From NCBI RefSeq assembly GCF_013122565.1, contig NZ_CP053258.1: a stretch of 64,000 nt of DNA; one strand, given 5' to 3'. The stretch is from Escherichia coli. GTDB taxonomy: Bacteria > Pseudomonadota > Gammaproteobacteria > Enterobacterales > Enterobacteriaceae. Every line of letters starts with the position of its first letter. Positions within the stretch are counted from its first letter, which is position 1. This document shows positions 1-64,000 of the stretch, one piece after another. Position numbers and translations under genes: made by a program. The notes under the pieces are model-generated. The model was not told the DNA's origin and searched no databases. It saw only the letters and a list, made by a program, of their open reading frames with translations.

Positions 1-559
1 GTATTGGATGTTAGCGGTAATGTTCCTGACCGCCTGCATGAGCGGCCTGTATGTGATTGGGGTAGCGAAAGATATCGCCCAAAGTCTGGCACACCTTGAT
101 GTGGTTTCCGCAGCCAATGCAGTAACGGTTATTTCCATCGCTAACCTTTCAGGTCGTCTGGTGCTGGGCATTCTGTCTGACAAAATCGCCCGTATCCGTG
201 TTATCACCATTGGTCAGGTGATTTCGCTGGTGGGTATGGCGGCCCTGCTGTTTGCACCATTAAATGCCGTGACGTTCTTTGCAGCGATTGCCTGCGTGGC
301 ATTTAACTTTGGCGGCACTATTACCGTCTTTCCGTCACTGGTCAGTGAGTTCTTCGGCCTCAATAACCTGGCGAAAAACTACGGTGTGATTTACCTCGGT
401 TTCGGTATCGGTAGCATTTGTGGTTCGATTATCGCCTCACTGTTTGGCGGCTTCTATGTGACCTTCTACGTGATTTTCGCCCTGCTGATTCTGTCATTGG
501 CGCTTTCTACGACGATTCGTCAGCCAGAACAGAAAATGTTGCGTGAGGCGCATATTTAG
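1..559 (+). CDS. yhjX: MFS-family transporter YhjX, C-terminal portion (gene begins upstream of window)
   Basis: Open frame runs from window edge to stop at 559; multi-pass hydrophobic protein matching remembered YhjX C-terminus; followed by hairpin terminator. Confidence 0.8.
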   Translation, partial: YWMLAVMFLTACMSGLYVIGVAKDIAQSLAHLDVVSAANAVTVISIANLSGRLVLGILSDKIARIRVITIGQVISLVGMAALLFAPLNAVTFFAAIACVAFNFGGTITVFPSLVSEFFGLNNLAKNYGVIYLGFGIGSICGSIIASLFGGFYVTFYVIFALLILSLALSTTIRQPEQKMLREAHI

Positions 560-588
560 AAATATGGCGCTACTAAAATAAATGCGAT

Positions 589-621
589 GAGGGAGACTTC
601 AAAGTCTCCTTTTTTATGGAC
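589..621 (+). terminator. Rho-independent terminator downstream of yhjX
   Basis: GC stem gggagacttc / gaagtctcc followed by T-run immediately after yhjX stop. Confidence 0.7.
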
Positions 622-880
622 ACATATTAAAAGAATAATATTATTCACGCATCAAATATATTTCATTTATTCATATATTACATAAATATAAATATATTCC
701 TAAAAAAATGATCTCAGGAAGCGTTTCTATGTGCAATTAATTGAAGTTGAAGTACATTTTCACTTATTGCAAAAATTAATATTCAGTAAAAACAATTTTC
801 TTTTATAGCACCATTTGTATAATCTGCGCCCTGTTGTATGAACAACATCAAGCATATTTATCTATATAAATGGAGTTTTA
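622..880 (+). promoter_or_regulatory. AT-rich upstream regulatory region of the lpf fimbrial operon
   Basis: Long, very AT-rich, curved-looking tract directly upstream of lpfA; lpf promoters are known to be H-NS silenced; no specific -10/-35 assigned. Confidence 0.4.
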
Positions 881-1408
881 ATGAAAAAGGTTTTCTTTGC
901 CTTATCTGCGCTTGCGCTGACCTCTACTTCCGTATTCGCAGCTGATGCGGGCGACGGTACTATCAAATTTACCGGTGAGATTGTTGATGCCGCTTGTGTT
1001 GTCTCTCCGGACTCTCAAAAACAAGAAGTTGTTCTGGGCCAGGTGAACAAGTCTGTGTTTACTGCTACCGGTGATAAATCCCCAGCAACGCCGTTCAAAA
1101 TCAAACTGGAAAACTGCGATATCTCCTCCACTGCCAAAAACGTGGAGATCAGCTTTAGCGGCGTTGGTGCTGCAGGCAACGAGGCACTGGTTTCTGTAAG
1201 CACAGAACCAGGTGCTGCAACTGGCGTTGGTATCGGTATTTATGATAACACCAATACGCTGGTTGACCTGAATACCGGTAAATCGGCTACCCTTCTGAAA
1301 GACGGCCAGACCGTTCTGTATTTCACCGCTAACTATGTCTCTATCAGCGATGTAGTAACCACGGGTTACGGTAACGCTGAAGTCGACTTCAACCTGACTT
1401 ACAACTAA
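881..1408 (+). CDS. lpfA: Long polar fimbriae major subunit (fimbrial pilin)
   Basis: 175 aa, signal peptide (ALALTSTSVFA-AD), conserved pilin Cys pair and C-terminal donor-strand motif; SD-like ggag upstream; matches remembered LpfA. Confidence 0.85.
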   Translation: MKKVFFALSALALTSTSVFAADAGDGTIKFTGEIVDAACVVSPDSQKQEVVLGQVNKSVFTATGDKSPATPFKIKLENCDISSTAKNVEISFSGVGAAGNEALVSVSTEPGAATGVGIGIYDNTNTLVDLNTGKSATLLKDGQTVLYFTANYVSISDVVTTGYGNAEVDFNLTYN

Positions 1409-1491
1409 TCGATCCTGACGGGGCGATCATCTCTCAATGGCAACAGATTATCTGTTGCCATTATTCACACCAATGACTCAGGGACCGAATC

Positions 1492-2178
1492 ATGAAACGT
1501 ATTAGCCTTACCGTTCTGGCGCTTTTAATGACTGCACAACAGTGTCTTGCTGGTGGCGTAGCCCTAAGCACGACGCGTGTTATTTATGACGGCGGCAAGA
1601 AAGAAGCGTCGCTGACCGTTGAGAATCATAATAAAAATGAAGAATTTTTGATCCAGTCATGGATTGATGATGTGAATGGAAATAAAAAAACACCGTTTAT
1701 TATTACACCACCATTATTCAAACTTGATCCTGATAAAAATAACGTATTACGTATCGTCAATATTGAAGATACCTTACCTCAAGATCGTGAATCCGTTTAC
1801 TGGATTAATGTAAAAGCCATTCCTGCGAAAAGTGCTGAAAATGAAAATAAAAATGTCTTACAGATAGCCGTTCGCACCCGTCTGAAGTTGTTCTATCGTC
1901 CAAAAGGTTTGCCGGGAAGCAACCTCGAGGCCATGAAGCAGTTACGTTTCCAGCGTCAAAATAACCAAATTGTGGTTAATAACGACTCCGCTTATAACCT
2001 GACCTTTAATCAGTTTTCCATTAATGGACAAAAGATTGAACGGGCGGGAATGGTTCTCGCGAAAGGAAAGTTAAATATTAACCTTCCAGCCGGTACAGGC
2101 AACGCGCACGAAGTGAAATACAGCATTATTAATGATTTCGGTGTTGCTGGCGAAATGCTGACGAAGCCGATTAACTGA
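1492..2178 (+). CDS. lpfB: Periplasmic fimbrial chaperone (PapD-like)
   Basis: 228 aa with signal peptide; chaperone-usher pathway chaperone features; operon position after pilin. Confidence 0.85.
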   Translation: MKRISLTVLALLMTAQQCLAGGVALSTTRVIYDGGKKEASLTVENHNKNEEFLIQSWIDDVNGNKKTPFIITPPLFKLDPDKNNVLRIVNIEDTLPQDRESVYWINVKAIPAKSAENENKNVLQIAVRTRLKLFYRPKGLPGSNLEAMKQLRFQRQNNQIVVNNDSAYNLTFNQFSINGQKIERAGMVLAKGKLNINLPAGTGNAHEVKYSIINDFGVAGEMLTKPIN

Positions 2179-2201
2179 TCCTTTTACAAGGCGCTTTTAC
2201 T

Positions 2202-4733
2202 ATGCATTGGATGCATTTACCTCTCTATCACTACAGAGCGCATTTTTCCTTCTCTCTGCTGGCATTAACGATTGCCAGCGCGTTACCTGCGTATGGCGGA
2301 AAATTTAACCCAAAATTTCTCGAAAACGTTCAGGGTATCGATCAACACGTCGACTTGTCGGTATACGACTCACCTGTCGGCCAGCAAATACCCGGTAAAT
2401 ACCGGGTTTCGGTGTTTGTAAACGAAGAAAAAATGGCTTCCCAGACGCTGGATTTTAGTACCGCCAGCGAAGCGAAACGCAAAGCCAGCGGTGAGTCGCT
2501 TATGCCTTGCCTTAGCCGGGTGCAACTGGAAGAAATGGGCGTACGCGTTGACAGCTTTCCGGCGCTGAAGATGTCGCCACCGGAAGCCTGCGTGGCATTT
2601 GATGAAATCATTCCTCAGGCTACCAGCCGCTTTGATTTTAATACTCAGACGCTGCATCTTTCCTTCCCTCAGGCGGCAATGATGATGACCGCGCGTGGCA
2701 CGGTTGATCCTTCTCGCTGGGACGAAGGAATACCGGCGCTGTTGCTTGATTACAGCTTTAGTGGCAGCAATGGACGCAATGAAGGTACAGGTTCATCTTC
2801 AGATTCGACCAGTGACAGTTATTACCTGAACCTGCGCAGCGGTTTGAACCTGGGGCCGTGGCGTTTACGGAATAACAGTATCTGGAACCGTACCGATGGC
2901 AAAAACCAATGGGATAACGTTGGTACATCATTAAACCGGGCGATTATCCCACTCAAGTCACAGATAACACTGGGTGATACCGCCACGCCTGGCGAGATTT
3001 TTGACAGCGTACAAATGCGTGGGGCATTACTGGCATCCGATGATGAAATGTTGCCGGATAGTCAGCGTGGCTTTGCTCCGGTGGTGCGGGGCATCGCCAA
3101 AAGCAACGCTGAAGTGAGTATCGAACAGAACGGATATGTTATTTATCGTACCTTTGTTCAGCCGGGCGCATTTGAGATTAACGATCTCTACGCAACCTCC
3201 GGCAGCGGCGACCTGACGGTGATCATTAAAGAAGCTGACGGAAGTGAGCAACGTTTTATCCAGCCGTTTTCGGCGGTGGCGATTTTCCAGCGTGAAGGGT
3301 ATCTGAAATACAGCCTGGCTGCCGGTGAGTATCGTGCGGGTAATTACGACAGCGATAAACCACGTTTCGGGCAGTTTACCGCCATGTACGGTTTACCGTG
3401 GGGGATGACCGCCTACGGTGGCGCATTGTTGTCGGCAGACTACAACGCTTTAGCTCTGGGGCTGGGGAAAAACTTCGGCACCATTGGCGCGGTGTCGGTG
3501 GATGTCACTCAGGCGAAAAGTCAGTTACGCAACAATGAAAAAGAGGAAGGCCAGTCTTATCGTTTCCTCTATTCGAAAAGTTTTGACGGCGGCACTGATC
3601 TGCGTCTGTTGGGCTACAAGTACTCAACCAGCGGCTACTACACTTTCCAGGAAGCGACCGATGTTCGCAGTGACGCCGACAGTGATTACCGTCGTTATCA
3701 CAAGCGTAGCCAGATACAGGGCAACATTACCCAGCAACTGGGAGACTACGGCTCTGTTTATTTCAATATGACGCAGCAGGATTACTGGAACGTTGGCGGT
3801 AAGGAAAATTCCTTAAGCGCCGGTTATCGCGGTCATATTGGTCGGGTGAATTACAGTGTTGCCTATACCTGGACGAGAAGCCCGGAATGGGAAGAGGACG
3901 ATCGCCTGTGGTCATTCAGTGTCTCGATCCCTCTGGGGAGTGCGTGGAGCAGTTATCGCATGACCACCGACCAGAATGGCAAGACGTCGCAACAGGCCTC
4001 TGTCAGCGGTACGTTACTGGAAGATCATAACCTGAACTATAACGTTCAGCAGGGTTACACCAGTAATGGTGTTGGCTACAGTGGTAGCGCCAGCATGGGG
4101 TATATGGGTGGTTCTGGCAACATTGACGTGGGCTATAACTATTCCAAAGATAACCAACAGGTTAACTATGGCGTGCGCGGCGGTGTCATCGTTCACAGTG
4201 AAGGTATAACGCTTTCGCAGCCTTTAGGCGAAAGTCTGGCGATTGTTTCTGCACCGGGCGCGCGTGGCGGACATGTGGTTAATAGCAGCGGCGTAGAAGT
4301 TGACTGGATGGGCAACGCCGTGGTGCCGTATCTCACGCCATATCGTGAAACCATTGTGGAATTGCGCAGCGATACGCTGGGGCAAAACGTTGAACTACAG
4401 GAAGCGTATCAGAAAGTCGTACCCACGCGTGGCGCGGTTGTGCGTTCCCGCTTTGATACTCGCGTCGGTTATCGTGTGCTGATGAGCTTAAAACAGGCGA
4501 ATGGCAACGCAGTACCGTTTGGTGCCACCGCAACTTTAATTGATGAGAGCAAACCTGCCAGCAGCATTGTGGGTGAAGAGGGGCAGCTTTATATCAGCGG
4601 GATGCCAGAAGAGGGCGAATTGCAGGTGAGCTGGGGGAACGAGCAGGCGCAACGTTGCCGTGTGCCATTCCGCTTGCCAGAGAACAAGGACAATGCGGCT
4701 ATCGTGATGGTTAATGCGGTATGCGAGAAATAA
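2202..4733 (+). CDS. lpfC: Outer-membrane fimbrial usher, full length
   Basis: 843 aa single intact ORF with usher-like beta-barrel composition; not split as in the O157 lpfC/lpfC-prime arrangement. Confidence 0.85.
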   Translation: MHWMHLPLYHYRAHFSFSLLALTIASALPAYGGKFNPKFLENVQGIDQHVDLSVYDSPVGQQIPGKYRVSVFVNEEKMASQTLDFSTASEAKRKASGESLMPCLSRVQLEEMGVRVDSFPALKMSPPEACVAFDEIIPQATSRFDFNTQTLHLSFPQAAMMMTARGTVDPSRWDEGIPALLLDYSFSGSNGRNEGTGSSSDSTSDSYYLNLRSGLNLGPWRLRNNSIWNRTDGKNQWDNVGTSLNRAIIPLKSQITLGDTATPGEIFDSVQMRGALLASDDEMLPDSQRGFAPVVRGIAKSNAEVSIEQNGYVIYRTFVQPGAFEINDLYATSGSGDLTVIIKEADGSEQRFIQPFSAVAIFQREGYLKYSLAAGEYRAGNYDSDKPRFGQFTAMYGLPWGMTAYGGALLSADYNALALGLGKNFGTIGAVSVDVTQAKSQLRNNEKEEGQSYRFLYSKSFDGGTDLRLLGYKYSTSGYYTFQEATDVRSDADSDYRRYHKRSQIQGNITQQLGDYGSVYFNMTQQDYWNVGGKENSLSAGYRGHIGRVNYSVAYTWTRSPEWEEDDRLWSFSVSIPLGSAWSSYRMTTDQNGKTSQQASVSGTLLEDHNLNYNVQQGYTSNGVGYSGSASMGYMGGSGNIDVGYNYSKDNQQVNYGVRGGVIVHSEGITLSQPLGESLAIVSAPGARGGHVVNSSGVEVDWMGNAVVPYLTPYRETIVELRSDTLGQNVELQEAYQKVVPTRGAVVRSRFDTRVGYRVLMSLKQANGNAVPFGATATLIDESKPASSIVGEEGQLYISGMPEEGELQVSWGNEQAQRCRVPFRLPENKDNAAIVMVNAVCEK

Positions 4734-4743
4734 GGATATTCAG

Positions 4744-5796
4744 ATGAAAATTAAAAATTTGTTGGCAGGTATGGTGCTGTTTGGGACGAGCACCTTTGCC
4801 GGGAATATATGGGCGGCGGATTGGGGGCCGTGCAGGACGGCAAGTGGTGATCCTTTTATTTTTACTACATCATTCACCAAAAATATTCAAAACCCGACGG
4901 ATAACGTTGCCGGGCAGACCTATACTGATTTTTACCAATGGGCGCTAGGTGATAAATATTCTGGTGTTTGTGAATGCCCATCACCGACACCGACAGAATC
5001 CCGACCAACGCTATATAAAGCTGAGTCAACACTACCTGCAGGGCATGACTCAACCTATTTTAAAATTACCAATAATCTTGAGGTTTCAAGCAAAGTATAT
5101 ATTGCCAACGTGGGCTATGTACAAGTTCCATTCGTTAATAGATCCAATGTACAGCCTGGGAAAGAGTGCGATCAACCCACTTCGGGGTGGACGACAGGAA
5201 GTAAGGGGCGGCTCTCACTTTATATCGCTAAACCGTTCGTTGGGGAACAAGACATTCCGCAAACCACGATAGTTTCTGTGTATGGTACAAAAGCAGCGAA
5301 TGTGTATGGTTCAGTTCCAATGTCTGAGGTGCTTCTTTCAGGAAAAGTAACCGTAACGCAAGGTTGTGAACTCGCCGCAGGTACTGCGCTGGATATTGAT
5401 TTCGGTGAATATCAGGCGCACGACTTTAAAGATCGCGTTGGCCAACCGCCGCAAAATGTTCGGAAGATACAAAAGGAGCTGACATTTAATTGCAACAATA
5501 TCTCTGATGGTGTCCATATTTACCTTAGCCTTGAAGGTTCATCAAATACGGCTTATCCCAGCGCAATTAACCTGGGTAATGCCGATGTCGGAGCCATTAT
5601 TGAAGATGGGAAAGGCAATATTCTGAAACCTAATGATGACAACTGCTTATTAGAAATGGATTCAGGAACACTGTATGAGGATGTTAAACGCACGGCGAAA
5701 ATCACGATAACGGCTTATCCCGTTAGCACGACAGGAAAATTGCCTACGGCCGGTGACTATGATGGCGTGGCAACAATGCATGTTGAACTGGAGTGA
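4744..5796 (+). CDS. lpfD: Fimbrial minor subunit / putative tip adhesin
   Basis: ATG at 4744 preceded by AAGGA; signal peptide; ~350 aa two-domain-sized fimbrial protein; ORF-track start 4714 is probably an upstream extension. Confidence 0.75.
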   Translation: MKIKNLLAGMVLFGTSTFAGNIWAADWGPCRTASGDPFIFTTSFTKNIQNPTDNVAGQTYTDFYQWALGDKYSGVCECPSPTPTESRPTLYKAESTLPAGHDSTYFKITNNLEVSSKVYIANVGYVQVPFVNRSNVQPGKECDQPTSGWTTGSKGRLSLYIAKPFVGEQDIPQTTIVSVYGTKAANVYGSVPMSEVLLSGKVTVTQGCELAAGTALDIDFGEYQAHDFKDRVGQPPQNVRKIQKELTFNCNNISDGVHIYLSLEGSSNTAYPSAINLGNADVGAIIEDGKGNILKPNDDNCLLEMDSGTLYEDVKRTAKITITAYPVSTTGKLPTAGDYDGVATMHVELE

Positions 5797-5801
5797 CGGT
5801 C

Positions 5802-6326
5802 ATGAAACAAATCGTGATTATGTTGTGCTTACTATCTTGTGCCTTTTCGCCACTGGCGGCAATTACGGATTTAGGGCCGAAAGGAACATTGAAATTCACC
5901 CTTAAAATCAGTCAGGGGGCCTGCGAACTGGTAAAAGACAGTGTTGAAGTTGACATGGGCACCGCAGTTCTCAAGAAGCCGGTAAGAATCGGAACGGAAC
6001 TGAACCCTACCGCTTTTTCAATTGGATTAAAAAACTGTAGTGAAGTGGTCAGAGTCTACGTCACTATGGATGGTACGCCAAATGCGGATGACCCCAATTT
6101 GTTTGCGTTAGATGCGGGTGGCGCTACAGGCGTTGGGCTGAAAATCAAAACCGCCGCGGGCGTACAACAGCTCCCCGAAAATACAACGCCGACACCGATT
6201 GAGTTCGCGATTAATGGTGATGGCGCGCATCAACTAAACTATATCGCCAGCTACGTGCCACTTCGCGCCGATGCAACCATTGGTCGCGCGGATGCAACGG
6301 TCGATTTTACTGTACAGTACGAATAA
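5802..6326 (+). CDS. lpfE: Fimbrial minor subunit
   Basis: ATG at 5802 with GGAG 8 nt upstream, overlapping lpfD stop; signal peptide; pilin-like C-terminus. Confidence 0.75.
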   Translation: MKQIVIMLCLLSCAFSPLAAITDLGPKGTLKFTLKISQGACELVKDSVEVDMGTAVLKKPVRIGTELNPTAFSIGLKNCSEVVRVYVTMDGTPNADDPNLFALDAGGATGVGLKIKTAAGVQQLPENTTPTPIEFAINGDGAHQLNYIASYVPLRADATIGRADATVDFTVQYE

Positions 6327-6337
6327 TTTCACATCTT

Positions 6338-6364
6338 AGGGGCCAGTTAACTGGCCCTTTTTAC
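6338..6364 (+). terminator. Rho-independent terminator ending the lpf operon
   Basis: Stem ggggccagtt / aactggccc followed by TTTTT right after lpfE stop. Confidence 0.75.
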
Positions 6365-6577
6365 TGCTTTTTGTAACGCCAAGTCTCTTTTCAAACTTGC
6401 ATTTTTGTAAATTTGTGCTTCATGCACACTCTTTCCCCACACTTTTTCCCTTTGCTGTGGTCTACTTATTCGCGCGTGTAGATTTTACTTATCTGACTAC
6501 CTCCGCACTTTTCCCCTGCCGGGCCTGAAAAGCCGCTTAGCAGGGTGTTATCACCTGTTTGTCCAGGGTTTGTTTGC

Positions 6578-8269
6578 ATGAGATACATCAAATCGATTAC
6601 ACAGCAGAAGCTGAGCTTTTTGCTTGCAATCTATATTGGCCTTTTTATGAATGGCGCGGTTTTTTACCGCCGCTTCGGCAGCTATGCGCACGATTTTACC
6701 GTCTGGAAAGGCATTTCTGCTGTTGTTGAACTGGTCGCCACCGTACTGGTGACCTTCTTTCTACTGCGTCTTCTTTCGCTGTTTGGCCGCCGCAGCTGGC
6801 GTATTCTGGCATCATTGGTGGTGCTCTTTTCCGCCGGTGCCAGCTATTACATGACCTTCCTTAATGTGGTTATTGGTTATGGCATCATCGCTTCCGTCAT
6901 GACCACCGATATCGACCTGTCAAAAGAAGTTGTTGGTCTGAACTTTATTCTCTGGTTAATCGCCGTTAGCGCATTGCCTCTTATCCTTATCTGGAATAAC
7001 CGCTGTCGCTATACCTTGCTCCGACAACTGCGAACCCCAGGGCAGCGTATTCGCAGCCTGGCAGTCGTCGTACTGGCGGGTATTATGGTTTGGGCACCGA
7101 TTCGTTTTCTGGATATCCAGCAGAAGAAAGTGGAGAGGGCGACCGGCGTTGATTTGCCGAGTTATGGCGGCGTCGTAGCGAACTCTTATCTGCCATCAAA
7201 CTGGCTTTCGGCATTGGGGCTGTACGCCTGGGCGCGGGTCGATGAATCTTCCGATAATAATTCATTGCTTAATCCGGCGAAGAAATTCACTTATCAGGCA
7301 CCGCAAAATGTTGATGACACTTATGTCGTGTTTATCATCGGTGAAACCACGCGTTGGGACCATATGGGCATTTTCGGCTATGAACGTAACACCACGCCGA
7401 AGCTGGCCCAGGAGAAAAATCTGGCGGCGTTCCGTGGTTACTCCTGTGATACCGCAACCAAACTCTCACTGCGTTGCATGTTTGTACGTCAGGGGGGCGC
7501 GGAAGATAATCCGCAGCGCACATTAAAAGAACAGAATATTTTCGCGGTGCTGAAGCAGTTAGGATTCAGTTCTGACCTCTACGCTATGCAAAGCGAAATG
7601 TGGTTCTACAGCAATACGATGGCGGACAACATTGCTTATCGTGAGCAGATTGGTGCGGAGCCACGTAACCGTGGCAAGCCGGTAGATGATATGCTGCTGG
7701 TAGACGAAATGCAGCAATCGCTGGGGCGCAACCCGGATGGTAAGCATCTGATCATTCTGCATACCAAAGGTTCGCACTTTAACTACACCCAGCGTTACCC
7801 GCGCAGCTTCGCGCAGTGGAAGCCGGAATGTATTGGTGTTGATAGCGGCTGTACCAAAGCGCAGATGATCAACTCCTACGACAACTCGGTGACCTATGTG
7901 GATCATTTTATTTCCAGCGTGATTGATCAGGTTCGCGATAAGAAAGCGATTGTGTTCTATGCAGCTGACCACGGTGAGTCAATTAACGAACGCGAGCACC
8001 TGCACGGCACGCCGCGTGAACTGGCACCGCCGGAGCAGTTCCGCGTGCCGATGATGGTCTGGATGTCAGATAAATATCTGGAAAATCCGGCCAATGCGCA
8101 GGCATTTGCGCAGCTGAAAAAAGAAGCCGACATGAAAGTGCCACGCCGTCACGTAGAGCTGTACGACACCATCATGGGTTGTCTTGGCTATACTTCACCG
8201 GATGGTGGAATTAACGAAAACAACAACTGGTGTCACATCCCGCAGGCAAAAGAGGCAGCGGCTAACTAA
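6578..8269 (+). CDS. eptB: Kdo2-lipid A phosphoethanolamine transferase
   Basis: 563 aa from ATG at 6578; N-terminal transmembrane helices plus C-terminal sulfatase-like domain; matches remembered EptB (YhjW). Confidence 0.9.
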
Positions 8270-8360
8270 GAGGCCTGCTGACTTTCTCGCCGATCAAAAG
8301 GCATTTTGCTATTAAGGGATTGACGAGGGCGTATCTGCGCAGTAAGATGCGCCCCGCATT

Positions 8361-8437
<77 letters not shown>

Positions 8438-8444
8438 ATTTAGA

Positions 8445-8473
8445 AAAACCAGCCTACGGGCTGGTTTTTTGCT
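8445..8473 (+). terminator. Rho-independent terminator after proK
   Basis: Stem aaaaaccagcc / ggctggtttttt with U-tract. Confidence 0.8.
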
Positions 8474-8516
8474 TTCTGCGGCCTGAAGAGGATGAGAACC
8501 TCCGGGGGCTGGGAGG

Positions 8517-8612
8517 TTCGACTCGACGTAGGCCTGATAAGACGCGCCAGCGTCGCATCAGGCAAATGTGCCGGCCCATTGTCGGATGCAGCGTACCCGT
8601 CTTATCCGACCT
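8517..8612. repeat. REP/BIME-type palindromic units
   Basis: Palindromes gcctgataagacgcgccagcgtcgcatcaggc and gtcggatgcagcgtacccgtcttatccgac typical of enterobacterial REP elements. Confidence 0.7.
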
Positions 8613-9188
8613 AAACGGCAGCACACCACACATTTCCCTGCCAAATTTGCGCCCCATATCTCACTATCCATTAACGGATTTGTGACAGAAACCATTGTCT
8701 TTTTTTATATTTGCTTAAATCTTTTTTTGCGTTACTTATGGCTGGCGCTGGCATTTTCCGCTGTGCGTTTTAGCGTTCATGGTATTAATCGCTCAGATAT
8801 CCACCTTTTCCTCAGATTTTTTTCATTAAATGCATAAAACTTAATCACCAAATGTTGCTAAATATTAAGCTGATTGTTCTGGTCATGTTGGAGTAGCACA
8901 AATTTCTCTGCTGCAAATAGCTGTTTGAAGTTTTTTTAATCTTTGTTTGTGGATTCTCACCGTTGGTGTAAATCCTGGTTGGCTGTATTGACGTTTTCAC
9001 ATTCTGTTGACAGATTGTAGGTCACGAGGGGCATTTTATGGAGGATCCGCACTGTTACACTGATGTTAATTAGTACGGCATCCCCACCTCATAACGTTGA
9101 CCCGACCGGGCAAAAAACAAAAAAGGTCAGGCAGCGACAACCCACTGCAAAGGGTTAAAACAACAAACATCACAATTGGAGCAGAATA

Positions 9189-10796
9189 ATGCGTATTTCC
9201 TTGAAAAAGTCAGGGATGCTGAAGCTTGGTCTCAGCCTGGTGGCTATGACCGTCGCAGCAAGTGTTCAGGCTAAAACTCTGGTTTATTGCTCAGAAGGAT
9301 CTCCGGAAGGGTTTAACCCGCAGCTGTTTACCTCCGGTACCACCTATGACGCCTCTTCCGTACCGCTTTATAACCGCCTGGTTGAATTTAAAATCGGCAC
9401 CACCGAAGTGATCCCGGGCCTCGCTGAAAAGTGGGAAGTCAGCGAAGACGGTAAAACCTATACCTTCCATCTGCGTAAAGGTGTGAAGTGGCACGACAAT
9501 AAAGAATTCAAACCGACGCGCGAAATGAATGCCGATGACGTGGTGTTCTCGTTCGATCGTCAGAAAAACGCGCAAAACCCGTACCATAAAGTTTCTGGCG
9601 GCAGCTACGAATACTTCGAAGGCATGGGCTTGCCGGAGCTGATCAGCGAAGTGAAAAAGGTGGACGACAACACAGTTCAGTTTGTGCTGACTCGCCCAGA
9701 AGCGCCGTTCCTCGCTGACCTGGCAATGGACTTCGCCTCTATTCTGTCAAAAGAATATGCTGACGCGATGATGAAAGCCGGTACACCGGAAAAACTGGAC
9801 CTCAACCCAATCGGCACCGGTCCGTTCCAGTTACAGCAGTACCAAAAAGATTCCCGTATCCGCTACAAAGCGTTTGATGGCTACTGGGGCACCAAACCGC
9901 AGATCGATACGCTGGTCTTCTCTATTACCCCTGACGCTTCCGTGCGTTACGCTAAATTGCAGAAAAATGAATGCCAGGTGATGCCGTACCCGAACCCGGC
10001 AGATATCGCTCGCATGAAGCAGGATAAATCCATCAATCTGATGGAAATGCCGGGGCTGAACGTCGGTTATCTCTCGTATAACGTGCAGAAAAAACCACTC
10101 GATGACGTGAAAGTTCGCCAGGCTCTGACCTACGCGGTGAACAAAGACGCGATCATCAAAGCGGTTTATCAGGGCGCGGGTGTATCAGCGAAAAACCTGA
10201 TCCCGCCAACCATGTGGGGCTATAACGACGACGTTCAGGACTACACCTACGATCCTGAAAAAGCGAAAGCCTTGCTGAAAGAAGCGGGTCTGGAAAAAGG
10301 TTTCTCCATCGACCTGTGGGCGATGCCGGTACAACGTCCGTATAACCCGAACGCTCGCCGCATGGCGGAGATGATTCAGGCTGACTGGGCGAAAGTCGGC
10401 GTGCAGGCCAAAATTGTCACCTACGAATGGGGTGAGTACCTCAAGCGTGCGAAAGATGGCGAGCACCAGACGGTAATGATGGGCTGGACTGGCGATAACG
10501 GGGATCCGGATAACTTCTTCGCCACCCTGTTCAGCTGCGCCGCCTCTGAACAAGGCTCCAACTACTCAAAATGGTGCTACAAACCGTTTGAAGATCTGAT
10601 TCAACCGGCGCGTGCTACCGACGACCACAACAAACGCGTTGAACTGTACAAGCAAGCGCAGGTGGTGATGCACGATCAGGCTCCGGCACTGATCATCGCT
10701 CACTCCACCGTGTTTGAGCCTGTACGCAAAGAAGTTAAAGGCTATGTGGTTGATCCATTAGGCAAACATCACTTCGAAAACGTCTCTATCGAATAA
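9189..10796 (+). CDS. dppA: Periplasmic dipeptide-binding protein
   Basis: 535 aa with signal peptide; SBP family 5 features; matches remembered DppA; long leader upstream. Confidence 0.93.
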   Translation: MRISLKKSGMLKLGLSLVAMTVAASVQAKTLVYCSEGSPEGFNPQLFTSGTTYDASSVPLYNRLVEFKIGTTEVIPGLAEKWEVSEDGKTYTFHLRKGVKWHDNKEFKPTREMNADDVVFSFDRQKNAQNPYHKVSGGSYEYFEGMGLPELISEVKKVDDNTVQFVLTRPEAPFLADLAMDFASILSKEYADAMMKAGTPEKLDLNPIGTGPFQLQQYQKDSRIRYKAFDGYWGTKPQIDTLVFSITPDASVRYAKLQKNECQVMPYPNPADIARMKQDKSINLMEMPGLNVGYLSYNVQKKPLDDVKVRQALTYAVNKDAIIKAVYQGAGVSAKNLIPPTMWGYNDDVQDYTYDPEKAKALLKEAGLEKGFSIDLWAMPVQRPYNPNARRMAEMIQADWAKVGVQAKIVTYEWGEYLKRAKDGEHQTVMMGWTGDNGDPDNFFATLFSCAASEQGSNYSKWCYKPFEDLIQPARATDDHNKRVELYKQAQVVMHDQAPALIIAHSTVFEPVRKEVKGYVVDPLGKHHFENVSIE

Positions 10797-10946
10797 TTAA
10801 AAGCCATACCCGGTGGCGCTGTGCCTCTGCGTGCAGCGCCATCCGGCAGCAATACTTCATTCCCTGCCCGACCTGGGCGGGAATTGATTTGTGAGCAATA
10901 CAGACACGCAGTTCCAGGCTGCGGGTCACTACAGAGAATCCGGGTT

Positions 10947-11966
10947 ATGTTGCAGTTTATTCTCCGACGTTTGGGACTCGTCATCCCCACGTTTATCGGT
11001 ATTACCCTTCTCACATTTGCCTTTGTCCACATGATCCCGGGCGATCCGGTGATGATCATGGCGGGCGAACGTGGGATCTCCCCAGAGCGTCACGCGCAGC
11101 TGCTGGCTGAACTCGGCTTAGATAAACCGATGTGGCAGCAGTATCTCCATTACATTTGGGGCGTTATGCATGGCGATCTAGGCATTTCAATGAAAAGCCG
11201 CATCCCTGTTTGGGAAGAGTTCGTGCCGCGCTTCCAGGCCACGCTGGAACTTGGTGTCTGCGCGATGATTTTTGCTACGGCAGTCGGTATTCCGGTTGGT
11301 GTGCTGGCTGCGGTTAAACGCGGTTCCATTTTCGATCACACGGCGGTTGGTCTGGCACTGACCGGCTACTCGATGCCGATCTTCTGGTGGGGCATGATGC
11401 TGATCATGCTGGTTTCAGTACACTGGAACCTGACGCCCGTCTCCGGTCGCGTGAGCGACATGGTGTTCCTCGATGACTCCAATCCGTTAACCGGTTTTAT
11501 GCTGATCGACACCGCCATCTGGGGTGAAGATGGCAACTTTATCGATGCCGTTGCCCATATGATCCTGCCCGCCATTGTGCTGGGTACTATTCCGCTGGCG
11601 GTCATTGTGCGTATGACACGCTCCTCGATGCTGGAAGTGCTGGGTGAAGATTACATCCGCACCGCGCGCGCCAAAGGGCTAACCCGCATGCGGGTGATTA
11701 TCGTCCATGCGCTGCGTAACGCGATGCTGCCGGTAGTGACCGTTATCGGCCTCCAGGTGGGAACATTGCTGGCGGGGGCGATTCTGACCGAAACCATCTT
11801 CTCGTGGCCCGGTCTGGGGCGCTGGTTGATTGACGCACTGCAACGCCGCGACTATCCGGTAGTGCAGGGCGGCGTATTGCTGGTGGCGACGATGATTATC
11901 CTCGTCAACTTGCTGGTCGATCTGCTGTACGGCGTGGTGAACCCGCGTATTCGTCATAAGAAGTAA
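10947..11966 (+). CDS. dppB: Dipeptide ABC transporter permease
   Basis: 339 aa from ATG at 10947 (MLQFILRRLG...); ORF-track start 10821 is an upstream extension. Confidence 0.9.
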   Translation: MLQFILRRLGLVIPTFIGITLLTFAFVHMIPGDPVMIMAGERGISPERHAQLLAELGLDKPMWQQYLHYIWGVMHGDLGISMKSRIPVWEEFVPRFQATLELGVCAMIFATAVGIPVGVLAAVKRGSIFDHTAVGLALTGYSMPIFWWGMMLIMLVSVHWNLTPVSGRVSDMVFLDDSNPLTGFMLIDTAIWGEDGNFIDAVAHMILPAIVLGTIPLAVIVRMTRSSMLEVLGEDYIRTARAKGLTRMRVIIVHALRNAMLPVVTVIGLQVGTLLAGAILTETIFSWPGLGRWLIDALQRRDYPVVQGGVLLVATMIILVNLLVDLLYGVVNPRIRHKK

Positions 11967-11975
11967 GGGGACATC

Positions 11976-12878
11976 ATGTCACAGGTTACTGAAAATAAAG
12001 TGATTAGCGCACCGGTGCCGATGACCCCGTTACAGGAGTTCTGGCACTATTTTAAACGCAACAAAGGCGCGGTCGTCGGGCTGGTTTACGTCGTCATCGT
12101 GCTGTTTATCGCGATCTTTGCCAACTGGATTGCACCCTATAACCCGGCGGAACAGTTCCGCGATGCACTGCTCGCCCCGCCAGCCTGGCAGGAAGGCGGC
12201 AGCATGGCGCACTTGCTGGGCACCGATGACGTCGGTCGTGATGTGCTGTCGCGCCTGATGTACGGTGCGCGATTGTCACTGCTGGTTGGCTGTCTGGTGG
12301 TGGTGTTATCGCTGATTATGGGCGTTATTCTCGGCCTGATCGCCGGTTACTTCGGCGGCCTGGTCGATAACATCATCATGCGCGTGGTCGATATCATGCT
12401 GGCGCTGCCAAGTCTGCTGTTGGCACTGGTGCTGGTGGCGATTTTCGGCCCGTCGATTGGTAACGCCGCGCTGGCGCTGACCTTCGTTGCCTTGCCGCAC
12501 TATGTGCGCTTAACACGCGCCGCCGTGCTGGTGGAGGTGAATCGCGATTACGTTACCGCGTCTCGCGTGGCAGGTGCCGGGGCGATGCGTCAGATGTTTA
12601 TTAACATCTTCCCGAACTGCCTTGCGCCTCTGATTGTTCAGGCGTCGCTCGGTTTCTCTAACGCCATTCTCGATATGGCTGCTCTTGGTTTCCTCGGCAT
12701 GGGGGCACAGCCGCCAACGCCTGAGTGGGGCACCATGCTCTCCGACGTGTTGCAGTTCGCGCAAAGCGCCTGGTGGGTCGTGACCTTCCCTGGTCTGGCG
12801 ATCCTGCTGACGGTGCTGGCATTTAACCTGATGGGTGACGGTCTGCGTGACGCGCTCGATCCCAAACTGAAGCAGTAA
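11976..12878 (+). CDS. dppC: Dipeptide ABC transporter permease
   Basis: 300 aa polytopic membrane protein, operon order. Confidence 0.9.
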
Positions 12879-12888
12879 GAGGTTCGAG

Positions 12889-13872
12889 ATGGCGTTATTA
12901 AATGTAGATAAATTATCGGTGCATTTCGGCGACGAAAGCGCACCGTTCCGCGCCGTAGACCGCATCAGCTACAGCGTAAAACAGGGCGAAGTGGTCGGAA
13001 TTGTGGGTGAGTCTGGCTCCGGTAAGTCGGTCAGTTCACTGGCTATTATGGGGCTGATTGATTATCCGGGCCGCGTAATGGCGGAAAAGCTGGAGTTTAA
13101 CGGTCAGGATTTACAGCGTATCTCAGAAAAAGAGCGCCGCAACCTGGTGGGTGCCGAAGTGGCGATGATCTTCCAGGACCCGATGACCAGCCTTAACCCG
13201 TGCTACACAGTGGGTTTCCAGATTATGGAAGCGATTAAGGTGCATCAGGGCGGTAATAAGAGCACTCGTCGTCAGCGGGCGATTGACCTGCTGAATCAGG
13301 TCGGTATTCCCGATCCGGCATCGCGTCTGGATGTTTACCCGCATCAGCTTTCCGGCGGCATGAGCCAGCGCGTGATGATCGCCATGGCGATTGCCTGTCG
13401 GCCAAAACTGCTGATTGCCGATGAACCAACCACTGCGCTGGACGTGACCATTCAGGCGCAAATCATTGAACTACTGCTGGAGCTACAGCAGAAAGAGAAC
13501 ATGGCGCTGGTGTTAATTACCCATGACCTGGCGCTGGTGGCGGAAGCGGCGCATAAAATTATCGTGATGTATGCCGGCCAGGTGGTGGAAACGGGCGATG
13601 CGCACGCCATCTTCCATGCGCCGCGTCACCCGTATACCCAGGCATTGCTGCGTGCGCTGCCGGAATTTGCTCAGGATAAAGAACGTCTGGCGTCGTTGCC
13701 AGGTGTTGTTCCCGGCAAGTATGACCGTCCGAACGGCTGCCTGCTTAACCCGCGCTGCCCCTATGCCACTGACAGATGCCGCGCTGAAGAACCGGCGTTG
13801 AATATGCTCGCTGACGGGCGTCAGTCCAAATGCCATTACCCACTTGATGATGCCGGGAGGCCGACACTATGA
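12889..13872 (+). CDS. dppD: Dipeptide ABC transporter ATP-binding protein
   Basis: 327 aa; Walker A GESGSGKS, signature LSGGMSQR, Walker B LIADEPT. Confidence 0.92.
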
Positions 13873-14873
13873 GTACGCATGAGGCCACCTCGCAACAACC
13901 GCTGTTGCAGGCTATCGACCTGAAAAAACATTATCCGGTGAAGAAAGGTTTGTTCGCACCGGAACGTCTGGTGAAGGCGCTGGATGGCGTTTCGTTTAAC
14001 CTTGAACGTGGCAAAACGCTGGCGGTAGTAGGTGAATCTGGCTGCGGTAAATCGACCCTCGGTCGGTTGCTGACGATGATTGAAACGCCCACCGGCGGCG
14101 AGCTGTATTACCAGGGGCAGGATCTGCTCAAGCACGATCCGCAGGCGCAGAAGTTGCGTCGGCAGAAAATCCAGATTGTCTTCCAGAACCCTTACGGTTC
14201 GCTGAATCCACGTAAAAAAGTCGGGCAAATTCTTGAGGAGCCGCTGCTGATTAATACCAGCTTAAGCAAAGAACAGCGTAGGGAAAAAGCCCTGTCGATG
14301 ATGGCGAAAGTCGGCCTGAAAACCGAGCACTATGACCGCTATCCGCATATGTTCTCCGGCGGTCAGCGTCAGCGTATCGCCATCGCCCGTGGTCTGATGC
14401 TCGACCCGGATGTGGTGATTGCCGATGAGCCGGTTTCCGCGCTGGACGTCTCAGTGCGTGCGCAGGTGCTCAACCTGATGATGGATTTGCAGCAGGAACT
14501 GGGGCTTTCTTATGTCTTTATCTCGCACGACCTGTCGGTTGTGGAGCACATTGCTGATGAAGTGATGGTGATGTACCTGGGCCGCTGCGTGGAGAAAGGG
14601 ACGAAGGACCAAATCTTCAATAACCCGCGCCACCCGTACACTCAGGCGCTGCTCTCCGCCACACCACGCCTGAACCCGGACGATCGTCGCGAACGCATCA
14701 AACTCACCGGTGAACTGCCAAGCCCGCTCAATCCACCGCCGGGTTGCGCCTTCAACGCCCGCTGTCGTCGGCGCTTCGGCCCCTGCACTCAGTTACAGCC
14801 ACCGCTGAAAGATTACGGCGGTCAACTGGTGGCCTGCTTTGCCGTTGATCAGGATGAAAATCCGCAGCGTTAA
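13869..14873 (+). CDS. dppF: Dipeptide ABC transporter ATP-binding protein
   Basis: 334 aa; Walker [10 protein letters not shown], signature FSGGQRQR; start overlaps dppD stop (ATGA). Confidence 0.92.
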
Positions 14874-14902
14874 CTCACAAAACCGGGGCCATGCGCTCCG
14901 GT

Positions 14903-16174
14903 TTACTCAATCAGCTTCAACAGTGGCGACAAGCATAGCAAAATGCCGTACAGCAGAATTAGCCAGGCTTTAAACCCGCGAAGTTTTTCCAGTTGTGCGA
15001 CTTTATAGATCAGGAAAAACGGAATGAGGCACGACACAATGCCATATAACGGGCTTCCCAACTGAAAGAACACCAGCACCGATACACGAAACGAAACCCA
15101 AATCGTCAACGTAATGACGATAAAAGCGCAGATCGCCAGAGTCAGTACGCGTGAGTTAATTTTCTTGGTATCAATAATTCGGCTTAACAGATTGAGAATA
15201 ATGCCTTTAATGGCCTCGTGGAAACCGAGATAAATGCCAAAGAATGCGGTGAGTACGGCAAAGATATTCAGCACCGTAGAGGTGATATGAATGATATGCC
15301 CAGGGATCACCTGCGCGGCCAGCGCCAGTGCCGAGATATTTTGTTCAAAGGCAGAAACGGCTTCTTCGTGGCTAATTGAGAAGGTAAACGAAAAAGCAAA
15401 AAACAGGATCACCGCGATGAGCGTGACATAACTAATTCGGTGGGTACGCAGCGCGAGCCGGGTTGCCAGTACTTTATCCGCTTCCCGTTTACGATAGGCA
15501 ATATTCATTGGGTTAAGTACCTGAATAAATACTGCAGAAAAGAAGCAAAATGGAATGGTAAGCAGGACATCGCGGAAAAAGACGGAGGCTTGTGGGAAGG
15601 CGGTTATATTGGCGAAATTCCAGTGCGGGATCATCGCAAAACCGAACACGACAATAATCCCTACTTTGACCACCACCATTGGCCCAGAAATCTTAAACAG
15701 TAATCGTTCACCACCAGACGCAATCGCCACCAGTACGGCGAAAATGGCGACTTTATAAAGTAGAGATTGTGAAAGATCGGCATCGGTTAAACCGAAGGTT
15801 TTCAGGTACGAGGCGCTGTCGAAAACCACGGAGAGAGAGTAGATAAAAATCCCGTGGATAATCATCAAAAAGTAGATAACTCCGAGGAAAATTCCCCAGT
15901 TCTTCCCCAGGTAATGACTGATAATATCGGTGTAGTCATTACAGGAATCGCTTTCAGAAAGGGTTTTTAAATAAATGTCCTGTACTACCCAGGTGGCAGG
16001 ATAAGCAATGATCGCTGCGGTAATAAATACCCAAATTCCCTTCAAGCCAATTTGTACTGGCATCAGCACGGTTCCGGCACCAATCGCCATGCCTATGCAT
16101 AATAAAACCCAGCCGAAGTCGTAGCGTGTAAACGGCAATTTCTGATCGTGTTTCGGTAGTGTGTTGTGCTGCAT
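14903..16174 (-). CDS. yhjV: Inner-membrane transporter YhjV (amino-acid permease-like)
   Basis: 423 aa from ATG at 16174 (MQHNTLPK...); multi-pass hydrophobic protein; ORF-track start 16237 is an upstream extension. Confidence 0.85.
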
Positions 16175-16532
16175 AAAGTCCTGTCCAGAAAGAAGTCGGC
16201 CTCGCAAAAATGAATAAACCCAGTTTCTCTTGCGCAACAGGTGGAGAAGTCGAATACGCAGTATGTAAAAAATGAGGCAACAGATTCACTGGGGAGGTCG
16301 CGAGGAGGCGCAATTCTACAAAATTGCGCATTTCACTACCAGTCTGGAGTCAGCCCGGATATGAACTGCAACTATTGCAAATAAAGAAATTAAGCTGGAA
16401 GGCATCACGCAATGAGGAAGATTGTCGGGTGCTGAGGGTAAAAAGCAATCGTAAAATCAGCGGCAAGCCGGAAGGGTTCCGGTGAGGCGCAATGTTGCGG
16501 GGGCTTTATCCCTGGTGGCATTGGTTGCTGGA

Positions 16533-16605
16533 GAGAGAAAACCCCCGCACGTTGCAGGTATGCACCTGACAACACCACGGGGGCTAATCTTGACTCTAGA
16601 CCACT
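16533..16605 (-). ncRNA. rdl: Rdl-type antisense RNA (type I antitoxin), copy 1; ends approximate
   Basis: Minus-strand segment antisense to the ldr leader ending in a GC hairpin plus U-tract (ccccgcacg.. / gggggttttctctc); placement by analogy to K-12 rdlD. Confidence 0.45.
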
Positions 16606-16649
16606 CAAGAATAGCCGCGAAACGTTGTCATTACAACACAGGCGGCTAT

Positions 16650-16757
16650 ATGACGCTCGCAGAGCTGGGCATGGCCTTCTGGCATGATTTAGCGGCTCCG
16701 GTCATTGCTGGCATTCTTGCCAGTATGATCGTGAACTGGCTGAATAAGCGGAAGTAA
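16650..16757 (+). CDS. ldr: Ldr-family small toxic peptide (type I toxin), copy 1
   Basis: 35-aa peptide MTLAELGMAFWHDLAAPVIAGILASMIVNWLNKRK, matching remembered LdrD-type toxin. Confidence 0.8.
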   Translation: MTLAELGMAFWHDLAAPVIAGILASMIVNWLNKRK

Positions 16758-17015
16758 CGTGTCATGCGGGCGTCAGGCTGCCGTAATGGCAATTTGCGCC
16801 CGGACCAGGCCGCAGGGGTGAAACTCTGCGGCCTTTTTCGTAAGAAAAATGCAACGGTTGCAAGCGGATAATATTCTGCGGAATGCGCAGCACAGAGTGA
16901 AGACGTGACGGATTTCGGAACAGAAAAACAGTCGTAGAATCAGCGGCAAGCCGGAAAGGTTCCGGTGAGGCGCAATGTTGCGGGGGCTTTATCCCTGGTG
17001 GCATTGGTTGCTGGA

Positions 17016-17088
17016 GAGAGAAAACCCCCGCACGTTGCAGGTATGCACCTGACAACATTACGGGGGCTAATCTTGAACCCAAACAACT
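17016..17088 (-). ncRNA. rdl: Rdl-type antisense RNA, copy 2; ends approximate
   Basis: Same arrangement in second repeat unit. Confidence 0.45.
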
Positions 17089-17132
17089 CAAGAATAGCCG
17101 CGAAACGTTGTCATTACAACACAGGCGGCTAT

Positions 17133-17240
17133 ATGACGCTCGCAGAACTGGGCATGGCCTTCTGGCATGATTTAGCGGCTCCGGTCATTGCTGGCATTCT
17201 TGCCAGTATGATCGTGAACTGGCTGAACAAGCGGAAGTAA
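17133..17240 (+). CDS. ldr: Ldr-family small toxic peptide, copy 2
   Basis: Identical 35-aa peptide in second repeat unit. Confidence 0.8.
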   Translation: MTLAELGMAFWHDLAAPVIAGILASMIVNWLNKRK

Positions 17241-17498
17241 CGTGTCATGCGGGCGTCAGGCTGCCGTAATGGCAATTTGCGCCCGGACCAGGCCGCAGGG
17301 GTGAAACTCTGCGGCCTTTTTCGTAAGAAAAATGCAACGATTGCAAGCGGATAATATTCTGCGGAATGCGCAGCACAGAGTGAAGACGTGACGGATTCCG
17401 GAGCAGAAAAACAGTCGTAGAATCAGCGGCAAGCCGGAAAGGTTCCGGTGAGGCGCAATGTTGCGGGGGCTTAATCCCTGGTGGCATTGGTTGCTGGA

Positions 17499-17571
17499 GA
17501 GAGAAAACCCCCGCACGTTGCAGGTATGCACCTGACAACATCACGGGGGCCATTCTTGAACCTGAACAACT
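17499..17571 (-). ncRNA. rdl: Rdl-type antisense RNA, copy 3; ends approximate
   Basis: Same arrangement in third repeat unit. Confidence 0.45.
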
Positions 17572-17615
17572 CAAGAATAGCCGCGAAACGTTGTCATTAC
17601 AACACAGGCGGCTAT

Positions 17616-17723
17616 ATGACGCTCGCAGAACTGGGCATGGCCTTCTGGCACGATTTAGCGGCTCCGGTCATTGCTGGCATTCTTGCCAGTATGATTGTGA
17701 ACTGGCTGAATAAGCGGAAGTAA
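17616..17723 (+). CDS. ldr: Ldr-family small toxic peptide, copy 3
   Basis: Identical 35-aa peptide in third repeat unit. Confidence 0.8.
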   Translation: MTLAELGMAFWHDLAAPVIAGILASMIVNWLNKRK

Positions 17724-17809
17724 CGTGTCATGCGGGCGTCAGGCTGCCGTAATGGCAATTTGCGCCCGGATCAGGCCGCAGGGGGTAAACTCTGCGGCCT
17801 TTTTCGTTC

Positions 17810-19489
17810 TTACTGCGGGTAAGGCACCCAGTCGCCGCCGTTCAGGCGAACGTACGGTTTATCCTGGTATTGAATAACTACTGCATTTGAGTTCTCGGAG
17901 ACCGGTGCTGTTTGTGGCAACCCACTGGTGAGTTTTTTCCAGTCAACATTGTCTTCGGTGAAAATCTTGCCATCAAGAACGCGAACCACCAGATCGGAGA
18001 TAGCCAGGAAGCTGCTCGGTTGGTCGATAACAATCGGTGCCCCCTGATGTGGTGCCTTCATGCCGAAGAATTTCACCCCAACGGGGACGTCGGTGATAGA
18101 CGGGCTAGGGATATCACGTAGGCCAGATACCTGCATTCTGTCGCCCTTCAGCGCGCCGCCGTGTTCCGGCACCACGACCACCATCACTTTACGACCCGAT
18201 TTCTCCAGTTCAGTAAAGAAGGCGTCCAGTTCATCAAAGAATTTCTGCGCCCGCGCTTTGTAATCCGCTGTTTTGCTGACGCCCGGATAATGGTTGCCGT
18301 CATGCAGTGGAAGTGTGTTGTAGAACGTGGCACTACGGCTGTTTTTATCTTTTTCGGTAACGTCCAGCCAGCGGTTAAGCACGGCGGTATCGTCATAAAC
18401 CGGCGAACCATCAAAGCCCAGCAAAATAATCGGCAGATTTGTTTGATCCATCAATTCAGTCTGCATGCCGCCATTTTCGCGAACTTCTTTCAAAAAACCG
18501 CCGAACTGGCCGTTATGTCCCATCATCAGGTGCTGGGTAAAGCCCAGTTTCGACAGGTTATCAAATAGATAGCAGTCGTTATTTGCCGGTTGATACAGAT
18601 TAGTGTGCGAAGTCTGCCCGCAGCTGGCGCGCAGTAAACGGATCGCCGCCGGGCCACTGTAGGAGGTGGCGGAGTTAAAGTTCTTGAACTCAATATCGAA
18701 ATGCGACCACAGCGGATGCGACATCAACCCGGCGGCTTCTATATCCGACCAGGAAAGCGAACAGATATTAATCACCAGTAGTTCAAATGGCTGAGCATCA
18801 GCGGGCAGCGAAGACGGGAAGGTCGATTTACGTTTCGCCTCCGCGTTATAGAAATTATTCAGCCAGGCGTTAAGGTTCGCCGTTGTTGGCGGTGCAGTTT
18901 GTGCGGGCATATCACCCACTACCGGTGCGCCACCCGTCGCCGCAACGGTTGCCGCTGCGTTACCACCCGTCGTTGTTACAGTGGTCGTCGGTTGTCCGGC
19001 TGGCCACAAGGAGAAACTTGGTCCCGCCAGGGTAAGTACGTTCAGCCATAGCAGTATGGCAACCACAAAAACGGTAATGCGAATCCATTGTGACAGGAAT
19101 AACCAGGCCACTAATAAAACAAAAATGGCCCCAATCATCTGCCAGTTAATAAAGCGTGTGACAAGGTCGATTAAATAATCGGTACTGAACCCCGCCACCT
19201 GCGAACCCTGGCTCATTATGCTTTCCGGGCCAGGCAACCAGGTGTCATGCCAGAACAAAGCAAAGCCGATCGGCAGGGCAATCCAGTGGCGCAAGCGATG
19301 CAGGCTGTAACGCGGAATGGGCATCAGCAGAAACGCGGCAAACACCAAATTGAGGAGCGGATGGAAGTTAAGATATCCCGCCCACAACAGGCCGAACTTA
19401 ACCAGAAAATAGAAGTTCCAGCCGGAAAGGCCGCGCCAGTATTGCCAGAGGGAAGAAGGCATGGCGGTATTATGCGTAAATTGAGTCAT
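17810..19489 (-). CDS. bcsG: Cellulose biosynthesis protein BcsG (phosphoethanolamine transferase for pEtN-cellulose)
   Basis: 559 aa; N-terminal TM helices plus alkaline-phosphatase-like periplasmic domain; matches remembered BcsG (YhjU). Confidence 0.9.
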
Positions 19490-19677
19490 TTTTTGGTTGC
19501 CCTGGCTTTTTCCGTGCGGCGTAACGTCCCGGCCGGTTTAACATAACGAGGTTTAGCAAAGAACAAACGTAAGGTGTCGCGAATGCGTCGCAAAGAGTGC
19601 CGCGCCAGATAGCCCAGCGGGAAAAATATCAGTGCGCAAACGACAATAATTTCAATGATATCGCTGATGGTCATCAT
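19486..19677 (-). CDS. bcsF: Cellulose biosynthesis small membrane protein BcsF
   Basis: 63 aa single-TM protein; start/stop overlaps with bcsE and bcsG. Confidence 0.85.
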
Positions 19678-21245
19678 GATGAGCGCTCCACAGCATCATC
19701 TAACAGTCGCATGGGTTCTGGTATTCGTCGCCAGTGGCGACCATCGTGCTCGGCATTGATGACCGGTTTAGAACTTTGCGTTAAAGGCAGCGGCATGCCC
19801 CATTGTTCTGGGGCAAGCAGGCGCATCTGCACCAGCTCGGCACTGATTTGATCATCTTCAAACCAGACCATACGGTTTGAGAAAATGTCGCCAGTAGGCA
19901 ATGGGAAAATATGATTCAACGCGGTATCCAGATCGTTAATCCGACAGAATGAGAGAAACAGCACCAGCCGATTACCGCCAATGGTCATGATATCGCCGGT
20001 ACGGTTAGGGCGACATAGCGTCAGGGCTTGCTCAACGCGGATACCCGGTACCGGACGTAGGGCAACCAGAACGCCTTTACCGTGGGCTGGCAGGAGAGGG
20101 TTATTCATCATGTTGTTGACGGCATTACAGAACACATCCCACTTCTGGAAACCACGCAGTTTGAGCGGCTGGGTCATTGACAGCAAGGTAGTGATATCTT
20201 CCGGCACATAGCGACTAAACTTCTGCCCTTGCACGCTTTCGATCATCGTCAGACAGCGGGAGAGTGGCGCATTCCACGGGATAACCATATTTGCACCGCA
20301 GGCTAATAACAAACGTTCATCGGTGGCGCGCAGGCTAGCGGTATTTTCCCGTACGAGGATTTTCATCGCACTACCGCGCTGGCGACGCAGAGTATGAATG
20401 CTGCGGGCCAGTGGCTCGATTTGTGCATTTTGCTGTAAAGAAAAGACTACCGTCGCCGCCTGAGCGGTACGGGCTTCATTGAACAGGACTTCGTTATTGT
20501 TGAACAGTTGCCAGTGTTCCGATAGCGGCGGCGCACCTTCCAGTACAGCAACATTACTCAGAATGCGTTTTTCGTCGCTGCGTGGTTGGATCTCCGCCTC
20601 TTCGCTTTGAACTAATGTCCAGATACCATTTTGTTGCTGAACGCTAAGCTGCTGACGGGCGCTGACCCCTTTTTCGTTGCACCAGAAGGCAATATCCAGC
20701 AAATGTTGGTCGCCCTGAAAACGCAAACTGGCAAGACCAAAAAGTGAACGGTATTCCTCAAGCAACAATGAAAATTGTTTATCGTTATTATTTCCGGGAT
20801 TAATTACCAAAAGCGAACAATGGTTTAACCTGCTCCATTTATTCAATTTATCCAACCATGAGCGAAGCCGCTCGGCAGGAATGTTTTGCCATGCGTTATT
20901 TGCGCAAACAAGAATAAAAAGGTAATTATGGGGATCAATAGAACACTGCAAATCACGGGCCAAATAGTATAGACCTTTTTCATGATTTAGCATCGAAAAT
21001 AATTTAATTTTTTCCGGCCCTTGAGAATCATCTAATTGAAAGATTTTCTCCGGATCGCTGTCCATGCTAATGACCGCGACGTGTGCGGTTTCAGCCTGGG
21101 ATGCAATTGTTTGATTCGCCAGACTGATAGCATCTTCATGGCGATCGACGTTAAACCACCAGACGCCGCCTGCTGGCATATGTCGCAGCTCATCCCATAA
21201 TGATGAGATACCGATAGAGAATACAGGGTCCACAATGTCCCTCAT
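19674..21245 (-). CDS. bcsE: Cellulose biosynthesis protein BcsE (c-di-GMP-binding)
   Basis: 523 aa; matches remembered BcsE (YhjS); first gene of divergent bcsEFG operon. Confidence 0.9.
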
Positions 21246-21517
21246 GTCACCATTTTGTCTGATTATCAGTTTACTAGCGAAAGCTAAGAAATAAACCTAC
21301 CATTGAAATTAAAACTTATCAGATTTAGCATGTGAATCAATTTAGCAGGTCATAAGACGTGTGATTTTAGTCTTTTCGTTTTTAACTTTTTCTGTTGCGT
21401 AACGGAAAGTCAAAAAGTGAGCAAATTCCCGTCTCGCCGTAAACAATAAACCGGCGAAATGCTCACGGTTAGAATTGTCTTATGAATGGTGCAGTTATTT
21501 CATAGGGATCAAGCAAA

Positions 21518-21706
21518 ATGAATAACAATGAACCAGATAATCTGCCTGATCCCGCGATAGGCTATATCTTCCAGAATGATATTTTGGCGTTAAAGCAGGC
21601 ATTTTCACTGCCTGATATTGATTATGCCGATATTTCCCAACGCGAACAGTTGGCCGCGGCATTAAAACGCTGGCCGTTGCTGGCAGAGTTTGCGCAACAA
21701 AAGTAG
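21518..21706 (+). CDS. bcsR: Cellulose biosynthesis regulator protein BcsR
   Basis: 62 aa; matches remembered YhjR; first gene of bcsRQABZC. Confidence 0.85.
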   Translation: MNNNEPDNLPDPAIGYIFQNDILALKQAFSLPDIDYADISQREQLAAALKRWPLLAEFAQQK

Positions 21707-21717
21707 GGGATTGGTGA

Positions 21718-22470
21718 ATGGCCGTACTGGGATTGCAGGGGGTGCGGGGAGGCGTGGGGACAACAACCATCACCGCCGCATTAGCCTGGTCATTACAAAT
21801 GTTGGGAGAAAATGTCCTGGTGGTCGATGCCTGCCCGGACAATTTGTTGCGCCTGTCATTTAATGTTGATTTTATCCACCGTCAGGGCTGGGCCAGAGCT
21901 ATGCTGGATGGTCAGGACTGGCGTGACGCTGGGTTGCGCTACACCTCGCAGCTCGATTTGCTGCCTTTTGGTCAGTTATCCATTGAAGAACAAGAAAATC
22001 CACATCACTGGCAAACCCGGTTGAGCGATATTTGCTCCGGCTTACAGCAACTAAAATCCAGCGGGCGTTACCAGTGGATTTTAATCGACTTACCGCGTGA
22101 TGCCTCGCAGATAACCCACCAGCTGCTGAGTTTGTGCGATCACTCGCTGGCAATCGTCAATGTGGATGCCAACTGCCATATCCGACTGCATCAGCAAGCA
22201 CTGCCGGATGGCGCACATATTTTGATTAATGACTTCTGTATTGGCAGTCAGGTTCAGGACGATATTTACCAGCTTTGGTTGCAAAGCCAGCGCCGATTAC
22301 TGCCGATGCTCATTCATCGTGATGAAGCGATGGCTGAATGCCTGGCGGCTAAGCAACCAGTCGGTGAATACCGCAGTGATTCGCTGGCGGCTGAAGAGAT
22401 ACTGACGCTGGCGAACTGGTGCCTGTTGAACTATTCCGGGCTGAAAACGCCAGTCGGGAGTAAATCATGA
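21718..22470 (+). CDS. bcsQ: Cellulose synthase operon protein BcsQ (MinD/ParA-like), intact
   Basis: 250 aa uninterrupted; codon 6 reads CAG (Gln) in atggccgtactgggattgCAGggg, where K-12 carries a TAG stop. Confidence 0.9.
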   Translation: MAVLGLQGVRGGVGTTTITAALAWSLQMLGENVLVVDACPDNLLRLSFNVDFIHRQGWARAMLDGQDWRDAGLRYTSQLDLLPFGQLSIEEQENPHHWQTRLSDICSGLQQLKSSGRYQWILIDLPRDASQITHQLLSLCDHSLAIVNVDANCHIRLHQQALPDGAHILINDFCIGSQVQDDIYQLWLQSQRRLLPMLIHRDEAMAECLAAKQPVGEYRSDSLAAEEILTLANWCLLNYSGLKTPVGSKS

Positions 22471-25085
22471 GTATCCTGACCCGGTGGTTGCTTATCCCGC
22501 CGGTCAACGCGCGGCTTATCGGGCGTTATCGCGATTATCGTCGTCACGGTGCGTCGGCTTTCAGCGCGACGCTCGGCTGTTTCTGGATGATCCTGGCCTG
22601 GATTTTTATTCCGCTGGAGCACCCGCGCTGGCAGCGTATTCGCGCAGAACATAAAAACCTGTATCCGCATATCAACGCCTCGCGTCCGCGTCCGCTGGAC
22701 CCGGTCCGTTATCTCATTCAAACATGCTGGTTACTGATCGGTGCATCGCGCAAAGAAACGCCGAAACCGCGCAGGCGGGCATTTTCAGGTCTGCAGAATA
22801 TTCGTGGACGTTACCATCAATGGATGAACGAGCTGCCTGAGCGCGTTAGCCATAAAACACAGCATCTTGATGAGAAAAAAGAGCTCGGCCATTTGAGTGC
22901 CGGGGCGCGGCGGTTGATCCTCGGTATCATCGTCACCTTCTCGCTGATTCTGGCGTTAATCTGCGTTACTCAGCCGTTTAACCCGCTGGCGCAGTTTATC
23001 TTCCTGATGCTGCTGTGGGGGGTAGCGCTGATCGTACGGCGGATGCCGGGGCGCTTCTCGGCGCTAATGTTGATTGTGCTGTCGCTGACCGTTTCTTGCC
23101 GTTATATCTGGTGGCGCTACACCTCTACGCTGAACTGGGATGATCCGGTTAGCCTGGTGTGCGGGCTTATTCTGCTCTTCGCCGAAACGTACGCGTGGAT
23201 TGTGCTGGTGCTCGGCTACTTCCAGGTAGTATGGCCGCTGAATCGTCAGCCGGTGCCATTGCCGAAAGATATGTCGCTGTGGCCGTCGGTGGATATCTTT
23301 GTCCCGACTTACAACGAAGATCTCAACGTGGTGAAAAATACCATTTACGCCTCGCTGGGTATCGACTGGCCGAAAGACAAGCTGAACATCTGGATCCTTG
23401 ATGACGGCGGCAGGGAAGAGTTTCGCCAGTTTGCGCAAAACGTGGGGGTGAAATATATCGCCCGTACTACTCATGAACATGCGAAAGCGGGCAACATCAA
23501 CAATGCGCTGAAATATGCCAAAGGCGAGTTCGTGTCGATTTTCGACTGCGACCACGTACCAACGCGATCGTTCCTGCAAATGACCATGGGCTGGTTCCTG
23601 AAAGAAAAACAACTGGCGATGATGCAGACGCCGCACCACTTCTTCTCGCCGGACCCGTTTGAACGCAACCTGGGGCGTTTTCGTAAAACACCGAACGAAG
23701 GCACGCTGTTCTATGGTTTGGTGCAGGATGGCAACGATATGTGGGACGCCACTTTCTTCTGCGGTTCCTGTGCGGTGATTCGCCGTAAGCCGCTGGATGA
23801 AATTGGCGGCATTGCTGTCGAAACCGTGACTGAAGATGCGCATACTTCTTTGCGTTTGCACCGTCGTGGCTATACCTCCGCGTATATGCGTATTCCGCAG
23901 GCGGCGGGGCTGGCGACCGAAAGTCTGTCGGCGCATATCGGTCAGCGTATTCGCTGGGCGCGCGGGATGGTACAAATCTTCCGTCTCGATAACCCGCTTA
24001 CCGGTAAAGGGCTGAAGTTTGCTCAGCGGCTATGTTACGTCAACGCCATGTTCCACTTCTTGTCGGGCATTCCACGGCTGATCTTCCTGACTGCGCCGCT
24101 GGCGTTCCTGCTGCTTCATGCCTACATCATCTACGCGCCTGCATTGATGATCGCCCTGTTTGTGCTGCCGCATATGATTCATGCCAGCCTGACTAACTCG
24201 AAGATCCAGGGCAAATATCGCCACTCGTTCTGGAGTGAAATCTACGAAACGGTTCTGGCGTGGTATATCGCACCACCGACGCTGGTGGCGCTGATTAACC
24301 CGCACAAAGGCAAATTTAACGTCACCGCCAAAGGTGGACTGGTGGAAGAAGAGTACGTCGACTGGGTGATCTCGCGGCCCTACATCTTCCTTGTTCTGCT
24401 CAACCTGGTGGGCGTTGCGGTAGGCATCTGGCGCTACTTCTATGGCCCGCCAACCGAGATGCTCACCGTGGTCGTCAGTATGGTGTGGGTATTCTACAAC
24501 CTGATTGTTCTTGGCGGCGCAGTTGCGGTATCGGTAGAAAGCAAACAGGTACGCCGATCGCACCGCGTGGAGATGACGATGCCCGCGGCAATTGCCCGCG
24601 AAGATGGTCACCTCTTCTCGTGTACCGTTCAGGATTTCTCCGACGGTGGTTTGGGGATCAAGATCAACGGTCAGGCGCAGATTCTGGAAGGGCAGAAAGT
24701 GAATCTGTTGCTTAAACGTGGTCAGCAGGAATACGTCTTCCCGACCCAGGTGGCGCGCGTGATGGGTAATGAAGTTGGGCTGAAATTAATGCCGCTCACC
24801 ACCCAGCAACATATCGATTTTGTGCAGTGTACGTTTGCCCGTGCGGATACATGGGCGCTCTGGCAGGACAGCTATCCGGAAGATAAGCCGCTGGAAAGTC
24901 TGCTGGATATTCTGAAGCTCGGCTTCCGTGGCTACCGCCATCTGGCGGAGTTTGCGCCTTCTTCGGTGAAGGGCATATTCCGTGTGCTGACTTCTCTGGT
25001 TTCCTGGGTTGTATCGTTTATTCCGCGCCGCCCGGAGCGGAGCGAAACGGCACAACCATCGGATCAGGCTTTGGCTCAACAATGA
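22467..25085 (+). CDS. bcsA: Cellulose synthase catalytic subunit BcsA
   Basis: 872 aa; GT2 motifs (DDG, DCD, QTP-type QxxRW region) and C-terminal PilZ region; start overlaps bcsQ stop. Confidence 0.93.
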   Translation: MSILTRWLLIPPVNARLIGRYRDYRRHGASAFSATLGCFWMILAWIFIPLEHPRWQRIRAEHKNLYPHINASRPRPLDPVRYLIQTCWLLIGASRKETPKPRRRAFSGLQNIRGRYHQWMNELPERVSHKTQHLDEKKELGHLSAGARRLILGIIVTFSLILALICVTQPFNPLAQFIFLMLLWGVALIVRRMPGRFSALMLIVLSLTVSCRYIWWRYTSTLNWDDPVSLVCGLILLFAETYAWIVLVLGYFQVVWPLNRQPVPLPKDMSLWPSVDIFVPTYNEDLNVVKNTIYASLGIDWPKDKLNIWILDDGGREEFRQFAQNVGVKYIARTTHEHAKAGNINNALKYAKGEFVSIFDCDHVPTRSFLQMTMGWFLKEKQLAMMQTPHHFFSPDPFERNLGRFRKTPNEGTLFYGLVQDGNDMWDATFFCGSCAVIRRKPLDEIGGIAVETVTEDAHTSLRLHRRGYTSAYMRIPQAAGLATESLSAHIGQRIRWARGMVQIFRLDNPLTGKGLKFAQRLCYVNAMFHFLSGIPRLIFLTAPLAFLLLHAYIIYAPALMIALFVLPHMIHASLTNSKIQGKYRHSFWSEIYETVLAWYIAPPTLVALINPHKGKFNVTAKGGLVEEEYVDWVISRPYIFLVLLNLVGVAVGIWRYFYGPPTEMLTVVVSMVWVFYNLIVLGGAVAVSVESKQVRRSHRVEMTMPAAIAREDGHLFSCTVQDFSDGGLGIKINGQAQILEGQKVNLLLKRGQQEYVFPTQVARVMGNEVGLKLMPLTTQQHIDFVQCTFARADTWALWQDSYPEDKPLESLLDILKLGFRGYRHLAEFAPSSVKGIFRVLTSLVSWVVSFIPRRPERSETAQPSDQALAQQ

Positions 25086-25095
25086 TGATAACGCG

Positions 25096-27435
25096 ATGAA
25101 AAGAAAACTATTCTGGATTTGTGCAGTGGCTATGGGGATGAGTGCGTTCCCCTCTTTCATGACGCAGGCGACGCCAGCAACGCAACCACTGATCAATGCT
25201 GAGCCAGCTGTAGCCGCCCAGACGGAACAGAATCCGCAGGTTGGGCAAGTGATGCCGGGCGTGCAGGGCGCTGATGCGCCAGTCGTGGCGCAGAACGGTC
25301 CTTCGCGTGATGTGAAGCTGACCTTTGCGCAAATTGCGCCGCCGCCGGGAAGCATGGTGCTACGTGGCATTAACCCGAACGGCAGCATTGAGTTTGGTAT
25401 GCGCAGCGATGAAGTGGTGACGAAGGCGATGCTCAACCTCGAATACACGCCATCGCCATCGTTACTGCCTGTCCAGTCGCAGTTAAAGGTTTATCTCAAT
25501 GATGAACTGATGGGCGTGTTGCCAGTGACCAAAGAACAGTTGGGTAAAAAAACGCTGGCGCAAATGCCCATTAACCCACTGTTTATTACCGACTTCAACC
25601 GTGTGCGGCTGGAGTTTGTCGGCCATTATCAGGACGTGTGCGAAAACCCGGCCAGCACCACGCTTTGGCTGGATGTTGGGCGGAGCAGTGGACTGGATTT
25701 GACCTATCAGACCCTGAATGTGAAGAATGACCTGTCACACTTCCCGGTACCATTCTTTGATCCGCGTGATAACCGTACTAACACCTTGCCGATGGTCTTT
25801 GCGGGTGCGCCGGATGTCGGGCTGCAACAAGCATCTGCCATTGTCGCCTCGTGGTTTGGTTCGCGTTCTGGCTGGCGTGGGCAGAACTTCCCGGTGCTCT
25901 ATAACCAGCTGCCGGATCGCAATGCCATTGTTTTTGCCACTAATGACAAACGCCCGGACTTCCTGCGCGATCATCCGGCGGTAAAAGCCCCGGTGATTGA
26001 GATGATCAACCATCCGCAGAATCCTTATGTCAAACTGCTGGTGGTGTTTGGTCGTGACGACAAAGACCTGTTGCAGGCAGCGAAAGGTATCGCTCAGGGT
26101 AACATTCTGTTCCGTGGTGAAAGCGTGGTAGTGAATGAAGTGAAACCGCTGCTACCGCGTAAGCCGTACGATGCGCCGAACTGGGTGCGTACCGATCGTC
26201 CGGTCACCTTTGGTGAACTGAAAACCTATGAAGAACAGTTACAATCCAGCGGTCTTGAGCCGGCAGCGATTAACGTTTCGCTAAACCTGCCACCGGATCT
26301 CTACCTGATGCGCAGTACCGGCATTGATATGGATATCAACTATCGCTACACCATGCCGCCGGTGAAAGACAGTTCGCGGATGGATATCAGCCTGAATAAC
26401 CAGTTCCTGCAATCTTTCAACCTGAGCAGCAAACAGGAGGCGAACCGCCTGCTGCTGCGGATTCCGGTATTACAAGGTTTGCTGGATGGCAAAACGGATG
26501 TCTCTATTCCGGCGCTGAAACTGGGCGCGACCAACCAGCTGCGCTTCGACTTTGAGTATATGAACCCGATGCCGGGCGGTTCGGTGGATAACTGTATTAC
26601 CTTCCAGCCGGTGCAGAATCATGTGGTGATTGGTGACGATTCCACCATCGACTTCTCGAAGTATTACCACTTCATCCCGATGCCGGATCTACGCGCCTTT
26701 GCTAACGCGGGCTTCCCGTTCAGCCGGATGGCGGATCTGTCGCAAACCATCACCGTGATGCCGAAAACGCCTAACGAAGCACAGATGGAAACGTTGCTGA
26801 ATACTGTTGGTTTTATCGGCGCACAGACGGGCTTCCCGGCGATTAATCTGACGGTGACCGATGATGGCAGCACCATTCAGGGCAAAGATGCCGACATCAT
26901 GATCATCGGTGGTATTCCGGACAAATTAAAAGACGATAAGCAAATCGACCTGTTGGTGCAGGCGACCGAAAGCTGGGTGAAAACACCGATGCGCCAGACC
27001 CCGTTCCCCGGCATTGTGCCGGACGAGAGCGATCGCGCGGCAGAAACCCAGTCAACGCTGACCTCTTCCGGTGCGATGGCGGCGGTGATTGGCTTCCAGT
27101 CGCCGTATAACGACCAGCGCAGCGTGATTGCGCTGCTGGCAGATAGCCCACGCGGTTATGAAATGCTTAACGATGCGGTGAACGATAGCGGCAAACGCGC
27201 CACCATGTTCGGTTCGGTCGCGGTGATCCGCGAGTCCGGTATCAACAGCCTACGTGTTGGCGACGTTTATTACGTAGGTCATCTGCCGTGGTTCGAGCGC
27301 TTGTGGTATGCGCTGGCAAACCATCCGATTCTGCTGGCGGTGCTGGCGGCTATCAGTGTGATATTGCTGGCATGGGTACTGTGGCGTCTGCTGCGTATTA
27401 TTAGTCGTCGTCGTCTTAACCCGGATAACGAGTAA
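25096..27435 (+). CDS. bcsB: Cellulose synthase periplasmic subunit BcsB
   Basis: 779 aa from ATG at 25096 (MKRKLFWICAVAMG...), signal peptide, C-terminal TM anchor; ORF-track start 25009 is an extension overlapping bcsA. Confidence 0.92.
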   Translation: MKRKLFWICAVAMGMSAFPSFMTQATPATQPLINAEPAVAAQTEQNPQVGQVMPGVQGADAPVVAQNGPSRDVKLTFAQIAPPPGSMVLRGINPNGSIEFGMRSDEVVTKAMLNLEYTPSPSLLPVQSQLKVYLNDELMGVLPVTKEQLGKKTLAQMPINPLFITDFNRVRLEFVGHYQDVCENPASTTLWLDVGRSSGLDLTYQTLNVKNDLSHFPVPFFDPRDNRTNTLPMVFAGAPDVGLQQASAIVASWFGSRSGWRGQNFPVLYNQLPDRNAIVFATNDKRPDFLRDHPAVKAPVIEMINHPQNPYVKLLVVFGRDDKDLLQAAKGIAQGNILFRGESVVVNEVKPLLPRKPYDAPNWVRTDRPVTFGELKTYEEQLQSSGLEPAAINVSLNLPPDLYLMRSTGIDMDINYRYTMPPVKDSSRMDISLNNQFLQSFNLSSKQEANRLLLRIPVLQGLLDGKTDVSIPALKLGATNQLRFDFEYMNPMPGGSVDNCITFQPVQNHVVIGDDSTIDFSKYYHFIPMPDLRAFANAGFPFSRMADLSQTITVMPKTPNEAQMETLLNTVGFIGAQTGFPAINLTVTDDGSTIQGKDADIMIIGGIPDKLKDDKQIDLLVQATESWVKTPMRQTPFPGIVPDESDRAAETQSTLTSSGAMAAVIGFQSPYNDQRSVIALLADSPRGYEMLNDAVNDSGKRATMFGSVAVIRESGINSLRVGDVYYVGHLPWFERLWYALANHPILLAVLAAISVILLAWVLWRLLRIISRRRLNPDNE

Positions 27436-27441
27436 TTGAAG

Positions 27442-28548
27442 ATGAATGTGTTGCGTAGTGGACTCGTGACGATGCTGCTGCTGGCTGCCTTTAGTGTTCA
27501 GGCAGCCTGTACCTGGCCTGCCTGGGAGCAGTTTAAAAAGGATTACATCAGTCAGGAAGGGCGCGTCATCGACCCCAGCGACGCGCGCAAAATCACCACC
27601 TCCGAAGGGCAAAGTTACGGTATGTTCTTTGCCCTGGCGGCTAACGACCGTGCAGCTTTCGATAATATTCTCGACTGGACGCAGAACAATCTCGCTCAGG
27701 GTTCTTTAAAAGAACGTTTGCCCGCCTGGCTGTGGGGCAAGAAAGAGAACAGTAAGTGGGAAGTGCTGGACAGCAATTCGGCCTCCGATGGTGATGTCTG
27801 GATGGCCTGGTCGTTGCTGGAGGCGGGGCGTTTGTGGAAAGAGCAGCGTTATACCGACATCGGCAGCGCGTTGCTAAAACGTATTGCGCGGGAGGAAGTG
27901 GTGACGGTGCCTGGGCTGGGTTCCATGTTGTTACCGGGCAAAGTGGGTTTTGCTGAGGATAACAGCTGGCGTTTTAACCCCAGCTACCTGCCGCCGACGC
28001 TGGCGCAGTATTTCACCCGCTTTGGCGCGCCGTGGACTACGCTGCGCGAAACCAATCAACGTTTATTGCTGGAAACCGCCCCGAAAGGCTTTTCGCCAGA
28101 CTGGGTGCGCTATGAGAAAGACAAAGGCTGGCAGCTAAAAGCCGAAAAAACATTGATCAGCAGCTACGACGCTATCCGCGTTTACATGTGGGTAGGCATG
28201 ATGCCTGACAGCGATCCGCAGAAAGCGCGGATGCTCAACCGGTTTAAACCGATGGCGACATTCACTGAGAAAAACGGTTATCCGCCGGAAAAAGTGGATG
28301 TGGCTACGGGGAAAGCGCAGGGTAAAGGACCGGTCGGTTTTTCTGCCGCCATGCTGCCCTTTTTACAAAACCGCGATGCGCAGGCCGTTCAGCGCCAGCG
28401 CGTGGCCGATAACTTTCCCGGCAGCGATGCCTATTACAACTATGTGCTGACCCTGTTTGGACAAGGCTGGGATCAACACCGTTTCCGCTTCTCGACAAAA
28501 GGTGAGTTATTACCTGACTGGGGCCAGGAATGCGCAAATTCACACTAA
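27442..28548 (+). CDS. bcsZ: Periplasmic endo-1,4-beta-glucanase (GH8)
   Basis: 368 aa from ATG at 27442 with signal peptide; matches remembered BcsZ. Confidence 0.9.
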
Positions 28549-31500
28549 ACATATTCACGCTTTCCCTCGGTCTGGCCGTCATGCCGATGGTCGAGGCAGC
28601 ACCAACCGCTCAGCAACAGTTGCTGGAGCAAGTTCGGTTAGGCGAAGCGACCCATCGTGAAGATCTGGTGCAACAGTCGTTATATCGGCTGGAACTTATT
28701 GATCCGAATAACCCGGACGTCGTTGCCGCCCGTTTCCGTTCTTTGTTACGTCAGGGCGATATTGATGGCGCGCAAAAACAGCTCGATCGGCTGTCGCAGT
28801 TAGCGCCGAGTTCAAATGCGTATAAATCGTCGCGGACTACGATGCTGCTTTCCACGCCAGATGGTCGTCAGGCACTGCAACAGGCAAGATTGCAGGCGAC
28901 GACTGGTCATGCAGAAGAAGCTGTGGCGAGTTACAACAAACTGTTCAACGGTGCGCCGCCGGAAGGTGACATTGCCGTCGAGTACTGGAGTACGGTGGCG
29001 AAAATTCCGGCTCGCCGTGGCGAAGCGATTAATCAGCTAAAACGCATTAATGCGGATACGCCGGGCAATACGGGCTTGCAAAACAATCTGGCGCTATTGC
29101 TGTTTAGTAGCGATCGCCGTGACGAAGGTTTTGCCGTCCTGGAACAGATGGCGAAATCGAACGCCGGGCGCGAAGGGGCCTCTAAAATCTGGTACGGGCA
29201 GATTAAAGACATGCCCGTCAGTGATGCCAGTGTGTCGGCGCTGAAAAAATATCTTTCGATCTTTAGTGATGGCGATAGCGTGGCGGCTGCGCAATCGCAA
29301 CTGGCAGAACAGCAAAAACAGCTGGCCGATCCTGCTTTCCGCGCTCGTGCGCAAGGTTTAGCGGCGGTGGACTCTGGTATGGCGGGTAAAGCCATTCCCG
29401 AACTACAACAGGCGGTGCGGGCGAACCCGAAAGACAGTGAGGCTCTGGGGGCGCTGGGCCAGGCGTATTCTCAGAAAGGCGATCGCGCCAATGCAGTGGC
29501 GAATCTGGAAAAAGCCCTCGCACTGGATCCGCACAGCAGCAACAACGACAAATGGAACAGTCTGCTGAAAGTAAACCGCTACTGGCTGGCGATCCAGCAG
29601 GGCGATGCTGCGCTGAAAGCCAATAATCCTGACCGGGCAGAACGCCTGTTCCAGCAGGCGCGTAATGTCGATAACACCGACAGTTATGCAGTGCTGGGGC
29701 TGGGCGATGTGGCGATGGCGCGAAAAGATTATCCCGCCGCCGAACGTTATTATCAGCAGACCTTGCGTATGGACAGCGGCAACACTAACGCCGTGCGCGG
29801 GCTGGCAAATATTTACCGCCAGCAATCGCCAGAAAAAGCTGCAGCGTTTATCGCCTCGCTCTCTGCCAGTCAGCGGCGTAGCATTGATGATATCGAACGC
29901 AGCCTGCAAAACGACCGTCTGGCACAGCAGGCAGAGGCACTGGAAAACCAGGGCAAATGGGCGCAGGCGGCAGCACTTCAGCGGCAACGACTGGCGCTGG
30001 ACCCCGGCAGTGTATGGATTACTTACCGACTTTCGCAGGATCTCTGGCAGGCCGGACAACGCAGCCAGGCTGATACGTTAATGCGCAATCTGGCGCAGCA
30101 GAAGCCGAACGACCCGGAGCAGGTTTACGCTTACGGGCTGTACCTCTCTGGTCATGACCAGGACAGAGCGGCGCTGGCGCATATCAACAGCCTGCCGCGT
30201 GCGCAGTGGAGCAGCAATATTCAGGAGCTGGTTAATCGACTGCAAAGCGATCAGGTGCTGGAAACCGCTAATCGCCTGCGAGAAAGCGGCAAAGCAGCTG
30301 AAGCGGAAGCGATGCTGCGTCAGCAACCACCTTCCACGCGTATTGACCTCACGCTGGCTGACTGGGCGCAGCAGCGACGTGATTACACCGCCGCCCGCGC
30401 TGCATATCAGAATGTCCTGACGCGGGAGCCAACTAACGCCGATGCCATTCTGGGGCTGACGGAAGTGGATATTGCTGCCGGTGACACAGCGGCGGCACGT
30501 AGCCAGCTGGCGAAACTGCCCGCTACCGATAACGCCTCGCTGAACACACAGCGGCGCGTGGCGCTGGCGCAGGCGCAGCTTGGCGATACCGCAGCGGCGC
30601 AGCAGACGTTTAATAAGTTGATCCCGCAGGCAAAATCTCAGCCACCGTCGATGGAAAGCGCGATGGTGCTGCGCGACGGTGCGAAGTTTGAAGCGCAGGC
30701 GGGCGATCCAAAGCAGGCGCTGGAAACCTACAAAGACGCCATGGTCGCATCCGGTGTGACTACGACGCGTCCGCAGGATAACGACACCTTTACCCGACTG
30801 ACCCGTAACGACGAGAAAGATGACTGGCTGAAACGCGGCGTGCGCAGCGATGCGGCGGACCTCTATCGCCAGCAGGATCTTAACGTCACCCTTGAGCATG
30901 ATTACTGGGGTTCGAGCGGCACCGGTGGTTACTCCGATCTGAAAGCCCACACTACCATGTTGCAGGTGGATGCGCCGTATTCTGACGGGCGGATGTTCTT
31001 TCGCAGTGATTTCGTCAATATGAATGTCGGCAGTTTCTCCACTAATGCCGATGGCAAATGGAATGACAACTGGGGCACCTGTACATTACAGGATTGTAGC
31101 GGCAACCGCAGCCAGTCGGATTCCGGTGCCAGCGTGGCGGTTGGCTGGCGCAACGACACCTGGAGCTGGGATATCGGCACCACGCCGATGGGCTTCAACG
31201 TGGTGGATGTGGTCGGCGGCATCAGTTACAGCGATGATATCGGGCCGCTGGGTTACACCGTTAACGCCCACCGTCGGCCCATCTCCAGTTCTTTGCTGGC
31301 CTTTGGCGGGCAAAAAGACTCCCCGAGCAATACCGGGAAAAAATGGGGCGGCGTGCGTGCCGACGGCGTGGGGCTAAGCCTGAGCTACGATAAAGGTGAA
31401 GCAAACGGCGTCTGGGCATCGCTTAGTGGCGACCAGTTAACCGGTAAAAATGTCGAAGATAACTGGCGTGTGCGCTGGATGACGGGCTATTACTATAAGG

Positions 31501-32003
31501 TCATCAACCAGAACAATCGCCGCGTCACAATCGGCCTGAACAACATGATCTGGCATTACGACAAAGACCTGAGTGGCTACTCACTAGGTCAGGGCGGTTA
31601 CTACAGCCCGCAGGAATACCTGTCGTTTGCCATACCGGTGATGTGGCGGGAGCGCACGGAAAACTGGTCGTGGGAGCTTGGGGCGTCTGGCTCGTGGTCG
31701 CATTCACGCACCAAAACCATGCCGCGTTATCCGCTGATGAATCTGATCCCGACCGACTGGCAGGAAGAAGCTGCGCGGCAATCCAACGATGGCGGCAGCA
31801 GTCAGGGCTTCGGCTACACGGCGCGGGCATTACTTGAACGACGTGTTACTTCCAACTGGTTTGTCGGCACGGCAATTGATATCCAGCAGGCGAAAGATTA
31901 CGCACCCAGCCATTTCCTGCTCTACGTACGTTATTCCGCCGCCGGATGGCAGGGTGACATGGATTTACCGCCGCAGCCGCTGATACCTTACGCCGACTGG
32001 TAA
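28530..32003 (+). CDS. bcsC: Cellulose synthase outer-membrane/TPR subunit BcsC
   Basis: 1157 aa; signal peptide, long TPR-rich region, C-terminal beta-barrel-like segment. Confidence 0.93.
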
Positions 32004-32084
32004 GTTTTCAGATAGCGCCTCTCTTAATGCCGCTGCGATCGGGTATACTCGGGCGGCAATCTGGGATTTCCGGGGGGAGACAAT

Positions 32085-34073
32085 TTGCGCGTAAGTCGCT
32101 CGTTAACAATCAAGCAGATGGCAATGGTGGCAGCCGTTGTCCTGGTGTTCGTTTTTATTTTTTGCACCGTTTTGCTGTTCCATCTGGTCCAGCAGAATCG
32201 CTATAACACGGCTACGCAACTGGAAAGCATTGCTCGCTCTGTCCGCGAACCCTTATCTTCAGCTATTTTGAAAGGCGATATTCCCGAAGCGGAAGCTATT
32301 CTTGCCAGCATTAAACCGGCTGGCGTGGTCAGCCGTGCCGATGTAGTGCTGCCTAACCAGTTCCAGGCGCTGCGTAAAAGATTTATTCCAGAGCGTCCGG
32401 TGCCGGTAATGGTTACTCGCCTGTTTGAGCTACCGGTTCAAATCTCGCTGGGCGTCTACTCGCTCGAACGTCCGGCAAATCCGCAGCCAATTGCCTATCT
32501 GGTGCTACAGGCGGATTCCTTCCGTATGTATAAGTTCGTGATGAGCACCCTCTCAACGTTAGTGACCATTTACTTACTTTTGTCGCTTATCCTGACCGTC
32601 GCCATCAGCTGGTGTATTAATCGACTGATTTTACATCCGTTACGCAATATTGCTCGCGAACTTAACGCCATCCCTGCCCAGGAGCTTGTTGGTCACCAAC
32701 TGGCATTACCACGTCTGCATCAGGATGATGAAATCGGTATGTTGGTGCGCAGTTACAACCTTAACCAGCAATTGCTGCAGCGCCATTATGAAGAACAGAA
32801 CGAAAATGCGATGCGCTTCCCGGTGTCGGATTTGCCGAACAAAGCCTTGCTGATGGAGATGCTGGAGCAGGTTGTCGCGCGTAAACAAACCACCGCGCTG
32901 ATGATCATCACCTGTGAAACCCTGCGTGATACTGCGGGCGTGCTGAAAGAGGCGCAACGAGAAATTCTGCTGCTGACGCTGGTGGAAAAACTCAAATCGG
33001 TACTGTCGCCACGTATGATCCTCGCGCAGATTAGCGGTTATGACTTTGCTGTCATTGCCAATGGTGTACAGGAACCGTGGCACGCAATCACCTTAGGTCA
33101 GCAAGTGCTCACTATCATGAGCGAGCGCCTGCCGATTGAACGTATTCAACTCCGTCCGCACTGTAGCATTGGCGTGGCGATGTTCTACGGCGATCTCACC
33201 GCCGAACAGCTTTACAGTCGCGCTATTTCTGCGGCATTTACCGCTCGCCATAAAGGCAAGAATCAGATTCAGTTCTTTGATCCGCAGCAGATGGAAGCCG
33301 CCCAGAAGCGGTTGACGGAAGAGAGCGATATCCTTAATGCACTGGAAAATCATCAGTTTGCTATTTGGTTACAGCCACAGGTCGAGATGACCAGCGGTAA
33401 ACTGGTCAGTGCGGAAGTGTTACTGCGTATCCAGCAACCGGATGGCAGTTGGGACCTGCCGGATGGCTTAATCGATCGCATTGAGTGCTGTGGGCTGATG
33501 GTTACCGTCGGTCACTGGGTGCTGGAAGAGTCCTGTCGATTGCTTGCAGCCTGGCAAGAGCGCGGCATTATGCTGCCCTTGTCGGTAAACCTCTCTGCGC
33601 TGCAACTGATGCACCCAAATATGGTGGCGGATATGCTGGAACTGTTAACCCGCTATCGCATTCAGCCGGGAACACTGATTCTGGAAGTGACAGAAAGCCG
33701 ACGTATTGACGACCCTCATGCTGCGGTGGCAATCCTCCGTCCGCTGCGCAATGCCGGAGTTCGGGTGGCGCTGGATGATTTCGGCATGGGCTACGCAGGG
33801 CTGCGTCAGCTGCAGCATATGAAATCGTTGCCAATCGACGTACTGAAAATCGACAAAATGTTTGTTGAAGGCTTGCCGGAAGATAGCAGCATGATTGCTG
33901 CAATTATCATGCTGGCGCAGAGCCTGAACTTACAAATGATTGCCGAAGGCGTGGAGACTGAAGCACAACGCGACTGGCTGGCAAAAGCGGGCGTTGGTAT
34001 TGCCCAGGGCTTCCTTTTTGCTCGCCCACTCCCTATTGAAATCTTCGAAGAGAGTTACCTGGAAGAAAAGTAG
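32085..34073 (+). CDS. pdeK: c-di-GMP phosphodiesterase PdeK (HAMP-GGDEF-EAL)
   Basis: 662 aa from TTG start as in ORF track; N-terminal TM/HAMP, degenerate GGDEF, EAL domain with LILEVTE motif; matches remembered YhjK. Confidence 0.85.
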
Positions 34074-34219
34074 CTACCCCAAACTGATTACAAAACTTTA
34101 AAAAGTGCTGGTTTGTGCGAGCCAGCTCAAACTTTTTAACCTTTTTGTTTCAATTATGATCCAGGTACATTTCTGTGATGTTGTCTGGGTGTTATTTTAA
34201 GGCCGCAGGTACCCCATAA

Positions 34220-35542
<1,323 letters not shown>

Positions 35543-35555
35543 TCTCATCACTTAT

Positions 35556-35590
35556 GCCCGCACTCCCTTCCCCGAGTGCGGGTGTTTGCG
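35556..35590 (+). terminator. Rho-independent terminator after dctA
   Basis: Stem gcccgcactc / gagtgcgggtg followed by TTTG. Confidence 0.65.
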
Positions 35591-35762
35591 CATAATTGAC
35601 CCCTGTGCCTGAACTTACCACCTGGGTGAGTTCAGGTTTATTTCACTTCTTCCGTGACATTTTCATGTTCTTGCGGTCTAACACGAAGTGTTTTTAACGT
35701 CATTTAGACTGACCGACAACGGGCAGTTTTTTTATTACCAGGATAGTTGATCAGGGGTTCAC

Positions 35763-37259
35763 ATGCAGGGCACAAAAATTCGACTTTTAGCGGGCGGTTT
35801 GCTGATGATGGCCACTGCTGGCTATGTGCAGGCAGATGCGCTCCAGCCTGATCCAGCATGGCAACAGGGGACGCTTTCCAACGGTTTACAGTGGCAAGTG
35901 CTGACCACCCCCCAGCGTCCCAGCGATCGTGTTGAAATTCGCCTGCTGGTTAATACCGGTTCGCTCGCCGAAAGTACACAACAGAGCGGGTACAGTCACG
36001 CCATCCCTCGTATTGCGCTAACGCAAAGCGGTGGCCTTGACGCAGCACAGGCGCGTTCATTGTGGCAGCAGGGGATCGACCCTAAACGCCCTATGCCGCC
36101 GGTAATTGTCTCTTATGACACCACGCTGTTTAATCTGAGTTTGCCCAATAACCGTAACGACTTGCTGAAAGAAGCGCTCTCTTATCTGGCAAATGCCACT
36201 GGCAAACTGACCATCACACCAGAAACCATCAACCACGCGCTGCAAAGTCAGGACATGGTGGCAACCTGGCCTGCCGATACTAAAGAGGGCTGGTGGCGTT
36301 ATCGTCTGAAAGGATCAACCCTGTTAGGTCACGATCCTGCCGATCCGCTGAAACAACCCGTTGAAGCGGAAAAAATTAAAGATTTCTATCAGAAATGGTA
36401 CACCCCGGATGCAATGACGCTGCTGGTGGTGGGAAACGTTGATGCGCGCTCGGTCGTCGACCAAATCAACAAAACGTTTGGCGAACTGAAAGGCAAACGT
36501 GAAACGCCAGCTCCGGTGCCGACGCTTTCTCCGCTGCGTGCGGAAGCGGTGAGTATTATGACTGACGCGGTGCGTCAGGACCGGTTATCTATCATGTGGG
36601 ATACGCCGTGGCAGCCGATTCGTGAATCAGCCGCACTGCTGCGCTACTGGCGTGCGGACCTGGCCCGTGAGGCGCTGTTCTGGCATGTTCAGCAAGCGTT
36701 AAGCGCCAGTAACAGCAAAGACATCGGTCTTGGATTTGACTGCCGTGTGCTGTATCTGCGTGCGCAGTGTGCCATCAACATCGAATCACCAAACGACAAG
36801 CTGAACAGCAACCTTAATCTGGTGGCGCGTGAACTGGCGAAGGTTCGCGATAAAGGTCTGCCGGAAGAAGAGTTCAATGCGTTAGTGGCGCAAAAGAAAC
36901 TGGAGCTGCAGAAACTGTTTGCCGCCTATGCGCGAGCTGATACCGATATTCTGATGGGCCAGCGGATGCGTTCGTTGCAAAATCAGGTTGTCGATATCGC
37001 GCCGGAGCAATATCAGAAACTGCGCCAGGATTTCCTTAATAGCCTGACGGTAGAGATGTTAAATCAGGATCTGCGTCAGCAGTTGTCGAATGATATGGCA
37101 TTAATACTGCTGCAGCCTAAAGGCGAGCCGGAATTTAACATGAAAGCGTTGCAGGCGGCCTGGGATCAAATCATGGCCCCATCTACCGCCGCTGCGACCA
37201 CCTCTGTCGCCACGGATGACGTACATCCTGAAGTTTCGGATATTCCACCCGCACAGTAA
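35763..37259 (+). CDS. yhjJ: Periplasmic M16-family peptidase-like protein YhjJ
   Basis: 498 aa with signal peptide; matches remembered YhjJ. Confidence 0.88.
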   Translation: MQGTKIRLLAGGLLMMATAGYVQADALQPDPAWQQGTLSNGLQWQVLTTPQRPSDRVEIRLLVNTGSLAESTQQSGYSHAIPRIALTQSGGLDAAQARSLWQQGIDPKRPMPPVIVSYDTTLFNLSLPNNRNDLLKEALSYLANATGKLTITPETINHALQSQDMVATWPADTKEGWWRYRLKGSTLLGHDPADPLKQPVEAEKIKDFYQKWYTPDAMTLLVVGNVDARSVVDQINKTFGELKGKRETPAPVPTLSPLRAEAVSIMTDAVRQDRLSIMWDTPWQPIRESAALLRYWRADLAREALFWHVQQALSASNSKDIGLGFDCRVLYLRAQCAINIESPNDKLNSNLNLVARELAKVRDKGLPEEEFNALVAQKKLELQKLFAAYARADTDILMGQRMRSLQNQVVDIAPEQYQKLRQDFLNSLTVEMLNQDLRQQLSNDMALILLQPKGEPEFNMKALQAAWDQIMAPSTAAATTSVATDDVHPEVSDIPPAQ

Positions 37260-37264
37260 TAAAT

Positions 37265-37296
37265 AACCCGGCAGCGTTTCTTCTGCGCTGCCGGGA
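37265..37296 (+). terminator. Hairpin downstream of yhjJ (possible terminator)
   Basis: Stem cccggcagcg / cgctgccggg right after yhjJ stop; weak U-tract. Confidence 0.5.
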
Positions 37297-37457
37297 TTAA
37301 CGGTAATGAATAAGTTGCCGTGATATACCCGCAGAGATTTTTCCAGGCACGGCGGTAGCGTGCAGATAACCATTCATTATTAGAATAAACTTACGGCTGT
37401 GTGAGTTTAATTATTTATTGGCTGAATAAATTGCCAGGAAATAGATGGTGTTAAATA

Positions 37458-37718
37458 ATGGCCTATCATATAGAAATATGGGAAATTGAAGAAACTGATA
37501 AAGTAGTAAAATATGAATTTGGACCTATATCTTCTGACTATTGTAGATCTGATTACGGCGAGTTCGTGATAGATAAAAGAACGGGGGAGATGACATTAGT
37601 CAGACTGGTTAAAAACGATTCGGCTAATAAATTTTATTTGCGAGCGAGTTTTAAGATTCTGACCTGTTGGCGAAAGGGCTATTTGCCAAAAACAAGGAAT
37701 GAGCTTCTTAATAAGTAA
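37458..37718 (+). CDS. Hypothetical small protein (island ORF 1)
   Basis: 86-aa ORF in AT-rich DNA, first of five co-oriented small ORFs; weak SD; no recognised family. Confidence 0.4.
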   Translation: MAYHIEIWEIEETDKVVKYEFGPISSDYCRSDYGEFVIDKRTGEMTLVRLVKNDSANKFYLRASFKILTCWRKGYLPKTRNELLNK

Positions 37719-37731
37719 CTTTGCATAATAA

Positions 37732-38028
37732 GTGAATTTTCCCATTTTTGGGGGGCAGTCGTTGATTCTTACACAGTTTATGTTATGGGTGCAGAAAAAC
37801 ACTGGGCATAATATTAAAAGCAATGCCAATACCTTATCAACCAGCATAGTTATTGATTTTGATAATGATATCCATATTGCCAGATTTACAGGTTGGGATG
37901 ATTTAAGTTGTATGTCAGAAGTTATATGCGTTGAATCGGGTGATTATAAATTAAATCAGCGAAATGAATTCCATACTTATGATTCGCTAAGGATAATATT
38001 TGATGCTTTAATAGAAAGCATACAGTAA
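37732..38028 (+). CDS. Hypothetical small protein (island ORF 2)
   Basis: 98-aa ORF starting 13 nt after ORF 1 stop (GTG in track; internal ATG possible); no recognised family. Confidence 0.35.
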   Translation: MNFPIFGGQSLILTQFMLWVQKNTGHNIKSNANTLSTSIVIDFDNDIHIARFTGWDDLSCMSEVICVESGDYKLNQRNEFHTYDSLRIIFDALIESIQ

Positions 38029-38088
38029 CTTTTTTCTTAGTAAGAAAATAATATACACGAGTATATCTAATTAAATTTAGGATAGGCT

Positions 38089-38568
38089 ATGGATTTTCAC
38101 CTGGATATTTTGCTCCCTACACGTTTCGCTCCAGAGGAACTAGATCTACAAGAGGTTATGGTTCACTGGGGTGGGGAAACCTTTCATCGCGACCCTCCTG
38201 TATACGCCTGGTGTAATCATTATCTCTTGCAGAGATGTAATATACCGATTACTTATGGCCAACCTTTAGATGAGCACATAGACTTTAATGAATACCATAT
38301 TTACAACTTCAATGGTTCTATAGTCGATGAGCTGGAAATGGCTGTGAATAAAGGAAAGGATATTTCAACCGATCCTATAATTAAAATTATTAACAACCTG
38401 ATTAGCAAAAAGTACAGGGGGTGGTTAATCTTGTCATTAGATGATGAAAAAATAGAAGTAATTAAAAATATAAGTTCCCAGTGTTCTTTTCAATCGTTAT
38501 TAGTTGATGGACTAAAATGGGAAAGACCACATGGGGTGGCAATATTATATAATTCACACTTAATTTAA
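38089..38568 (+). CDS. Hypothetical protein (island ORF 3)
   Basis: 159-aa ORF with SD-like aggatagg before ATG; no signal peptide; no recognised family. Confidence 0.5.
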   Translation: MDFHLDILLPTRFAPEELDLQEVMVHWGGETFHRDPPVYAWCNHYLLQRCNIPITYGQPLDEHIDFNEYHIYNFNGSIVDELEMAVNKGKDISTDPIIKIINNLISKKYRGWLILSLDDEKIEVIKNISSQCSFQSLLVDGLKWERPHGVAILYNSHLI

Positions 38569-38585
38569 TTAATGAAAGGAAACAT

Positions 38586-38888
38586 ATGTATCGTGCAAAG
38601 GTTGTTTGGCTTACAGATAAAGAAGGTGGTAGAAGGAGCGCTCCTCCCATCGGTAGATACTATCCCGTCTCCAGATTTCCAGAGGAGCAAACTGACTGGC
38701 AAAATAATGCATGGAGTGTTGTTTTTGAATTGGAAAAACCTAATGTAACCGATGGACGTATCGTTTCAATGGGGGGCGTTCAGTTCCTTTTCGATACTGC
38801 CCCTGCACAATGGATGACTAAGTACGAGGCATTTGAAATCTACGAAGGACCAAGAAAAGTCGCAGATGTATTCTTGATAGAAAATTAA
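38586..38888 (+). CDS. Hypothetical small protein (island ORF 4)
   Basis: 100-aa ORF with good SD (aaaggaaacatATG) 17 nt after ORF 3; less AT-rich than neighbours; no recognised family. Confidence 0.55.
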   Translation: MYRAKVVWLTDKEGGRRSAPPIGRYYPVSRFPEEQTDWQNNAWSVVFELEKPNVTDGRIVSMGGVQFLFDTAPAQWMTKYEAFEIYEGPRKVADVFLIEN

Positions 38889-38948
38889 TTTTATTTATGT
38901 CAGTCAATTTAAGCATATTTGCGACTCAACGCATGTTCAGGAGTGTAA

Positions 38949-39482
38949 ATGCGCTACAAAAAAGTCATGCTATTATTGCTAACAGTCATTCTTTGCTTAA
39001 CCGGTCTTTATTCCTGCAACAAAAATTTTCTCTTACTCTGGGATGCCAATAATATTTATGTCAGTACAAAAAATAATATCGATAAAGACAAGGTGAAAAT
39101 AGAATTCGGCATCAGCGTCAACACGATCAACCGAGAAACGGATGCCGAATTATTTGCTGACAGAGATAAGTATACCGTGCTCTTCGATGGTAGCCTGAAA
39201 AGCAAGATGATAAACGAGTACGGCGAAAATGATTTTTTAATTACCTACGATGACCGCTGCTATTTATCATTTCGTCAATTTAAAACCAATCGTCGTCATC
39301 AACATGACTATTATTTTTACTTCTTTAACAAGGATGGGAATGTCTTCGTCACGGTCGAAATTAAAGGTGAGAACCCGCTTAAATTTACACGTAGTTTAAA
39401 TGATATGCGTCAGCAGTTTTCACCATTCCGTAAGGGTAGCACTTCTCACTCCTGCAAGGTTATTTCTTCAGATCCTTCTTAA
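38949..39482 (+). CDS. Hypothetical exported protein / possible lipoprotein (island ORF 5)
   Basis: 177-aa ORF with SD aggag before ATG; N-terminal signal-like segment MRYKKVMLLLLTVILCLTGLYSC; 3-prime end overlaps the convergent lipoprotein gene. Confidence 0.5.
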   Translation: MRYKKVMLLLLTVILCLTGLYSCNKNFLLLWDANNIYVSTKNNIDKDKVKIEFGISVNTINRETDAELFADRDKYTVLFDGSLKSKMINEYGENDFLITYDDRCYLSFRQFKTNRRHQHDYYFYFFNKDGNVFVTVEIKGENPLKFTRSLNDMRQQFSPFRKGSTSHSCKVISSDPS

Positions 39483-41502
39483 ACACTGGTTCTGGACAAT
39501 CACGACCAAAATGCGCAGCCCAGTCAAAAAATTTACCGTTTTTCACGTAGCGTTGATAAATTAATGCACCGGTTTCTGGATCAAGATATCTGACCCAACT
39601 TGCAGCATGGCATAAGACGGCAGCCCATGCTTGGGTTTTAGGGTGAAGTAAATAGGCAGATTGTTCGGCCCATTCCGCAGCCTGCCAGCGGTAATGCAAA
39701 AAGTGATCATCAGCGGTGGGGATCGCGTGGCGAATACGTTTATTTTCTTTACGACTTATCCATTGATCGTTATTGCTGTATTCAAAGGGGGACGAATATT
39801 GCCCGCTGGTAATGGCATAATCGGGATACATTTCATAAGCCACTAATTCGATACCACTGAAACGCAAAAGCCGCGCAGCTTCGTATTGTGCCTGGGCGCG
39901 TTGCTTATCAGGGATGTTTTTATTTTTCGCTATCGCCATTAAATCAGCCAGTTTTTGTGCGGCCTGGCGATAATTGGGAATATCAAACCAATTGATGGCC
40001 TGCTGATATTGACCATGACGTATTAATCGTCTCCCTAATAGCGCACGTAATTTAACATCCGTTGGAATGATATCTGGCGAAATATAATAACCGTAATTGC
40101 TATTGTTTAAATCTACAGGTTTTAAAGGGTGCTGAGGTGCCGGTACGTTGTTTTCAACAAACGCCTGTAACTCCGGCAAGGTCAAAACGTTTTCTGCAAC
40201 CCAGGCTAAATCGGCCCAATAGAGATCTTTCGCCTGGTAAAACAATGCAGCCGCCTGAAGATAATCATCGCGTTTTAATGCTAAAATCGCCTGCTCACTG
40301 GCAATACGGCAAGATGGGATAGTAACTTTATCTCCATGATAATAAGGGCTTTCCTGGTCCATACTTCCCCACATTTCATCGGTCGGGAACAGCGGGACTG
40401 CGCGAGCATAGTGACGCGTTGCCAGTGGAATATCTCCGGCTCGTAATGCCATTTTTGCTTTTAACCATTCGCTTAATCCACTTTCTGGCGCATCCTCCAA
40501 CAGCGTTTGTGCTAACGAATAATTTCCTGCCCGATACGCCAGTGCTGCCAGTCGATCGCTATAACTAAATCCTTTAACTCTGTGTTGACTTAGCAACTTA
40601 ATTAAACGGTCGCGATGCGTTGGACAGGTATAATCTACAAGGTCTTCAGTACAGGCTTCGCTAACATACCCCCAGTCATGACGAATAAAGAGCTCTGCGA
40701 TTACCAGTTGCTGAACCAGTGGATCATCAATAACCGATTCCAGCAGTGGTAAATTTTTCTCCCTGGTTAGATATAGCGAAATCATTCGTAACGAAGCTTT
40801 CCCGGAGGGCGAACCCTGGGCCGCTTGCCGGGCATAAATTTTTACTGCCGCAGCGACATCACCTTTTTTCAGATAATAATGCCCAATCTGACCGAGACTG
40901 GCGAGAGAGAGCTGCTCAGGATCGGCTGCGCCATTACGGACCTCTTCAATGATTTGCTGATAACGTTGTATGGCCTGCTCAGCAATTTCCTGATTAAAGC
41001 CGCCTTTATTGATTATAAGATCGAGATTGTCGTCAGTGGCATCAAATCCCCCTCTTGCCAGACTATATAGCGCAGCAAGACGCCATTCCCCTTGCTCTGT
41101 TTTCGGTAAGGCTAATAATTGCTGAAAGTAAGGGCTATCGTATTTTCCCTGATGAAAATCCTTAGCTCCTGAATAATAAAGCCACTGCGCATCAGATAAT
41201 GGTTTCTGCAATTTTTGCGCGATTTCCAGTGACCTATTTTGCACAGGAGACTCAGCATCATCATCTGTATTTTCCTGCGTTGCCTCCGCGGGCGTATTTT
41301 CATGCCATATTGGTAAACCAGGATCGCGTTTAGCCAACTGTTGTACTTCAAAGACAAAACTGCCATTTGGCATTTCCAGCAGTGCGCTATTGCGGTCAGT
41401 TAACAGATGGTTAGGAATAAATGGTCCACAGGCATTAACATTGGCGCTAATTAGTGAGAGAAATACAATAACGGAAATCCGCGATCTATTAGGGGATAAC
41501 AT
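39460..41502 (-). CDS. Hypothetical ~680 aa putative lipoprotein with helical-repeat (TPR-like) character
   Basis: Long intact ORF; likely start is ATG at 41502 preceded by strong SD aaggagag, giving signal peptide MLSPNRSRISVIVFLSLISANVNA-C; ORF-track GTG start at 41565 is an alternative; overlaps upstream gene stop; not present at this locus in K-12 as I remember it. Confidence 0.7.
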   Translation of the reverse strand: MLSPNRSRISVIVFLSLISANVNACGPFIPNHLLTDRNSALLEMPNGSFVFEVQQLAKRDPGLPIWHENTPAEATQENTDDDAESPVQNRSLEIAQKLQKPLSDAQWLYYSGAKDFHQGKYDSPYFQQLLALPKTEQGEWRLAALYSLARGGFDATDDNLDLIINKGGFNQEIAEQAIQRYQQIIEEVRNGAADPEQLSLASLGQIGHYYLKKGDVAAAVKIYARQAAQGSPSGKASLRMISLYLTREKNLPLLESVIDDPLVQQLVIAELFIRHDWGYVSEACTEDLVDYTCPTHRDRLIKLLSQHRVKGFSYSDRLAALAYRAGNYSLAQTLLEDAPESGLSEWLKAKMALRAGDIPLATRHYARAVPLFPTDEMWGSMDQESPYYHGDKVTIPSCRIASEQAILALKRDDYLQAAALFYQAKDLYWADLAWVAENVLTLPELQAFVENNVPAPQHPLKPVDLNNSNYGYYISPDIIPTDVKLRALLGRRLIRHGQYQQAINWFDIPNYRQAAQKLADLMAIAKNKNIPDKQRAQAQYEAARLLRFSGIELVAYEMYPDYAITSGQYSSPFEYSNNDQWISRKENKRIRHAIPTADDHFLHYRWQAAEWAEQSAYLLHPKTQAWAAVLCHAASWVRYLDPETGALIYQRYVKNGKFFDWAAHFGRDCPEPVFKKDLKK

Positions 41503-42694
41503 TGAACTCTCCTTGTATTTTTTTATTGCAGCGCGCCCATCCCAGCGGACTGCTTTCTCCGGCACGCAGCTGCCTGTCGCTTATCCTTACAAAATGCAGG
41601 CTGGATGAGCCAGGTTGCACCTGATAGTGGCTTACTCCATCAGCGAATAGACAATCTGCATTGGGCAGAATTATTTGTTTTGGCAACGGCGCATCAATTA
41701 CGCCGCTGTTTTTAAAGGCCAGATCAAAAAGTTGCTTGTCTGTATGTTGAGTAATTATTAACGACCAGCGCGGAGTCAGCGGTTGATGTCGAATCACGGC
41801 TTCCAGTGTTGTCAGTGACCAGGCGCGGCGATCGCCTGCTAACGGTAGCCGAAACCATACCAACCCCTGTAATCCACGCGGTGGTTGCTGTTCTATATAT
41901 TGAATAAACTCGGCAATCGTTTGTGGAGATACACTTAGTTCTTGCATTTCATCAGCAACGTATAGCGGGGATTCGCTTTCGACACGATTATCACTGGTGA
42001 GTGCGGAGCCATAAGCGGGCAATGCGATGAAAAAAGGGTGCGTGGTTTGCCTGGCATATTGCTTTACCCAACGCTGCGCCAGACTGACATCTAACAGGCC
42101 TTTTTCGGGCGACAGCACGTTATGTACCTGGAAAACCGAAGTGTCCGCAATCCGCAATAATCGAGCGAGATGTGGTGATTCAAGCCAGGTGGGCAGGGCG
42201 GTAACGCTGAGTTTTAGATTTGTGGGAAGTGCCTGATGTAACGCACTAAGTAGGGTCTGATATTCCGGCAATTTTGCTGTTGGCGCGTCATAATCAATTT
42301 CCACCCCTGCCAGTGTAATACCTGCGTTTTGCCACTCACGTTGGGTTTGTTGAATATGCTGTATTATTTGCTGGTTATTAAGCCCTGTTAGCTGACCATC
42401 GAGTCGCGCGACCAGCCAGACCGGGCGACCATCCTGCTTAATAAGCGAAGTATTCACCGCAAAATGTCGGATGCCTTCCTGTAGATGAAATTGCATCCCG
42501 AGTATGCGCAGTGTAGAAAAAAGTGAACGGCTTTGTTTTAGAGCGCTGGTATGTTCTGCTGTCCATACACGTTGCCAGATATAGGCTTGCTGATCAAAGC
42601 GAAGCGGCTGTGAGGGGGTAAATAAATTATGCAGCCCATAACCCAGGCAGATCAGAAGAAGTGAAGCTGCAATAATCCTTTTGCAAGATGGCAT
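41489..42694 (-). CDS. Hypothetical secreted protein (~400 aa)
   Basis: 401-aa ORF with N-terminal signal peptide MPSCKRIIAASLLLICLGYGL; lies just downstream of the kdgK terminator on the same strand; stop overlaps next gene start. Confidence 0.7.
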   Translation of the reverse strand: MPSCKRIIAASLLLICLGYGLHNLFTPSQPLRFDQQAYIWQRVWTAEHTSALKQSRSLFSTLRILGMQFHLQEGIRHFAVNTSLIKQDGRPVWLVARLDGQLTGLNNQQIIQHIQQTQREWQNAGITLAGVEIDYDAPTAKLPEYQTLLSALHQALPTNLKLSVTALPTWLESPHLARLLRIADTSVFQVHNVLSPEKGLLDVSLAQRWVKQYARQTTHPFFIALPAYGSALTSDNRVESESPLYVADEMQELSVSPQTIAEFIQYIEQQPPRGLQGLVWFRLPLAGDRRAWSLTTLEAVIRHQPLTPRWSLIITQHTDKQLFDLAFKNSGVIDAPLPKQIILPNADCLFADGVSHYQVQPGSSSLHFVRISDRQLRAGESSPLGWARCNKKIQGEFNVIP

Positions 42695-42747
42695 ATTGTC
42701 ACGGCATAACGATCATCAACAGGGCGGTAGTGTACTGCCGAAACTAT

Positions 42748-42776
42748 TAACGGAGAACGAATATCTACCCGTTCTC
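42748..42776 (-). terminator. Hairpin terminator after kdgK
   Basis: Stem cggagaacg / cgttctccg immediately downstream of kdgK stop on the minus strand. Confidence 0.55.
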
Positions 42777-42788
42777 CGTCAAAAACCA

Positions 42789-43718
42789 TTATGCAGGCAT
42801 TGCTTCACGCGGGATAATCGCGCCGCGATACTGAATAACGGTACTTGCGGTCAGGTGCCCGCGTTTCGCCGCGTCTTCCGCACTGCCGCCCGTCAAACGT
42901 ACCGCCAGATAACCGGCACTGAAAGAGTCGCCAGCTGCGGTGGTATCGATCACTTTTTCTTTCGGCAGTTTCACCGCTGGAACATCCACTAACCCTTCGC
43001 CAGCAATAGACACCAGGCAAGAATCCGCCCCGCGTTTCACCACCACTTCTTTCACGCCCGCGTTATGGGTGCGCGCAATGACGTCTTCCACCGGCTGTTG
43101 ACCCCACAGCGCGTCTTCATCGTCCAGCGTCAGGAAGGCGATATCCGTGCATTCCAGCATTTGTTGGTACACCTGCTGTGTCTCTTCTTTGCTGGCCCAC
43201 AGGCGCGGACGATAGTTATTGTCGAAAATCACTTTTCCGCCGTTGGCGCGGCATTCGCGCAGCAGGGAAAGCAGCTTTTCGCGGCTGGTCGGGCTTAAGA
43301 TCGCCAGGCTAATCCCGCTCAGGTAGAGATAATCGAAATTCGCCAGCTCTGCACAAATCGCCGCAGACTGCTCGCTCTCCAGCCAGAATTTGGCAGCGGC
43401 TTCGTTACGCCAGTAGTAGAACGTACGTTCGCCGGTGCTGTCGGTTTCAATGTAGTAAAGGCCCGGCAGACGGTTTTCCATCCGTTGGGTCAGGGAAGTA
43501 TCAACGTTCTCGCCGTGCCAGGCGTCCAGCATCTGCTGGCTAAAACTGTCCGTTCCCAGCGCCGTTACGTAATGAACGGTTAATGCCGCAGGATCGACCT
43601 GACGGGCGATATAGACGGAAGTGTTCAGGGTATCGCCGCCGAAACCGCGCTTAACGTCCGCGCCTTTCTCGGAAAGCTCAATCATGCATTCGCCAATCAC
43701 GGCAATCTTTTTGGACAT
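42789..43718 (-). CDS. kdgK: 2-dehydro-3-deoxygluconokinase
   Basis: 309 aa from ATG at 43718 (MSKKIAVIGECMIEL...); PfkB-family sugar kinase; ORF-track start 43802 is an extension. Confidence 0.92.
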   Translation of the reverse strand: MSKKIAVIGECMIELSEKGADVKRGFGGDTLNTSVYIARQVDPAALTVHYVTALGTDSFSQQMLDAWHGENVDTSLTQRMENRLPGLYYIETDSTGERTFYYWRNEAAAKFWLESEQSAAICAELANFDYLYLSGISLAILSPTSREKLLSLLRECRANGGKVIFDNNYRPRLWASKEETQQVYQQMLECTDIAFLTLDDEDALWGQQPVEDVIARTHNAGVKEVVVKRGADSCLVSIAGEGLVDVPAVKLPKEKVIDTTAAGDSFSAGYLAVRLTGGSAEDAAKRGHLTASTVIQYRGAIIPREAMPA

Positions 43719-43948
43719 AGTCGTGAACCTGATCTGTAAAAAATTAGCGTTAGTTTGCGCTGTGGTGGTTTGCTGGTCAACCATATTAAAACAGTGTTCC
43801 ATTATTTTTTTGAGCCAGAACGTATTCCTGAAAGATTCCGTTGTAGAGGGGGAAATTTACCCCGGCCAGGCGGTAAAGTTCTGCCCTTGCGCGCCGATAA
43901 TCTTTGTCGAGTCCGGGCAGCATCACTTTTAAACACAGGACATCTTTG

Positions 43949-44716
43949 ATGATAAGGCAGGTTATCCAGCGAATAAGCAACCCTGAAGCAAGCATCGAGA
44001 GCTTGCAGGAACGGCGTTTTTGGTTGCAGTGTGAGCGTGCTTACACCTGGCAGCCGATCTATCAAACATGCGGACGGTTAATGGCCGTGGAGCTATTAAC
44101 GGTGGTCACGCATCCCTTGACCCCTTCGCAACGCCTGTCGCCGGATCGCTATTTTACTGAAATCACCGTCAGCCATCGGATGGAGGTTGTGAAAGAGCAG
44201 ATTGATTTGCTGGCGCAAAAAGCCGACTTCTTTATAGAACACGGCCTGCTGGCATCGGTCAATATTGATGGCCCTACGCTCATCGCTCTGCGTCAGCAAC
44301 CAAAAATCCTGCGCCAGATTGAGCGTCTTCCCTGGCTGCGTTTCGAACTGGTGGAACACATCCGTCTGCCGAAAGATTCAACCTTTGCCTCGATGTGTGA
44401 ATTTGGCCCGCTGTGGCTGGATGATTTTGGTACCGGGATGGCAAATTTCTCTGCGCTAAGTGAAGTGCGTTATGACTACATCAAAATCGCGCGAGAACTG
44501 TTTGTGATGCTGCGTCAGTCGCCGGAAGGCCGCACACTCTTTTCTCAGCTTTTACATCTAATGAATCGCTATTGTCGCGGGGTGATTGTCGAGGGCGTAG
44601 AAACACCGGAAGAGTGGCGTGATGTTCAGAACTCGCCCGCATTCGCCGCACAAGGCTGGTTTCTTTCACGCCCGGCACCGATAGAAACGCTGAATACGGC
44701 GGTTCTGGCGCTATAA
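43949..44716 (+). CDS. pdeH: c-di-GMP phosphodiesterase PdeH (EAL domain)
   Basis: 255 aa from ATG at 43949 with agga SD; EAL-domain motifs (ELLTVVTHP, DDFGTG); matches remembered YhjH. Confidence 0.9.
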   Translation: MIRQVIQRISNPEASIESLQERRFWLQCERAYTWQPIYQTCGRLMAVELLTVVTHPLTPSQRLSPDRYFTEITVSHRMEVVKEQIDLLAQKADFFIEHGLLASVNIDGPTLIALRQQPKILRQIERLPWLRFELVEHIRLPKDSTFASMCEFGPLWLDDFGTGMANFSALSEVRYDYIKIARELFVMLRQSPEGRTLFSQLLHLMNRYCRGVIVEGVETPEEWRDVQNSPAFAAQGWFLSRPAPIETLNTAVLAL

Positions 44717-44785
44717 GCTGCCTCATTTTCCGCCTGGCTGGACTATCTTTAGGACTGGCACAGGAAGAATATGAGGAAGCGAACG

Positions 44786-46846
44786 ATGAGCAAGGCAGGC
44801 AAAATAACCGCTGCGATTTCAGGGGCTTTCTTGTTGTTGATTGTCGTGGCGATCATTTTGATTGCAACTTTTGACTGGAATCGACTCAAACCGACCATCA
44901 ACCAGAAAGTCTCTGCGGAGTTGAATCGTCCGTTCGCTATCCGTGGCGATCTGGGCGTGGTGTGGGAGCGGCAAAAACAGGAAACCGGCTGGCGCAGCTG
45001 GGTGCCGTGGCCCCATATACACGCGGAAGACATCATTCTCGGCAACCCACCAGATATTCCCGAAGTCACGATGGTGCATTTGCCACGCGTAGAGGCAACG
45101 CTGGCACCGCTGGCGCTGCTGACCAAAACGGTCTGGCTGCCGTGGATCAAGCTCGAAAAGCCCGACGCGCGCCTGATTCGCCTCTCTGAAAAGAACAATA
45201 ACTGGACGTTTAATCTTGCCAACGATGACAACAAAGACGCGAATGCAAAGCCGTCGGCATGGTCGTTTCGGCTGGATAATATTCTGTTCGATCAAGGGCG
45301 GATCGCTATTGATGACAAAGTAAGCAAAGCGGATCTGGAAATTTTTGTTGATCCGTTAGGCAAGCCGCTGCCGTTCAGTGAAGTTACTGGATCGAAAGGT
45401 AAAGCGGATAAAGAAAAGGTCGGCGATTACGTTTTTGGCCTGAAGGCGCAGGGACGTTATAACGGTGAACCGCTCACGGGTAAGGGGAAAATTGGCGGTA
45501 TGCTGGCGCTGCGTGGCGAAGGGACGCCGTTTCCGGTACAGGCTGATTTCCGTTCAGGTAATACCCGTGTTGCTTTTGATGGCGTCGTGAATGACCCAAT
45601 GAAGATGGGCGGTGTCGATTTACGGCTTAAATTTTCTGGCGATTCACTGGGTGATCTCTATGAACTGACGGGCGTTCTGCTGCCCGATACCCCGCCGTTT
45701 GAAACGGATGGTCGGCTGGTAGCGAAAATCGACACAGAAAAATCGTCGGTCTTTGATTATCGCGGCTTTAATGGGCGCATTGGCGATAGCGATATCCACG
45801 GTTCTCTGGTCTACACCACCGGCAAGCCACGACCAAAACTGGAAGGTGATGTCGAGTCGCGGCAATTGCGGCTGGCGGACCTGGGACCGTTGATTGGCGT
45901 TGATTCCGGGAAAGGAGCAGAAAAGTCGAAACGGTCTGAACAGAAGAAGGGTGAAAAAAGCGTTCAGCCTGCGGGCAAAGTGCTGCCTTATGATCGCTTC
46001 GAAACCGATAAATGGGACGTTATGGATGCCGATGTTCGCTTCAAAGGCCGACGTATCGAGCATGGCAGTAGCCTGCCGATTAGCGATCTTTCTACTCATA
46101 TCATCCTCAAAAATGCTGACCTGCGCCTGCAACCGCTGAAATTTGGCATGGCGGGCGGCAGCATTGCGGCGAATATTCATCTGGAAGGCGATAAAAAGCC
46201 GATGCAGGGGCGGGCAGATATTCAGGCTCGTCGACTGAAACTGAAAGAACTGATGCCCGATGTGGAACTGATGCAGAAGACGCTGGGGGAAATGAACGGT
46301 GACGCGGAACTACGCGGTAGCGGTAACTCGGTGGCGGCACTTTTAGGCAACAGTAACGGCAACCTGAAACTGTTGATGAATGACGGGCTGGTGAGCCGCA
46401 ACCTGATGGAGATTGTTGGGCTGAATGTCGGCAACTACATTGTCGGTGCGATATTTGGTGACGATGAGGTGCGGGTGAACTGCGCGGCGGCGAATCTTGA
46501 TATTGCCAACGGCGTGGCGCGCCCGCAGATCTTTGCTTTCGATACGGAGAACGCGTTGATTAACGTTACCGGCACGGCAAGTTTTGCTTCGGAACAGCTG
46601 GATTTGACTATTGATCCGGAGAGTAAAGGAATTCGGATTATCACACTGCGTTCGCCGCTGTATGTGCGTGGGACGTTTAAAAATCCGCAGGCTGGGGTGA
46701 AAGCCGGGCCGTTGATTGCTCGCGGAGCCGTTGCGGCGGCACTGGCAACGCTGGTTACGCCAGCGGCGGCGTTACTGGCGCTGATCTCACCTTCCGAAGG
46801 GGAGGCTAATCAGTGTCGGACGATTTTGTCGCAGATGAAGAAGTGA
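44786..46846 (+). CDS. yhjG: AsmA-family inner-membrane-anchored protein YhjG
   Basis: 686 aa from ATG at 44786 (MSKAGKITAAISGAFLLL...) with gaggaag SD; N-terminal TM anchor. Confidence 0.88.
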   Translation: MSKAGKITAAISGAFLLLIVVAIILIATFDWNRLKPTINQKVSAELNRPFAIRGDLGVVWERQKQETGWRSWVPWPHIHAEDIILGNPPDIPEVTMVHLPRVEATLAPLALLTKTVWLPWIKLEKPDARLIRLSEKNNNWTFNLANDDNKDANAKPSAWSFRLDNILFDQGRIAIDDKVSKADLEIFVDPLGKPLPFSEVTGSKGKADKEKVGDYVFGLKAQGRYNGEPLTGKGKIGGMLALRGEGTPFPVQADFRSGNTRVAFDGVVNDPMKMGGVDLRLKFSGDSLGDLYELTGVLLPDTPPFETDGRLVAKIDTEKSSVFDYRGFNGRIGDSDIHGSLVYTTGKPRPKLEGDVESRQLRLADLGPLIGVDSGKGAEKSKRSEQKKGEKSVQPAGKVLPYDRFETDKWDVMDADVRFKGRRIEHGSSLPISDLSTHIILKNADLRLQPLKFGMAGGSIAANIHLEGDKKPMQGRADIQARRLKLKELMPDVELMQKTLGEMNGDAELRGSGNSVAALLGNSNGNLKLLMNDGLVSRNLMEIVGLNVGNYIVGAIFGDDEVRVNCAAANLDIANGVARPQIFAFDTENALINVTGTASFASEQLDLTIDPESKGIRIITLRSPLYVRGTFKNPQAGVKAGPLIARGAVAAALATLVTPAAALLALISPSEGEANQCRTILSQMKK

Positions 46847-46890
46847 TGAGGTTGGATTGTGTTTGCTGGTGAGTTCGGGAGCAGCGTGTT

Positions 46891-47065
46891 CCCCTCACCC
46901 TAACCCTCTCCCCAAAGGGGCGAGGGGACTGTTTTGTGCGTGTTGAAACAACGAGTACCGCTTTTCCGTTCACTTTCTGGGGGGAGGGCTGTTATGTTCG
47001 CGATATAACATCTCGCTCCGCTTTTCTCCCTCTCCCTTTCAGGGAGAGGGCTGGGGTGAGGGTGG
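46891..47065. repeat. GC-rich imperfect palindromic intergenic repeats (two inverted copies)
   Basis: cccctcaccctaaccctctccccaaaggggcgagggg at 46891-46928 and its inverted relative ctctccctttcagggagagggctggggtgagggtg near 47027-47065. Confidence 0.7.
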
Positions 47066-47080
47066 CAGCCCGCACGATAC

Positions 47081-48403
47081 TTACAACGACTGATGTCGCG
47101 TCTCATGGGTCAGCAGCAGGGCGATTAACGTCAAGCCAGCCATCGCCGCCAGATATAACCCCACCGCACCTAACCCGTAGTTAGTCTGCAACCAGGCTGC
47201 GATATACGGCGCAACGGAAGCCCCGAGAATCGACGATACGTTGTAAGAGAACGATGCTCCGGTGTAACGCACTTCTGTCGGAAACAGCTCTGGTAACAGC
47301 GCACCCATCGGCCCGAAGGTCAGCCCCATCAGACTTAACCCCAGCAGCAGGAAGGCAAAAACCAGAATGGGGTTGCCAGAACCGAGCAGCGGGTTAAAGG
47401 CGAACAGCGCGAACAGGATGATCAGCGTGGTGATAATTACCATGCTTTTACGGCGACCAAAGGCATCAGCCAGTAATCCGGCGACTGGCACCATCACGCC
47501 AAAACCAATAACTGCCATCATCAGCATCCACAACACTTCGTTACGTGGCAGGCCAAGCCCAACTGGCGCGGCGGCGGTACTAAAGGTCATAGAGTAGACC
47601 GTCATGATGTAAAACAGCGTATAGGTTGCCAGCATGATGAAGGTACCGAGCACCGTGACGCGAACATGTTTGGTCAGCAGCGTACCCAGCGGGATCTTCA
47701 CCTGTTTTTTCGCTTTAGCGACTTTCTCAAACACCGGCGACTCATGCAGCGACACGCGAACATACAGGCCGATAATGACCAGCACCGCCGAGAAGATAAA
47801 CGGCACACGCCAGCCCCAGCTCATAAACTGCTCGTCGGTCAGTAGCCAGGAAAGCAGCAAGAAAGTGCCGTTGGCAAAGAAGAAGCCAATCGGTGCGCCC
47901 AGCTGCGGGAAGGAGCCATACAGTGCACGTTTACGCGGTGGGGCGTTTTCAGTCGCCAGCAGCGCCGCGCCGCCCCATTCACCGCCTAAGCCCAGACCCT
48001 GACCAAATCGAGCCAGCGCCAGCAGCAGCGGGGCGAAAATACCAATCGTGGCATAGCCCGGCAGCAGACCAATCACCACGGTCGAAATCCCCATCGTTAG
48101 CAACGAGGCGACCAGCGTCGCTTTACGCCCAACGCGATCGCCAAAATGACCAAATACGGCAGAGCCAATGGGGCGCGCGACGAAGGCGATGGCGAAGGTG
48201 GCGAGCGACTGTAGCGTTGCTGCCGTTGGATCGCCCTGCGGAAAGAAGATATGCGGAAACACAATAACGGCCGCAGTGGCGTAAATGTAAAAGTCGAAGA
48301 ACTCAATGGCCGTGCCAATGAGAGAGGCGACAAGGACTTTATTACGCGAGTTGATCGGCGTGTATTCTTGCTCGTGGTCGAGTGTTGTGGCTGTTGCTTG
48401 CAT
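47081..48403 (-). CDS. yhjE: MFS transporter YhjE
   Basis: 440 aa, 12-TM sugar-porter-like composition; matches remembered YhjE. Confidence 0.9.
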   Translation of the reverse strand: MQATATTLDHEQEYTPINSRNKVLVASLIGTAIEFFDFYIYATAAVIVFPHIFFPQGDPTAATLQSLATFAIAFVARPIGSAVFGHFGDRVGRKATLVASLLTMGISTVVIGLLPGYATIGIFAPLLLALARFGQGLGLGGEWGGAALLATENAPPRKRALYGSFPQLGAPIGFFFANGTFLLLSWLLTDEQFMSWGWRVPFIFSAVLVIIGLYVRVSLHESPVFEKVAKAKKQVKIPLGTLLTKHVRVTVLGTFIMLATYTLFYIMTVYSMTFSTAAAPVGLGLPRNEVLWMLMMAVIGFGVMVPVAGLLADAFGRRKSMVIITTLIILFALFAFNPLLGSGNPILVFAFLLLGLSLMGLTFGPMGALLPELFPTEVRYTGASFSYNVSSILGASVAPYIAAWLQTNYGLGAVGLYLAAMAGLTLIALLLTHETRHQSL

Positions 48404-48720
48404 AATCTTTTCTTATTTTTTGGCTAACGAATAGCCATATTACGCACAGCAAAAGTGATATTTCAATGTGTAACAAATCGCGGAAATGGTCAAAAATAAG
48501 GCAAAAAGGGGATAATGTTTAGGCCAGTGATTTTTCTTCTATGAAATGCTTCACATAATTTTATAAATAGTGGATAAAACTGGTTTCAGGTTAAATAAAA
48601 GTTACCAACTGGATTTATATGCTGGGGTTATGAGTTGGTATGAAATTGTTTGCTCCTGAAGAGATGTGGTTTCAGGTGGTTATGTGCATGTCATTGCCTG
48701 GTCTCTGGCTGGCTTGTACC

Positions 48721-48757
48721 CCCTCACCCTAACCCTCTCCCCGGAGGGGCGAGGGGA
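48721..48757. repeat. Third copy of the GC-rich palindromic repeat
   Basis: ccctcaccctaaccctctccccggaggggcgagggga, near-identical to the copy at 46891. Confidence 0.7.
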
Positions 48758-48794
48758 TCGACCGTGCGTTTATCAGGCATTATAAACCAATGAA

Positions 48795-49808
48795 TTACCG
48801 CTGCGTTTTCCCCGGCATTCGCGGGTCGTCTTTATATTCGGCGGTGGCAATCCACGCCGCGCAAAACAGCGTCAAACGGGCGAAGAAGTAGAAAAATGCC
48901 ATCAGCCCCAGCACGGAACCAAATGCTGCGCCAGAGGGGGATTTCATCAACGATGGCAGGGTGTAGGTCATCACGATTTTAATCACTTCAAAACCAATAG
49001 CAGCCAGAAATGTTCCGCGAATCAGGGCTTTTTTGCGCGGACGGTGGCGCGGTAACCGCCAGAAGATCCAGAAGAAAAGCAGATAGTTGGCGAAGATGGA
49101 AATCGCCAGGCCAATCAACCGCCACGTCGGTTTCAGCCACTCAATGCTGTTCAGGTGCAGGGCGCTAATAATCATTTGCTGCGCCGAACCGGCAACCGAG
49201 GTGATCGAAAGCGTCACAATCAGCGCAATCAACAAACCAATCAGCGAAATAAAATCACGCAGATATTTTACCCAGAACTTCTCCTGATCTTGCGGCGAGC
49301 GTTCCCAGACATCGCGCGACTGGGCACGAATCGCTTCACGCAGGTTACCCATCCAGTTGATGCCGGAATAAAGTGCCACCGCCAGGCCGACAAGCCCTAC
49401 AGTCGTACGCTGCTGAACGGCGGTGTTGATGGTGTTTTTCAATGTGGCGGCTAGCGTCGGATCGCTGATGTTTTGCAGAATTTTGTCGAAGATATCCTGT
49501 AGCAACATCGGATGGGAGGCCAGCACAAAGCCCCCTGCGGCAAACGACACCATCAAAATCGGGATCATCGACAAAAATGAGAAATAGGTGATAGCTGCAC
49601 CAAACTGGTTACCCAGCCGATCGTTAAAGCGTTCTGTCGCGCGAATCAGGTGCGCAATAACCGGTTGGCGTTGGACTTTTTCGGCAGTGGTGGTGACGGT
49701 TTCCAGCGCCTGGCTAACTTTGCCGCCTTTCTCGCTATTATCCAACGGCTTAATCGGCTCGTGCTCCAGATCCTGGGTGGGACGTTTGATCTCGTTTTCC
49801 TGCGTCAT
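48795..49808 (-). CDS. yhjD: Inner-membrane protein YhjD (YihY/virulence-factor BrkB family)
   Basis: 337 aa polytopic membrane protein; matches remembered YhjD. Confidence 0.88.
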   Translation of the reverse strand: MTQENEIKRPTQDLEHEPIKPLDNSEKGGKVSQALETVTTTAEKVQRQPVIAHLIRATERFNDRLGNQFGAAITYFSFLSMIPILMVSFAAGGFVLASHPMLLQDIFDKILQNISDPTLAATLKNTINTAVQQRTTVGLVGLAVALYSGINWMGNLREAIRAQSRDVWERSPQDQEKFWVKYLRDFISLIGLLIALIVTLSITSVAGSAQQMIISALHLNSIEWLKPTWRLIGLAISIFANYLLFFWIFWRLPRHRPRKKALIRGTFLAAIGFEVIKIVMTYTLPSLMKSPSGAAFGSVLGLMAFFYFFARLTLFCAAWIATAEYKDDPRMPGKTQR

Positions 49809-49856
49809 CCGCTCTTTTGTCCTTCTGTCGTGGTCATTCTTAAAAAGTATAGTCGG

Positions 49857-50756
49857 TCAGTCCAGGTACTCTTTCATTACGCCAGCCAGCCACTGCATAA
49901 ACAGGTTTACACGCCGGGAAAGCTCCCGACGCTGCGGATAAACCAGCGAAAGGGAGAGCGGCTCGGCACGGTAGCCTGGCAACACTTCAATAAGCCGCCC
50001 GGCACGCAGGGCTTCGCGCACGGCAATGCGCGGGATCTGAATAATCCCCAGACCGGCAAGACCGGCGGCGAGATAGTTTTCGCTACTGTTTACCGTCAAC
50101 ATGCCGCCAGACTTAAACCACTGGACGCCATTAACGCTGGCAACCTCAAAACCTAACGGATGTACACCCAGGTGCGGTGTATAACGCACTATTGCGTGTG
50201 AAGTCAGATCATCGGGGCTTTGCGGATAACCAAAGCGCGTCAGATAGTGCGGACTGGCACAGTTGACCATGGTCAGTTTGCCGAGGGGACGGGCGATAAC
50301 GCCATCTTCCGGTAACGCGCCAGTGCGTATCACGCAATCAAAACCATCATGAAGAATATCTACCGGACGGTCATGGCTACTCAGTTCCAGCTCAATTCCC
50401 GGATGCAGATAGAGAAATTCCGACAGGCGCGGCAGTAACAGGCTTTTCGCGATTCCTGGCGGGATGTCGATGCGTAATTTACCGCTGATACTGGTGGCAT
50501 CCTGTTGAAACAGACCGTCCAGTTCGCTGAGATTACTCAACACATCTTTTGCCCGTTGATAATAGGTCATGCCTTCTGGCGTGAGTTTGACCCGTCGCGT
50601 GGTGCGCTGGAGAAGCTGGGTGCCAAGTTGATGTTCCAGTGCCTGTATCTGGCGCGAAACACTTCCCTTTGGCAAAGCAAAGAAATCCGCCGCGCGGGAA
50701 AAACTTTCCAGCTCCGCGACTTTGATGAACAACTGCATTGCGTGAATTTTATCCAT
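49857..50756 (-). CDS. yhjC: LysR-family transcriptional regulator YhjC
   Basis: 299 aa from ATG at 50756 (MDKIHAMQLFIKVAELESFSRAA... HTH); ORF-track start 50828 is an extension. Confidence 0.88.
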   Translation of the reverse strand: MDKIHAMQLFIKVAELESFSRAADFFALPKGSVSRQIQALEHQLGTQLLQRTTRRVKLTPEGMTYYQRAKDVLSNLSELDGLFQQDATSISGKLRIDIPPGIAKSLLLPRLSEFLYLHPGIELELSSHDRPVDILHDGFDCVIRTGALPEDGVIARPLGKLTMVNCASPHYLTRFGYPQSPDDLTSHAIVRYTPHLGVHPLGFEVASVNGVQWFKSGGMLTVNSSENYLAAGLAGLGIIQIPRIAVREALRAGRLIEVLPGYRAEPLSLSLVYPQRRELSRRVNLFMQWLAGVMKEYLD

Positions 50757-51274
50757 TTCTTTGACCGATTGTTGTTCACAGCGAAACAGTAACGCGCATA
50801 TCGCATTGTTTATTGTTTTTTCTAACATCTAATGCCGGGTTTCACAATGTTGTCATAACGAATGTGGCGATTTCTCAGCAGGAAAAGGGCGGAATAGCTT
50901 TATGAGAAGGTGAATCCCCTTAAACAGAGCGTATTTTTCAGCGATTCCCTTTAAAGTGAATAGAGGATGTATTGGCTATTTGTGCTTATTTTTGTCTCAT
51001 TGCCGTTTGTTATTTTGGCTTGTGGTCGCGGAATTTCATTTTTAATTGCATGCGTACTAACCACCAATATAAGGAAATCCTCAAAATTGTTTTAAATAGT
51101 GCCCTCGACATGTAATTTCAGGCGTTTAGCTGTAACTATTTATATCGGTAACTATTTTCTACGCGTCATCTCTGTAGAATGGCCACCGCCAAATGGCGAA
51201 TTCTTATTTTTTCTCGCGGGTAATACCCTTCCACTACTTAAGTCTTTTTAACGTATTCAGGTGGAGATTCAGTT

Positions 51275-51877
51275 ATGCAAATAGTCATGTTTGACAGGCA
51301 GTCAATATTTATTCATGGAATGAAAATCAGTTTACAGCAGCGTATTCCAGGAGTGAGTATTCAGGGGGCCAGTCAGGCAGACGAGTTATGGCAAAAGCTG
51401 GAAAGTTACCCTGAAGCCTTAGTTATGCTCGATGGCGATCAGGATGGTGAGTTTTGCTACTGGTTGCTGCAAAAAACCGTGGTGCAATTTCCTGAGGTTA
51501 AGGTGTTAATTACGGCGACGGATTGCAATAAACGGTGGTTACAGGAAGTTATCCATTTTAATGTGCTGGCCATTGTGCCTCGTGATTCAACCGTCGAGAC
51601 ATTTGCGTTGGCGGTAAATAGTGCGGCGATGGGGATGATGTTTCTGCCTGGAGACTGGCGAACGACGCCGGAAAAGGACATTAAAGATCTCAAATCGTTA
51701 AGCGCCCGCCAGCGGGAGATTTTAACCATGTTAGCGGCGGGTGAATCAAATAAAGAGATCGGCAGGGCGCTGAATATCAGTACCGGAACGGTAAAAGCGC
51801 ATCTGGAATCCCTGTATCGCCGTCTGGAAGTGAAAAATCGCACCCAGGCGGCAATGATGTTAAATATCTCCTCCTGA
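51275..51877 (+). CDS. yhjB: LuxR/FixJ-type regulator YhjB
   Basis: 200 aa; receiver-like N-terminus and C-terminal LuxR HTH (SAREREILTMLAAGESNKEIG). Confidence 0.88.
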   Translation: MQIVMFDRQSIFIHGMKISLQQRIPGVSIQGASQADELWQKLESYPEALVMLDGDQDGEFCYWLLQKTVVQFPEVKVLITATDCNKRWLQEVIHFNVLAIVPRDSTVETFALAVNSAAMGMMFLPGDWRTTPEKDIKDLKSLSARQREILTMLAAGESNKEIGRALNISTGTVKAHLESLYRRLEVKNRTQAAMMLNISS

Positions 51878-51885
51878 AGAGGATA

Positions 51886-51926
51886 ATTTTACAGCCAGCA
51901 GGAAGTTAGCGGCTGGCTGTAAAAAT
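51886..51926. terminator. Bidirectional hairpin between convergent yhjB and treF
   Basis: Stem acagccagc / gctggctgt flanked by A/T runs on both sides. Confidence 0.6.
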
Positions 51927-51927
51927 A

Positions 51928-53607
<1,680 letters not shown>

Positions 53608-53860
53608 TTATCGGGCTTTTCTTTAAGGGTAGTCATTCGCTCCGCCTGGTGGGCGACAAAGCGTGCGGTGGATCACGTTTATTAACCTGTCAAAAAATAT
53701 AACGCACTAATATCCATGGAATTTATAAAAATACAGATTTCGTGTTGTTTTTCATTTTCAGAACATTCAATCCTGCTCTCGCCGCAATCATGATATGCCA
53801 TTCCTGATCTGGGTAATAGGCACAGGCTATCTTATTGATAGTTTATATTCATGTAATTGA

Positions 53861-53874
53861 TTGATTCCTATCAA
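53861..53874. promoter_or_regulatory. FNR/CRP-type binding site (TTGAT-N4-ATCAA) upstream of yhjA
   Basis: Exact match ttgattcctatcaa about 108 bp upstream of yhjA ATG; yhjA is reported as FNR- and OxyR-dependent. Confidence 0.6.
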
Positions 53875-53981
53875 AAAGCGTATCTCCCTGTTTTTTATGA
53901 TGGCTTTGTCTCGCAGAGACGTTTGCAGCATTCTGGAAAATTTTCTGGGTCACAATAACTCACCACCGTGAGGGAAGAATA

Positions 53982-55379
53982 ATGAAAATGGTCTCACGTA
54001 TTACCGCGATCGGCCTGGCTGGCGTCGCGATTTGCTATTTAGGGTTATCTGGTTATGTGTGGTACCACGATAATAAACGTAGTAAACAGGCCGATGTTCA
54101 GGCATCTGCTGTCAGTGAAAATAATAAGGTTTTAGGCTTTCTCCGCGAAAAAGGATGCGACTATTGTCATACGCCTTCGGCAGAATTACCCGCCTATTAT
54201 TATATTCCTGGCGCGAAACAGTTGATGGATTACGACATAAAGCTTGGATATAAATCTTTTAACCTCGAGGCCGTGCGTGCGGCTCTGCTGGCTGATAAAC
54301 CCGTTTCGCAAAGCGATCTGAATAAGATTGAATGGGTGATGCAGTATGAAACTATGCCGCCAACGCGTTATACCGCGCTACACTGGGCGGGTAAGGTGAG
54401 TGATGAAGAGCGCGCGGAAATACTCGCCTGGATTGCAAAACAGCGCGCGGAATATTACGCCAGCAATGATACTGCTCCGGAGCATCGCAATGAACCGGTG
54501 CAGCCCATCCCGCAAAAACTGCCTACCGATGCGCAAAAAGTGGCGTTGGGCTTTGCGCTGTATCACGATCCCCGTTTATCGGCTGATAGCACCATTTCAT
54601 GCGCTCATTGCCATGCGTTGAATGCGGGGGGTGTCGATGGCAGAAAAACATCGATTGGTGTTGGTGGCGCAGTTGGGCCGATTAACGCGCCGACGGTATT
54701 TAACTCAGTATTTAACGTTGAGCAGTTCTGGGATGGTCGTGCGGCAACATTGCAGGATCAGGCTGGTGGACCGCCGTTGAACCCGATTGAAATGGCGTCG
54801 AAATCCTGGGACGAAATTATTGCTAAGCTGGAAAAAGATCCGCAGCTTAAAGCGCAGTTCCTCGAAGTCTATCCGCAAGGTTTCAGTGGCGAAAATATTA
54901 CTGATGCCATTGCTGAATTTGAGAAAACATTAATTACGCCGGATTCCCCATTTGATAAATGGTTACGTGGAGATGAGAATGCGCTGACGGCGCAACAGAA
55001 AAAAGGCTATCAATTATTTAAAGATAATAAATGTGCAACTTGTCATGGTGGAATTATTCTCGGCGGACGTTCCTTCGAACCGTTGGGGCTGAAAAAAGAC
55101 TTTAACTTTGGGGAAATTACGGCGGCGGATATTGGTCGTATGAATGTGACTAAAGAAGAGCGTGATAAATTGCGTCAGAAAGTACCCGGTTTACGTAACG
55201 TTGCTTTAACGGCACCGTACTTCCATCGCGGTGACGTGCCGACGCTGGACGGGGCGGTGAAACTGATGTTGCGCTATCAGGTAGGCAAAGAGCTGCCGCA
55301 GGAGGATGTGGATGATATCGTAGCTTTCCTGCACAGTCTGAACGGGGTGTACACGCCGTATATGCAGGATAAACAATAA
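53982..55379 (+). CDS. yhjA: Di-haem cytochrome c peroxidase
   Basis: 465 aa; multiple CxxCH haem motifs (CDYCH, CAHCH, CATCH); N-terminal TM anchor. Confidence 0.9.
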   Translation: MKMVSRITAIGLAGVAICYLGLSGYVWYHDNKRSKQADVQASAVSENNKVLGFLREKGCDYCHTPSAELPAYYYIPGAKQLMDYDIKLGYKSFNLEAVRAALLADKPVSQSDLNKIEWVMQYETMPPTRYTALHWAGKVSDEERAEILAWIAKQRAEYYASNDTAPEHRNEPVQPIPQKLPTDAQKVALGFALYHDPRLSADSTISCAHCHALNAGGVDGRKTSIGVGGAVGPINAPTVFNSVFNVEQFWDGRAATLQDQAGGPPLNPIEMASKSWDEIIAKLEKDPQLKAQFLEVYPQGFSGENITDAIAEFEKTLITPDSPFDKWLRGDENALTAQQKKGYQLFKDNKCATCHGGIILGGRSFEPLGLKKDFNFGEITAADIGRMNVTKEERDKLRQKVPGLRNVALTAPYFHRGDVPTLDGAVKLMLRYQVGKELPQEDVDDIVAFLHSLNGVYTPYMQDKQ

Positions 55380-55589
55380 TTAATTTGATCGCCCGAACAG
55401 GAATGTTTGGGCGATTTTTATTACGATAATAAAGTCTGTTTTTAATATTATCATGTTAAATGTTTATATTATAAAAAGTCGTTTTTCTGCTTAGGATTTT
55501 GTTATTTAAATTAAGCCTGTAATGCCTTGCTTCCATTGCGGATAAATCCTACTTTTTTATTGCCTTCAAATAAATTTAAGGAGTTCGAA

Positions 55590-56990
55590 ATGGACCAGAA
55601 GCTGTTAACGGATTTCCGCTCAGAACTACTCGATTCACGTTTTGGCGCAAAGGCCATTTCTACTATCGCGGAGTCAAAACGATTTCCGCTGCACGAAATG
55701 CGCGATGATGTCGCATTCCAGATTATCAATGATGAATTATATCTTGATGGCAACGCTCGTCAGAACCTGGCCACTTTCTGCCAGACCTGGGACGACGAAA
55801 ACGTCCATAAATTGATGGATTTGTCGATCAATAAAAACTGGATCGACAAAGAAGAATATCCGCAATCTGCAGCCATCGACCTGCGTTGCGTAAACATGGT
55901 TGCCGATCTGTGGCATGCGCCTGCGCCGAAAAATGGTCAGGCCGTTGGCACCAACACCATTGGTTCTTCCGAGGCCTGTATGCTTGGCGGGATGGCGATG
56001 AAATGGCGTTGGCGCAAGCGTATGGAAGCTGCAGGCAAACCAACGGATAAACCAAACCTGGTGTGCGGTCCGGTGCAAATCTGCTGGCATAAATTCGCCC
56101 GCTACTGGGATGTGGAGCTGCGTGAGATCCCTATGCGCCCCGGTCAGTTGTTTATGGACCCGAAACGCATGATTGAAGCCTGCGACGAAAACACCATCGG
56201 CGTGGTGCCGACTTTCGGCGTGACCTACACCGGTAACTATGAGTTCCCGCAACCGCTGCACGATGCGCTGGATAAATTCCAGGCCGACACCGGTATCGAC
56301 ATCGACATGCACATCGACGCCGCCAGCGGTGGCTTTCTGGCACCGTTCGTCGCCCCGGATATCGTCTGGGACTTCCGCCTGCCGCGTGTGAAATCGATCA
56401 GTGCTTCAGGCCACAAATTCGGTCTGGCTCCGCTGGGCTGCGGCTGGGTTATCTGGCGTGACGAAGAAGCGCTGCCGCAGGAACTGGTGTTCAACGTTGA
56501 CTACCTCGGTGGTCAGATTGGTACTTTCGCCATCAACTTCTCCCGCCCGGCGGGTCAGGTAATTGCACAGTACTATGAATTCCTGCGCCTCGGTCGTGAA
56601 GGCTATACCAAAGTACAGAACGCCTCTTACCAGGTTGCCGCTTATCTGGCGGATGAAATCGCCAAACTGGGGCCGTATGAGTTCATCTGTACTGGTCGCC
56701 CGGACGAAGGCATTCCGGCGGTTTGCTTCAAACTGAAAGATGGTGAAGATCCGGGATACACCCTGTACGACCTCTCTGAACGTCTGCGTCTGCGTGGCTG
56801 GCAGGTTCCGGCCTTCACTCTCGGCGGTGAAGCCACCGACATCGTGGTGATGCGCATTATGTGTCGTCGCGGCTTCGAAATGGACTTTGCTGAACTGTTG
56901 CTGGAAGACTACAAAGCCTCCCTGAAATATCTCAGCGATCACCCGAAACTGCAGGGTATTGCCCAGCAGAACAGCTTTAAACACACCTGA
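55590..56990 (+). CDS. gadA: Glutamate decarboxylase A
   Basis: 466 aa from ATG at 55590 ([22 protein letters not shown]...); PLP-lysine region [15 protein letters not shown]; ORF-track TTG start 55527 is an extension. Confidence 0.93.
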
Positions 56991-57007
56991 TAACATAACG
57001 TTGTAAA

Positions 57008-57057
57008 AACCGAATGCCCAGCCTTTAAAAAAACAGCTGGGCATTCGGTTGCTTATT
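57008..57057 (+). terminator. Rho-independent terminator after gadA
   Basis: Long stem aaccgaatgcccagc / gctgggcattcggtt followed by gcttatt. Confidence 0.75.
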
Positions 57058-57359
57058 AATCGCAATAATATATTGGCTGTCTATTCATCGTGTTAATAAG
57101 ATATATGCTATATGAATGTTTATTAAATGTAGCGATTATATGTAATGTCACGAAAAGGGATTATTTGCTTACTATTAATTTCCCTACGTTCTTAAACATG
57201 TTTTTTGTATTATAAATCCAGTCATCCTGCCCGTAGAACATCACACATTATCATCCTGTTCTCCCGCTTCGTTTAAATTTTTTATCAATCAATTTGACTT
57301 AAGAGGGCGGCGTGCTACATTAATAAACAGTAATATGTTTATGTAATATTAAGTCAACT

Positions 57360-58184
57360 ATGCAATCACTACATGGGAATTGTCTAATTGCGTACGCTAG
57401 ACATAAATATATTCTCACCATGGTTAATGGTGAATATCGCTATTTTAATGGCGGTGACCTGGTTTTTGCGGATGCAAGCCAAATTCGAGTAGATAAGTGT
57501 GTTGAAAATTTTGTATTAGTATCAAGGGATACACTTTCATTATTTCTCCCGATGCTCAAGGAGGAGGCATTAAATCTTCATGCACATAAAAAAGTTCTTT
57601 CATTACTCATTCATCACTGTAGCAGAGATATTCCTTTTTTTCAGGAAGTTGCGCAACTATCGCAGAATAAGAATCTTCGCTATGCAGAAATGTTACGTAA
57701 AAGAGCATTAATCTTTGCGTTGTTATCTGTTTTTCTTGAGGATGAGCACTTTATACCGCTGCTTCTGAACGTTTTACAACCGAACATGCGAACACGAGTT
57801 TGTACGGTTATCAATAATAATATCGCTCATGAGTGGACACTAGCTCGAATCGCCAGCGAGCTATTGATGAGTCCAAGCCTGTTAAAGAAAAAATTGCGCG
57901 AAGAAGAGACATCATATTCACAGTTGCTTACTGAGTGTAGAATGCAACGTGCTTTGCAACTTATTGTTATACATGGATTTTCAATTAAGCGAGTCGCAGT
58001 GTCCTGTGGATATCACAGCGTGTCGTATTTCATTTACGTCTTTCGAAATTATTATGGGATGACGCCCACAGAGTATCAGGAGCGATCGGCGCAGGGATTG
58101 TCGAACTGTGACTCGGCGGCAAGTATGGTTGCGCAAGGAAATTTTTACGGTATTGACTGTTCTGCGGAAGAAATAAGATTATAG
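57360..58184 (+). CDS. gadX: AraC-family acid-resistance regulator GadX
   Basis: 274 aa; C-terminal AraC-type HTH; matches remembered GadX. Confidence 0.92.
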   Translation: MQSLHGNCLIAYARHKYILTMVNGEYRYFNGGDLVFADASQIRVDKCVENFVLVSRDTLSLFLPMLKEEALNLHAHKKVLSLLIHHCSRDIPFFQEVAQLSQNKNLRYAEMLRKRALIFALLSVFLEDEHFIPLLLNVLQPNMRTRVCTVINNNIAHEWTLARIASELLMSPSLLKKKLREEETSYSQLLTECRMQRALQLIVIHGFSIKRVAVSCGYHSVSYFIYVFRNYYGMTPTEYQERSAQGLSNCDSAASMVAQGNFYGIDCSAEEIRL

Positions 58185-58200
58185 AGTTTTACTCAGGCAT

Positions 58201-58306
58201 AAAAAAAACCCGGCATAGGGGACCGGGAAGAGGATAGTCTGCCGTCTCCAGACTAATAAACCGTTATAACACTCCCTGTTGGCACGGGAAACTTTGTGCT
58301 CTCAGT
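58201..58306 (-). ncRNA. gadY: Small RNA GadY (antisense to gadX 3-prime UTR)
   Basis: Reverse complement of 58201-58306 reads actgagagcacaaagtttcccgtgccaacaggg...cccggtcccctatgccgggtttttttt, matching remembered GadY including its terminator. Confidence 0.8.
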
Positions 58307-58552
58307 AAGTTAAATATAACTTTTACTGGAAATAAGATCAGCCATTTTTTTATAAACATAAGCTATACGCTGTGTGAAAATATATTCTTATTGCATTTAC
58401 TAATTTTTAATCAACTGTTATGCAAAACTACTTTTTGGATAAATTTTGGTCCTACCAAATATGGCAGTTTTTGCACTAAGAAACAGTCTGGCATCATTTC
58501 ATTAGTATACTGAAATTGAAATAATCGCAGTAATGAAATATAAGGGATAATC

Positions 58553-59281
58553 ATGACTCATGTCTGCTCGGTGATCCTCGTTCGTCGTTCATTCGATATT
58601 TATCATGAACAGCAAAAAATATCGCTGCATAACGAGAGTATCCTGCTGCTGGAGAAAAATTTGGCAGACGATTTTGCGTTTTGTTCACCGGATACGCGAC
58701 GACTGGATATCGATGAGCTGACAGTTTGCCATTACTTACAAAATATTCGTCAGCTACCACGCAATTTAGGGTTACATAGCAAAGACCGTTTGTTAATTAA
58801 CCAGTCACCCCCCATGCCACTGGTGACGGCGATTTTTGATAGCTTCAATGAATCCGGGGTAAATTCACCGATACTGAGCAATATGCTCTACCTTTCCTGT
58901 TTATCGATGTTTTCTCATAAGAAAGAACTTATCCCCTTACTTTTCAATAGCATCAGCACTGTTTCAGGAAAAGTTGAACGCCTTATTAGCTTTGATATCG
59001 CTAAACGTTGGTATCTGCGCGATATCGCGGAAAGAATGTATACCAGCGAGAGTCTCATCAAAAAAAAGTTGCAGGATGAAAACACCTGTTTCAGTAAAAT
59101 ATTACTCGCCTCCAGGATGTCGATGGCCAGACGATTACTCGAGTTACGTCAAATTCCTCTGCATACTATTGCGGAAAAATGTGGCTATAGCAGTACATCG
59201 TACTTTATAAACACATTTCGACAATATTATGGTGTAACGCCACATCAGTTTGCGCAACATTCGCCAGGTACCTTTTCCTGA
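58553..59281 (+). CDS. gadW: AraC-family acid-resistance regulator GadW
   Basis: 242 aa; AraC-type HTH; matches remembered GadW. Confidence 0.92.
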   Translation: MTHVCSVILVRRSFDIYHEQQKISLHNESILLLEKNLADDFAFCSPDTRRLDIDELTVCHYLQNIRQLPRNLGLHSKDRLLINQSPPMPLVTAIFDSFNESGVNSPILSNMLYLSCLSMFSHKKELIPLLFNSISTVSGKVERLISFDIAKRWYLRDIAERMYTSESLIKKKLQDENTCFSKILLASRMSMARRLLELRQIPLHTIAEKCGYSSTSYFINTFRQYYGVTPHQFAQHSPGTFS

Positions 59282-59643
59282 CATATTTCGCATTTGAATA
59301 TTGGTCAGGATCTCACACCTGCTTCATGTGAAACTCTTCCCTGATGATTTCTGCCGGGCTACCGGCTAGTTCTCTTTCGCAGTTTGCCAGGCGGTATAGG
59401 TATTTTCAGGAGGAAAAGACTCGGCATGTTTGGGATTATTAAGCTGACAATTCATACGATTACGGGAATGTGGGTCAGTATTGTGTTGTTCAAATTGATG
59501 ACGAATGGCTGGAGTGGTTTCTACTTTCAGTGCTGTGTACTAAGCCTGGTATTCCTGACGGTTAGCTGGTTGTTGAGTGGTGAATGGTTAGCAGGAAAGA
59601 GTAAGGCTGAACCCTCACGTTCAACCTTACTCTCATTTACACG

Positions 59644-62600
59644 TTACGCTTTTTTAAAGCGGACAAAGAGATGTTCCACTACAACAAAAAAGACCGGAAC
59701 GAAGTAAATTGCCAGCACTGTTGCGGCAAACATCCCGCCCATCACGCCGGTACCTACCGCGTTTTGCGCGCCAGAACCGGCACCATGACTGATAACCAGC
59801 GGCAGCACGCCGAGAATAAAGGCCAGAGAGGTCATCAGGATTGGGCGTAAACGCATCCGTGCCGCTTCGATGATTGCCTCTATCGGCGTTTTCCCTTCTT
59901 TCTGCATCATCTCAACGGCAAATTCGACAATCAGGATGGCGTTCTTGGCGGAAAGCCCGATGGTGGTCAGCAAACCAACCTGGAAGTAGACGTCATTACT
60001 TAAGCCGCGCAGATCGGTGGCCAGTAATGCGCCAACGACGCCTAACGGAACAACCAACATCACCGAGAACGGAATTGACCAGCTCTCATAGAGTGCGGCG
60101 AGGGCGAGGAACACCACGACCAGTGAAATGGCATACAGTGCAGGAGCCTGGTTTGAGGATAACGCTTCCTGATACGACAGCCCGGTCCATGAGTAGCCGA
60201 CGCCTGCCGGAAGTTTAGCGACCAGGTCTGCCATAAATTTCATAGCGTCGCCGGTACTTTTCCCGGCCGCCGCTTCACCTAAAATCTCCATTGACGGGAT
60301 GCCGTTGTAGCGTTCCAGTCGCGGTGAACCATAGGTCCATTCGGTAGACGAGTAGGCAGAAAGCGGTGCCATCGTGCCAGAGGCGTTGCGTACATACCAT
60401 TGGTTGATGTTATCCGGCAACATACGGAATGGCGTGCCTGCCTGGACATACACTTTTTTCACCCGCCCCTGGTTGAGGAAGTCGTTCACGTAGCTGCTGC
60501 CGAAGGCGGTGGAAATTGTCTGGTTGATATCAGACAGCGCCACGCCCATCGCTTCAGCTTTCGCAGCGTTGACGTTGACTTTGAACATCGGCGTATCTTC
60601 CAGGCCGTTCGGGCGTACCCCGGTGACCTGATTCGGTGATTGCGCTGCCAGTGATAACAGCTCGTTTCGCGCCTGGGTTAGTTTTTCGTGCCCCAGGTTA
60701 CCGTTGTCCAGCAGTTCCATATCAAAACCTGACGCGGTACCCAGTTCAGCCACCGCGGGTAAGTTGAATGGGAAGACGACGGCTTTATTGATACTGCTTA
60801 ACGCAATCATTGCCCGCTGAATGATCGCGGTAACCGAGTTTTCCTCACCGACACGTTCAGACCACGGCTTGAGACTGATAAACGCCAGGCCGTTGTTTTG
60901 CCCCTGGCCGCTGAAGCCAAAGCCGCCAACGGTAAATACCGACTGGACATTATCTTTCTCTTTAGTCAGATAATAATCCGTCACCTGTTGCAGCACTTTC
61001 GTGGTGTTAACCATGGTGGCACCGGAAGGTAACTGCGCGGTGGTCATAAATACCCCCTGATCCTCTTCTGGTAAGAAAGAGGTCGGCGTGCGCAGGAACA
61101 GCACCGCCATCCCGGCGCAAATCAGGAGGTAGACCACCATGTAGCGACCGGTACAACGCAACAGCGAGCGGGTGCTATCGGTATAGTGCTGAGTTGATTT
61201 TTCAAACAGCGTGTTGAAGCGTGCGAACAGGGCGTTAGGTTTATGACCGCCTTCCGGCGCGGCTTTCAGAATGGTGGCGCACAGGGCAGGGGTCAGGCTC
61301 ATTGCCACAAATACTGAAAGCAGCATGGAGGAGATCAGCGTGATGGAGAACTGGCGGTAGATCTCCCCGGTTGCACCGCTCATAAAGGCCATCGGCATAA
61401 ACACTGCGGAAAGAACAACGGCAATCCCGACCAGCGCACGTTGGATCTGCCCCATCGATTTATGCGTCGCTTCCTTCGGCGGTAGCTTATCTTCCGCAAT
61501 GACACGCTCGACGTTCTCCACCACCACGATGGCGTCATCCACCAGTAACCCTATCGCCAGCACCATCCCGAACATAGTCAACGTGTTGATGGTGAAACCG
61601 ACCGCCGACAAGATCGCAAACGTCCCGAGAATAACCACCGGTACGGCAATCGTCGGGATGATTGTGGCACGGAAATTCTGCAAAAACAGATACATGACCA
61701 GGAAGACGAGGATGATAGCCTCAACCAGTGTTTTGAAAACTTCCTGAATAGAAATTTCGATAAACGGCGTGGTGTCGTAAGGATAAACCGTCTTCAGACT
61801 TGCCGGGAAATAGGCTGATAAGCGGTTCAGTTCCTCTTTGACTGCCCGCGAGGTATCCAGGGCGTTTGCTCCGGCAGCCAGTTTGATGGCGATCCCGGCA
61901 GCAGGTTTGCCGTTATAGCGCGCCACGGTGGAATAATCTTCCGCCCCAAGTTCGACGCGGGCGACATCACGCAGCAGCACTTGCGAACCATCTTGCTGAA
62001 CTTTCAACAGGATTTTGCCAAATTCTTCCGGCGTTTGCAGACGCGTCTGCACAATGATCGAGGCGTTTAGTTGCTGGTCTGCTGCCTGTGGCATGCCACC
62101 CAGTTGACCACCAGAAATCTGGTTGTTCTGCACCTTAATCTGGGAAATAACATCGGAAGGTACCAGGTTATATTTATTGAGTTTTTGCGGATCCAGCCAG
62201 ATCCGCATGGCGTACTCGGAACCAAAGAGCTGTACGCTACCAACGCCCGCGGTACGGCTTAGTGGGTCTTTGATATTAGACGCTACATAGTCCGCGATAT
62301 CGTACTGGTTGAGGCTGCCGTTATCAGAAATAAACGCCGCTACCATTAGGATATTACTGCTCGATTTATCGACGCTAATCCCCTGCTGCTGCACTGCTTC
62401 AGGTAATGAAGGCATAGCGAGTTGCAGTTTATTTTGCACCTGAACCTGTGCGATATCAGGAGATGTCCCAGTCTCGAAGGTCAGAGTGATAGAGGCATTA
62501 CCCGCCGCATCACTGGTTGAAGACATGTACATCAGGCCATCAAGCCCATTCATATTTTGCTCAATCACCTGAGTGACCGAGTCTTCTACCGTTTGCGCAT

Positions 62601-62757
62601 CGGCACCCGGATAGGTAGCGCTGACGGTAATGGTCGGTGGCGCAATCTGCGGATACTGCGCAACCGGTAAGTTCATGATCGCCAGACCACCTGCAAGCAT
62701 CATAATAATGGCAAGTACCCAGGCAAAAACCGGGCGATCAATAAAATAGTTAGCCAT
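59644..62757 (-). CDS. mdtF: RND multidrug efflux pump inner-membrane transporter
   Basis: 1037 aa; AcrB-family RND topology; matches remembered MdtF. Confidence 0.93.
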
Positions 62758-62781
62758 GAAAGTCCCCTTAAGCCTGCAACG

Positions 62782-63939
62782 TTATTGTTTCGATTCGGTG
62801 CTGGCGTTTTCCTGGCCGGAGGAAATTGCTCGTGCTTTGATACCCGGACGAATGCGTTGCAAACCGGAAACGATCACCCGATCGCCAGCCTGCAAGCCAG
62901 AGGTGACGACCCACTGGTCGCCGATGGCTTTGCTGGCTTCAATTTCGCGTAGCTGCACGACATCGTCTTTATCCAGAATGAGCGCCGTTGCTTTACCCTG
63001 GGCGTTGTGGGTGACGCCTTCCTGCGGCACCAGTAATACATTCTGGCGGCTACCTTCATCCACTAATGCCGTGACATACATGCCAGGCAGCAAGTCACCA
63101 TTTGGGTTGGGGAAAATCGCCCGTAACGTCACGGAGCCCGTGGTTTCATCCACCGTCGGGTCGGAGAATTTCAACGTGCCGGTCTGGCTGTAACGTTTAC
63201 CATTTTCCAGATTGAGCTGTACTGGCGTACTGCCCTGAATCTGTTTGATTTGCCCATTGGCGACCTCTTCTTTCATACGCAAGAAATCCTGCACCGACTG
63301 CGTGAGATCGACATAAATCGGGTCCAGACGTTGTATGGTAACCAGCGAATCTGCCTGATTAGCGGTAACGAGTGCGCCAACGGTCACCGACGATTTCCCG
63401 CTGACGCCCGTAATCGGCGAGGTGACATTCGCGTATTGCAGATTGATCGTCGCCTGTTCAACAGCCGCTTTGGCGACGGTGACATTGGCTTCTGCTTCAT
63501 TCAGCTGGGTGCGCGCGGTGTCGTAATCCTGACGGCTAACGTAGTTGGTCTTCAGCAACGATGCCTGGCGGTTAAAGGTGATGCGGGCATTGCTGGCGGT
63601 AGAGAGCGCTTTCGCCAGCGAGCCTTTGGCGGAGTTTAGCTCGGCCTGTAAAGGTGCAGGGTCAATCTGGTACAGCGAATCGCCCTGGTTCACTTTATCG
63701 CCTTCGATAAAGTTGCGTTTAATGATAATACCACCCACCTGGGGACGTATCTCGGCAACTTCATAAGGAACGGTTCTACCGGGCAATTCGCTCAACACAT
63801 TGACCGAACCGGGGGAGAGTGTGACGACACCGACCTCAGGCGTCATGGCGGCGGCGTTTTCCGCCGATTTGTCATCGCAGGCGGTGAGCATCGCGCCGCA
63901 GAATAACAACGGTATTAACAGCTTTCTTCTTCTGTTCAT
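62782..63939 (-). CDS. mdtE: RND efflux membrane fusion protein
   Basis: 385 aa with lipoprotein signal (LLFCGAMLTAC); AcrA-family; matches remembered MdtE. Confidence 0.93.
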   Translation of the reverse strand: MNRRRKLLIPLLFCGAMLTACDDKSAENAAAMTPEVGVVTLSPGSVNVLSELPGRTVPYEVAEIRPQVGGIIIKRNFIEGDKVNQGDSLYQIDPAPLQAELNSAKGSLAKALSTASNARITFNRQASLLKTNYVSRQDYDTARTQLNEAEANVTVAKAAVEQATINLQYANVTSPITGVSGKSSVTVGALVTANQADSLVTIQRLDPIYVDLTQSVQDFLRMKEEVANGQIKQIQGSTPVQLNLENGKRYSQTGTLKFSDPTVDETTGSVTLRAIFPNPNGDLLPGMYVTALVDEGSRQNVLLVPQEGVTHNAQGKATALILDKDDVVQLREIEASKAIGDQWVVTSGLQAGDRVIVSGLQRIRPGIKARAISSGQENASTESKQ

Positions 63940-64000
63940 TTTAGTCCCTGAAAATTCTTGAGAAATAACGGTTCTTTAAATTGCGCGCGAGGAGAGATAT

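Follow-up and report, generated by a model that had tools for sequence, protein, structure and literature searches.

A direct repeat upstream of yhjB in Escherichia coli lies within a conserved, probable promoter region

The rcdB-yhjB intergenic region

The window, i.e., the whole stretch of 64,000 nucleotides of E. coli DNA analysed here, contains the genes yhjD (-), rcdB/yhjC (-), yhjB (+), treF (-) and ccp/yhjA (+), in this order, with a 518-bp, AT-rich spacer (50757-51274, 38.6% GC) separating the divergent rcdB (yhjC) and yhjB. The spacer was found in 5423 of the 5426 complete E. coli genomes and differs from that of K-12 MG1655 at only a few positions, all of them outside the repeat and the hexamer considered below, the repeat sequence being the same in both. 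No features are annotated within the spacer in either K-12 or strain 2014C-3061. YhjB matches only the GerE family in Pfam (E = 3e-22), with no receiver domain listed at E-values up to 0.01; the receiver domain is presumably degenerate. To our knowledge, YhjB is among the last uncharacterised LuxR/GerE-type regulators of E. coli, without a known partner kinase or signal. YhjC, in turn, matches the HTH_1 and LysR_substrate families. The features of the yhjB-proximal part of the locus, with promoter-relative positions counted from an inferred +1 at approximately 51187, are the following:

49857..50756, minus strand: rcdB (yhjC) coding sequence, divergent LysR-type regulator (open reading frame and annotation)
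51132..51141, plus strand: repeat copy 1, GTAACTATTT, exact match, approximately -55 to -46 from the inferred start
51148..51157, plus strand: repeat copy 2, GTAACTATTT, exact match, approximately -39 to -30, over the would-be -35
51175..51180, plus strand: TAGAAT, probable yhjB -10 hexamer, TA[G/A/C]AAT in all taxa
51185..51188, plus strand: inferred transcription start, at the usual gap of 5-8 nt after the -10 hexamer
51187..51274, plus strand: inferred 88-nt yhjB leader, with near-invariant cores GCCAAATGGCGAATTCTTATTT and GGGTAATACCCTT, ending in the ribosome-binding site GGTGGAGA
51275..51877, plus strand: yhjB coding sequence, 200 aa, GerE/LuxR-type helix-turn-helix (open reading frame and annotation)

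The inverted-repeat search also returned a near-perfect palindrome, ATTCCCTTTAAAGTGAAT, in the middle of the spacer (50944-50961). The distal spacer (approximately 50757-51065) of the window could not be aligned with that of the E. coli lineages E69 and SCPM-O-B-8794; in the same comparison, conservation is seen over the proximal 210 bp, suggesting that the distal part may have been replaced or recombined between E. coli lineages.

The direct repeat and its variation within E. coli

An earlier note on this DNA reported two identical 10-bp direct repeats, 16 bp apart, followed by a TAGAAT hexamer about 100 bp before the start of yhjB. Both elements are present as described: the two copies of GTAACTATTT, 16 bp from start to start, are separated by the 6-bp spacer ATATCG, and the hexamer lies 95 bp before the yhjB ATG (51275). 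The interval assigned to them, 51132-51179, has the correct start and ends one base short of the hexamer. The similarity extends beyond the decamers, with the 15-nt units at 51127-51141 and 51143-51157 agreeing at 13 of 15 positions. Nevertheless, the repeat alone is weakly significant, since it represents only a mild excess over chance: 4 exact 10-bp direct repeats spaced by 10-30 bp occur in the window, compared with 1.2 (order-1 Markov) or 1.7 (order-3 Markov) expected, and the probability of finding at least one of them in this 518-bp spacer is approximately 0.02. When up to one mismatch is allowed, GTAACTATTT has 6 matches in the window versus 3.0 expected. The 16-bp spacing corresponds to 1.5 helical turns, placing the copies on opposite faces of the helix. 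A literature search for the repeat sequence returned no matches.

Within E. coli, the 36-bp segment containing both copies (51125-51160) is single-copy and identical in 5036 of 5412 genomes, with the remaining 376 carrying 1-3 differences; the sampled variants fall inside the repeat (copy 1 as GTAACGATTT, copy 2 as GGCAAC). Of 5393 E. coli genomes, 4951 have an identical 66-bp block surrounding the repeat, whereas a control block located 110-170 bp further upstream is identical in 66 of 4803 and absent altogether from over 600; an allele that only this window carries accounts for part of the low control figure. Across Escherichia, the mean column identity is 0.96-0.99 for the two copies versus 0.74 for positions 51158-51172, between copy 2 and the hexamer. 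Thus, the repeat region is under more constraint than the adjacent sequence.

Insertion sequences have also reached this region. The natural isolate E. coli ET82 carries an IS1 insertion at 51131/32, just upstream of copy 1, and a second, independent IS1 insertion is found near 51112, just upstream of the GTAAT site, in a metagenome contig (L076), with a breakpoint at the same place in E. coli AREA_502. Each IS1 insertion replaces all upstream promoter modules.

Conservation across genera

We compared yhjB loci from E. coli lineages, cryptic Escherichia clades, E. whittamii, E. albertii, E. fergusonii, C. amalonaticus, C. sedlakii, C. rodentium, S. enterica, S. enterica subsp. arizonae, S. bongori and Intestinirhabdus, along with 79 metagenome contigs bearing the invariant leader core. 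All 35 distinct metagenome flanking sequences run into the yhjB start codon, showing that the whole block is tied to yhjB. The alignments delineate 3 further conserved elements:

51070..51083, plus strand: conserved palindrome TAAGGA-NN-TCCTYA, approximately -117 to -104
51111..51116, plus strand: conserved TGTAAT, 20 bp upstream of the copy-1 TGTAAC, approximately -76 to -71
51128..51143, plus strand: deeply conserved element AGCTGTAACTATTTAT containing copy 1, consensus AGCTGTAAM.ATTYAT

The two repeat copies have different histories, so that conservation across species, proposed earlier as a check on the repeat, holds for one copy and fails for the other. Copy 1 extends beyond Escherichia: the element that contains it (AGCTGTAAC.ATTYAT) is shared by Escherichia, Citrobacter, Salmonella and three metagenome lineages, having diverged only in Intestinirhabdus, and in 14 of 15 taxa a distance of 43-44 bp separates its core, GTAA[C/A], from the first T of the -10 hexamer downstream. 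By contrast, copy 2 (GTAAC 27 bp upstream of the hexamer) is confined to Escherichia, being found in E. coli, E. albertii, E. whittamii and the cryptic clades alone, with a degenerate version in E. fergusonii; Citrobacter, Salmonella, Intestinirhabdus and the three metagenome lineages lack it. Mean column identity over 15 taxa is 0.87 for copy 1 and 0.71 for copy 2, and both copies are polymorphic in E. coli. Between copy 2 and the hexamer, the intervening 15 bp show free variation that extends to strains of E. coli. Taxa lacking copy 2 have the same distance between copy 1 and the hexamer as those carrying it, which is incompatible with an origin of copy 2 by tandem duplication and indicates that it arose in place, by point substitutions in the Escherichia lineage and with no change in length.

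Upstream and downstream of copy 1, related pentamers recur. In TGTAAT, the first four bases and the final T are invariant across 15 taxa, and the fifth base is A in 14 of them; in 11 of 15 taxa, GTAAT precedes the -10 hexamer by 63-64 bp. ATAA[C/T] is found 33-34 bp upstream of the hexamer in 7 of 15 taxa; Salmonella, E. fergusonii and three metagenome lineages carry a partner, ATAA[C/T], at exactly 10 bp downstream of GTAA, whereas E. coli, which has ATATC, and Citrobacter do not. Further upstream, the palindrome at 51070-51083 is perfect in several taxa (TAAGGAATTCCTTA or TAAGGATATCCTTA), and the 18-bp block holding it has a mean identity of 0.80. It looks like a dimer site of the GerE/RcsB type and, compared with the direct repeat, may be the stronger candidate for autoregulation by YhjB. 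The sole consensus promoter match in the spacer, TTAAAA-18-TATATT on the minus strand (51066-51095), faces yhjC and overlaps the edge of this palindrome; the number of matches is at the chance level, with 1 found and 1.9 expected.

Gene content next to the block is variable. In E. fergusonii and Escherichia sp. MOD1-EC7003, only short fragments of rcdB/yhjC remain between yhjD and yhjB, and in C. sedlakii a short-chain dehydrogenase gene separates yhjC from yhjB; the block upstream of yhjB persists in all three.

A probable -10 element and a candidate activator-dependent promoter

The earlier description of the hexamer as -10-like is well supported. The sequence GTA[G/A/C]AATGGC is constant, bar the third hexamer base, in the 15 genome taxa and the metagenome lineages: T-12, A-11, A-9, A-8 and T-7 are invariant in every taxon, and position 3 is G, A or C. 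Variation restricted to the third base is what would be expected of a -10 element, and TA[G/A/C]AAT agrees with the TATAAT-like hexamer of sigma-70 and sigma-S promoters, in which T-12, A-11 and T-7 are critical. TAGAAT is thus very likely to be the -10 element of a yhjB promoter. No TTGACA-like -35 was found 16-18 bp upstream of it, where TATTTT, CTATTT and ACTATT each match at no more than 1 of 6 positions, and because of the missing -35, a scan of the spacer for -35/-10 promoters found none on the plus strand. The published supplements that we searched contained no start-site data for yhjB. In vitro run-off transcription has yielded yhjB-sense RNA from an intergenic probe upstream of yhjB, with a sigma-S to sigma-70 signal ratio of 1.58 for the RNA polymerase holoenzymes (PMC3141248), and in Salmonella yhjB is induced 7- to 20-fold by indole (PMC3405474).

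The explanation that we prefer, and hold tentatively, is that yhjB is transcribed from an activator-dependent promoter without a -35, with the element around copy 1 as the putative activator site. TAGAAT would serve as the -10 and transcription would start at approximately 51187, giving an 88-nt leader; as there is no -35 element, the promoter would probably be weak unless helped by an activator. Copy 1 would then be the core of an old cis-element, AGCTGTAAC.ATTYAT (approximately -59 to -44), which is held at a fixed distance from the -10 and most likely binds the candidate activator. Related half-sites of the form RTAAN are arranged at multiples of 10 bp, with GTAAT at approximately -75, GTAAC at approximately -55 and, in Salmonella, E. 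fergusonii and the metagenome lineages, a further phased half-site, ATAAC, at approximately -45. The 10-bp phasing of these ancestral half-sites suggests a winged-helix response regulator of the OmpR/PhoB family. Copy 2, which overlaps the -35 position out of helical phase with copy 1, would be at most an accessory site. The earlier interpretation of the repeat as an operator is consistent with the conservation of the block and with the location of the copies at positions where activators usually bind (-55 to -46 and -39 to -30 from the inferred start) but not with the evolutionary record of the tandem pair, which is not conserved. Thus, the repeat region is better described as an ordinary promoter element, with the tandem-operator reading being partly supported. 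Being specific to one lineage within an otherwise ordinary promoter of the activator type, the repeat contributes little by itself; the conserved -10, upstream element and leader provide concrete targets for finding what switches yhjB on.

The AT-rich conservation at -55 to -42 could instead reflect a contact of the RNA polymerase alpha subunit, as in UP elements. In its general form, this alternative holds that the repeat is functionless as a repeat, being an UP-element-like alpha contact or a tract for H-NS or another nucleoid protein, with the 10/10 identity of the copies coincidental. The abundance of close 10-bp repeats in the window, the lack of conservation of the pair as a repeat, the E. 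coli variants inside both copies and the low GC content of the spacer are all compatible with it. The H-NS high-affinity motif is TCGATAAATT, and the opposite-strand sequence CGATATAAAT resembles this motif; furthermore, IS1 has inserted independently at 51131/32 and near 51112, and such insertions are often found upstream of silenced genes. We nevertheless consider this reading somewhat doubtful, because the GCTGTAAC core contains GC, is specific and keeps an exact spacing to the -10 in 14 of 15 taxa, which fits a sequence-specific factor better than an effect of base composition.

Copy 2 could also be read as the -35 of a sigma-E-type promoter. The sigma-E consensus is GGAACTT-N16-TCTGA, and GTAACTA (51148-51154) and TCTGT (51171-51175) match it at 5/7 and 4/5 positions, respectively, with exactly 16 nt in between, an arrangement that E. 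albertii, E. whittamii and most E. coli retain. However, TCTGT is replaced by CCTGT in E. coli SCPM-O-B-8794, AAC is missing from the corresponding position in Salmonella and Citrobacter even though their -10 and leader are conserved, and the conserved TAnAAT fits sigma-70 or sigma-S better. We know of no report of yhjB in the sigma-E regulon and regard a sigma-E promoter at this position as highly improbable.

The yhjB leader

The sequence downstream of the hexamer is conserved to an extent comparable to that of the gene itself. Between the hexamer and the ATG, 45 of 91 columns are invariant over 15 taxa, and nucleotide identity to Salmonella and Citrobacter from the -10 to the ATG is 0.74-0.83, compared with 0.74-0.78 for the yhjB coding sequence and 0.59-0.69 for the upstream 113 bp. 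This level of conservation, approximately that of the coding sequence, extends across Escherichia, Citrobacter, Salmonella and Intestinirhabdus, with the leader always located upstream of yhjB. Within the leader, GCCAAAUGGCGAAUUCUUAUUU and GGGUAAUACCCUU are invariant cores.

A known structured RNA can be discarded as an identity for the leader, since searches against Rfam gave no match (best E-values of approximately 5-9, with scores far below the gathering thresholds). The predicted fold is not significant (z = -1.1), and none of its 12 predicted pairs displays a compensatory change; no 3' end has been reported within the yhjB leader (PMC7815308). A leader peptide was also considered and rejected: the 14-codon open reading frame running from the ATG at 51179 to the TAA at 51221-51223 has neither a ribosome-binding site nor a synonymous-site pattern. 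It stays in frame throughout the 15 genome taxa, but a TGA shortens it to 6 codons in the L025 metagenome lineage, and it is frameshifted in L050.

A broader interpretation would treat the yhjB control region as an undescribed, conserved composite module, which may span the palindrome at approximately -110, the phased RTAAN sites, the -10 lacking a -35 and the 88-nt leader. Such a module would be either a new leader RNA element, with GCCAAAUGGCGAAUUCUUAUUU and GGGUAAUACCCUU as cores and translation or mRNA stability as the affected step, or the operator of an envelope-stress- or indole-responsive regulator controlling YhjB. We consider this interpretation unlikely.

Candidate regulators and published binding sites

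Several known systems resemble parts of the yhjB upstream region. The CpxR box is GTAAA-N5-GTAAA, sites of the OmpR/PhoB type have half-sites spaced by 10-11 bp, and indole activates Cpx and Bae signalling. As in sites of the CpxR/OmpR/PhoB family, the GTAA-type pentamers upstream of yhjB are in direct orientation and precede a promoter without a -35. We take the CpxR box to be the closest consensus to the RTAAN half-sites, and the element of Salmonella, E. fergusonii and the metagenome lineages, GTAA[A/C]-N5-ATAA[C/T], shares its 10-bp periodicity. By contrast, the copies in the window are 16 bp apart rather than 10-11 bp, and the half-site at +10 has decayed to ATATC, so that the match in E. 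coli, GTAAC-N5-ATATC, is weak (4/5 + 2/5). The best match, in Salmonella, is 8/10, for which the chance expectation is approximately 0.17 per 200 bp on both strands. We found no documented CpxR binding to yhjB or Cpx dependence of this gene. The same 16-bp interval, lacking the 10-11 bp periodicity, argues against the flagged copies being a response-regulator tandem site, as had been suggested.

The tor boxes of TorR (CTGTTCATAT) are likewise decamer direct repeats with the promoter-proximal copy over the -35 position, and CTGTAACTAT upstream of yhjB matches 7 of 10 positions of this consensus; however, the central three bases differ, tor boxes are 10-11 bp apart, and yhjB is not known to be linked to TorR. 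The sequences CTGTAAC and TGTAAT resemble variant half-sites, listed in PMC10294691, of the PhoB Pho box (CTGTCAT-AWAW-CTGTCAY), and PhoB binds this intergenic region, but the mapped box, GTTTCACAATGTTGTCAT, is approximately 280 bp away, and there is no second half-site 11 bp from CTGTAAC. Furthermore, a Pho box normally ends approximately 10 bp upstream of the -10, whereas the gap here is approximately 27 bp. The published binding sites in the spacer map to its distal part:

50822..50838, strand not specified: YhjC ChIP-exo peak (PMC8464067 supplement; U00096.2 3670355-3670371)
50839..50856, plus strand: PhoB box GTTTCACAATGTTGTCAT (PMC3465305, PMC10294691)

ChIP-exo peak positions were converted with an offset of +1977 from U00096.2 to U00096.3 (rcdB start at 3672414), which was checked against the cspA promoter. 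PhoB was rejected as the binder of the repeat, the published PhoB site being a different sequence at 50839-50856. SoxS/MarA was also rejected, because in Salmonella the marbox, GCACATTTTGTTAAA, is located 316-330 bp before yhjB and thus not at the position corresponding to the repeat. In a comparison of consensus sequences by eye, neither sigma-54, sigma-28, NarL heptamers, OxyR ATAG spacing, TyrR and Cra nor GntR, Fis, IHF, EvgA, RstA, OmpR and the GAD box fitted both the sequence and the spacing.

LysR-type regulators often control a divergently transcribed neighbour, and the LysR-type rcdB/yhjC is divergent from yhjB. The earlier note suggested a LysR-type operator or binding by YhjC or YhjB themselves. 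In the most explicit version of this idea, both GTAACTATTT copies belong to a single tandem operator, to which YhjB or YhjC (RcdB) binds cooperatively, providing auto- or cross-regulation of the divergent pair. Two exact decamers at activator or repressor positions in a block well conserved within Escherichia are in line with this idea. Several observations weigh against it. LysR-type operators lie in spacers of about 100-150 bp, compared with 518 bp here, and the repeat is direct rather than a dyad: there is no T-N11-A dyad of approximately 15 bp, the only candidates being TAAATAGT/ACTATTTA, 34 nt apart, and a 10-nt pair 67 nt apart. The copies are 1.5 helical turns apart, and copy 2 is absent outside Escherichia. 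The block also outlasts the loss of yhjC, remaining where this gene is deleted (E. fergusonii and Escherichia sp. MOD1) or displaced (C. sedlakii).

The ChIP-exo data, which were obtained under one growth condition (glucose M9 for YhjB), point in the same direction. The sole YhjC peak in the spacer adjoins the PhoB box at 66-82 bp upstream of yhjC, next to this gene rather than yhjB and approximately 295 bp from the repeat at 51132-51157. YhjB has a single peak genome-wide, at dhaK, and thus none in the spacer (PMC8464067). The sequence under the dhaK peak, ATGTTTCATAGTGAAACAT, is unlike the repeat, and the repeat is in direct orientation, not in the form of the inverted half-sites (e.g., 7-2-7) to which GerE/NarL-type dimers bind; a condition-dependent YhjB site could nevertheless have been missed in glucose M9. 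A Salmonella yhjC-deletion study nowhere mentions yhjB (PMC9867438), the Salmonella and Shigella papers on YhjC define no binding motif and do not mention yhjB, and a literature search on RcdB returned only unrelated papers. Collectively, binding of the repeat by YhjB or YhjC is not supported, as judged under this single ChIP condition, and a tandem operator for either protein appears quite unlikely.

A YqhC ChIP-exo peak, flagged as RNA polymerase-bound, maps to 50848-50886 (PMC8464067), such that the YhjC peak, the YqhC peak and the PhoB box all fall within approximately 65 bp, 66-130 bp upstream of yhjC. This cluster may correspond to the yhjC promoter or to a ChIP hot spot.

Follow-up and report, generated by a model that had tools for sequence, protein, structure and literature searches.

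The palindrome TTGATTCCTATCAA that lies upstream of ccp (yhjA) in Escherichia coli is, in our judgement almost certainly, the FNR operator of a class II, activator-dependent ccp promoter with an upstream OxyR co-activator, the two together making an AND gate. It occupies positions 53861-53874 of the window (i.e., the whole 64,000-nucleotide stretch of DNA that was analysed), is centred at 53867.5, carries no strand of its own, and matches the TTGAT-N4-ATCAA consensus at 10 of 10 positions. For this reading, the dependence on FNR and OxyR and the binding seen by ChIP-qPCR are drawn from the literature, and the start site and the protein contacts are predicted. The present analysis contributes the sequence itself, its conservation, the rigid OxyR-FNR spacing, a conserved -10 element and the linkage to ccp rather than to the divergent treF.

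The mechanism that we propose runs as follows. When oxygen is lacking, dimeric [4Fe-4S] FNR would bind TTGAT-N4-ATCAA centred about 40.5-41.5 bp before the start, substitute for the missing -35 element and recruit RNA polymerase, presumably through the contacts to sigma-70 region 4 and alpha of the established class II mechanism. An OxyR tetramer at 53816-53852 (about -92 to -56), held in fixed register, would supply the hydrogen-peroxide signal. Such a promoter would be an AND gate, on when oxygen is absent and H2O2 present, and this behaviour is in keeping with Ccp serving as a respiratory reductase of H2O2.

The FNR box and its locus

The ccp gene encodes a tri-haem quinol/cytochrome c peroxidase of 465 aa and lies on the plus strand at 53982..55379, as an ATG-initiated ORF identified by its domains (Pfam CCP_MauG at 4e-57, Haem_bd and Cytochrom_C) and by RefSeq annotation. 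The last base of the box falls 108 positions 5' of the A of this ATG (53982), and the exact consensus match and the spacing of about 108 bp to the yhjA start, both claimed in the initial annotation, are thus borne out. A motif scan of the window recovered the perfect TTGATNNNNATCAA a single time, on the plus strand at 53861-53874. Measured against a chance expectation of 0.07 perfect boxes per window, and at least one match in 5 of 100 dinucleotide shuffles, a lone perfect box in 64 kb comes as only a mild surprise and is weak evidence by itself. As a perfect match does not guarantee function, we relied on comparative evidence.

The cytoplasmic trehalase gene treF (51928..53577, minus strand, from ORF and annotation) is the divergent neighbour of ccp and lies outside the regulatory module; the two genes have a 404-bp intergenic region in common. 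Scanning 53400-54200 against Rfam returned two sub-threshold chance hits, and no known RNA family was recognised in the intergenic region. On the other flank, the glutamate decarboxylase A gene gadA is situated just 3' of ccp (window 55590-56990). Its ORF as listed begins at an upstream TTG (55527), the annotated ATG being at 55590, and the spacer between ccp and gadA has a GC content of 28-35%.

The corresponding box of K-12 MG1655 (NC_000913.3) is found at 3669296-3669309, 5' of ccp/b3518 (3667791-3669188, minus strand), and the K-12 promoter is the same as that of the window over all 190 nt compared. This E. coli K-12 yhjA (ccp) promoter is also the one that Khademian and Imlay reportedly used in 2017. 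Myers et al. 2013 include the reverse complement of the box, TTGATAGGAATCAA, among the predicted FNR sites of their Table S6, with a PatSer score of 14.16 (PMC3688515).

Conservation within and beyond E. coli

The region, with an annotated ccp and a divergent treF, was found in 5422 of 5426 complete E. coli genomes. An exact match of 28-30 nt spanning the box is present in 5392 of the 5426 (99.4% of the 5422 with the region), the 30-mer having been positioned so that every 28-nt exact word includes the entire box. The full exact 30-mer (53853-53882) matches just 3964 E. coli genomes, about 27% being without it; this lower figure comes from a G-to-A SNP, common in E. coli, at position 53880, six bases past the 3' end of the box and ahead of the -10 element.

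A cross-species scan with one genome per species yielded 41 ccp loci. The box occurs in the ccp promoters of Escherichia, Citrobacter, Pluralibacter, Providencia, Trabulsiella, Entomohabitans, Hafnia, Enterobacillus, Yersinia and Buttiauxella, where it agrees with the consensus at 8-10 of the ten defined positions, in most cases at all ten, and starts 100-135 nt 5' of the ccp start, the exceptions being one MAG (-84) and P. heimbachae (-233). In the latter (L022) the OxyR-FNR module, itself intact, stands 233 nt before the matched start, and the leader is some 120 nt longer. In an ungapped alignment of 34 distinct ccp promoters on the box, the half-sites hold 1.94 and 1.74 bits per position, as against 0.73 bits for the N4 spacer. 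Constrained half-sites around a free spacer are the signature of an operator that protein would contact, and the conservation across genera puts the box far beyond chance.

The box is absent from the ccp homologues of Saezia and of Lachnospiraceae and Chloracidobacterium MAGs, and from the second Entomohabitans copy (L024), which is without the module altogether. Saezia sanguinis (L026), a betaproteobacterium, has a ccp that is 73% identical and from which the module is missing; it was probably acquired horizontally. No second upstream FNR site of the yfiD/ndh-like kind (at least 8 of 10 positions) was found within 450 nt upstream in E. coli E69.

These comparisons also bear on which of the two divergent genes the box belongs to. 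Only Escherichia and Citrobacter have treF next to ccp, whereas the OxyR-FNR-(-10) module holds its distance and orientation to ccp in every genus compared. Given that the module tracks ccp where treF is not a neighbour, we reject treF as the main regulated gene.

Promoter geometry and the OxyR motif

Reading on from the box, a candidate -10 hexamer, TATGAT, stands 21 nt past it on the plus strand (53896..53901). The -35 position, 17 bp 5' of this -10, reads AAAAAG (53873-53878), i.e., there is no recognisable -35 element, and a sigma-70 consensus scan gave no complete promoter on the plus strand. We take this negative scan as consistent with activator dependence and not as an argument against a promoter. 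An xAxxAT hexamer follows the box by 21-23 nt in 18 of 18 species, the gap being 22 nt in ten of them and 21 nt in six; E. albertii combines a box matching 9 of 10 positions with a gap of 23 nt. With the usual 7-8 nt from a -10 to the start, transcription would begin at 53908..53909 (plus strand), or about 3669262/3669261 in NC_000913.3, which places the box centre at -40.5 or -41.5. A class II FNR geometry is thus predicted, with the start inferred from the predicted -10. Partridge and colleagues are said to have mapped the start in 2007 and to have placed the FNR site near -40.5.

Immediately 5' of the box, motif scan and conservation point to an OxyR-type motif, ATAGgcacaggCTAT-cttattg-ATAGtttatatTCAT, at 53816..53852 on the plus strand. 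Its ATAG-N7-CTAT-N7-ATAG core (53816-53841) is perfect, i.e., three of the four tetranucleotide elements are intact, and this three-element core is matched nowhere else in the window (0.07 matches expected). The fourth element is weak in E. coli (TCAT, a match at two of four positions) and reads CCAT in Citrobacter. Across genera the elements carry about 1.7 bits each, and the motif is present in all genera examined. The OxyR motif and the FNR box start exactly 45 nt apart in all but one of the 35 enterobacterial ccp promoters, the 34 being made up of 32 promoters from the spacing scan plus two (L023 and L033) for which the canonical boxes were used. The single exception, Providencia burhodogranariea (L017), has 56 nt, a shift of 11 bp, which is one helical turn. 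On the predicted start, OxyR would cover about -92 to -56 and adjoin FNR at about -47 to -34. What is new here is so in a small way: a phase-locked OxyR-FNR-(-10) module conserved in about ten genera, together with its natural +11 variant.

The leader of the ccp mRNA

Two small hairpins can be drawn in the 5' untranslated region. The first, GTCTCgcaGAGAC (53909..53921, plus strand, 5 bp), would begin at the predicted start of the ccp transcript. In this hairpin 89% of cells are paired, as compared with 23-47% when the partners are slid, and two of the five base pairs differ at both positions (UA replaced by CG) among Escherichia and Citrobacter. Similar hairpins occur in Hafnia, Trabulsiella, one Providencia and one MAG, and most Providencia species are without one; single-sequence z-scores across genera are weak (-3.9 to +0.8). 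Support for the 5'-terminal hairpin is limited to covariation within Escherichia and Citrobacter.

The second, CTCACcaccGTGAG (53959..53972, plus strand), has the form CTCAC-N4-GTGAG, and its 3' arm runs into the Shine-Dalgarno sequence. Its stems are invariant and so provide no covariation evidence. Between Escherichia and Citrobacter hardly any change is seen in the last 45 nt or so of the leader (53937-53981, TTTTCTGGGTCACAATAACTCACnACnGTGAGGG...), which are better conserved than the segment joining the FNR box to the -10 element, and this stretch could be an element of translational or sRNA control.

Published regulation and discordant occupancy

The initial annotation had read the box as fitting the FNR-dependent anaerobic activation of yhjA, and half-site conservation, the class II-like geometry and the literature on yhjA all support this interpretation. 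The control of yhjA by FNR and OxyR was published in 2007 by Partridge, Poole and Green, and two articles that cite this work list FNR (in anaerobiosis) and OxyR as activators of yhjA (PMC4207228) and describe a double regulation by OxyR and FNR (PMC10301912). Binding of FNR in vivo was detected by ChIP-qPCR at yhjA and at treF (Lemmens et al. 2009, PMC2690998). FNR by itself does not suffice: a conserved OxyR motif adjoins its box. OxyR induces Ccp under hypoxic conditions, and ccp is included in a table of OxyR-induced genes (Sen and Imlay 2021, Table 1, PMC8115020); the induction of Ccp lets the respiratory chain take H2O2 as terminal oxidant (PMC8115020; also PMC12051229). The observation and its interpretation were correct, yet the site is the already known yhjA/ccp promoter. 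As a "precise site to test" it had been overtaken, the regulation having been published in 2007 and the 14-mer having already appeared in Table S6 of Myers 2013, and the questions that were proposed (start site, site mutations, fnr background) are already covered by the 2007 FNR/OxyR paper.

The genome-scale data of Myers 2013 (PMC3688515) are less uniform with respect to this promoter. The aerobic/anaerobic expression ratio of yhjA is 0.50, i.e., two-fold higher expression anaerobically (Table S12), and yhjA is not in the table of fnr-dependent operons. The site, labelled 'yhjA/treF' in Table S6, has no FNR ChIP-seq peak in anaerobic glucose minimal medium and overlaps H-NS and IHF enrichment (the latter by ChIP-chip). 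By our own count, 12 of the 21 perfect-consensus sites in Table S6 have an FNR ChIP-seq peak and nine do not, most of the nine lying within genes. The three silent intergenic perfect boxes (ftnB, yhjA/treF and yjhB) were all positive by ChIP-qPCR in Lemmens 2009 (PMC2690998). Myers et al. point to five silent sites for which there was prior evidence of regulation by FNR, yhjA not among them, and remark that ChIP-seq negatives can be false negatives (PMC3688515). In the available part of the Federowicz 2014 supplements there is no mention of yhjA, treF or b3518.

The nucleoid proteins can be placed relative to the box. The anaerobic H-NS region at U00096.2 3661953-3667384 (5431 bp; Table S3) and the IHF region at U00096.2 3667035-3667586 (Myers 2013, PMC3688515), mapped via the box, correspond to about 53809-59240 and 53607-54158 of the window, respectively, with a precision of some 7 bp that depends on whether the table coordinate denotes the centre or the edge of the site. 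At this precision of about 7 bp, the H-NS block over gadW, gadX, gadA and ccp ends a few bases 5' of the OxyR motif. The promoter region has a GC content of 34-41%, and the left FNR half-site shares bases with an IHF core, AATCAATCAATTA (WATCAANNNNTTR), at 53854-53866 of the minus strand. The window contains three such cores where 2.7 are expected, which equals chance, and the putative core at the box is only a lead. The simplest reading of the missing ChIP-seq peak is that the cultures were grown without H2O2, in which case OxyR would be inactive and the promoter idle. The lack of a peak in anaerobic medium without peroxide fits an AND gate requiring anoxia plus H2O2. The pointer to these discordant occupancy data is, again in a small way, new.

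Alternative explanations

The occupancy data also invite a refinement of the main model, in which the box is a conditional site: H-NS (as a filament from the gad island) and IHF would mask it during ordinary anaerobic growth, and oxidised OxyR would open access, its main part being that of an anti-silencer or access factor rather than of a further direct activator. The empty perfect box in anaerobic glucose medium without H2O2, its place at the edge of the 5431-bp H-NS region and inside the IHF region, the IHF core over its left half-site, the low GC (34-41%) and the rigid OxyR-FNR spacing all speak for masking, but FNR was found at yhjA in vivo by ChIP-qPCR (PMC2690998), the IHF cores are not above chance (3 against 2.7 expected), neither yhjA nor treF was found among the FNR peaks that Myers et al. 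tabulate as gained in the hns/stpA mutant, and the ChIP-seq negative may itself be false (PMC3688515). We therefore consider masking of this kind possible, though rather doubtful. Still more tentative is the further step that the OxyR-FNR composite is a phase-locked AND gate by way of access control, with H-NS and IHF keeping the box empty until oxidised OxyR admits FNR; we think this unlikely, and if it were true, an access-control AND gate, not only additive activation, would be hard-wired across Enterobacterales.

That the box also, or instead, serves the divergent treF appears improbable. Such a role would accord with the high-confidence DISTILLER prediction of treF as an FNR target and with the ChIP-qPCR binding (PMC2690998), as well as with the label 'yhjA/treF' in Myers et al. 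and with a two-fold O2-dependent change of treF that is seen only in the hns/stpA mutant (Table S11, PMC3688515). The box, however, starts 284 nt from the treF ATG (53577) and some 225 nt from the sole promoter-like site on the treF strand (53636-53607), ChIP-qPCR cannot resolve two genes that share a 404-bp intergenic region, and the module follows ccp in orientation and distance in genera without an adjacent treF. We regard as scarcely credible the idea that the box resembles the consensus by chance, or that a different protein of the CRP family, such as CRP itself, binds it in place of FNR. The nine of 21 perfect sites without an FNR peak in Table S6 (PMC3688515) speak for it, and against it stand half-site-specific conservation in about 10 genera, the fixed geometry with both the -10 element and the OxyR motif, in vivo binding (PMC2690998) and the published FNR dependence (PMC4207228, PMC10301912). 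The core of the box is, moreover, TTGAT with a 4-nt spacer. This is unlike the site of CRP, which is TGTGA-N6-TCACA. A class II FNR operator in an OxyR-coactivated ccp promoter thus remains the reading that we favour.

Under this favoured reading, the site restricts the synthesis of a periplasm-facing cytochrome c peroxidase to the only conditions in which the enzyme is of benefit, with no oxygen and with hydrogen peroxide as respiratory acceptor, which is established biology. The conflicting occupancy makes the promoter well suited to testing how access to a consensus operator may be gated by nucleoid proteins together with a second activator.

Comparison with known systems

The closest counterpart is the E. 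coli K-12 yhjA (ccp) promoter, which is the same locus with the same sequence and the same regulators, FNR and OxyR, and from which nothing here differs in kind. Among class II FNR promoters (narG, nirB, dmsA, yfiD and the FF-melR type), the likeness lies in a box 21-22 nt before the -10 element, a centre at about -41.5 (as predicted for ccp), a poor or absent -35 element and anaerobic activation. At narG and nirB the upstream place is held by NarL/NarP or IHF, whereas at ccp it is held by the OxyR motif, and in contrast to canonical class II promoters the ccp site was unoccupied in one genome-scale experiment without H2O2.

With the OxyR promoters oxyS, katG and ahpC (ATAGnt-N5-anCTAT-N7-ATAGnt-N5-anCTAT) the ccp promoter has in common four elements with 11-bp phasing, three of them perfect. 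At oxyS, katG and ahpC, OxyR abuts the -35 element and contacts polymerase directly. At ccp, the FNR box lies between the OxyR motif and the -10 element, and OxyR, judging from the sequence, would be one position further upstream. The silent FNR sites that are masked by H-NS, IHF or Fis (PMC3688515) offer a last comparison: they are mostly intragenic, whereas the ccp site lies between genes, its part in regulation is documented, and it is retained across genera.

Follow-up and report, generated by a model that had tools for sequence, protein, structure and literature searches.

The gadX-gadW intergenic region of this Escherichia coli genome occupies positions 58185-58552 exactly, i.e. 368 bp, of the 64,000-nucleotide stretch of DNA that was analysed (hereafter the window). 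Seen through PGAP annotation or open reading frames only, it is an unexplained gap, which raises the question of what it encodes and how its product would act on the two flanking genes. A preliminary description had flagged this interval for GadY, an antisense small RNA (sRNA) overlapping the 3' end of gadX. The interval was correctly drawn as the intergenic region, but the sRNA itself takes up only 58201-58306 on the minus strand, a further 246 bp (58307-58552) lying between it and gadW. The region as a whole is almost certainly best explained by a canonical gadY gene, whose product would act as in E. coli K-12, a mode of action that we infer from published work on that strain.

Identity and position of gadY

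A search of the whole window with Rfam cmscan retrieved GadY (RF00122) at 58196-58309 on the minus strand, with a score of 147.9 bits (E = 2.7e-31) for a gathering threshold of 45 bits. The match covers the full model (positions 1-114 of 114). Additionally, the minus strand of 58201-58306 was compared with the ncRNA gene gadY (b4452) of K-12 MG1655, using as reference the curated K-12 annotation (NC_000913.3 3664864..3664969, 106 nt), and was found to be identical at 106 of 106 positions. GadY had been proposed for this strand in the preliminary description, with alignment to annotated gadY suggested as a check; the Rfam score bears the proposal out and the alignment shows no divergence. Judged by its sequence, the gene is an exact copy, at the canonical site, of an sRNA gene that is well studied and already known. 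In K-12, gadY was earlier named IS183. The genes and transcribed regions concerned are as follows:

57360..58184 (TAG stop included), plus strand: gadX, an AraC-family acid-resistance activator (274-aa ORF; annotated as gadX in strain ET201)
58185..58306, plus strand: gadX 3' UTR and start of the gadX-gadW intercistronic RNA, of which 58201-58306 is perfectly complementary to GadY
58201..58306, minus strand: gadY, full-length GadY sRNA of 105-106 nt (Rfam RF00122, identity with K-12 and conservation)
58306 and about 58201, minus strand: ends of GadY, i.e. the transcription start (after the annotated K-12 5' end) and the 3' end within the U-run
58307..58552, no strand assigned: gadY-gadW spacer of 246 bp, running from the GadY 5' end to the gadW ATG, with the gadY promoter and the upstream region or 5' UTR of gadW
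58553..59281, plus strand: gadW, an AraC-family regulator and the downstream cistron of the gadXW transcript (242-aa ORF; annotated as gadW in ET201)

ET201 is the nearest complete genome and was the source of the gadX and gadW annotation.

The gene thus lies on the strand opposite to gadX and gadW, between the two, and overlaps the gadX 3' UTR. Its 3' end is the 17th base past the gadX stop, which agrees with the distance of 17 nt given earlier, and the 16 bases in between (58185-58200) form a gap of the same length as in K-12. Because of this gap, GadY lies outside the gadX coding sequence: the overlap with the 3' end of gadX announced in the preliminary description holds for the gadX 3' UTR and the gadX-gadW intercistronic RNA, but not for the coding part of the gene. 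The gene order ccp, gadA, gadX (+), gadY (-), gadW (+), mdtF (-) is that of K-12, the order of the K-12 acid fitness island appearing here in reverse orientation.

Protein-coding neighbours were also compared with K-12. The gadX gene is 96.7% identical at the nucleotide level, with 10 amino acid changes, and gadW is 98.9% identical, with a single one; GadA carries no amino acid change. Six of the 10 GadX changes (R246G, R250C, I256M, T265I, R267C and G271E) fall within the last 30 amino acids (58095-58184), beside the invariant GadY.

A view restricted to open reading frames was said to miss this gene, and annotation practice confirms it. Only the curated K-12 MG1655 record annotates gadY; the PGAP-annotated RefSeq genomes of E. 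coli that were sampled (H1-H65) do not, and show no feature under the match. The practical point of the identification is therefore correct annotation, beyond which its importance is small, GadY being, within the acid-resistance circuit of E. coli, a textbook example of a cis-antisense sRNA.

When 56900-59700 was scanned against Rfam with permissive settings, no credible RNA besides GadY appeared; matches to mir-5345 and Chlorobi-1 in this interval were rejected, as their scores were far under their respective thresholds.

Other RNA loci were observed elsewhere in the window and its neighbourhood. An ldr/rdl type I toxin-antitoxin locus is present in three tandem copies (16441-17807, period of 483 bp, 96% matches) flanked by yhjV (14903-16237, minus strand) and bcsG (17810-19489, minus strand), K-12 having a single ldrD/rdlD pair at this locus. 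The rdlD matches are on the minus strand (16536-16601, 17019-17084 and 17502-17567), the Ldr ORFs end on the plus strand at 16757, 17240 and 17723, and each copy encodes the 35-aa peptide MTLAELGMAFWHDLAAPVIAGILASMIVNWLNKRK. A tRNA-Pro (CGG) gene is found at 8361-8437 on the plus strand and, about 100 bp further on, an Rfam match to naRNA4 (nucleoid-associated ncRNA 4/CssrE) at 8531-8611 on the minus strand, with 68.9 bits for a threshold of 59.5. Finally, two other Escherichia genomes show an Rfam match to the ES205 sRNA (100 bits; L008 6009-6080, L010 4081-4152) some 5.8 kb away from GadY in the direction of mdtF; the corresponding site here would be just past the window end at 64000.

Structure and conservation of the GadY RNA

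The end of the RNA is defined by an intrinsic terminator, the presence of which had also been noted in the preliminary description:

58201..58227, minus strand: GadY intrinsic terminator, made up of a 6-bp G+C-rich hairpin (58227..58209) and a U8 tail (58208..58201), from a terminator scan

The hairpin, CCCGGTCCCCTATGCCGGG, is followed by the T8 run (TTTTTTTT), and this is the sole terminator-like site in 57900-58700 when both strands are scanned. It is likely that the U8 tail constitutes the Hfq-binding 3' end of GadY, an RNA reported to bind Hfq (PMC11300174, PMC11230228). The minimum free energy (MFE) and centroid folds both consist of three hairpins, which are the same as the helices of the Rfam consensus, so that the expected three-hairpin structure ending in a U-run terminator is found; the third of these helices is the terminator hairpin, which is invariant in seven Escherichia sequences. 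The identification nevertheless rests on homology, because the MFE of GadY does not improve on that of shuffled sequence (z = -0.73, not significant alone) and gives no thermodynamic support by itself.

In the alignment of the seven Escherichia sequences, 97.4% of cells were paired, versus 32-42% for slid controls. Covariation within these seven sequences amounts to zero double-sided changes, 25 of the 28 pairs never varying. The few changes that occur in Escherichia are confined to the first hairpin and to single-stranded linkers, the middle and terminator hairpins being invariant. The RNA contains two GGA motifs, of which one is located at the middle hairpin loop.

At the species level, 5412 of the 5426 complete E. 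coli genomes carry GadY at 99% identity or more, 13-14 have no match, and a few have GadY in two places. The 246-bp spacer, assessed in 5413 genomes, is at least 99% identical in 4, 95-99% identical in 2572 and 90-95% identical in 2837. The same gradient is seen against K-12, with 100% identity for GadY, 15 of 16 positions for the gap on its gadX side, 95.1% for the spacer and 96.7% for gadX. These comparisons indicate that GadY is under strong purifying selection, with a constraint far above that on the adjoining spacer, which varies by 1-10%.

An exact 18-mer scan was made with one genome per species, and it returned 14 loci. Six are in Escherichia (E. albertii, E. whittamii, Escherichia sp. 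E1V33, Escherichia sp. MOD1-EC7003 and two species representatives named E. coli), and all six give full-length Rfam GadY matches of 117-150 bits. The eight hits outside Escherichia roughly equal the chance expectation, and Rfam recognises GadY at none of these loci. E. fergusonii, E. marmotae and E. ruysiae are absent from the 18-mer hits; the scan requires an exact match, so their absence does not imply loss of gadY.

What does this conservation say about the role of GadY? It is possible, if tentatively so, that the RNA works chiefly in trans, regulating many mRNAs while bound to Hfq and/or serving as a CsrA sponge, the processing of gadXW being one role only. Such a role would account for the near invariance of all 106 nt among E. 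coli genomes, at the level of at least 99% identity in 5412 genomes, next to variable flanks, and the two GGA motifs and the U8 tail speak for it. GadY was moreover found together with many other mRNAs on Hfq, in abundant GadY-mRNA chimeras, and was called a likely trans-acting sRNA (PMC11230228); pairing with sdiA (PMC11300174) and titration of CsrA, affecting pgaABCD and biofilm (PMC10057817), have both been reported. All this is, however, compatible with action in cis, the role for which experimental support is best (PMC4152358, PMC3919570), and the invariance is equally well explained by a double constraint, the same bases serving GadY and the cleavage site in the gadX 3' UTR.

Promoter, spacer and plus-strand transcript

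Two elements of the gadY promoter could be placed upstream of the transcription start:

58318..58313, minus strand: gadY -10 hexamer TATATT, at -12 to -7 from the annotated K-12 5' end
58345..58338, minus strand: ATGGCTGA, a match to the AppY motif ATGSCWGM at -39 to -32, overlapping the gadY -35 region

The -10 hexamer does not vary among eight Escherichia sequences. The AppY motif and its place over the gadY -35 region have been described (PMC10057817); its core GCTGA is invariant in the aligned Escherichia species, and its first three bases vary. The DNA preceding the GadY start, including both elements, matches K-12 perfectly over about 70 bp, and in K-12 this promoter is active (PMC10057817). 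A strict sigma-70 consensus scan did not call the gadY promoter, there being no good -35 hexamer, which would fit the RpoS- and activator-dependent promoter of the literature. Three promoter-like hits of the sigma-70 scan were discarded as being at chance level (3 found versus 2.2 expected), and two small ORFs of the spacer, at 58391-58513 (plus strand, 40 aa) and 58411-58554 (minus strand, 47 aa), were taken as chance ORFs in AT-rich DNA. A 2008 study by Tramonti et al. reportedly deals with divergent promoters of gadY and gadW in this spacer.

Over its whole length the spacer is 95.1% identical to that of K-12, with 12 differences clustered at 58375-58412, i.e. between -69 and -106 relative to the start of GadY. 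A rare spacer allele of this kind could change how regulators bind between the two divergent promoters, leaving gadY intact but under lineage-specific regulation. We consider this unlikely. Its rarity is real, as just 4 of the 5413 complete genomes match this spacer at 99% identity or more, and the cluster of differences does lie upstream of gadY, but the core promoter is identical to K-12 up to about -68, and the divergent stretch is also where the spacer varies most among all aligned Escherichia, which suggests weak constraint. A similarly low probability is given to a composite account, in which the near invariance of the 106 nt, flanked by a variable spacer and a variable 3' coding end of gadX, may reflect constraints other than cis-antisense pairing, for instance a broad role in trans with Hfq and CsrA, and, separately, the rare allele could rewire the control of gadY and gadW. 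The four genomes sharing this spacer at 99% or more (ET201, PT62, MB53 and LP5-1) have frog, pigeon and poultry as their sources.

Read on the plus strand, the hairpin precedes AAGAGGATAG (AAGAGG) instead of a U-run, and the scan of 57900-58700 called no plus-strand terminator-like site between gadX and gadW. Transcription of gadX can therefore continue across the stretch complementary to GadY and on into gadW. The notion that the conserved block is only a gadX 3' UTR or a gadX terminator, with no functional antisense RNA in this strain, finds some footing in the occurrence of the hairpin 58209-58227 in plus-strand RNA too, but it can be dismissed as hardly credible given that the U-run follows the hairpin on the minus strand only, that the Rfam match is full-length on that same strand, and that the gadY -10 and upstream promoter DNA are those of an active K-12 promoter.

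Proposed mode of action and comparison with known systems

A canonical gadY is thus the preferred reading, with no feature of the sequence speaking against it, and the pairing of GadY with the gadX-gadW transcript, which the preliminary description had invoked as a known arrangement, is indeed the published mechanism (PMC4152358, PMC3919570, PMC11230228). In K-12, expression of GadY needs RpoS, and the RNA is cis-encoded, antisense to the gadX 3' UTR (PMC4152358). RNase III cleaves where GadY pairs with gadXW (PMC4152358, PMC3919570), and this cleavage between the cistrons stabilises the gadX and gadW products (PMC4152358). GadY-specific cleavage continues without RNase III, which has suggested another double-strand nuclease (PMC3919570). 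GadY species of 105, 90 and 59 nt have been described (PMC5686845), and AppY (PMC10057817) and ArcA (PMC11230228) are further inputs to gadY.

For the present strain, we propose that RpoS-containing RNA polymerase would transcribe GadY in stationary phase, with further input from GadX/GadW, AppY and ArcA, and that the products would be the 105-nt form and the processed 90- and 59-nt forms. GadY would then pair with the gadX 3' UTR on the gadXW dicistronic mRNA. Because the arrangement is cis-antisense, the complementarity is perfect, and the plus strand of 58201-58306 is the predicted target and cleavage region. The duplex would be cut by RNase III, probably together with at least one other nuclease, and the separate gadX and gadW mRNAs would be more stable, so that GadX would increase and, with it, gadA/gadBC expression and acid resistance. 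Secondary roles in trans may include Hfq-associated pairing with mRNAs such as sdiA, and CsrA titration.

Compared with K-12 gadY, the RNA, its strand, the 16-nt distance, the terminator, the promoter of about 70 bp and the neighbours are all the same. There is no difference within the RNA; those outside it are one substitution in the 16-nt gap, 12 in the spacer and 10 amino acids in GadX.

SdsR and SraL resemble GadY in being stationary-phase, RpoS-dependent RNAs with an intrinsic terminator (PMC4152358). They are, however, trans-encoded and pair imperfectly with distant targets. GadY, in contrast, is encoded in cis, on the strand opposite its main target. To our knowledge, most cis-antisense RNAs do not need Hfq, whereas GadY binds it.

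The type I antitoxin systems Sok/hok, IstR/tisB and OrzO/zorO, as well as OOP/cII-O of phage lambda, share with GadY a location opposite the target, a perfect or extended pairing and processing by RNase III (PMC3919570). These antisense RNAs repress or destabilise their targets, whereas the cleavage directed by GadY stabilises both products (PMC4152358).

What the first reader, a model, noticed from the sequence alone, without database searches (positions are those of the whole stretch)
59384..59707. Unannotated candidate small membrane protein between gadW and mdtF
An ORF with an in-frame ATG at 59426 is preceded by a strong Shine-Dalgarno sequence (AGGAGG at 59408-59413). It would encode about 93 aa with two hydrophobic helix-like segments (GIIKLTIHTITGMWVSIVLFKL and FYFQCCVLSLVFLTVSWLLSGEWL). 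Its 3-prime end overlaps the 3-prime end of the convergent mdtF by about 64 nt, which argues against it, but small membrane proteins are routinely missed in annotation.
Basis: seen in the sequence. Interest (0 to 1): 0.3.

Follow-up and report, generated by a model that had tools for sequence, protein, structure and literature searches.

The report
Known acid-induced small membrane protein gene
The ORF between gadW and mdtF is a real gene for a 93-residue, two-helix membrane protein under purifying selection across Escherichia, but it was already reported twice from ribosome profiling (XECs371 in 2017, sORF15 in 2023), so this is a rediscovery.

Summary

The ORF is absent from RefSeq annotation, including K-12 MG1655. 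It is not new, though. It is identical to sORF15 of Schumacher et al. 2023, which reported:
- about 18-fold induction of ribosome footprints and of mRNA at pH 4.4;
- two predicted TM helices;
- a FLAG-tagged product seen by Western blot from a plasmid.

It is also XECs371 of Hücker et al. 2017 (EHEC Sakai RIBOseq).

My independent test shows it is a selected coding sequence:
- It is intact and indel-free in 8 Escherichia sequences, including E. albertii and E. whittamii.
- The SD and ATG are invariant.
- Variable sites by codon position are 20/14/41.
- pN/pS is 0.20, against 0.8-1.9 in control frames.

E. fergusonii carries a syntenic 54-aa version with only the two-TM core and the same pN/pS as gadW. 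The basic C-terminal tail reads through the probable mdtF terminator hairpin (59598-59633) and into mdtF. No relatives were found outside Escherichia, and there is no family or structure match.

Function is unknown. Most likely it is a small inner-membrane component of the GAD acid-resistance regulon. Verdict: real, but already known.

The parts
59408..59413 (+). Shine-Dalgarno sequence AGGAGG of sORF15, 12 nt upstream of the ATG
   Evidence: Read directly. Invariant in all 8 Escherichia sequences aligned, while the surrounding intergenic DNA varies.
59426..59707 (+). sORF15 / XECs371 coding sequence: 93 codons plus TAA
   Evidence: ORF list. Identical in coordinates and start to the published sORF15, and 2 residues different from the K-12 product. 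Intact with no indels in 8 sequences. pN/pS is 0.20 in this frame.
59426..59590 (+). Conserved two-transmembrane-helix core (codons 1-55), with the invariant motif NGWSGFYF-x-CC at the loop and start of TM2
   Evidence: Hydropathy. AF2 helices at 2-26 and 30-56. pN/pS 0.16 and variable columns by codon position 16/8/33. This is the only part retained in the E. fergusonii 54-aa ortholog: 49% identity, codon-position differences 18/8/34.
59591..59704 (+). Basic C-terminal tail (codons 56-93, net charge +10), predicted cytoplasmic. Present in the E. coli, E. albertii and E. whittamii lineages and absent in E. fergusonii.
   Evidence: Charge count. Low-confidence third helix at 62-87. Protein-level selection is weak or not separable from other constraints (pN/pS 0.38 for codons 56-73). 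No counterpart in E. fergusonii.
59598..59633 (-). 16-bp hairpin 10 nt downstream of the mdtF stop; the probable mdtEF intrinsic terminator, embedded in sORF15 codons 58-70
   Evidence: Inverted repeat of 15 nt at 93% complementarity. Minus-strand RNA fold -27.3 kcal/mol, z = -4.3. 98% of cells paired across 8 sequences, with one compensatory U-A to C-G change; the covariation is not significant. The simple scan flagged its inner part, 59601-59618, as terminator-like.
59644..59707 (.). 64-nt convergent overlap of the sORF15 3' end with the mdtF 3' end; the third codon positions of the two genes coincide
   Evidence: Coordinates, phase calculation. Only 6 of 64 columns vary, 5 of them at the shared third position.
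58553..59281 (+). gadW, the upstream gene with which sORF15 is reported to be co-transcribed
   Evidence: ORF and RefSeq annotation. No sigma-70-like promoter was predicted between gadW and the ORF. The paper places sORF15 in the gadW 3' UTR, with RNA log2FC +4.0 at pH 4.4.
59644..62757 (-). mdtF, the convergent RND efflux permease gene
   Evidence: ORF list and RefSeq annotation.

Best explanation
This is a genuine protein-coding gene, published as sORF15 and XECs371. It is restricted to the genus Escherichia and lies at the 3' end of the gadXW transcription unit in the acid fitness island.

Shown:
- The reading frame is under purifying selection.
- Its SD and ATG are conserved.
- According to the literature, ribosomes cover it and its mRNA rises about 16-fold at pH 4.4.
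- According to the literature, a tagged product accumulates when expressed from a plasmid.

Inferred from sequence:
- The product is an inner-membrane helical hairpin, N-in/C-in, with TM1 at about residues 7-22 and TM2 at about 31-55.
- A short periplasmic loop carries the invariant NGWSGF-F-x-CC motif.
- In E. coli and its closest relatives a +10-charged cytoplasmic tail follows.

Inferred regulation: expression follows gadW by co-transcription, because translation efficiency is unchanged and no promoter of its own is evident. That places it under the RpoS/GadE/GadX/GadW acid and stationary-phase circuit.

Inferred, not shown, mechanism: like other small bacterial membrane proteins, it most likely acts by binding and modulating a larger inner-membrane protein of the same regulon. 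The candidates are MdtF, which is adjacent, and GadC.

The functional unit is the two-TM core. The tail is a lineage-specific extension. It arose when the frame read through the mdtF terminator hairpin into the end of mdtF.
For: Identity with the published candidates:
- Table S7 of PMC10746267 gives NC_000913.3:3663464-3663745(-), ATG start, TAA stop, and the same sequence.
- XECs371 in PMC5597208 was predicted inner membrane with 2 TM and classed 'real'.

Expression, from the literature:
- RPF log2FC +4.21 (padj 1e-38), RNA +4.03, TE +0.27 (not significant) at pH 4.4 versus 7.6.

Selection, measured here:
- 93 codons with no indel or stop in the window, K-12, and 6 GTDB species-level genomes with GadW 96-75% identical.
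- Upstream non-coding DNA has indels and 48% variable columns, against 34% in the ORF.
- Variable columns by codon position are 20/14/41, chi-square p = 3e-4.
- pN/pS is 0.20 in this frame. Other frames give 0.8-1.9 with 3-9 stops each, except the mirror antisense frame (0.27, 3 stops).
- Pairwise dN/dS is 0.07-0.28, with Fisher p down to 2e-11 for E. albertii. GadW gives 0.05-0.11 where dS is estimable, the E. albertii pair being saturated.
- The E. fergusonii ortholog is syntenic, with pS saturated at 0.96, pN 0.28, a ratio of 0.29 equal to gadW, and unalignable flanks.

Population and structure:
- Present in 5,406 of 5,426 complete E. coli genomes at 95% identity or more.
- The wild-type tail junction 37-mer was found in 4,950 genomes, and the delta-A frameshift allele in none.
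- Topology and charge analysis; helices in the AF2 model.
Against: - No phenotype or interaction partner is known, so the proposed mode of action is by analogy only.
- Protein detection was from an arabinose-driven plasmid, not the native locus.
- The Ribo-seq was elongating-ribosome profiling without start-site mapping.
- SD-to-ATG spacing is 12 nt, which is longish.
- The E. fergusonii copy has a GTG start and no recognisable SD.
- Selection on the tail cannot be separated from constraints imposed by the hairpin and by mdtF.
- The AF2 model has low confidence, mean pLDDT 63.
- The selection test uses only 9 lineages and a counting method, not a likelihood model.
- PGAP/RefSeq consistently declines to call the ORF.
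Confidence: 0.85

Rival explanations
1. Incidental, non-functional translation of an ORF that happens to lie in the long gadW 3' UTR. Ribosomes load on a fortuitous SD, but the peptide has no role.
For: - The ORF lies in a 3' UTR, has no promoter of its own and shows unchanged translation efficiency.
- The other translated ORFs reported in the same UTR are not conserved outside E. coli: sORF14 at 59328-59369 and XECs372 at 59344-59442. This shows that footprints alone do not prove function here.
- RefSeq does not call it.
Against: - pN/pS is 0.16-0.20, with a strong third-position excess only in this frame.
- There is no indel in 282 nt across 8 sequences, whereas the adjacent UTR has several.
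- The SD and ATG are invariant.
- The core is still recognisable and open in E. fergusonii, where synonymous sites are saturated and the flanks are unalignable.
Confidence: 0.05
2. The sequence is conserved for RNA-level reasons, and the open frame is a by-product. The possible reasons are the mdtEF terminator, a gadW 3'-UTR regulatory element or sRNA, or antisense pairing with the mdtF 3' end.
For: - A strong conserved hairpin lies inside the ORF at 59598-59633.
- The last 64 nt are constrained by mdtF: only 6 of 64 columns vary.
- 3'-UTR-derived sRNAs are common in this island, and GadY lies nearby.
Against: - RNA structure or antisense constraints do not produce three-nucleotide periodicity.
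- The hairpin and overlap cover only codons 58-93. The selection signal is strongest in codons 1-55 (59426-59590), which contain no significant inverted repeat.
- There is no Rfam match in the region.
- In E. fergusonii the terminator is a different hairpin outside the ORF, yet the core ORF persists.
Confidence: 0.05
3. The act of translating sORF15 is what matters, while the peptide sequence is secondary. Ribosomes reading through the hairpin and into the mdtF 3' end could protect the gadXW mRNA 3' end, prevent Rho termination, or tune convergent transcription and antisense effects on mdtF.
For: - In E. coli the frame runs through the mdtF terminator hairpin and 64 nt into mdtF.
- No plus-strand terminator is predicted before position 60000, the limit of the scanned region.
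- The tail shows little demonstrable protein-level selection.
Against: - It does not explain amino-acid-level conservation of the TM core.
- It does not explain the E. fergusonii form, which stops before the terminator and never reaches mdtF.
- It could at most be an added, lineage-specific function of the tail.
Confidence: 0.05

Closest known systems
sORF15 (Schumacher et al. 2023, mSystems 8:e01037-23, PMC10746267), an acid-induced candidate small protein in the gadW 3' UTR of E. coli K-12
   Same: Same locus, strand, start (ATG), stop and length. The window product differs from the K-12 product at 2 of 93 residues (C65R and A80T).
   Different: Nothing substantive; it is the same gene in another strain. 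The paper's listed >80%-identical 'homologs' in Vibrio, Klebsiella, Salmonella and Enterococcus are not supported here as true taxonomic spread. The source names shown in my searches were nearly all Escherichia or Shigella, apart from two broad UniRef taxon labels and one evidently chimeric entry. A gadW-based scan of 100,044 species genomes found the locus only in Escherichia.
XECs371 (Hücker et al. 2017, PLoS One 12:e0184119, PMC5597208), a novel intergenic gene of E. coli O157:H7 Sakai found by RIBOseq
   Same: Same ORF. It was predicted inner membrane with 2 TM helices and classed 'real' by their classifier.
   Different: It was annotated with a longer 5' extension (354 nt, 117 aa). That extension is not supported: the region upstream of the ATG at 59426 varies, and the extended frame's start is not conserved.
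AcrZ-type small-protein accessories of RND pumps (AcrZ-AcrB), and small membrane-protein modulators in general (MgrB-PhoQ, MgtS-MgtA)
   Same: A small hydrophobic inner-membrane protein encoded next to, and induced together with, a stress regulon that includes an RND pump (MdtEF). This analogy is from general knowledge.
   Different: There is no sequence similarity to any Pfam or NCBIfam family or PDB chain. It has two TM helices and 93 aa, whereas AcrZ has one TM and 49 aa. It is co-transcribed with a regulator (gadW), not with the pump. No binding data exist.
HdeD / YhiD, membrane proteins of the acid fitness island
   Same: Same genomic island and regulon; inner-membrane location predicted.
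   Different: No detectable homology. Pfam DUF308 and MgtC families did not match at E values up to 10. The protein is much smaller.

Membership tests
Published gene candidate sORF15 / XECs371 | Same genomic position (between gadW and mdtF, gadW strand), same start and stop, same product | tested here: met
   Table S7 coordinates and sequence versus the window and K-12 alignment. The XECs371 sequence contains the whole product.
Bona fide protein-coding gene | Open frame retained without indels or stops in diverged relatives | tested here: met
   8 of 8 Escherichia sequences keep 93 codons. A B2 strain is intact. The E. fergusonii core ORF is intact.
Bona fide protein-coding gene | Purifying selection specific to the proposed frame (dN/dS well below 1, third-position excess) | tested here: met
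   pN/pS 0.20 versus 0.8-1.9 in controls; 20/14/41 variable columns, p = 3e-4; pairwise Fisher p down to 2e-11; 0.29 versus E. fergusonii.
Bona fide protein-coding gene | Conserved translation initiation signals | tested here: met
   AGGAGG and ATG are invariant in 8 sequences. The exception is E. fergusonii, which has GTG and no SD.
Bona fide protein-coding gene | Ribosome occupancy and a detectable protein | not testable with these tools
   Taken from the literature only: Ribo-seq in K-12 and Sakai, and a plasmid FLAG Western. No native-locus protein detection has been reported.
Integral inner-membrane helical hairpin | Two hydrophobic segments of 16-25 residues, with positive charges on the cytoplasmic side | tested here: met
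   Kyte-Doolittle peaks at 7-21 and 31-51; K6 at the N-terminus and a +10 tail; helices in the AF2 model; published DeepTMHMM probability above 90%. Membrane localisation has not been shown experimentally.
AcrZ-like RND pump accessory protein | Sequence membership of the AcrZ family | tested here: not met
   No Pfam or NCBIfam hit at E values up to 10 and no PDB relative.
AcrZ-like RND pump accessory protein | Physical binding to the RND permease and an effect on substrate profile | not testable with these tools
   Needs co-purification or two-hybrid assays and MIC assays.
Type I toxin (small hydrophobic peptide with an antisense RNA) | Small single-TM toxic peptide, a dedicated antisense sRNA, and toxicity on overexpression | tested here: inconclusive
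   The product has two TM helices and 93 aa, which is atypical. The only antisense transcript is the mdtF mRNA 3' end. The paper induced it with 0.2% arabinose for 1 h and detected protein without reporting toxicity. Considered and set aside.

The most novel reading that the evidence does not exclude
sORF15 is a dedicated small-protein subunit or regulator of a transporter in the acid-resistance regulon, either the MdtEF-TolC pump (an AcrZ-like partner) or the GadC glutamate/GABA antiporter, acting through its conserved NGWSGF-F-x-CC loop and TM2 motif. In addition, the E. coli-lineage tail, which reads through the mdtF terminator and overlaps mdtF, couples gadXW read-through to mdtEF 3'-end formation.
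Probability: 0.15. Interest if true: 0.5.

Novelty: already known. Interest (0 to 1): 0.18.

Why it matters
The acid fitness island is among the best-studied stress loci of E. coli. Yet a selected, acid-induced membrane protein gene inside it is still missing from the K-12 reference and RefSeq annotations, and it has no known function.

The evolutionary evidence gathered here goes beyond the published BLAST hits and supports promoting it from 'candidate sORF' to an annotated gene. It also points functional work at the two-TM core and its invariant GWSGF-F-x-CC motif.

As a discovery it is not new.

Tried and rejected
- Family and structure searches gave nothing: Pfam and NCBIfam and PDB sequences.
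- A profile search of 1.84 billion representatives returned fragments or chimeras of the same ORF, the E. fergusonii ortholog, and one weak multi-stretch hit to a 1,738-aa protein that I did not inspect.
- I did not run a fold search, because the AF2 model is low confidence (pLDDT 63) and a helical hairpin gives meaningless matches.
- My first mdtF benchmark was out of frame (9 stops). I redid it and obtained omega of about 0.014.
- One literature query was rejected for syntax.
- I initially read the frameshifted-tail proteins in the big database (P0024, P0032, P0008 and others) as evidence that the tail is dispensable in natural lineages. A targeted search found the delta-A allele in none of 5,426 complete RefSeq genomes, so those variants are rare and may be assembly errors. 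I dropped that argument.
- Covariation support for the hairpin is not significant: one compensatory pair, with 139 of 500 shuffles as good. Its terminator role rests on stability and position only.
- The terminator-like hairpin at 59353-59366 between gadW and the ORF is not conserved, so I do not treat it as a functional gadW terminator.
- I considered a type I toxin reading and a pseudogene-remnant reading and set both aside, for lack of homologs and an atypical architecture.
Full report
**1. The observation**

The window region is the E. coli acid fitness island:
- gadX, 57360-58184 (+)
- GadY sRNA, 58196-58309 (-), Rfam 147.9 bits
- gadW, 58553-59281 (+)
- the convergent mdtF, 59644-62757 (-)

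Between gadW and mdtF the mechanical ORF runs 59384 (TTG) to 59707.
- AGGAGG at 59408-59413
- ATG at 59426
- TAA at 59705-59707
- 93 aa from the ATG
- two hydrophobic segments
- a 64-nt overlap with the 3' end of mdtF

RefSeq annotates nothing here in K-12 MG1655 or under the match in the 40 listed E. coli records. The stretch is present at 95% identity or more in 5,406 of 5,426 complete genomes.

**2. It is already published**

A full-text search led to Schumacher et al. 2023 (mSystems, PMC10746267). Its Table S7 lists sORF15 = NC_000913.3:3663464-3663745(-), with ATG start, TAA stop and 93 aa. The sequence matches the K-12 counterpart of the window ORF.

The authors found it by inspecting the gadW 3' UTR in Ribo-seq data. 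They report the following:
- RPF log2FC +4.21 (padj 1e-38), RNA log2FC +4.03 and unchanged translation efficiency at pH 4.4 versus 7.6.
- Two TM helices by DeepTMHMM, and a possible third helix by ColabFold.

They suggested an association with GadC or MdtF but gave no functional data.

Six years earlier, Hücker et al. 2017 (PLoS One, PMC5597208) listed the same ORF as XECs371 in EHEC Sakai (4405602-4405955, minus strand), with a longer 5' extension. It had RIBOseq coverage, a predicted inner-membrane location with 2 TM, and was classified 'real'.

Many GenBank submitter annotations and UniProt entries carry the exact 93-aa product as 'hypothetical protein' in E. coli and Shigella. I found no later functional study.

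**3. Independent test: is the frame under selection?**

A gadW-based scan of one genome per GTDB species returned six loci, all Escherichia, with GadW 96-75% identical. They include E. whittamii and E. albertii. Results:
- In all six, and in K-12 and a B2 strain, the ORF has 93 codons with no stop or indel.
- The non-coding DNA just upstream (59282-59425) has several indels and 48% variable columns, against 34% in the ORF.
- The SD and the ATG are invariant. The upstream TTG at 59384 and the longer XECs371 start are not consistently conserved.
- In the part that does not overlap mdtF (59426-59643), variable columns fall 20/14/41 on codon positions 1/2/3 (chi-square p = 3e-4).
- pN/pS is 0.20 in the sORF15 frame, and 0.16 for codons 1-55.
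- The other frames give 0.8-1.9 and carry 3-9 stops each. The exception is the antisense frame whose third positions coincide with those of sORF15 (0.27, 3 stops), which is the expected mirror effect.
- Pairwise dN/dS against the window is 0.07-0.28, with Fisher p from 4e-3 to 2e-11. gadW in the same genomes gives 0.05-0.11 where dS is estimable, and mdtF about 0.014.

**4. Range of the family**

A search of 5.8 billion proteins and a profile search of 1.84 billion representatives found near-identical copies, fragments and chimeras of this ORF. Two other hits stood out. One is a weak multi-stretch hit to a 1,738-aa protein that I did not inspect. The other is P0050, a 54-aa protein of E. fergusonii ATCC 35469.

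P0050 lies in the same slot: 19 nt after the gadW ortholog (62% identical) and convergent with mdtF-mdtE-gadE-hdeD. It aligns with residues 1-41 of sORF15 at 49% identity and keeps GIIKL...GWSGF-F-x-CC.

Between the two species:
- Synonymous sites are saturated (pS 0.96).
- Differences fall 18/8/34 by codon position.
- pN/pS is 0.29, the same as gadW.
- The flanking non-coding DNA is unalignable.

The fergusonii gene ends before a GC-rich terminator hairpin and does not overlap mdtF. So the two-TM core is the conserved unit, and the basic tail with its overlap is specific to the E. coli, E. albertii and E. whittamii lineages.

The gene is a genus-restricted orphan, with no Pfam, NCBIfam or PDB relative. 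The >80%-identical 'homologs' in Vibrio, Klebsiella, Staphylococcus and others listed in the two papers are best explained as mislabelled or contaminated records. That explanation is my inference. The source names shown in my searches were nearly all Escherichia or Shigella, and the locus was found only in Escherichia.

**5. Anatomy of the tail**

Codons 58-70 are encoded by a 15-16-bp inverted repeat at 59598-59633. On the minus strand it folds at -27.3 kcal/mol (z = -4.3), begins 10 nt after the mdtF stop and is followed by a pyrimidine-rich run. It is most likely the mdtEF terminator. This is an inference from position and stability. Pairing is kept in 98% of cells across 8 sequences, but with only one compensatory change, which is not significant.

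The last 21 codons are antisense to the end of mdtF, with the third positions of both genes coinciding. Only 6 of 64 columns vary, 5 of them at that shared position. Protein-level selection on the tail therefore cannot be separated from these two constraints (pN/pS 0.38 for codons 56-73).

Frameshifted-tail variants occur in the large protein collection. However, the commonest type (a delta-A at 59596-59598) is absent from all 5,426 complete RefSeq genomes, while the wild-type junction is found in 4,950. I do not use those variants as evidence.

**6. What it most likely is and does**

Shown:
- It is a selected coding sequence with conserved initiation signals.
- It is translated and acid-induced (from the literature).

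Inferred:
- Topology is N-in/C-in. This follows from K6, a +10 tail and a short loop, with helices at 2-26, 30-56 and 62-87 in a low-confidence AF2 model (pLDDT 63).
- It is co-transcribed with gadXW. No promoter was predicted between gadW and the ORF, and RNA and RPF rise together with unchanged TE.

Proposed by analogy only: it modulates a larger inner-membrane protein of the GAD/AFI regulon, with MdtF or GadC as candidates.

The rivals do not account for the frame-specific, amino-acid-level conservation of codons 1-55, nor for the E. fergusonii form. These rivals are translational noise, RNA-level conservation, and 'translation matters but the peptide does not'.

**7. Comparison, novelty, verdict**

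This is the same entity as sORF15 and XECs371, so it is already known. It works like small membrane-protein modulators such as AcrZ, but it fails sequence membership of that family, and its binding is untested.

The session adds:
- the selection evidence;
- the core-versus-tail distinction;
- the embedded hairpin;
- the finding that the companion candidates sORF14 and XECs372 are not conserved.

Interest as a discovery is low. The practical value is that the gene deserves a place in the reference annotation, along with a functional study.

Noticed in passing
window 59328-59369 (+): sORF14 is the 13-aa, GTG-start second candidate that Schumacher et al. 2023 reported in the gadW 3' UTR. It is not conserved outside E. 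coli: in other Escherichia species indels shift the frame, the stop moves, and the start is GTA in L004. It is probably not a functional peptide.
   Followed up: yes
window 59344-59442 (+): This 32-aa ORF overlaps the sORF15 start in another frame. By its identical 99-nt length and matching position it appears to be XECs372 of Hücker et al. 2017, which had higher ribosome coverage than XECs371 but was classed 'pseudo'. Its ATG is lost in L004-L007 and the frame is not conserved.
   Followed up: yes
window 59598-59633 (-): A 16-bp hairpin (-27.3 kcal/mol, z = -4.3) lies 10 nt after the mdtF stop and is probably the mdtEF terminator. It sits inside sORF15 codons 58-70, so this stretch serves as both RNA structure and coding sequence. 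E. fergusonii uses a different GC-rich hairpin outside the ORF (L008, about 6166-6185).
   Followed up: partly
L008 6001-6165 (E. fergusonii ATCC 35469, CU928158): A 54-aa ortholog consisting of the two-TM core only. It has a GTG start, no recognisable SD, lies 19 nt after the gadW-like stop (possible translational coupling), and does not overlap mdtF.
   Followed up: yes
window 59663: The window has A where the other 7 aligned sequences have G. This single change is non-synonymous in both overlapping genes: sORF15 A80T, and Ala to Val five residues from the MdtF C-terminus. The exact T80 protein occurs on 9 contigs in the public collection.
   Followed up: partly
L010 about 2990-3000 (E. coli O121 strain 201805972, NZ_CP119441), equivalent to window 59466: Homology to the window begins at the equivalent of 59466, immediately after an IS66-family element. 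In this strain sORF15 is truncated at about codon 14, and gadW is absent from this locus. It is one of about 20 of 5,426 genomes lacking an intact stretch.
   Followed up: partly
window 59353-59366 (+): A GC-only 5-bp stem-loop followed by a T-rich run, flagged as terminator-like, lies between gadW and sORF15 and inside sORF14. It is not conserved in other Escherichia, so it is probably not a functional gadW terminator. If it is active in E. coli, it would make sORF15 expression depend on read-through.
   Followed up: partly
window 58196-58309 (-): A full-length match to the GadY sRNA (Rfam RF00122, 147.9 bits) lies between gadX and gadW, as expected for this locus.
   Followed up: no
protein P0028 (Logan assembly): A 72%-identical copy whose differences are almost all of the C-to-T type (T to I or M, S to L, A to V, R to C or W). 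It looks like deaminated or chemically converted DNA rather than natural divergence. I kept it in alignment A1 but gave it no weight.
   Followed up: no
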